Part shown: piece by piece, positions 1-14,219 of the stretch | Position numbering within the stretch: position 1 is the first letter of the stretch | Layout of the letters: each line of letters begins with the position of its first letter | From: Methanobacterium sp. | Lineage (GTDB): Archaea > Methanobacteriota > Methanobacteria > Methanobacteriales > Methanobacteriaceae | Direction: 5' to 3' | Assembly: GCA_003166335.1 (NCBI GenBank) | Contig: PMWA01000015.1 | Coordinates: 1 to 14,219, forward strand | Length of the DNA: 14,219 nucleotides | The notes under the pieces: model-generated | The model's database searches: none | The model's input: the letters and a program-made list of their open reading frames with translations, nothing else | What the model was told of the DNA's origin: nothing | Position numbers and translations under genes: made by a program

Positions 1-313
1 ATTCTGGGATGAGTTCGACCAGAATACTTCTGCCTTCATTATAGCAGTAATTTATGTTTTTTCCTAAAAGATTTGCTTATGATTAATGAAATAGAGCAGA
101 GACATAGTCTATGAAGATGCTCTCGGAGAAGTTTGAAATCAAACGTAAATTTAATTTACAGGGAGTAATCGCCTGTGAATCATTTATTTAAATAATATTT
201 TACTTTAAAATTTAAATTTACGATACATTTAGCTTGAAATTAGAAAATTTTTTTAACCTTCAAAATAGATAATTAATATTAAAGAAAACTATCGCAGTGG
301 AGGATTTATTTTT

Positions 314-586
314 ATGGATGATGAGTATAATAATGATGAATATAGGGATGATGATTATACGGATGAACGTGAACACCGTAGAAGAAGACGCCAAAGATAT
401 CATCGATACCGGAGAGGATTTATATTTTGGCGAGTTTTGATAATTATCATCCTAATCGTATTCCTACTCTCATTTGTATTTGGAATAAATACCGGAAGAC
501 TTTTTTTGCCTGCAATAATTATTATTTTAATATTATCACTACTTTTCAGATTGATAATTTTCCGTCCACGCAGAAGATATCAATAA
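314..586 (+). CDS. Small hypothetical membrane protein (acidic N-terminus, Arg-rich stretch, two predicted TM helices)
   Basis: 90-aa ORF with GGAGG SD at 299-303. Two hydrophobic runs (FIFWRVLIIIILIVFLLSFVFGI; LFLPAIIIILILSLLFRLIIF) are flanked by basic residues. A T-tract follows at about 609-617. Confidence 0.8.
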   Translation: MDDEYNNDEYRDDDYTDEREHRRRRRQRYHRYRRGFIFWRVLIIIILIVFLLSFVFGINTGRLFLPAIIIILILSLLFRLIIFRPRRRYQ

Positions 587-834
587 TAAAAATTATTATA
601 TTTAAAAATTTTTTTTTATTCATTTCTACTCTTTTAGGATTATAGGGATAATTCAATGGACTGAGTTAAAACTACTGGAGAAGCTTGCGGAATAATTGTG
701 AATTAAGCAAATAGTTAATAATATTTTAATCTAAAAAAAAAAATAGGATTCATTCAGGATATATTAAAAAAAAGTTACTTATTTAATTATCATACTTTCA
801 TGGATGTTATAATGTTATGAACTGGTAACTTAAT

Positions 835-842
835 AAAAAAAA
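835..842 (-). terminator. Oligo-U terminator of putative sRNA copy 1
   Basis: A8 on the plus strand (U8 in the transcript) abuts the 3' arm of the terminal stem. Confidence 0.5.
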
Positions 843-954
843 GTAATAGGGTGTTAAAAAATTTTTTAAGACCTTAAGAATATTATTTTCGTTTTTTAGA
901 GGCGGTAAAAAACTTATCAATATAAATTACTGGTCTTAATACACCCTATTACAT
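835..954 (-). ncRNA. Putative structured small RNA, copy 1 (unassigned family)
   Basis: 12-bp perfect end-to-end stem (843-854/941-952), 8-bp stem (866-873/932-939) and 8-bp inner hairpin (891-898/906-913) whose minus-strand loop is CCGCCUC. Upstream TTTATATA at 979-972 and U8 tract at 842-835 directly after the stem. No ORF. A related copy lies at 12293-12420. Ends are estimated. Confidence 0.6.
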
Positions 955-971
955 CATATTATCCGAGGTTA

Positions 972-985
972 TATATAAAGTTTAT
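972..985 (-). promoter_or_regulatory. Archaeal BRE/TATA promoter for putative sRNA copy 1
   Basis: Minus strand reads ATAAAC-TTTATATA, centred about 24 nt upstream of the 5' arm of the stem. Confidence 0.6.
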
Positions 986-1171
986 TGAAAGCTTTGAAGA
1001 ATTTATTAATCATACTATAACTTAAAAAACTACTAACAAGTAAATTTTTCGTATTATTCCTATTCCATTGAAAAATTAGAGTAAGTATTCAAATTTTTTA
1101 AATATTCCTAATATAATAATATAAAATTAAGTTTAGTTTAAACGATGAACAAAAAATTCTATAAAATCTAT

Positions 1172-2773
1172 TTATAAACGAGATGCCTTTTCATTATCTT
1201 CCCTATAAAAATATAATAAGAATATTGAAAGCATAAACACGTTATAACCTGCCCAAAAAATTATAGAAGGATAAGTAATAATATTCTCACCTTTAATCAG
1301 TCGTGATAGACCAATAGAAATAGAAACTACTAAAATGATGATTAAGAAGATATGCGGAAATACTTCTTTAAAAGAAATTTTATTTACCTTTTTTTTAGGA
1401 GTTACCTTGAATTTTAACTTTTTATTAAACAAACCATAACTGAAAGCCCGAATATAAACTGGGAAAAGGCTGAGAAACAAAGATTGTGAAAGTAAAAGTT
1501 CTTTAAGTGGATATCCTCTTTCACCTCTACTAGTTAAAGTTTGAGTGAGAACCATTACTAAAAAAACATAAAGAGGAACGTTTAAAAAACTTAAAAAAAC
1601 AGGTTTTAAGTTAAATAACAATACAGCTACTGGATACATGAGCCATACAAAAGTTGCCAACCCAATAAAATACCAGGTCCCAATCAAAACAATATACTCC
1701 CACCACTGTACAGACTTTAAACTTTTCGGTTCACTAAATAATTTACCTAACACTTTCTTAGTATTCTGAAAAGTTCCATAAGACCACCTCATCTGCTGAC
1801 CATAATAAGCTGATAAAGACGGCGGGGGCAATCCTACAGCATAAACCTTATCAATATAAATAGATTTATAACCATAAGTATGGAAAATGAAAGAAGTCGC
1901 TATATCTTCAGTTATACACTCTTCATCCATTCCACCGATTTCATTGAGATCATCTAACTTTATAAGAACATTAGTTCCGCAAATATAGGATGATCCATTA
2001 ACACATAATCCACGGCAGATATGCTTATAAAAAACATGCTGCTGAAAAGAATAAGCCAAAGCCAACCGATCCTTACTGGGTATTTCAAAATATTGAGGTG
2101 TCTGAATAAAAGTTAAAGATGAATCATTCTCCATAATTGGTATCAAATCCTGGAAAACTGACTTTTTAAGCCTGTGATCCGAATCCAAAATCAATACATA
2201 CTTAAAATCGTCATTCAAATTTTTAATAGTATCATTAATAGACCCCGCCTTAAAACCCCTAAGAGTATCCCGATACATATAATTAATATCAAGACTATTA
2301 CATATTTCAGCCGTCTCCCGCTTGATATCAGTATCAGTGGAGCTGTCCATTAAAATAACCTGGAAATTATCATAATCAACATTTTTAGCCTTTAAAATAG
2401 TTTGCTTAACCATATCTGGCTCTTCATTGAGAGTGGGAATTATAATAGCTACAGATGGTGCTTTACCAATTAATTTAAACTTCTCACCCAGGAATTGTTT
2501 ACTATACAAGGTTAAAGACTTTAAAAGATGATCCAAATAACCCACACAATGCAATCCACTATAAACAAAAGAAAATAATAAAATAATAGAAACACCTTTA
2601 TCTAGCAAGGAAAGTCCACCATTATTAATTAACGGTAAAATATTCCACAGAATAAACAACAGGATACCTAAAAGTAACATCAAAGAAAAAAAAGATATCA
2701 AAGATGAATTTAAATTATCTTTAAACAAACCAAAAAAATTAGCAGCATATTTACCGTAAAAAAAAGATTTCAT
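1172..2773 (-). CDS. Processive family 2 glycosyltransferase, cellulose synthase (BcsA/CelA)-like, membrane-bound
   Basis: 533 aa with N-terminal TM helices, FKAG, DxD (LDSDH), QTPQ, TED, QxxRW (QQMRW), the FxVTxK gating-loop motif (FKVTPK) and C-terminal TM helices. It ends just after the last TM with no PilZ domain. Confidence 0.9.
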   Translation of the reverse strand: MKSFFYGKYAANFFGLFKDNLNSSLISFFSLMLLLGILLFILWNILPLINNGGLSLLDKGVSIILLFSFVYSGLHCVGYLDHLLKSLTLYSKQFLGEKFKLIGKAPSVAIIIPTLNEEPDMVKQTILKAKNVDYDNFQVILMDSSTDTDIKRETAEICNSLDINYMYRDTLRGFKAGSINDTIKNLNDDFKYVLILDSDHRLKKSVFQDLIPIMENDSSLTFIQTPQYFEIPSKDRLALAYSFQQHVFYKHICRGLCVNGSSYICGTNVLIKLDDLNEIGGMDEECITEDIATSFIFHTYGYKSIYIDKVYAVGLPPPSLSAYYGQQMRWSYGTFQNTKKVLGKLFSEPKSLKSVQWWEYIVLIGTWYFIGLATFVWLMYPVAVLLFNLKPVFLSFLNVPLYVFLVMVLTQTLTSRGERGYPLKELLLSQSLFLSLFPVYIRAFSYGLFNKKLKFKVTPKKKVNKISFKEVFPHIFLIIILVVSISIGLSRLIKGENIITYPSIIFWAGYNVFMLSIFLLYFYREDNEKASRL

Positions 2774-2930
2774 AATGAATATTAATTTATATTTAAGTGA
2801 AATAAACTCTTTCCCATTTAAAAAAAAATTAGTTATAAAACTCTGTTTTCCAAATAAATAGTCTTAGGGAATTTATAGGTTCAATTATAAAATAAATCTT
2901 TTAAAAATACCATTAATTTTTGATAAAGTT

Positions 2931-3074
2931 TTATCTAGATTTTTTTTGCAAGCGGTTTCTGAACCTAACTAACAATAGTATTATTACAGTAATTACAATG
3001 ATAAGGATAATTCCCCATATCACTAAGGCTGCAGCACCAAATAATCCATTAACTATGCTTTGAAGTATACCCAT
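2931..3074 (-). CDS. Small single-pass membrane protein, 47 aa (absent from ORF track)
   Basis: Hand translation: MGILQSIVNGLFGAAALVIWGIILIIVITVIILLLVRFRNRLQKKSR*. Clean ATG-TAA, long hydrophobic helix and basic C-terminal tail. No SD, so possibly leaderless. Confidence 0.7.
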   Translation of the reverse strand: MGILQSIVNGLFGAAALVIWGIILIIVITVIILLLVRFRNRLQKKSR

Positions 3075-3344
3075 AATAATATAATTGGTTCTATTAAGTT
3101 AATTAATTTAATCTTTTTAATCCAAAAATTTAGAGGTGTAATCTAAAATCCGATGAAAAGATATATCAGTGGATATGCATTCCATTTTTTTATTCTTGTG
3201 ATTAATCAAAAAAATTAGTTCAAACACAAAATTATCAAAAAAAGTTCTAAAATATTTTCATGAAAATAGTGTTACATTGTTCACAAACCGATACTTCCTA
3301 TTTAAGAGTTTAAATTCCTTTTTTGAAGGATTTTCTAATTTTAT

Positions 3345-4055
3345 TTATTTTTTAATTCCCGCATAAATAGCTAATTCGAAACATTTAAAATAACAATCAA
3401 CATCGCTGAATCCTATTTCCTTCAACCAATCACACTGAGTCGTAACCGGTAAAAGTATGTTATCATATTGATCTGGTCGATTCACATATTCACTCATTAA
3501 ATCATTTTTACTCTTCTCTTTACCTTCCATTTTCAATTTAGCGTGGCGTGTATCGACTATAAGTTCATTGAAAAGAGAATTCCCAAATTTACTTACGCTC
3601 GCCACGTGATCTATATTTACGAATATACCACCTGGTGATAATGTTTCAAATATTTCTTCAAATAATTCATATTTCCGTCCGTTTTTCAGATGGTGAATAG
3701 CATATCCACTCATGACTACATCGGGTTTACTTATAATGTTATCTTGCCAATTACTTTTTGATAAGTCAGATTGAATAATTATCTGATTGGGGAAAGCACT
3801 CATCCGATCTTTAGCAGCATCAATCATGCTAGGTGAATAATCAAGTAATAATCCATGAGCATCAGGATACCGTGTCAATAAGGTATTTGCAAGAATTCCA
3901 TCCCCACAACCAAGGTCAATAAAGTTATTGACAACAGTCTGAGATTTTGAAATTAACCGGAGTAATATATCGAACTGTTCAATCCCAAAAGGTAAAGATT
4001 TTCTAGTATTCGTTAAGAAATTATCAACAATTGATGGGTTCTTCCAAGCGTCCAT
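3345..4055 (-). CDS. Class I SAM-dependent methyltransferase (CmoA/Methyltransf_25-like), substrate unknown
   Basis: Motif I FIDLGCGDG, LDYSPSM, DVVMSGYAIHHL, LSPGGIFVNID, and C-terminal WLKEIGFSDVDCYFK. Confidence 0.9.
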   Translation of the reverse strand: MDAWKNPSIVDNFLTNTRKSLPFGIEQFDILLRLISKSQTVVNNFIDLGCGDGILANTLLTRYPDAHGLLLDYSPSMIDAAKDRMSAFPNQIIIQSDLSKSNWQDNIISKPDVVMSGYAIHHLKNGRKYELFEEIFETLSPGGIFVNIDHVASVSKFGNSLFNELIVDTRHAKLKMEGKEKSKNDLMSEYVNRPDQYDNILLPVTTQCDWLKEIGFSDVDCYFKCFELAIYAGIKK

Positions 4056-4289
4056 TTTTTTATTTTCCCTACCACGTTTTTTTATGCATTTGAATCTATT
4101 TTTAATTAGTAAGTTAATTTAAATAATTCTTTTGTTCAATCCTAACATTTTTTACTAAATTTTTTTGTTTTAACAAATATTCGGGGGTTTATGTTTCTAA
4201 AATAATATATTCAAAAATAAATAGTGAAGTTTATATTAATGACTTTTTTAAATATTAATTAGAGATTTAAAAAGGTGTGTTTATAAACT

Positions 4290-4589
4290 ATGGCTGATGA
4301 TGAGAATTTTGATAAGGAAGATTCAGATGATTTTGAAAAAGAAATTATTGACTTTATAGAGGATTGCTGGGTTTCTATCGTTAAGAACGATAAACTTGAT
4401 TCTAACCAAAAAGGAAAAATATTGAATTTTATTGATACAATAGATGATGATTCTGTTGCACATGGTTATGTTAATGAGATATTTAGGATCTATTCAGATG
4501 TTTTACGTTATTTATATGAAGGATATTTCGTTAACAAGGAAGAGAAAAGGGAACAATGGGTTAACTTTAAACAAACAGGATCATATTAA
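4290..4589 (+). CDS. Hypothetical acidic protein
   Basis: 99-aa ORF with AGGTG SD-like sequence at about 4273-4277. No recognisable motif. Confidence 0.75.
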   Translation: MADDENFDKEDSDDFEKEIIDFIEDCWVSIVKNDKLDSNQKGKILNFIDTIDDDSVAHGYVNEIFRIYSDVLRYLYEGYFVNKEEKREQWVNFKQTGSY

Positions 4590-4675
4590 ATCTTAAAAAA
4601 TATGAATTTTAAATAATTAAAAATATTCATAATTTTTTAGAATGTTCAAATTATCTTAATATTATGGTGTGAAAA

Positions 4676-4831
4676 ATGGTGATAGAAGATGATTTGGATG
4701 ATAATGATAAAAAAGAAGCAATTCAAGATTATTCTAAGAAGAAGAGACGAGAAAGAAGTAGTTTAATAGGTATAATACTAATTATTATAATACTTTTCTT
4801 TTCATATTTATTATTCATCGCTAAAATTTAA
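4676..4831 (+). CDS. Small tail-anchored membrane protein, 51 aa (absent from ORF track)
   Basis: Hand translation: MVIEDDLDDNDKKEAIQDYSKKKRRERSSLIGIILIIIILFFSYLLFIAKI*. GGTGTGA SD-like sequence just upstream. Acidic, then basic, then TM layout. Confidence 0.75.
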   Translation: MVIEDDLDDNDKKEAIQDYSKKKRRERSSLIGIILIIIILFFSYLLFIAKI

Positions 4832-5159
4832 TTCAATCAGGTATTACTTTTTGATCACTTCAAATTAGACTCTGATTGGTTGGCATTTGCTTGATTTTTA
4901 ATCTAATATTATTCTTTTATATTACTTTTCCAGTAAGCTGCGTTATTCAACAAGTCAGTGAAAATGTTTAATTCACTAAAATATAGAAAAACTATATAAA
5001 TAAGGAAAAAACAAAAAAAATAATGTAGGACTATACTAAAAAAAATAATTAATTATTTTTTTAAAATTTACTACTCGAAAAGATTAAGGAATTAAATTTT
5101 TAATCCATTCTCAAAAATAAGGAGTAATAAATTTTTTTTTATTGATAAAGTGATTTTTT

Positions 5160-5729
5160 ATGATTGATGAAACTGAACGTAAAATTTTAGATGCTGCTTT
5201 AAAACTATTCGCTAAAAAAGGATACACTGACGCTACCGCTATAGCTATAGCGGATAAAGCAGGTTTTAATGAAAAAACTATATTCCGTAAATTTAAAACC
5301 AAAAAAAATCTATATAACCAAGTTTTAAAATTGAATGCTGAGAAGTTTATGCAAGAACTTAGTGAATTTGTATTTGTTGATAAAAAATTTGATACAACCA
5401 CCGACTTTTTAGAGCATTACATCAAAAATGCTACTAAAGTATATTGGGATAATTTCGAATTTTTTAATTTATCCATCAATGCACCAAATGAAAAACTTGA
5501 ACCTACTATGGAGAATACTACTAATTTTGTAGGTGAATATTTAGAAAAAAATATTCCCAATCAAAAAATAGATTACAGAATATTCGGCATCACCATTCAT
5601 GCATTTATATACGCTATAAATGTTGAGAGATTTCAAGGACGCACCTACATTAACTATGATGATGCTATAGAAAAATTCATAAGCAACACTATCCACTGCA
5701 TATCAAACATCCCCTCGATAGACCCTTAA
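5160..5729 (+). CDS. TetR/AcrR family transcriptional regulator (1 of 4)
   Basis: N-terminal TetR HTH: ILDAALKLFAKKGY...IADKAGFNEKTIFRKFKTKKNLY. Confidence 0.93.
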   Translation: MIDETERKILDAALKLFAKKGYTDATAIAIADKAGFNEKTIFRKFKTKKNLYNQVLKLNAEKFMQELSEFVFVDKKFDTTTDFLEHYIKNATKVYWDNFEFFNLSINAPNEKLEPTMENTTNFVGEYLEKNIPNQKIDYRIFGITIHAFIYAINVERFQGRTYINYDDAIEKFISNTIHCISNIPSIDP

Positions 5730-5799
5730 AAAAAAATATTAAAGCTGAAAATAAAAAAAATGGATTATTTTAATTAAGTTTGGTAAATAGGTTAATATT

Positions 5800-6357
5800 A
5801 TGGCTGATAAAACGGAGCAGAAAATTTTAGATTCTTCTTTAAAACTATTCGCTAAAAAAGGCTATGATGCATCCACTACCATAGCTTTAGCCGAGGAATC
5901 GGGTTATACGGAGATGACGTTGTTCAGGATATTTAAAACTAAAAAAAATCTTTTTGATCAAGTCATGATTCGCGGTATAACAAAGATGCAAGAAGATGCC
6001 CATAAACTGTTATTTATAGATAAAAAATATGAAAACCCCCGTGATTTCTTAGAAACTTATCTCATAAATATTCTGAAATTTGCTCAGGATAATTTTGAAA
6101 TCTTTCATTTAACAATCATTGAAGATAGCTCAATGGGTGAATCTTTTCAAGCAGAAGTTAACGACGCTGTAGCTGCATATATTAAAAAAAATTTGCCAAA
6201 CCAAAAAATAGATTACAGAACCTATGGAATTACTATAACTACATTTGTATATGTACTCAATCTTGAAAAATATCACGGACGTACTGCTACTTTTGGTGAA
6301 CAAGAAGATAATATTATAGAAAACTTCATAGACCTCTTATATTGTATGATTAATTAA
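5800..6357 (+). CDS. TetR/AcrR family transcriptional regulator (2 of 4)
   Basis: HTH: ILDSSLKLFAKKGY...LAEESGYTEMTLFRIFKTKKNLF. Confidence 0.93.
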   Translation: MADKTEQKILDSSLKLFAKKGYDASTTIALAEESGYTEMTLFRIFKTKKNLFDQVMIRGITKMQEDAHKLLFIDKKYENPRDFLETYLINILKFAQDNFEIFHLTIIEDSSMGESFQAEVNDAVAAYIKKNLPNQKIDYRTYGITITTFVYVLNLEKYHGRTATFGEQEDNIIENFIDLLYCMIN

Positions 6358-6446
6358 ACATTATTAAATCTTGGTTTGCATTTCTCCTTATTATCTTCTC
6401 TTTTGAAATAAAAAAATTAATATTTATTGTGAAAAGTTGATTTATT

Positions 6447-7001
6447 ATGACTAATAAAACTGAGCAGATAATTTTAGATGCTGGTTTAAAAGAATTTGCA
6501 AAAAAAGGATACGATGCCACCACCACCCGAACTATAGCCAAAACGTCAGGTTTCACTGAGACTACTATATTCAGAAAATTTGGAAGTAAAAAAAATCTTT
6601 ATAATGAAATTATAGGTTATGGTGTGAAAAAACTTGAATATGCATATTATTCACTTCAAGTTTTAAATCAAAAATATAAGGATCCAACAGATTTTTTAGA
6701 AGCATTTGTTAAAACACTAGCCAAGATTAGATTAGATCATATTGAAATTTTTACTTTATTAGTCAATGAAGATAATTTACAATACGATTCTAAACTGGGT
6801 GAAGTTAATTATTTTATAAGTGAATTAATTAAAAATAATATCCCAGACATTAAAGTAGATCCTAACGTCCTGGGACTAACCATAGGTATATTTGTATACG
6901 CAATCGATGTAGATAAGTATCATGGTCGGATTAATGATATTACCTATGAAGAAACATTACAAAAATTCATAGGTAATCTTATGCTATGTTTTGAACAATA
7001 A
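6447..7001 (+). CDS. TetR/AcrR family transcriptional regulator (3 of 4)
   Basis: HTH: ILDAGLKEFAKKGY...IAKTSGFTETTIFRKFGSKKNLY. Confidence 0.93.
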   Translation: MTNKTEQIILDAGLKEFAKKGYDATTTRTIAKTSGFTETTIFRKFGSKKNLYNEIIGYGVKKLEYAYYSLQVLNQKYKDPTDFLEAFVKTLAKIRLDHIEIFTLLVNEDNLQYDSKLGEVNYFISELIKNNIPDIKVDPNVLGLTIGIFVYAIDVDKYHGRINDITYEETLQKFIGNLMLCFEQ

Positions 7002-7163
7002 AAACAATAAATTCATAATAATTTTTTTATTTCTACATATCAAACTTTTTTTTAAATAAATCGAAATAAATTAGAGTTTACCAATAACTCTTCTAAAATT
7101 TAGTAATTGTCGATTAATATTTTATTAATCATTTTTTGGTATAAGTGAATTTTTTTAGTTAAC

Positions 7164-7190
7164 TTTATATAGGGTGCGTGAAGACATACC
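7164..7190 (+). promoter_or_regulatory. TATA box plus candidate operator upstream of TetR 4
   Basis: TTTATATA at 7164-7171 is followed by the imperfect palindrome GGTGCGT-GAAG-ACATACC (7173-7190). Its core GTGAAGACAT recurs at 7914-7923. Confidence 0.55.
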
Positions 7191-7203
7191 ATTAGAGATT
7201 GTT

Positions 7204-7773
7204 ATGATTGATGAGACTGAACGTAAATTATTAGATGCTGCATTAAAAATATTCTCTAAAAAAGGATATACTGACGCTACAACTATAGCTATAGCGGATG
7301 AAGCAGGTTTTAATGAGAAAACTTTGTTTCGTAAATTTAAAACTAAAAAAAATCTTTATGACCAAGTTTTATCACTGAATGCAGAGAAGTATAAAAAAGA
7401 GCTTTATGAATACTTATTTGTCGATCGAAAATTTGATACACCCCAAGACTTTTTAGAGCATTATATCAAAAATTCAGCCAAAGTAAATTGGAATAATTTC
7501 GAATATGTTAATTTATCTCTACAAAAATCAAAGGGAATAATCGAACCGGTTATGAAAGACAATGTTGACTTTACAAGTGAATATTTCGAAAAAAATATCC
7601 CCCATCAAGAAATTGATCACAAAACATTAGGCATCTCCATACACGCATTCATATACGCTTTAAATACTGAGAGATTTCAAGGAAGCAACTACATTAATTA
7701 TGAGGAAACCCTAGAGAAATTCATTAATAACAACATCCAAATCATAAACACCCCTAATATGGAAGTTAAATAA
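7204..7773 (+). CDS. TetR/AcrR family transcriptional regulator (4 of 4); start revised to ATG 7204
   Basis: MIDETERKLLDAALKIFSKKGY aligns from residue 1 with TetR 1 (MIDETERKILDAALKLFAKKGY). The GTG at 7174 lies 3 nt after the TATA box and is unlikely to be transcribed. Confidence 0.92.
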   Translation: MIDETERKLLDAALKIFSKKGYTDATTIAIADEAGFNEKTLFRKFKTKKNLYDQVLSLNAEKYKKELYEYLFVDRKFDTPQDFLEHYIKNSAKVNWNNFEYVNLSLQKSKGIIEPVMKDNVDFTSEYFEKNIPHQEIDHKTLGISIHAFIYALNTERFQGSNYINYEETLEKFINNNIQIINTPNMEVK

Positions 7774-7900
7774 AAAAACCTTAATTATTAACTAGTATTA
7801 TATTTATTAATTATTTTCCTAACTTCTAAATTTTTTGTTTATTTTTGAATTTATGAGTCCGTATTTTTTTTTACATAATAAATTTTTTTTTAGATAACTA

Positions 7901-7935
7901 TTTATATAAGTCAGTGAAGACATGCTAAGTGAAGA
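7901..7935 (+). promoter_or_regulatory. TATA box plus candidate operator upstream of the adhesin-like gene
   Basis: TTTATATA at 7901-7908 is followed by AGTCAGTGAAGACATGCT. AGTGAAGA occurs as a direct repeat at 7913-7920 and 7928-7935. Confidence 0.55.
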
Positions 7936-7982
7936 TCTAAAAAATTTAAAAAAAATTTATGTAAAATAGGGGAGAAAATAAT

Positions 7983-9998
7983 ATGATTACATCTAATTAT
8001 AGTAAAAGATTAGGTTTCCTGATATTTGGCCTGGCTTTTACTTTGGTGATGTGTGGTGCTGCATTTGCAGCCCCAACGAATTCTACGCACGTTAATTTGA
8101 ATCAGAGCGTAAACCATACAACAAACCAATTAAATACAACTACAAACACAAAATTACCGGATCCGCAGGTTTATAATGGTCACACATATGAAGGTACTTA
8201 CAATACAATCGCTGATGCTATTAATGCTGCAAAAAGCGGGGACACCATATGGCTTGCAAGTGGTACAACTTTTGATGAACACGGCTTAACCGTTAGTAAA
8301 AATTTGGATTTCAATGTATTTAACAATGGCACAGCTACTATAAACGCCCAAGGTAAAGGGCAAGTATTCTTCATAGTGGGTAGTGTAACTGTCGAACTAG
8401 AGAATTTAATATTAGAAAATGGTAAGGCAACTGATGGTGGAGCGATCGGTAATGTTGGTGTTTTGACGGTAAAAGACTGCACTTTCAAAGATAACACTGC
8501 AACTAGTGATGGTGGTGCTATCAGTAATGATGGTGTTTTGACTGTTAATAAAAGCACTTTCACGGGTAACACTGCAACAGGTGCTAATGGTGATGGTGGT
8601 GCTATCTATAATCAACCGATGGGTTTCACTCTGATCGGTAGTACTTTCACAGGTAACAGTGCCAATTATGAGGGTGGTGCTGTCTACAATGATGGTGGTG
8701 CTTTGAATCAACCCGTGAAAATATCAGGCAACACTTTCACCGGTAACAAAGCATTCTACGGTGGTGCTATCTACAATGACTATGATGCTATTATGACTGT
8801 AACCGACAGTAACTTCAAAGATAATACTCATGGTGGAGTAGGTGGTGCTATCTTCAATAATGGAATTACTTTGAATGTAAAGGGCAGCAATTTCACGGGT
8901 AACCAAGCAAATTATGGTGCTGGTGCTATCTACAATAGTGATTTCAGTGCTTTAACTGTAACCAGCAGCAATTTCACCGGTAACACTGCTGGTGGAGGTG
9001 GAGGTGCCATCATGAATAATGGTAACTTAACTTTAAGCAGCAGCACATTAATAAGTAACACTATAACCGGTTCTAATGGTGAGGGTGGCGCTATCTTCAA
9101 TGTAGGTAATGCTGCAGTACATTTCAATCGAATTGTAGATAACTCTGCAAGTCAAGGTAATGATATCTACAATTTCGATAGCGGAAAAATGAATGCAACA
9201 CTTAACTGGTGGGGATACAACAGCCAAATTAACATTGCTAATCAAATAGACAACAAAGGAGTTAGCTTAACCTATAATCCCTGGATTGTATTATCCATAC
9301 AAGCCAATCCAGTTAATGCAATTGTAGGGGGACATCCCATTATAAACGCTGCCCTACTATTTGCTAGTAATAGTGAATATTATCCAGCTACCGGTATAGT
9401 ACCTTACACAGGATCAGCGAATTTTAAAACCACTAAGGGAACTATTAAAAACAGTAATTTCTCTAATGGAGTATCTGGATCTACTTTAACTGATTTGACC
9501 ACAGCTGAAGTGGTTACCGTCTTTACAACAGTGGACCATCAAACCGTATCCAAAAAAGTTTATGTTACTGGTGCAACCATCAGTCAATTGATAAGTTCAG
9601 CGGCGTATGTTAAAAACTACTACGAGTTACATGGTGTTTTACCTTCCCATATAACCATCTTTGGTCAAACTATAACCATGCCTCAATTCCTAACATTACT
9701 GGTTACTGGAACATTAAACATTAAAAATGGTAATTTAAACCCATTACCAGTACTCACAGTTAACCCGGCATCTAATCCATCCGGAAACTTTACTACAGGT
9801 AAAATTTACAAATCAGAGTACTTATCCATTGCTCAGACTATTAAAAACTATATCTCGGCTAATGGAAAAGTACCTAACAATGCCACTACCAGTCTGGGTA
9901 CTATACCCTTCAGTAAACTAGTGTACAGTTACAGTAAAATCATAAACTACTACGGTGTAAACAAAGAATTACCTAACTACGTTAGCGCAGCAACATAA
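7983..9998 (+). CDS. Secreted adhesin-like surface protein: right-handed beta-helix (GGAIxN repeats) with C-terminal pseudomurein-binding-type repeats
   Basis: Signal peptide (KRLGFLIFGLAFTLVMCGAAFA), N/T-rich linker, repeated GGA(I/V)xN...F(T/K)(G/D)N units, NWWG motif, and C-terminal repeats (VKNYYELHGVLPSHITI; IKNYISANGKVPNNAT; IINYYGVNKELPNYV) typical of Methanobacteriales PMBR proteins. GGGGAG SD upstream and T-tract downstream. Confidence 0.88.
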   Translation: MITSNYSKRLGFLIFGLAFTLVMCGAAFAAPTNSTHVNLNQSVNHTTNQLNTTTNTKLPDPQVYNGHTYEGTYNTIADAINAAKSGDTIWLASGTTFDEHGLTVSKNLDFNVFNNGTATINAQGKGQVFFIVGSVTVELENLILENGKATDGGAIGNVGVLTVKDCTFKDNTATSDGGAISNDGVLTVNKSTFTGNTATGANGDGGAIYNQPMGFTLIGSTFTGNSANYEGGAVYNDGGALNQPVKISGNTFTGNKAFYGGAIYNDYDAIMTVTDSNFKDNTHGGVGGAIFNNGITLNVKGSNFTGNQANYGAGAIYNSDFSALTVTSSNFTGNTAGGGGGAIMNNGNLTLSSSTLISNTITGSNGEGGAIFNVGNAAVHFNRIVDNSASQGNDIYNFDSGKMNATLNWWGYNSQINIANQIDNKGVSLTYNPWIVLSIQANPVNAIVGGHPIINAALLFASNSEYYPATGIVPYTGSANFKTTKGTIKNSNFSNGVSGSTLTDLTTAEVVTVFTTVDHQTVSKKVYVTGATISQLISSAAYVKNYYELHGVLPSHITIFGQTITMPQFLTLLVTGTLNIKNGNLNPLPVLTVNPASNPSGNFTTGKIYKSEYLSIAQTIKNYISANGKVPNNATTSLGTIPFSKLVYSYSKIINYYGVNKELPNYVSAAT

Positions 9999-10012
9999 AT
10001 TTTTAATTATCT

Positions 10013-10030
10013 ATTTTTTTATTTTTTTTT
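10013..10030 (+). terminator. Oligo-T terminator after the adhesin-like gene
   Basis: T7-A-T9 tract about 15 nt after the stop codon. Confidence 0.5.
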
Positions 10031-10373
10031 AAGTATCTTAATAAACCTATTTTAGTTTTCTCTGTTTTCATATGTTTTTTAATCAATAATTCTCACATAC
10101 TACTTTATTCAGGATTAAGGTCAGATTTCTCTTCTGCACATCTTAAACTCTGCTTATAGTGTTGTGATTTGTCTTAAAAGTTCTTAATAGATTAATGAAT
10201 TTTGGTGATTATAAATTTTTACGGGGAAGAGTTGAAAGATTTTTTTTTAGTAGAAAATTTAATGAAGAATAAAACTATAAATATAATAGTTGAACATTTA
10301 TTTTTTGGGAATTGAGGTAAAATAGAAATTTAAATTATTAAATTGAAATTTTTTTTGTTGGAGGTTAATTTAA

Positions 10374-10733
10374 ATGAAAGTTAAAAATGCTGTTGTAGCT
10401 GTTGAAGATTTGGATGAGTCTGCTAGTTTTTATACTGACATTTTGGGAATGGATGAGACTAGACGATTCAGTCCTCGGCCTGGTTTGACCATTGCCTTCT
10501 TCCAGGGGGAAGGGGAAGCCACGATTGAACTTATTGAAGGTGAAGAAGATGGTAAGAAAGGCTTATATATGGTGGGTATGGAAGTAGTGGATATGGATGC
10601 TGAATTGGAGGTTTTAAAGTCAAAAGGAGTAGTATTAACTCGTGGACCGTTCGGTGCACCTGGCGGTCCTAGAATTGCCTTTTTGGATGGTCCGGATGGT
10701 GTGGAAATAGAGCTGATTGAACATATAAAATAA
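10374..10733 (+). CDS. VOC (glyoxalase/bleomycin resistance) family protein
   Basis: VEDLDESASFYTDILGM, IELIE and IAFLDGPDGVEIELIE motifs. GGAGG SD upstream. Confidence 0.9.
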   Translation: MKVKNAVVAVEDLDESASFYTDILGMDETRRFSPRPGLTIAFFQGEGEATIELIEGEEDGKKGLYMVGMEVVDMDAELEVLKSKGVVLTRGPFGAPGGPRIAFLDGPDGVEIELIEHIK

Positions 10734-10849
10734 TAATCATGTTCAATTTTTTGCATATTCTACCGATTAAACCCACCGGTAACATATTAATTCCCTGATA
10801 CAATTGTTTAGGAGAAGTAAAGTGTTAAGATTGAAGGGGTGTATTATAA

Positions 10850-11155
10850 GTGGTAAATATGTATTTTTGTGGTGATGTGGATTGGGAATATTTTAAAAAA
10901 GATTCGAGTTATGCGTTGATAAATTATTATAAATATCTTATTGAAGGTAATACTCTTTCTTCTGAGCAACTTGATGAAATCAGACTTCTTATTTCTGATG
11001 TTGTTTCAATTAATGATTTATCAGATGATGAAGTAGTTATTAGGGATTATATTGTTAAGGAATTGAAGAGTTTGATTTATCGGAATTATGAGTTAACAGG
11101 TGAGATTCCAGATTTCGTATCAAAATATCAGAAGAAGGATAAATCTAAAGATTAA
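10850..11155 (+). CDS. Hypothetical protein
   Basis: 101-aa ORF (GTG 10850, or in-frame ATG at 10859) with GGGGTG SD-like sequence upstream and a T-tract after the stop. No motif recognised. Confidence 0.7.
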   Translation: MVNMYFCGDVDWEYFKKDSSYALINYYKYLIEGNTLSSEQLDEIRLLISDVVSINDLSDDEVVIRDYIVKELKSLIYRNYELTGEIPDFVSKYQKKDKSKD

Positions 11156-11271
11156 ATACATTTTTTTTGATTATTCCTTAAAAGAAATTTTTTTGAATAA
11201 CTTAAAATTTATTTAGTAAAAAATTTATTTAATGTAATTCACTTGTGGAATTGTGGGAGGGATTCACAAAA

Positions 11272-11562
11272 ATGATCATAGTAAATGCTACTATTGCTGT
11301 TAAGCCTGGTGAGAGGGATAATATTATTTTGAAAAGTAATGATTTAATTGAATCTACTCGTTTAGAAGCGGGTTGTATTAGTTATAATTTATTTGCTAGC
11401 ACTGAAGATGATGATATTTTAGTGATGTTTGAGCAATGGGATAATTTTGAGGATTTAGAGTCGCATATGCAAACTGAGCGTTTTCAAGCGTATATAGAGG
11501 CTATTGAGGATATGATTGATAAAGATATTGATATAGCGGTTTATTCGGCTGATAAAATATAA
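11272..11562 (+). CDS. ABM-family putative quinol monooxygenase; start revised to ATG 11272
   Basis: MIIVNATIAVKPG...TRLEAGCISYNL...FEQWDNFEDLESHMQT matches the ABM/YgiN pattern. GGGAGG SD at 11255-11260 precedes ATG 11272. Confidence 0.88.
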   Translation: MIIVNATIAVKPGERDNIILKSNDLIESTRLEAGCISYNLFASTEDDDILVMFEQWDNFEDLESHMQTERFQAYIEAIEDMIDKDIDIAVYSADKI

Positions 11563-11638
11563 AAAATCTCAAGTTACTTATTTTCAGAGGGGGGGTTATA
11601 TTTAAAAAAAATTAGAAGAAAAGAATTTTTTTTTTAAT

Positions 11639-12034
11639 TTAATCTTTGGGGCAATTTTTAATTATTTTCAGTTTATATTCTTTAATTTGGATGGGTTTAG
11701 ACCCGGATCTCTGATAATTCAATGTAATCAGGGTTTCTCCAGATTTAAGAGCTTTAAAAGTGAATACTTCATTACCACCTGAACCAATTAGAATAGGAGT
11801 ATTTGGTTGATAAGTTTGTTTAATTAACTTCAAATACTTGGAATTATAATTGGCTTTCCAATTATAACCTGTGGATGGATTGGTGGGTAATACTATAGTG
11901 AATTCCTGACCAACTTTAACATTCTTTATTATAGGCCCAGTAATAGTGGTTGAGGCTGCAAAAGAGCTTCCAACCATTAAACTTAGCATAAGTATGGTCG
12001 TTAATCCAAAAACTGTTGGCTTAAATATCTTCAT
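11639..12034 (-). CDS. Secreted chagasin-family (I42) cysteine peptidase inhibitor; start revised to 12034
   Basis: Signal peptide (MKIFK...SSFA), VKVGQEFTIVL, NPSTGYNW, GSGG and FTFKALKSG. GAGGTG SD at 12050-12045 precedes ATG 12034. Confidence 0.88.
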   Translation of the reverse strand: MKIFKPTVFGLTTILMLSLMVGSSFAASTTITGPIIKNVKVGQEFTIVLPTNPSTGYNWKANYNSKYLKLIKQTYQPNTPILIGSGGNEVFTFKALKSGETLITLNYQRSGSKPIQIKEYKLKIIKNCPKD

Positions 12035-12292
12035 AAAACTATCACACCTCATTCTGAAAAATAATTTTATGAAATCTTTCTATGTTCTATATAATTTAAT
12101 ATTTATAATTTATTACAAAAATTTGAACTTTGACTACATTCTTGAATGACTAATCATAAGTTCATTTGGTGAAAACTAAAAATTTGCAGATATAAGAAAT
12201 TTCTGTGGTTTAAGAATTTTAAAACCCTAATAGGTTATTTTTATGAAATTGCTTTATTTTATTAGTAGTTATAAAAAACCTAGAATGAAAAT

Positions 12293-12420
12293 AAAAAAAG
12301 TTGGGTGCATTATTGTTTTTTTTATTTTTTTTATATTTTTTTTATTATATTTTTTTTTGGAAGGCGTTAAAATTTTATAATTTAAATATATAAATTTAGT
12401 TTCTTAATGCACCCTAAATA
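12293..12420 (-). ncRNA. Putative structured small RNA, copy 2 (unassigned family)
   Basis: 10-bp perfect end-to-end stem (12303-12312/12405-12414). 14/15 identity to copy 1 over 12402-12416 vs 934-948. Central CGCCU motif (plus-strand AGGCG at 12362-12366), TTTATAAG at 12446-12439 and U7 tract at 12299-12293. Ends are estimated. Confidence 0.55.
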
Positions 12421-12438
12421 CTAATAATATAATTATTA

Positions 12439-12449
12439 CTTATAAAGTT
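12439..12449 (-). promoter_or_regulatory. Archaeal TATA promoter for putative sRNA copy 2
   Basis: Minus strand reads AAC-TTTATAAG. The TATA start is 32 nt from the GGGTG arm, against 33 nt in copy 1. Confidence 0.55.
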
Positions 12450-12757
12450 AATTATTAATTTTATAGGATATAAGTAATATTATAAACTGTTTTTTATTAA
12501 ACAGATTTAACTTTAAATCATTACAAGATAAGGGTTCTGTAGAGTTTATAAAACCCAGCAATAAAGGGTTCCTTTTTTTAGAAAAAAAAATATTAGTAAT
12601 AGGAAATTTATTTATAAATCTAGAAATGCAAATTTTTTAGATTGATTCTTTTATATGTAATTTAAAAGAAAAAAATGGTTAGCAAATGATAATTTTTTCT
12701 TTATAAAATAAGTCACATTTCTCTTAAAACATTTTTTTAAAGTAGGAGTGATTATAA

Positions 12758-13432
12758 ATGGAGTGTAAATTAAAGGCAGTAGCGCTTGATGTGGATGGTA
12801 CTATAACTGATGAAACAAGAAGAGTATGTGTTAATGCAGTTAATGCTATTTATCGGGCTGAAAATGGTGGAATTCCCATTATATTTGTAACAGGTAATGT
12901 TCTGTGTGTCGCTAAAGCATTATCTATATTTTTAGGTACTACGGGTGGTTTGGTAGCTGAAAATGGTGGTGTAATTGAATCCGGGATTAGAAATAAGATT
13001 TTGGGTAATGTTAAGGAATGTGAAGATGCTTATGAGTTTCTCAAATCAAAGTTTGATGTTACTAGGAGGGTTTTATCTGATGATAGAGTTTCTGAAGTGG
13101 CTATTGAACGAACAATACCAGTAGAACTTGTTAGGGAAGCGGTTAAGGATTTTAATGTGGTGGTGTATGATTCTAAATTCGCGATTCATTTAACTGATCC
13201 TTTGGTGGATAAAGGATCTTCTTTGGAGATGGTATGTTCTGATTTGGGTTTAAAAACGGATGAGATTTTAGCTATTGGTGATGGTGAGAATGATATAGAA
13301 TTTTTAAGGGTTGCTGGTGTGAAAGTGGCTGTTAATAATGCCGATGAGAACCTTAAGGATATAGCAGATTATATAACTGTCAAGCCTTATGGTGATGGAG
13401 TGGCGGAAGCAATGGAGAGATTCATATTATAA
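12758..13432 (+). CDS. Phosphoglycolate phosphatase, archaeal HAD subfamily IIB (SPP-like/TA0175-type)
   Basis: Motif I DVDGTIT, motif II VTGN, AENGG, VDKG and motif IV IGDGENDIEF. AGGAGTGA SD upstream. Confidence 0.9.
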   Translation: MECKLKAVALDVDGTITDETRRVCVNAVNAIYRAENGGIPIIFVTGNVLCVAKALSIFLGTTGGLVAENGGVIESGIRNKILGNVKECEDAYEFLKSKFDVTRRVLSDDRVSEVAIERTIPVELVREAVKDFNVVVYDSKFAIHLTDPLVDKGSSLEMVCSDLGLKTDEILAIGDGENDIEFLRVAGVKVAVNNADENLKDIADYITVKPYGDGVAEAMERFIL

Positions 13433-14219
13433 ATGAGGAATGATGTAAATTGATTACAAATTTTAATTTAATTTTTTTTGAGAGGATTTCTCTGTTTTAT
13501 AAATAAATTTGGCTATGATGGTTACGTTAGAATGGTTCATAAACGAATTTGAGTTGCATTTGAAGGTAAATTTTAGATATTAATTTTTTTTGATTCAAAA
13601 AATTTTCGAATCTGTCAAGCATAAATAGTTTTTTTTAATTGACTCTTATTACTTGGAGTAAGGATTTTGAGAATGAAATAGCTAATTTAAAATTCACAAA
13701 ATTAGAATCACTGTTATAAAAATATTTATATGAGTAAAGAGGAGAAAATAACGTTATTTGGTTAAAAATTAATATATTTAATAGGGGAGTTGGATAAGAG
13801 AGATTTATCAGAAATTGCACAGAGAAGTTTTTTTATTTTAATGATTAAATATTTAGATTTTTTAAATAAGGAAAATGTGGAATTGTTTTCAAGCAGAAGA
13901 GGAGTGATGAAGAAATTTTATTCATAGATCCCATTGTGGAGGAATGGAAAGGATAAAATTTAATTTAAGAATAGTAAATTAGTAATTATAATTTTAAAAA
14001 TAGTAATATTTATTGTCTAGGAATTTTTAGTTAAAAAAAGTTTAATGTAAAAAAATAATGGTTTTTGTTTTCATGAAAATTTGACTAAAGAACTAAAATT
14101 CTCTTAGTCTATAAATTTCAAGAAAACATTTTTTTTCAGGATATTTAAATTAAAAAAAAGTTTGTTATTTAGAATTTTTTTATTTTATTCTACTACTTCT
14201 GCAAAAGCAAAATTTCTTC

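Follow-up and report, generated by a model that had tools for sequence, protein, structure and literature searches.

Two elements on the minus strand of a Methanobacterium sp. contig are, on the evidence of their sequences, members of a previously undescribed RNA family, and we consider it rather probable (about 60%) that they are sibling small RNAs (sRNAs) acting in trans to stop translation from starting on the mRNAs of a cell-wall-remodelling regulon. The RNA loop is complementary to a non-canonical Shine-Dalgarno (SD) block, GGAGGCGGUAWAAUU, which sits before secreted cell-wall genes with an apparent AUU start, and genes of this kind rank first for both loops among the 2329 start regions of the source genome. 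Because the loop matches the ribosome-binding site of its targets, the RNAs probably lower production of these proteins.

Two elements with one layout

A sequence-only reading of the 14,219-nt stretch analysed here (the window) had proposed that both elements share one minus-strand layout, and all five features of that layout were found in place: a TATA box starting 33 nt (copy 1) or 32 nt (copy 2) before GGGTG, a 15-nt 5' motif in both copies, a 3' arm pairing back on it with compensatory pairs at 941/854 (copy 1) and 12409/12308 (copy 2), CGCCT islands inside 899-906 and 12359-12367, and U tracts of 8 T (835-842) and 7 T (12293-12299). The usual archaeal spacing between TATA box and start was the convention used to place the start of copy 1. 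The features are as follows.

972..985, minus strand: copy 1 promoter, a purine-rich BRE-like stretch plus TATA box TTTATATA (TATA-like word in 26/26 family members)
835..952, minus strand: copy 1 predicted RNA, ~118 nt, start placed near 950-953 from TATA spacing; orthologues lie downstream of a GT2 gene
941..952, minus strand: copy 1 closing stem, 5' arm (folding, covariation)
843..854, minus strand: copy 1 closing stem, 3' arm (folding, covariation)
932..939, minus strand: copy 1 inner stem, 5' side, paired with 866-873 (folding)
892..912, minus strand: copy 1 apical hairpin with loop seed ACCGCCUC at 899-906, P(unpaired) 1.00, complementary to GAGGCGGU of target start regions (target ranks)
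835..842, minus strand: copy 1 oligo-U terminator-like tract (sequence)
1172..2773, minus strand: GT2 glycosyltransferase, upstream neighbour of copy 1 and outside the RNA; linkage kept in 8 copy-1-type members
12439..12449, minus strand: copy 2 promoter TTTATAAG, whose wording resembles promoters of several target genes
12293..12420, minus strand: copy 2 predicted RNA, ~128 nt (folding)
12405..12414, minus strand: copy 2 closing stem, 5' arm, paired with 12303-12312 (folding)
12359..12374, minus strand: copy 2 seed region, ACGCCUUCC at 12359-12367 plus adjoining AAUUUUA, P(unpaired) 0.97 (predicted duplexes)
12293..12299, minus strand: copy 2 oligo-U terminator-like tract (sequence)
12758..13432, plus strand: HAD hydrolase, divergent neighbour of copy 2 and outside the RNA; linkage kept in 6/8 copy-2-type members

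The likeness of the two elements exceeds chance: copy 1 folds with z = -5.29 (0/200 shuffles as good) and copy 2 with z = -2.32 (3/200). The expectation of further copies across the genome failed: beyond these 2, the source genome contains no copy of the scaffold, and the 15-mer with at most one mismatch occurs at only 2 places in 2.49 Mb, namely copy 1 and copy 2. Twenty peat/permafrost RNA runs share few words with positions 600-3300, a match to some part of that interval to which we give no weight.

A predicted RNA family with an exposed loop

The proposal of two paralogous, independently promoted non-coding RNAs of ~115-130 nt gains support from 26 homologues in unrelated gene contexts and from covariation at 4 pairs. 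The family comprises 26 members in 18 Methanobacteriaceae genomes, with 1-3 per genome, and neighbouring genes are unrelated between members. Pairing holds in 91% of alignment cells, and at 4 pairs both partners change; 0/500 shuffles reach the covariation score. The idea that motif and pairing are selectively retained holds family-wide for AGGGTGYA, a TTAAG-like word, the 3' arm and the loop; the 15-mer as a whole is not retained. A TATA-like word lies 32-35 nt upstream in 26/26 members and on the opposite strand in 0/26, the word list having been fitted after the members had been inspected, and a U-tract follows the GGGUGY/RCACCC closing stem in 25/26. The RNAs are therefore predicted, computationally, to have a promoter and terminator of their own, independent of their neighbours, as is expected of trans-acting sRNAs. 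The C-rich loop (ACCGCCUC; ACGCCUUCC in copy 2) is exposed in most members, with a seed P(unpaired) of at least 0.65 in 24/26, and one seed G is invariant in all 26. This conserved single-stranded seed is complementary to conserved target starts, imperfectly so for 4 variant-seed members. Since the reverse complement folds better in 19/26 members, folding energy cannot fix the strand, and the putative minus-strand assignment rests on the asymmetry of promoter and U-tract.

BLAST with copy 1 returned true homologues in only 4/150 other genomes, the remaining matches at E<=0.1 being AT-rich noise. The short pattern GGGTGYATTAAG matched 32/151 genomes but was rejected as a family marker, the inspected matches beyond the close clade being coding or unrelated; loose inverted-repeat patterns gave mostly chance matches in coding DNA, although one such search yielded member G145. 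Among GTDB contigs, 20 of the 33 pattern matches were non-methanogens and none passed the model, and 18 of 30 metagenome pattern matches failed it.

Neither element matches a known family in Rfam and tRNA searches. With membership taken as a covariance-model match at gathering score, an Rfam 15 scan of the window to E 10 gave 4 weak matches, none on either element; 12 loci, comprising homologues and further hairpins with the seed, gave 0 matches, 10 target-leader loci gave 1 chance match, and ARAGORN (tRNA/tmRNA) reported 0 genes. A C/D box guide RNA, defined by C box RUGAUGA and D box CUGA within the RNA, was rejected: CTGA is absent from both copies, and a word resembling the C box is confined to copy-1 types, where it lies at or before the predicted start. 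A type I antitoxin, which would call for a linked small toxin gene of extended complementarity, was likewise rejected, the neighbours differing between members. A small membrane open reading frame at 314-586 does not overlap copy 1 and is absent among the top duplex partners listed.

Predicted target start regions

The exact target block was found in 77/171 Methanobacteria genomes (reversed control, 3 hits), and 56 of 63 distinct fetched block sites lead into a signal-peptide-like frame from ATT; in 10 viral matches of the motif, no signal-peptide frames were found. On sequence grounds, the AUU starts of the motif-bearing genes are apparent starts, and in C20a, C39 and C30 there is, in addition, an in-frame ATG upstream of the putative AUU. 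The proteins carry PMBR, PG_binding_1, Transglut_core, BPL_N or DUF4015 domains, that is, pseudomurein- or peptidoglycan-binding domains, often together with transglutaminase-like ones. One predicted target has a weak, below-cut-off match to Peptidase_C71, and we infer hydrolase activity of the target proteins. The SD word GAGGCGGT stands upstream of only 4/2324 starts called as ATG, GTG or TTG, and the 16S end reads GATCACCTCCT in 4 of 5 genomes checked. Folding of the leaders predicts a partly free SD (median P(unpaired) 0.47; at least 0.7 in 5/56), with a stem ending just 5' of it in 54/56; the stem excludes the SD in most predicted folds. RNAalifold on a MAFFT alignment of 18 target leaders gave no consensus structure, and the leader stem thus rests on single-sequence folds.

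No seed-RNA family was found outside the genera that have the target block. The block is present, too, in lineages that yielded no seed RNA (family f3, 9/9; g25, 3/3; g19, 8/9), searches there giving 0 matches and a single candidate hairpin, L230; its conservation may therefore have a reason of its own.

The targets initially came to light in an unguided duplex scan of 2324 predicted starts, as two paralogous secreted-protein genes, both with PMBR domains. With starts corrected (2329), copy 1 ranked C30 and C28 first, C20b third, C96 sixth, C95 eighth and C20a ninth, and copy 2 ranked C20a first and C39 fifth. For each copy, 4 of the 10 Pfam-defined PMBR genes fell in the top 20 (p~1e-6; 0/40 shuffled seeds as good), p-values that are optimistic because the ATT starts and seed segments were picked after the motif was known; the plain 16S tail as query placed 0 of 10 there. 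Related genomes and members do not represent independent cases. Three to four of the ten PMBR genes rank below 140, including the adhesin of the window (811 and 1244). Changing the seed G to A in silico moved the best PMBR ranks of copy 1 from 1, 3, 9 and 19 to 10, 12, 16 and 24. Full-length cofolding was weak for certain pairs (copy 1 with C20a, +0.1; copy 2 with C30, -1.2; copy 1 with C39, -2.9 kcal/mol). For the 4 members with variant seed AUACUGCCCUCC, pairing needs a bulge, and 30 loci inspected in five g13 genomes held no perfect start-site target for that seed; in members with a UUUAACCGCCUC or AAAAACCGCCUCC loop, the match is confined to an 8-9 nt core.

Other hairpins with the same seed

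Three other hairpins of the source genome carry the same seed, and one of them has a 16-nt perfect complement spanning SD and AUU. Another belongs to the C37 hairpin family, present in 30/171 genomes, which also keeps the word TTCGC unchanged; this second word matches codons 2-4 in many of the targets (AAG CGA in 18/56). Complementarity of the C81 hairpin reaches the AUU start codon; in its G131 orthologue the seed is altered. A seed hairpin in G138 and G109 (L162, L175) proved to be the leader of a downstream gene and was left out of the sRNA count, and the C50 hairpin, close to an Alba-like gene, was treated as an ambiguous case, since SD-ATG-TAA stands on its opposite strand.

Proposed mechanism and alternatives

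We propose that transcription of each copy starts from a TATA promoter of its own and stops at an oligo-U tract, and that the RNA would form a long hairpin, for which covariation is seen, whose GC-clamped base may shield the ends and whose tip may present the C-rich seed. The CGCCT island is likely a functional seed with a target family. It would pair with GGAGGCGGUAWAAUU, covering the SD and the apparent AUU start, a pairing suggested by the observed complementarity and conservation; in the predicted duplex, the copy 2 seed plus AAUUUUA would span the SD and AUU codon of its best target. Such pairing could keep the ribosome off and, by analogy, lower the output of potentially lytic proteins. 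Specificity would come from one position, at which targets have C and the canonical SD has U, and the RNA has G and the 16S tail A. Copy 1 would best fit the common GGAGGCGGU targets, and copy 2 the GGAGGGCG and GGGGGCGUU variants.

The same pairing could have the opposite sign, with the RNAs activating or stabilising AUU-start mRNAs through nuclease protection or leader remodelling, or serving as an initiation adaptor where both SD and AUU are weak. Translation starts poorly at AUU, the target SD mismatches the 16S tail and is predicted to be only partly free behind its stem, and promoter wording is common to copy 2 and several targets. We nevertheless regard activation as unlikely: the SD lies inside the predicted duplex, as does the start codon in the case of copy 2 and the C81 hairpin, which sterically fits repression, and the leader stem leaves the SD out in most predicted folds. 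Stabilisation of some targets is described for Methanosarcina mazei sRNA154 in the pertinent part of PMC5867862, and counts in favour of activation. The mRNA match would be secondary if the loops were CsrB-style sponge or decoy sites for a protein reading CCGCCUC, as could be argued from the same short word in the loops of several unlike scaffolds, some of them located in 3' UTRs, and from flank variation that does not always extend pairing. Sponge RNAs typically have repeated binding sites, whereas each RNA here has one loop; the mRNAs contain the complement and not the word itself, and complementarity continues beyond the core to AUU (copy 2, C81) or codons 2-4 (C37 family), all of which makes a decoy role improbable. 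It also seems quite unlikely that the RNAs are general anti-SD molecules that use G-U wobbles to pair with many G-rich ribosome-binding sites, not specially with the cell-wall regulon (GGAGGCGG genes). Ordinary genes do come to within 2-4 kcal/mol of the top-scoring targets and make up most of the first 20 ranks, and G can pair with U or C; against this stand the invariance of the seed G, the poorer PMBR ranks of copy 1 after its replacement, and the rarity of GAGGCGGT before conventionally called starts.

Two further readings question the RNA itself or its strand. MITEs of the IS630/Tc1-mariner type are short, bounded by inverted repeats and often TA-flanked through TA target duplication, and the elements resemble them in length, in their terminal inverted repeats GGGTGY/RCACCC, in TA at both flanks of 13/26 members and in their unrelated genomic contexts. 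A MITE or other DNA-level relic is nonetheless very unlikely in view of just 1-3 copies per genome in place of many dispersed ones, a TA duplication in only those 13 members, positions that are orthologous across species, a TATA box (26/26) and U-tract (25/26) conserved outside the repeats in the same orientation, and a loop that stays invariant amid a drifting interior, together with covariation in the inner stem. Function of the plus strand, as an SD-bearing leader or mini-ORF, would agree with its reading GAGGCGGT / GGAAGGCGTT, with its better folding in 19/26 members and with an ATT-TTA-TAA frame behind the SD-like word of copy 2; it appears highly improbable, as a TATA word or U-tract so oriented is seen in 0/26 members, copy 1 lacks a start codon at SD spacing, and stem variants (G100, G117, G154 of copy 1) are G-U on the minus strand and A-C mismatches on the plus.

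Translational repression by sibling sRNAs may belong to a wider arrangement, which we put forward tentatively and at somewhat less than even odds: a private translation code (structured leader, one-base-different SD, AUU) on the secreted wall-remodelling genes of pseudomurein-walled archaea, with several separately built sRNA scaffolds (the copy 1/2 family, the C37 family and hairpins in 3' UTRs, one of them following a small heat-shock gene) whose matching 'orthogonal anti-SD' would feed different signals into one translational cell-wall switch.

Significance and comparison with known systems

For the largely unexplored control of the enzymes with which Methanobacteriales cleave and remake their pseudomurein wall, the finding offers a testable circuit, with RNA loci identified by name, a specificity rule of a single base and a one-motif target list across 77/171 genomes. 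AUU initiation is predicted for the whole gene set; annotation with ATG/GTG/TTG only would therefore clip signal-peptide N-termini. Wall hydrolases are of interest for methanogen lysis.

No described regulatory sRNA of Methanobacteriales was found in the literature searched, and the available text of the archaeal sRNA review PMC5867862 has 0 mentions of Methanobacter*. According to PMC5867862 (see also PMC3510493), M. mazei sRNA154, sRNA41 and sRNA162 are intergenic and mask ribosome-binding sites in trans, sRNA154 by an anti-RBS loop (PMC5867862). As described there, they belong to another methanogen order and have metabolic targets, and Rfam gave no sequence or structure match between them and the present family. 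PMBR domains bind pseudomurein, and the Pei catalytic triad is transglutaminase-like, as set out in sections of PMC2989375; the transglutaminase-like character is common to the PeiW/PeiP triad and several predicted targets. PeiW and PeiP, which are pseudomurein endoisopeptidases, are prophage lysins in that account, whereas the present targets have signal peptides, varied domains and, by prediction, a common structured leader.

A close likeness is also seen to LhrC1-5 of Listeria monocytogenes, multicopy sRNAs whose CU-rich sites, in the parts of PMC4132741 that concern them, bind the mRNA of LapB, a protein associated with the cell wall, and impede translation; they depend on LisRK, and cell-envelope stress induces them. 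Sibling sRNAs with a C-rich site directed against cell-wall protein mRNA are common to both systems, here as a prediction. The present RNAs fall outside the LhrC family, having no Rfam match and one seed loop per RNA. LhrC, as described there, is bacterial with three redundant CU-rich sites per RNA; the present RNAs have a single loop seed and an archaeal TATA promoter, and their predicted targets stand out by a non-canonical SD followed by what appears to be an AUU start.

Two small RNA candidates and their family

Re-inspection of the sequence confirmed the features of both elements at the places where the sequence-only reading had described them, on contig C26 of a Methanobacterium genome (G000; 2.49 Mb, 32% GC).

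835..952, minus strand: copy 1, predicted RNA of ~118 nt
12293..12420, minus strand: copy 2, predicted RNA of ~128 nt

For each copy, folding predicts a long hairpin that is GC-clamped at its base and carries the CGCC island at its tip, in the apical loop (z-scores, -5.29 for copy 1 and -2.32 for copy 2). The expectation of more copies elsewhere in the genome was not borne out for this scaffold: allowing up to one mismatch, the 15-mer is confined to 2 sites in all of G000, namely copy 1 and copy 2. Orthologues of both were found in close relatives by BLAST and patterns. A covariance model placed members in 14/19 genomes of the same genus, and a second model, under strict filters, in 3/17 genomes of another genus and in zero of the remaining genera; one extra member came from an inverted-repeat pattern. 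The working set comprises 26 members from 18 genomes, with 1-3 per genome. Among GTDB records, 13 of 33 pattern matches passed the family model, all 13 from Methanobacterium or Methanobacteriaceae, as did 12 of 30 in metagenomes, many identical to known members.

These elements form a sequence family with promoter and terminator asymmetry and with covariation. All 26 of 26 members have a TATA-like word at 32-35 nt upstream (0/26 on the opposite strand), as scored with a word list fitted after the members had been seen, and a 3' U-tract follows in 25/26 (0/26 on the opposite strand). The seed, the C-rich apical-loop word, is predicted to be unpaired (>=0.65) in 24/26; 4 members carry a variant seed, pairing of which requires a bulge. 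Across 19 aligned members, 91% of the cells pair, versus 42-58% in slid controls. Changes on both sides are seen at 4 of 13 pairs, one of them a loop-neck pair that turns from U-A to G-C in 6 related sequences. Copy-1 types lie 3' of a GT2 gene, a HAD hydrolase adjoins 6/8 copy-2 types, and the remaining members have unrelated surroundings; because gene contexts vary in this way, a cis-leader of one gene family was ruled out. Rfam and ARAGORN matched neither copy. The proposal of paralogous non-coding RNAs outside known families is supported, and the family is real and previously undescribed.

Several genes of the window were noted as well. A 90-aa membrane protein (314-586), with an N-terminus that is acidic and then arginine-rich, is retained beside copy 1 in 4 relatives and had no family above cut-off. 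A Chagasin-family (I42) inhibitor gene (11639-12052) lies between copy 2 and an ABM gene, and was not seen at the corresponding place in 5 relatives. Four similar TetR-type regulator genes stand in tandem at 5160-7773, the first confirmed as TetR_N.

Predicted target genes and their leader motif

Because the loops resemble an anti-Shine-Dalgarno (SD) sequence, 2324 predicted start regions of G000 were scanned for duplexes. Top matches include two paralogous secreted-protein genes with SDs that fit one loop each and diverge at the positions at which the loops do (GGCGGU fitting copy 1, GGCGUU fitting copy 2). Both belong to a gene set with pseudomurein-binding repeats (PMBR; function as given in PMC2989375), several with transglutaminase-like or BPL_N domains, and the target proteins are putative hydrolases.

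The target motif GAGGCGGTWWWATTAA occurs exactly in 77 of 171 Methanobacteria genomes, the reversed control giving 3 matches. It is present in genera g1 (12/12), g13 (17/17), g26 (15/15) and g19 (8/9) and in family f3 (9/9); exact search found none in g5 (0/42), g3 (0/13), g14 (0/10) and g17 (0/5). At 56 of 63 distinct fetched sites, the motif is followed by a frame that opens with ATT and continues with basic residues and a hydrophobic stretch; of the other 7, 2 represent a seed hairpin read on its opposite strand and 5 have short or cut frames. Since the first ATG/GTG/TTG of the 56 frames is scattered over codons 3-15, or missing from the first 30 codons (6/56), we infer AUU to be the start codon of motif-bearing genes; an in-frame ATG also lies upstream in three G000 target genes. 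Standard ORF calling would clip the signal peptides of these secreted cell-wall genes. Products of 10 further motif genes carried PMBR (6), PG_binding_1 with Transglut_core (2), DUF4015 (1) or no matching domain (1); the motif marks a cell-wall function, not one protein family.

The target genes on contigs C20, C28, C30, C39, C95 and C96, together with 50+ sites in relatives (L123-L197), share a TATA box, a leader of ~50-60 nt with a stem ending immediately before GGAGGCGGT, and an apparent ATT start codon after it. In single-sequence folds the predicted stem ends just before the SD in 54/56 leaders; at alignment level they yielded no consensus structure. A target-type SD followed by ATA also precedes a 160-codon frame in a provirus-like region (G000:C16:14942, minus strand), which we take to resemble an HNH/AP2-type gene.

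Predicted pairing specificity

With ATT starts placed by hand (2329 start regions in total), copy 1 ranked the C30 and C28 genes first, C20b third, C96 sixth, C95 eighth and C20a ninth, and copy 2 ranked C20a first and C39 fifth. For each copy, 4 of 10 PMBR genes (Pfam-defined, 5' end on the contig) were in the top 20, a number equalled by 0/40 shuffled seeds, while the 16S tail as query placed zero of the 10 there; these rank statistics are partly circular, as starts and seed windows were picked after the motif had been seen. Judging from the 16S end, GATCACCTCCT in 4/5 relatives checked (that of G000 is not assembled), specificity is apparently a matter of one base: in the RNAs, G replaces the A of the ribosome, and in the targets, C replaces the U of an ideal SD. 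Cofolding of whole molecules gave, for copy 1, -7.2 (C20b), -5.5 (C30) and about zero (C20a) kcal/mol, and for copy 2, -10.0 (C20a), -7.6 (C20b), -7.3 (C39) and -1.2 (C30) kcal/mol. The window's own PMBR adhesin (7983-9998) was not among the targets predicted by duplex ranking. The top non-PMBR partner of copy 1 is the gene of a secreted protein of 651 aa, which starts at ATG and has the SD GGAGGCGGT (G000:C11:14114, minus strand; L301).

Other seed-bearing hairpins

The word GAGGCGGT occurs 36 times in G000; outside called genes, several occurrences correspond to target SDs and several to the opposite strand of additional seed hairpins, listed here with the fetched loci.

G000:C81:17480-17600, plus strand: hairpin with 16 nt perfectly complementary to SD and AUU (L296, L144)
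G000:C108:13450-13600, minus strand: hairpin, seed kept in 2/5 relatives (L298, L316, L317)
G000:C37:14050-14250, minus strand: hairpin family with a TATA box (L297, L309-L313, L321)
G000:C50:70150-70350, seed in loop on minus strand: hairpin near a presumably Alba-like gene (L299)

The C81 hairpin has a G-rich/C-rich closing stem and then a U-tract, scores 26.6 bits (E 0.032) against the family model, and is retained in G063, while its G131 counterpart carries a changed seed. The C108 hairpin, 3' of a gene that we take from sequence features to be small heat-shock-like, presents the seed in its loop, and a strong terminator hairpin comes directly after it, a layout similar to that of L324, L330 and L159; at least the C108 and L330 hairpins lie just after a gene end, and hairpins of this type are candidate 3'-UTR-derived sRNAs. 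The plus strand at C50 reads SD-ATG-TAA, and the functional strand is ambiguous.

The C37 hairpin, found in 5/5 relatives with a covarying closing stem and as a family in 30/171 genomes, had no Rfam match. Its invariant words are TTCGC and ACCGCCTCCG, the former complementing codons 2-4 in many targets (AAG CGA in 18/56). Because a TTAAGAC-like word in its 5' part is common to both, the C37 and window families may be distantly related. Comparable hairpins with the seed are present in other species too. In G138 and G109 (L162, L175), a long, very stable and possibly cis-acting leader hairpin with CCGCCTCC precedes a small gene and then a second gene, presumably regulator-like and ABC ATPase-like, respectively.

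Proposed function and comparison with known regulators

The complementarity is conserved, and the targets have cell-wall domains. We put at roughly 60% the probability that the sibling sRNAs repress translation of a secreted cell-wall regulon: copy 1 and copy 2 would be transcribed as small RNAs, their seeds would pair with target start regions, target translation would start at AUU, and pairing would repress it. That the same pairing activates the targets is unlikely, and we judge similarly the idea that the seed loops act as a protein sponge, against which the two-part match of C37 (seed, and TTCGC with codons 2-4) speaks most strongly, in favour of RNA-RNA pairing. Numerous ordinary SDs have duplex scores only a little poorer than those of the targets, as a general anti-SD RNA would have it, a reading that we hold to be quite improbable. 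Least probable of all, taken jointly, are a MITE and a function of the plus strand; the reverse complement gives the better fold in 19/26 members, but that strand has neither the TATA-like word nor the U-tract in any member.

No seed RNA family was found in f3, g25 and g19, though all three carry the target motif, and hence conservation of the motif may primarily serve AUU initiation, the RNAs having made use of it later. Repression by the sibling sRNAs has a sharply testable target set. The parts of the literature consulted hold no report of the RNA family, the leader motif or AUU starts in the target genes, and Methano* occurs 0 times in the main text of PMC5737381; the supplements of that paper and of other motif surveys could bear on novelty. 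As far as the consulted parts of those papers describe them, the LhrC siblings of Listeria (PMC4132741) and the sRNAs by which Methanosarcina mazei masks RBSs (PMC5867862, PMC3510493) resemble the window RNAs in the mode of action proposed for the latter, but the window RNAs are members of neither.

Follow-up and report, generated by a model that had tools for sequence, protein, structure and literature searches.

Unpaired C-rich hairpin loops serve as seeds against the G-rich Shine-Dalgarno (SD) regions of several mRNAs in RsaE/RoxS and the UCCC-motif small RNAs (sRNAs) of Staphylococcus, which end in a terminator hairpin with a U-tail. Among methanogens, Methanosarcina mazei has two sRNAs, sRNA154 and sRNA41, with loops directed against ribosome-binding sites (anti-RBS loops), as described in the sections of PMC5867862 drawn on here; according to these sections and to PMC3510493, loop 2 of sRNA154 acts on glnA2 and sRNA41 on the RBSs of the ACDS operon, and sRNA162 is a related case. 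Within those sections of PMC5867862, in the full-text literature searched and in Rfam, no small regulatory RNA of pseudomurein-containing methanogens was found. Here, we describe an element in a window of 14,219 nucleotides (the whole stretch of Methanobacterium DNA analysed) that probably constitutes a small RNA gene in its own right in peat methanogens. Its parts, and those of a second copy in the same window, are listed in Table 1.

Table 1. Positions of the predicted RNA, its structural parts and its putative signals in the window
Feature	Position	Strand	Remarks
Conserved block upstream of the copy 1 promoter, with T6 run	1005..1052	-	conservation profile
TATA-box-like octamer TTTATATA	972..979 (read 979 to 972)	-	begins 32 nt before the A of AGGGUG
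Predicted small RNA, copy 1, subtype 1	835..952	-	start near 947-952, end in U-run 842 to 835; about 105-118 nt; from folds, orthologs, covariance-model matches and RNA-library contigs; ends predicted
Closing (outer) stem, 5′ arm GUAAUAGGGUGU	941..952	-	AGGGUG core invariant across family; plus-strand letters ACACCCTATTAC; 12 bp with the 3′ arm, perfect
Closing stem, 3′ arm ACACCCUAUUAC	843..854	-	sequence and stem comparison; plus-strand letters GTAATAGGGTGT
Middle stem, 5′ arm UUAAGACC	932..939	-	stem comparison; plus-strand letters GGTCTTAA; 8 bp with the 3′ arm, perfect
Middle stem, 3′ arm GGUCUUAA	866..873	-	stem comparison; plus-strand letters TTAAGACC
Apical hairpin GUUUUUUA-CCGCCUC-UAAAAAAC	891..913	-	7-nt loop CCGCCUC 905 to 899, conserved C-rich, anti-Shine-Dalgarno-like motif; on the plus strand, stem GTTTTTTA 891-898 with TAAAAAAC 906-913 (8 bp, perfect) and loop GAGGCGG 899-905 (7 nt)
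U8 run right behind closing stem	835..842	-	predicted archaeal oligo-T terminator
Palindrome TTAAAAAATTTTTTAA, 16 bp	854..869		in the RNA, an 11-nt internal loop between outer and middle stems
Copy 2, subtype 2	12289..12419	-	closing stem GGGUGCAUUA/UAAUGCACCC (12414-12405 with 12312-12303), A/U rod, loop region UUUUAACGCCUUCCAAAA, U7 12299 to 12293
TATA-like octamer TTTATAAG of copy 2	12439..12446	-	begins 31 nt before the copy 2 AGGGUG; read by eye

Copy 1 is flanked by two open reading frames (ORFs), 314-586 on the plus strand and 1172-2773 on the minus strand, whose positions agree with the convergent arrangement given in the initial annotation. The minus-strand ORF encodes a GT2 glycosyltransferase according to Pfam, and no ORF of at least 50 amino acids was found in 587-1171. 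The three perfect nested stems described in that annotation can be read directly in the sequence, and the minimum free energy (MFE) fold of 835-985 recovers all three on both strands. Both strands were also more stable than shuffled sequences, with an MFE of −30.2 kcal/mol on the plus strand (z −3.28; 1 of 200 shuffles equally good) and −30.7 kcal/mol on the minus strand (z −3.66; 0 of 200). The 16-bp palindrome noted earlier is present in the window, but its palindromy is lost in the orthologs, where A6T6 is replaced by A7T5, A5T7 or A6TTATTT, and it is best read as a chance junction of an A-run and a T-run.

Sequence comparison revealed structural constraint together with non-coding character, as seen in two-sided changes, one-sided changes restricted to wobble pairs, and 1-nt indels. 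Across six orthologs, 97.6% of the cells were paired, compared with 36-56% when the partner was slid; one pair had changed in both partners, and in four pairs a total of five cells had changed in one partner, always to G·U. When 21 sequences were compared, two-sided changes were found in 4 of the 14 pairs, and the covariation score was reached by none of 500 shuffles. Compensating variants of the middle stem included ACC/GGU, AUUU/AAAU and AAUA/UAUU, as well as AGUUUAAG/CUUAAACU versus GGUUUAAG/CUUAAACC; AGACU/AGUCU, UAAGAUUU/AAAUCUUA and UUUAAGAAUA/UAUUCUUAAA were further variants, and UUAAGAUC, UUGAGGCC and UUAAGGCC were wobble variants (G·U) of the same stem. Two-sided changes of the apical stem comprised U-A to G-C in five subtype-3 sequences, plus MG199. 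The closing stem showed one two-sided change (GGGUGU/ACACCC versus GGGUGC/GCACCC), with a G·U in G013; AGGGUG/CACCC was identical in all 21 sequences, and much of this stem is invariant and therefore uninformative on structure.

The direction of the one-sided changes distinguishes the two strands. Seven independent changes, four among the six orthologs and three in other subtypes, all yield G·U in the minus-strand reading and C·A in the plus-strand reading, the expectation for G·U being about half. Because every one of them gives G·U on the minus strand, the minus strand is the functional one. We reject a plus-strand reading in view of this wobble direction and of the lack of a T-run and a TATA box on the plus side. 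The orthologs differ by 1-nt indels, and the element is therefore non-coding. The conserved region forms an island from about 1059 to 823, in which 0.67-0.93 of the columns are invariant as opposed to 0-0.3 in the flanks, and consists of the promoter and the RNA within poorly conserved intergenic DNA.

The family comprises 28 related copies, which we sorted into four subtypes. Covariance model R1, constructed from the six orthologs, was too narrow and missed copy 2 and the copies of genome G014; models R2 and R3 were hence constructed. According to R2 and R3 combined, at least 15 of the 19 genomes of the window's genus carry a copy, and in a second genus 5 of 26 do, with one to three copies per genome. 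Subtype 1 orthologs occur in five genomes, are syntenic and share 89-98% identity; copies within one genome are only about 65% alike. The 2.49-Mb genome from which the window derives contains only two copies, which are mutually diverged: a BLAST search of copy 1 against this genome returned no second copy, and copy 2 was detected by a repeat search and then confirmed by a motif scan. A pattern scan of metagenomes yielded 16 loci, including 6 true members, with L199 as the sole new variant. Among the genome-contig pattern matches listed, the archaeal match L074 was a coding sequence and not a member, and a weak R2 match in a third genus (L218) was false, having neither AGGGUG nor a closing stem. 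A cmscan search of Rfam 15 with permissive filters gave no match at E values up to 1 for the whole window and for seven loci with other members.

Common to all copies are a TATA-like octamer ahead of a 5′ AGGGUG, an AU-rich rod, a two-part stem closing the 5′ and 3′ ends (paired in 28 of 28), a C-rich motif and a T-run. The C-rich motif, also present in all 28, reads CCGCCUC, CUGCCUC, CGCCUUC or CUGCCCUCC and is placed, unpaired, in an apical loop by 13 of the 16 MFE folds; the closing stem forms in every one of the 16 folded copies, whose z values range from −2.3 to −5.1. A regular expression located the start of the octamer 30-33 nt ahead of AGGGTG in 18 copies, and in the remaining 10 of the 28 it was read by eye as TTTATAAG, TATATAAG, TATATATA or TTTATTTA at 30-32 nt. 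The spacer between octamer and AGGGUG differs in sequence among subtypes. From this spacing, we infer that the octamer is an archaeal promoter. In the copies examined, the closing stem is followed, at a distance of no more than about 10 nt, by a T-run of 4-8. The own promoter and terminator proposed in the initial annotation are supported by an octamer with a spacing of 30-33 nt and by the T-run that follows the closing stem, to which these roles are putatively assigned. The conserved block at 1005..1052 may be a GT2 terminator or an upstream promoter element.

In subtype 2, the upstream HAD gene is divergent, and a convergent ABM gene lies on the other side in 4 of 6 loci; since it is located between divergent and convergent genes, subtype 2 is neither a 5′ leader nor a 3′ UTR. 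This context, together with the wobble direction, the promoter and T-run, the conservation island and the indels, bears out the earlier suggestion of a standalone RNA rather than a leader, and we consider it probable that the minus strand carries a small RNA gene that is independent. Copy 1 was covered as an island in 3 of 4 metatranscriptome runs (three studies) by contigs that carry neither strand nor end information and have low depth (769-929, 843-921 and 817-967; k-mer depth 3-8). Contig 817-967 overruns both predicted ends. One contig extends 66 nt beyond the U8 run, and in another the first base precedes the predicted start by 15 nt and follows the TATA box by only 5 nt; these overruns could be DNA carry-over or read-through. 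The contigs weakly indicate transcription of the element.

The reading that we propose combines a rod-like minus-strand hairpin, conserved, non-coding and likely transcribed alone, with a loop predicted to pair with G-rich ribosome-binding regions, and we give this combination an even chance of being correct. Transcription would begin from the TATA-box promoter about 30 nt upstream and stop at the U-run behind the closing stem, which would yield an RNA of about 105-115 nt, the start, the end and action in trans all being predicted. The closing stem would join the 5′ and 3′ ends and protect the RNA, and the AU-rich rod would display the 7-nt loop CCGCCUC as a seed for GAGGCGG in the SD region of target mRNAs. 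Pairing could then spread into the weak A-U apical stem, giving 12 Watson-Crick pairs and one G·U with GGAGGCGGUAAAA, and the duplex would mask the ribosome-binding site and, probably, the start codon. Action by pairing of the loop with SD regions is a plausible proposal that we rate at slightly under even.

GGAGGCGGUAAAA belongs to a 17-nt motif, GGAGGCGGUA(A/U)AAUUAA, with which genes for secreted pseudomurein-binding proteins begin; an AUU start codon may be included in this motif. The foremost candidates for targets would be paralogous genes of secreted proteins that combine pseudomurein-binding repeats (PMBR, PF09373) with a transglutaminase-like core, each gene carrying the motif at its start: GGAGGCGGTAAAA is found there at five loci of genome G000, a sixth locus (C96) has GGAGGCGGTATAA, and others have variants. 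The 17-mer occurs exactly in 67 of 151 genomes of the family, compared with one match for the reversed control. The duplex of subtype 1 with the motif was calculated at −22.7 kcal/mol, with an empirical p of 0.002 against 3000 random 125-nt genome segments; the corresponding p rose to 0.05 with subtypes 3 and 4 and to 0.10-0.25 with subtype 2, and the target idea is weak outside subtype 1. A genome-wide seed scan placed candidate start sites 7th and 19th of 405 seeds, with unrelated windows scoring equally or better. The motif is present in 11 genera and the RNA was found in 2, so the conservation of the motif is independent of the RNA. Co-variation of the subtype-2 loop (AACGCC) with the GGCGUUAAAA start-site variant was considered and rejected as general evidence, the variant being confined to G000 and G016, 2 of 7 subtype-2 genomes. 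The 16S rRNA 3′ tail, sought for comparison with the loop, was not found in the window's own genome, where the rRNA may be unassembled, and five relatives gave only matches with two mismatches. A literature search with the motif letters returned unrelated primer and linker matches only. The pseudomurein-binding protein genes are accordingly presented as a lead, not a result, and it is doubtful that these particular cell-wall genes are the targets. The position of subtype 1 behind a GT2 gene fits a cell-envelope theme. A tentative extension, which we hold to be possible and rather improbable, is that the lineage-specific paralogous RNAs form an RNA regulon of the methanogen cell wall, in which C-rich loops would mask the 17-nt translation-start motif and wall remodelling would be tied to the neighbouring glycosyltransferase locus.

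The restriction of significant loop-target complementarity to subtype 1 would also suit a standalone structured RNA that acts without base pairing, for example a protein-binding or decoy RNA in which the closing stem (AGGGUGCA...UGCACCCU, UUAAG...CUUAA) and the C-rich loop are recognition sites. The closing-stem sequence is kept far beyond the needs of pairing, as the invariant AGGGUG/CACCC illustrates. Sm-like proteins typically bind U-rich tails and A-rich internal loops, and the element has both. No partner gene travels along with it, however, as the neighbours vary by subtype, and the only motif common to the four subtypes is a single-stranded, C-rich one, like known anti-RBS loops. We regard this alternative as unlikely.

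Less probable still is that the element belongs to the 3′ end of the GT2 mRNA, its long hairpin and U8 terminating that mRNA and stabilising its 3′ end, and no transcription starting at the element itself. For subtype 1, which always sits 3′ of GT2, such a role is conceivable. All eight GT2-linked loci examined (six subtype-1 orthologs and G014 b and c, which sit behind duplicated GT2 copies) lie directly behind a same-strand GT2 gene, a hairpin followed by a U-run resembles a terminator, and the contig that begins upstream of the predicted start site is compatible with this reading. Yet subtypes 2-4 have the same architecture without a same-strand upstream gene, the TATA-like box at fixed spacing is common to all subtypes, and the interval from the GT2 stop to the copy 1 promoter contains a distinct T6 run (about 1027-1032). 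The RNA contigs of GT2 begin at 1151 or 1204 and none is joined to those of copy 1, with 617-768 and 968-1150 uncovered in all four runs. Moreover, oligo-T suffices for archaeal termination.

A cis-acting 5′ leader, such as a riboswitch or attenuator of the next minus-strand gene, is very unlikely. Copy 2 does lie about 240 nt upstream of a same-strand gene for a chagasin-like inhibitor (11639-12052), and a 145-aa ORF is found about 200 nt downstream of the subtype-3 copies. Against this, the next ORF beyond copy 1 (314-586) is on the plus strand, 4 of 6 subtype-2 loci lack the chagasin gene and have a convergent next gene, downstream genes are unrelated among subtypes, and a strong T-run stands behind every copy. 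The conserved same-strand downstream gene that defines a riboswitch or leader class was thus not observed. A MITE or MITE relic, with the closing stem as terminal inverted repeats, is extremely improbable: inverted termini of 12-18 bp, an AT-rich interior, the low copy number and the intergenic location would suit it, but neither window copy is flanked by a target-site duplication, within-genome copies are far more diverged than the syntenic orthologs, the conserved promoter lies outside the inverted repeats, the G014 duplicates arrived with their GT2 genes, and the wobble direction suggests selection at the RNA level. H/ACA RNAs have an ACA box 3 nt from the 3′ end, a pseudouridylation pocket and a K-turn, and C/D RNAs have C (RUGAUGA) and D (CUGA) boxes; a guide sRNA of either type was rejected, as a U-run instead of ACA follows the closing stem, no C/D boxes were found, and Rfam gave no snoRNA-type match.

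As an independent small RNA gene, the family would provide a compact testable example, with a predicted promoter, a defined fold and a 7-nt seed, and with a concrete candidate target in the 17-nt motif, which is kept letter for letter across 11 genera before cell-wall enzyme genes. If the target link holds, it would represent a rare archaeal RNA regulon and offer a handle on the control of wall remodelling in major methane producers of peat and gut; even with a wrong target, the family can be added to the RNA annotation of these genomes.

Compared with archaeal oligo-T terminators and structured 3′ UTR ends, the element similarly has a U-run right behind a stable helix, and copy 1 lies 3′ of a same-strand gene; it differs in its TATA-like box at fixed spacing, in paralogs without a same-strand upstream gene, and in a conserved apical loop, which a terminator does not need. 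With RsaE/RoxS and the UCCC-motif sRNAs it shares a U-tail and a C-rich hairpin loop as the proposed SD seed, whereas it is archaeal and non-homologous, has one C-rich loop instead of several, and is preceded by a predicted archaeal promoter. The M. mazei sRNAs show no sequence or covariance-model similarity to it (Rfam 15, E up to 1). Unlike them, it is hosted by a pseudomurein-containing methanogen family, folds into one rod whose 5′ and 3′ ends pair with each other, has one to three paralogs per genome, is known computationally only, and has cell-wall proteins, rather than nitrogen or carbon metabolism, as proposed targets. What it has in common with the M. mazei sRNAs, as these are presented in the sections of PMC5867862 and PMC3510493 drawn on here, is an intergenic location in a methanogen, a length of roughly 100-150 nt, stem-loops that offer a complement to the RBS, and a proposed action by masking translation initiation.

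Comparative evidence supports the prediction, made in the initial annotation, that the element is a standalone structured RNA on the minus strand with its own promoter and terminator. The window is contig C26 in full (14,219 bases). Its genome, 2.49 Mb with a G+C content of 32%, encodes pseudomurein-binding-repeat (PMBR) proteins, and judging from these we take it to be from a pseudomurein-walled methanogen. The three perfect nested stems of copy 1 are present in the sequence where they had been placed, and the flanking genes are convergent, as described. The minimum-energy structure of 835-985 contains these three stems on either strand and is unusual against shuffled controls both on the plus strand (z -3.28; 1 of 200 shuffles equally good) and on the minus strand (z -3.66; 0 of 200). 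The 16-bp palindrome also named there exists, but it is not kept in orthologs.

Coordinates of features of copy 1, its flanking genes and other loci discussed (window plus-strand numbering unless a contig is named)
Feature	Position	Strand	Remarks
Outer inverted repeat	843-854 with 941-952		12 bp, perfect, nested
Middle inverted repeat	866-873 with 932-939		8 bp, perfect, nested
Apical inverted repeat	891-898 with 906-913		8 bp, perfect, nested; 7-nt loop 899-905
Palindrome	854-869		16 bp
ORF	314-586	+	small membrane-type protein; converges with GT2
ORF	1172-2773	-	family-2 glycosyltransferase (GT2)
TATA-like box, copy 1	979 to 972	-	
AGGGUG start, copy 1	947	-	
U8 run, copy 1	842 to 835	-	
TetR-family genes	5160-5729, 5800-6357, 6447-7001, 7174-7773		
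17-nt motif, own genome	C20:4232, C20:5892, C28:12318, C95:10397	+	loci L232, L233 (all motif rows)
17-nt motif, own genome	C30:14278, C96:84, C39:5166	-	

The element has relatives within and beyond its own genome. A second copy, diverged and of the same orientation, occupies 12289-12419. In 5 of the 18 other genomes of the genus, BLAST detected copy 1 orthologs with 89-98% identity, and in a sixth genome, G014, it detected three diverged copies, a to c. With a gapped pattern run on 314 genomes of the host family, true members appeared in the window's genus only, the remaining matches being coding sequence. The first covariance model (R1), built on six orthologs, was too narrow; its successor R2 reached a second branch of the genus, with copies that matched weakly yet are clear homologs, and R3 added two further genomes of this genus, copies in another genus and, in genome G011, a second copy. 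Together, R2 and R3 place 1-3 copies per genome in at least 15 of the 19 genomes of the window's genus. Genome G009 (95% complete) has no copy with either model, and R2, the one of the two models run on G002, G012 and G018 (64-81% complete), gave none there. The second genus has one copy in 5 of 26 genomes, among 150 other genomes sampled from the host family no further genus gave a true match, and a metagenome scan yielded one further variant (L199).

Sorted by sequence, 28 copies fall into four subtypes, labeled here for this analysis: subtype 1 (copy 1 and its orthologs, with G014 b and c close; C-rich loop CCGCCUC), subtype 2 (copy 2 and its orthologs; AACGCCUUCC), subtype 3 (the second branch of the genus; AACCGCCUCAAU) and subtype 4 (the second genus and the second G011 copy; CUGCCCUCC). 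G014 a resembles subtype 2 by its promoter and has the loop CUGCCUC. Every copy, read on the minus strand, has the same five features in identical order. First comes a TATA-like octamer, the start of which precedes the 5′ AGGGUG by 30-33 nt in 18 of 28 copies by regular expression, and the other 10 have TTTATAAG, TATATAAG, TATATATA or TTTATTTA at 30-32 nt when read by eye. A two-part helix then joins the first and last bases of the RNA (28/28), followed by an AU-rich, imperfectly paired rod of varying length, a C-rich motif at or near its tip (within an unpaired loop in 13 of 16 computed minimum-energy folds) and a T run, 4-8 long, whose first base is no more than about 10 nt beyond the closing helix. 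Between subtypes, the spacer from the TATA-like box to AGGGUG keeps its length while its sequence is wholly different, as would be predicted for a promoter that starts transcription close to AGGGUG, and we infer that the box is such a promoter. Between box and stem, 953-961 on the minus strand reads ATGATGTAA (Met-Met-stop), which subtype 1 shares with G014 b and c and subtype 2 lacks; it is probably upstream of the predicted start site.

Substitution patterns indicate that structure and strand are selected at the RNA level. Among the six copy 1 orthologs, standard pairs fill 97.6% of pair cells, against 36-56% after a shift of the 3′ partner by 1-3 columns; one pair is C-G in some and U-A in others, and one-sided changes, in five cells of four pairs, all give G·U on the minus strand. 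Across 21 sequences, where only the common outer and apical helices were compared, two-sided changes occur in 4 of 14 pairs and slid controls score lower in 5 of 6 slides; the observed covariation score was reached by none of 500 shuffles, a comparison that kinship alone can win without structure. The middle helix, for which no single alignment fitted, was compared copy by copy, giving the variants UUAAGACC/GGUCUUAA, AGACU/AGUCU, UAAGAUUU/AAAUCUUA, UUUAAGAAUA/UAUUCUUAAA and AGUUUAAG/CUUAAACU versus GGUUUAAG/CUUAAACC, with wobble forms UUAAGAUC, UUGAGGCC and UUAAGGCC. Independent one-sided changes in all subtypes number seven (four in the orthologs, the others in the subtype 2 copy of genome G013 and in genomes G069 and G010). 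Each of them is a G·U on the minus strand and would be a C·A on the plus strand; a DNA-level palindrome or a plus-strand RNA would be expected to show about half each way. Single-base insertions distinguish the orthologs and no ORF of at least 50 aa overlaps the element region, so the element is not coding.

Tested as a MITE, a guide sRNA, a riboswitch leader or a plain terminator, the family failed each time. Subtype 1 invariably follows a same-strand GT2 gene directly, as do the two G014 copies behind GT2 paralogs, so a 3′ role for that gene had to be weighed. Against this, the gene upstream of subtype 2, a HAD hydrolase, is divergent; the downstream gene, an ABM monooxygenase, is convergent in 4 of 6 loci examined, a same-strand chagasin-like gene being inserted downstream only in the window's genome and G016 among six subtype 2 loci. 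Subtypes 3 and 4 have other, unrelated neighbors. The context of subtype 2 settles the general question of own gene versus leader or tail. In the six orthologous loci, an island of conservation spans about 1059 to 823 (0.67-0.93 of columns invariant versus 0-0.3 in the flanks). It includes a conserved block of about 50 nt (1005-1052, minus strand) that separates the GT2 stop from the predicted promoter of the small RNA, with a T6 run and repeated words TATGAT; the block may be a GT2 terminator or an upstream promoter element, and its T6 run could end the GT2 transcript. The GT2 paralog before G014 copy c (locus L057, G014:C1:11452-14571) matches by tblastn in three pieces and is possibly broken; in the small-RNA copy behind it the stems are kept and the T run is weaker.

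Part of 300-3000 is contained in 20 metatranscriptome runs, every one labeled peat or permafrost, and Logan contigs from 4 of these were placed on 300-1600. Short contigs cover the element in three runs from three studies (769-929, 843-921 and 817-967), the run with 843-921 having an additional, partly unlike contig at 834-872. GT2 contigs start at 1151 or 1204 and none is joined to an element contig, with zero cover of 617-768 and 968-1150 in all four runs. This pattern is weakly consistent with a separate transcript. The element contigs are of low depth and carry neither strand nor ends; one passes the U run by 66 nt, another starts 15 nt upstream of the predicted start, and DNA carry-over is a possible source.

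The C-rich motif is the sole single-stranded motif common to all subtypes and resembles the anti-Shine-Dalgarno CCUCC of 16S rRNA. The most likely mechanism, which we put forward tentatively, is that this loop would pair with Shine-Dalgarno regions. A search of the own genome for complements of the subtype 1 loop led to a paralogous gene set with the start region GGA(C/U)A(U/C)GGAGGCGGUA(A/U)AAUUAA(G/U), encoding secreted proteins rich in Thr, Asn and sequons that carry PMBR (PF09373) and, in most cases, a transglutaminase-like core. Subtype 1 RNA 5′-UUUUACCGCCUCU is predicted to form 12 Watson-Crick pairs and one G·U with GGAGGCGGUAAAA, seven of them from the loop itself (-22.7 kcal/mol; empirical p 0.002 against 3000 random 125-nt genome segments). 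The 17-mer GGAGGCGGTA(A/T)AATTAA, found where these genes start (own-genome positions in the table), occurs exactly in 67 of the 151 host-family genomes sampled (11 of 27 genera, 1-7 copies each), against one match for its reversed control, and with up to two mismatches in all 19 genomes of the genus. Its would-be synonymous positions are frozen, which marks it as an element at the RNA or DNA level, independently of any action of the small RNA. At every copy, an ATT 7-8 nt past GGAGG is in frame with the long ORF, including C95, where the motif is read in a different frame; canonical in-frame upstream starts exist at C28 (TTG) and at C30, C95 and C20:4232 (ATG), and none at C20:5892 and C96. 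AUU is a possible start codon of these genes.

Pseudomurein-binding genes would be the best current target candidates, a doubtful assignment: with subtypes 3 and 4 duplex p is only 0.05, with subtype 2 it is 0.10 to 0.25, a seeded genome-wide scan ranked candidate start sites 7th and 19th of 405 with unrelated stretches scoring as high, and the small RNA has a much narrower distribution than the motif. The start-site variant GGGGGCGTTAAAA(A)TTAAG of this gene family, found only at C39:5166- and at G016:C1:1060404- in two sister genomes, could pair with the subtype 2 loop at 13 positions, two of them as G·U; a paralog-specific match of this loop with the GGCGUUAAAA variant was rejected as general evidence, being present in only 2 of 7 subtype 2 genomes. 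The target hypothesis is unusually concrete and testable. Elsewhere in the window, 7983-9998 encodes a 671-aa adhesin-like surface protein with Chlamydia-PMP-type repeats and C-terminal pseudomurein-binding repeats, whose start region lacks the 17-nt motif, and 5160-7773 holds four tandem paralogous TetR-family regulator genes about 640-757 bp apart (identity with the first of them 62-85% over 300 nt).

The small-RNA family has no sequence or model similarity to any curated family: the window and seven related loci gave no match to Rfam 15 at E up to 1. Searches of a collection of open-access full texts returned nothing relevant on small RNAs of pseudomurein-walled methanogens or on the motif letters. 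The nearest described systems are sRNAs of Methanosarcina mazei: sRNA154, loop 2 of which masks the glnA2 ribosome-binding site, and sRNA41, which masks sites inside polycistronic mRNAs (PMC5867862; PMC3510493). On paper, the present family would share their way of working; it differs in its single rod, its paired ends and its lineage. It is best described as a new family within a known class, that of archaeal intergenic sRNAs.
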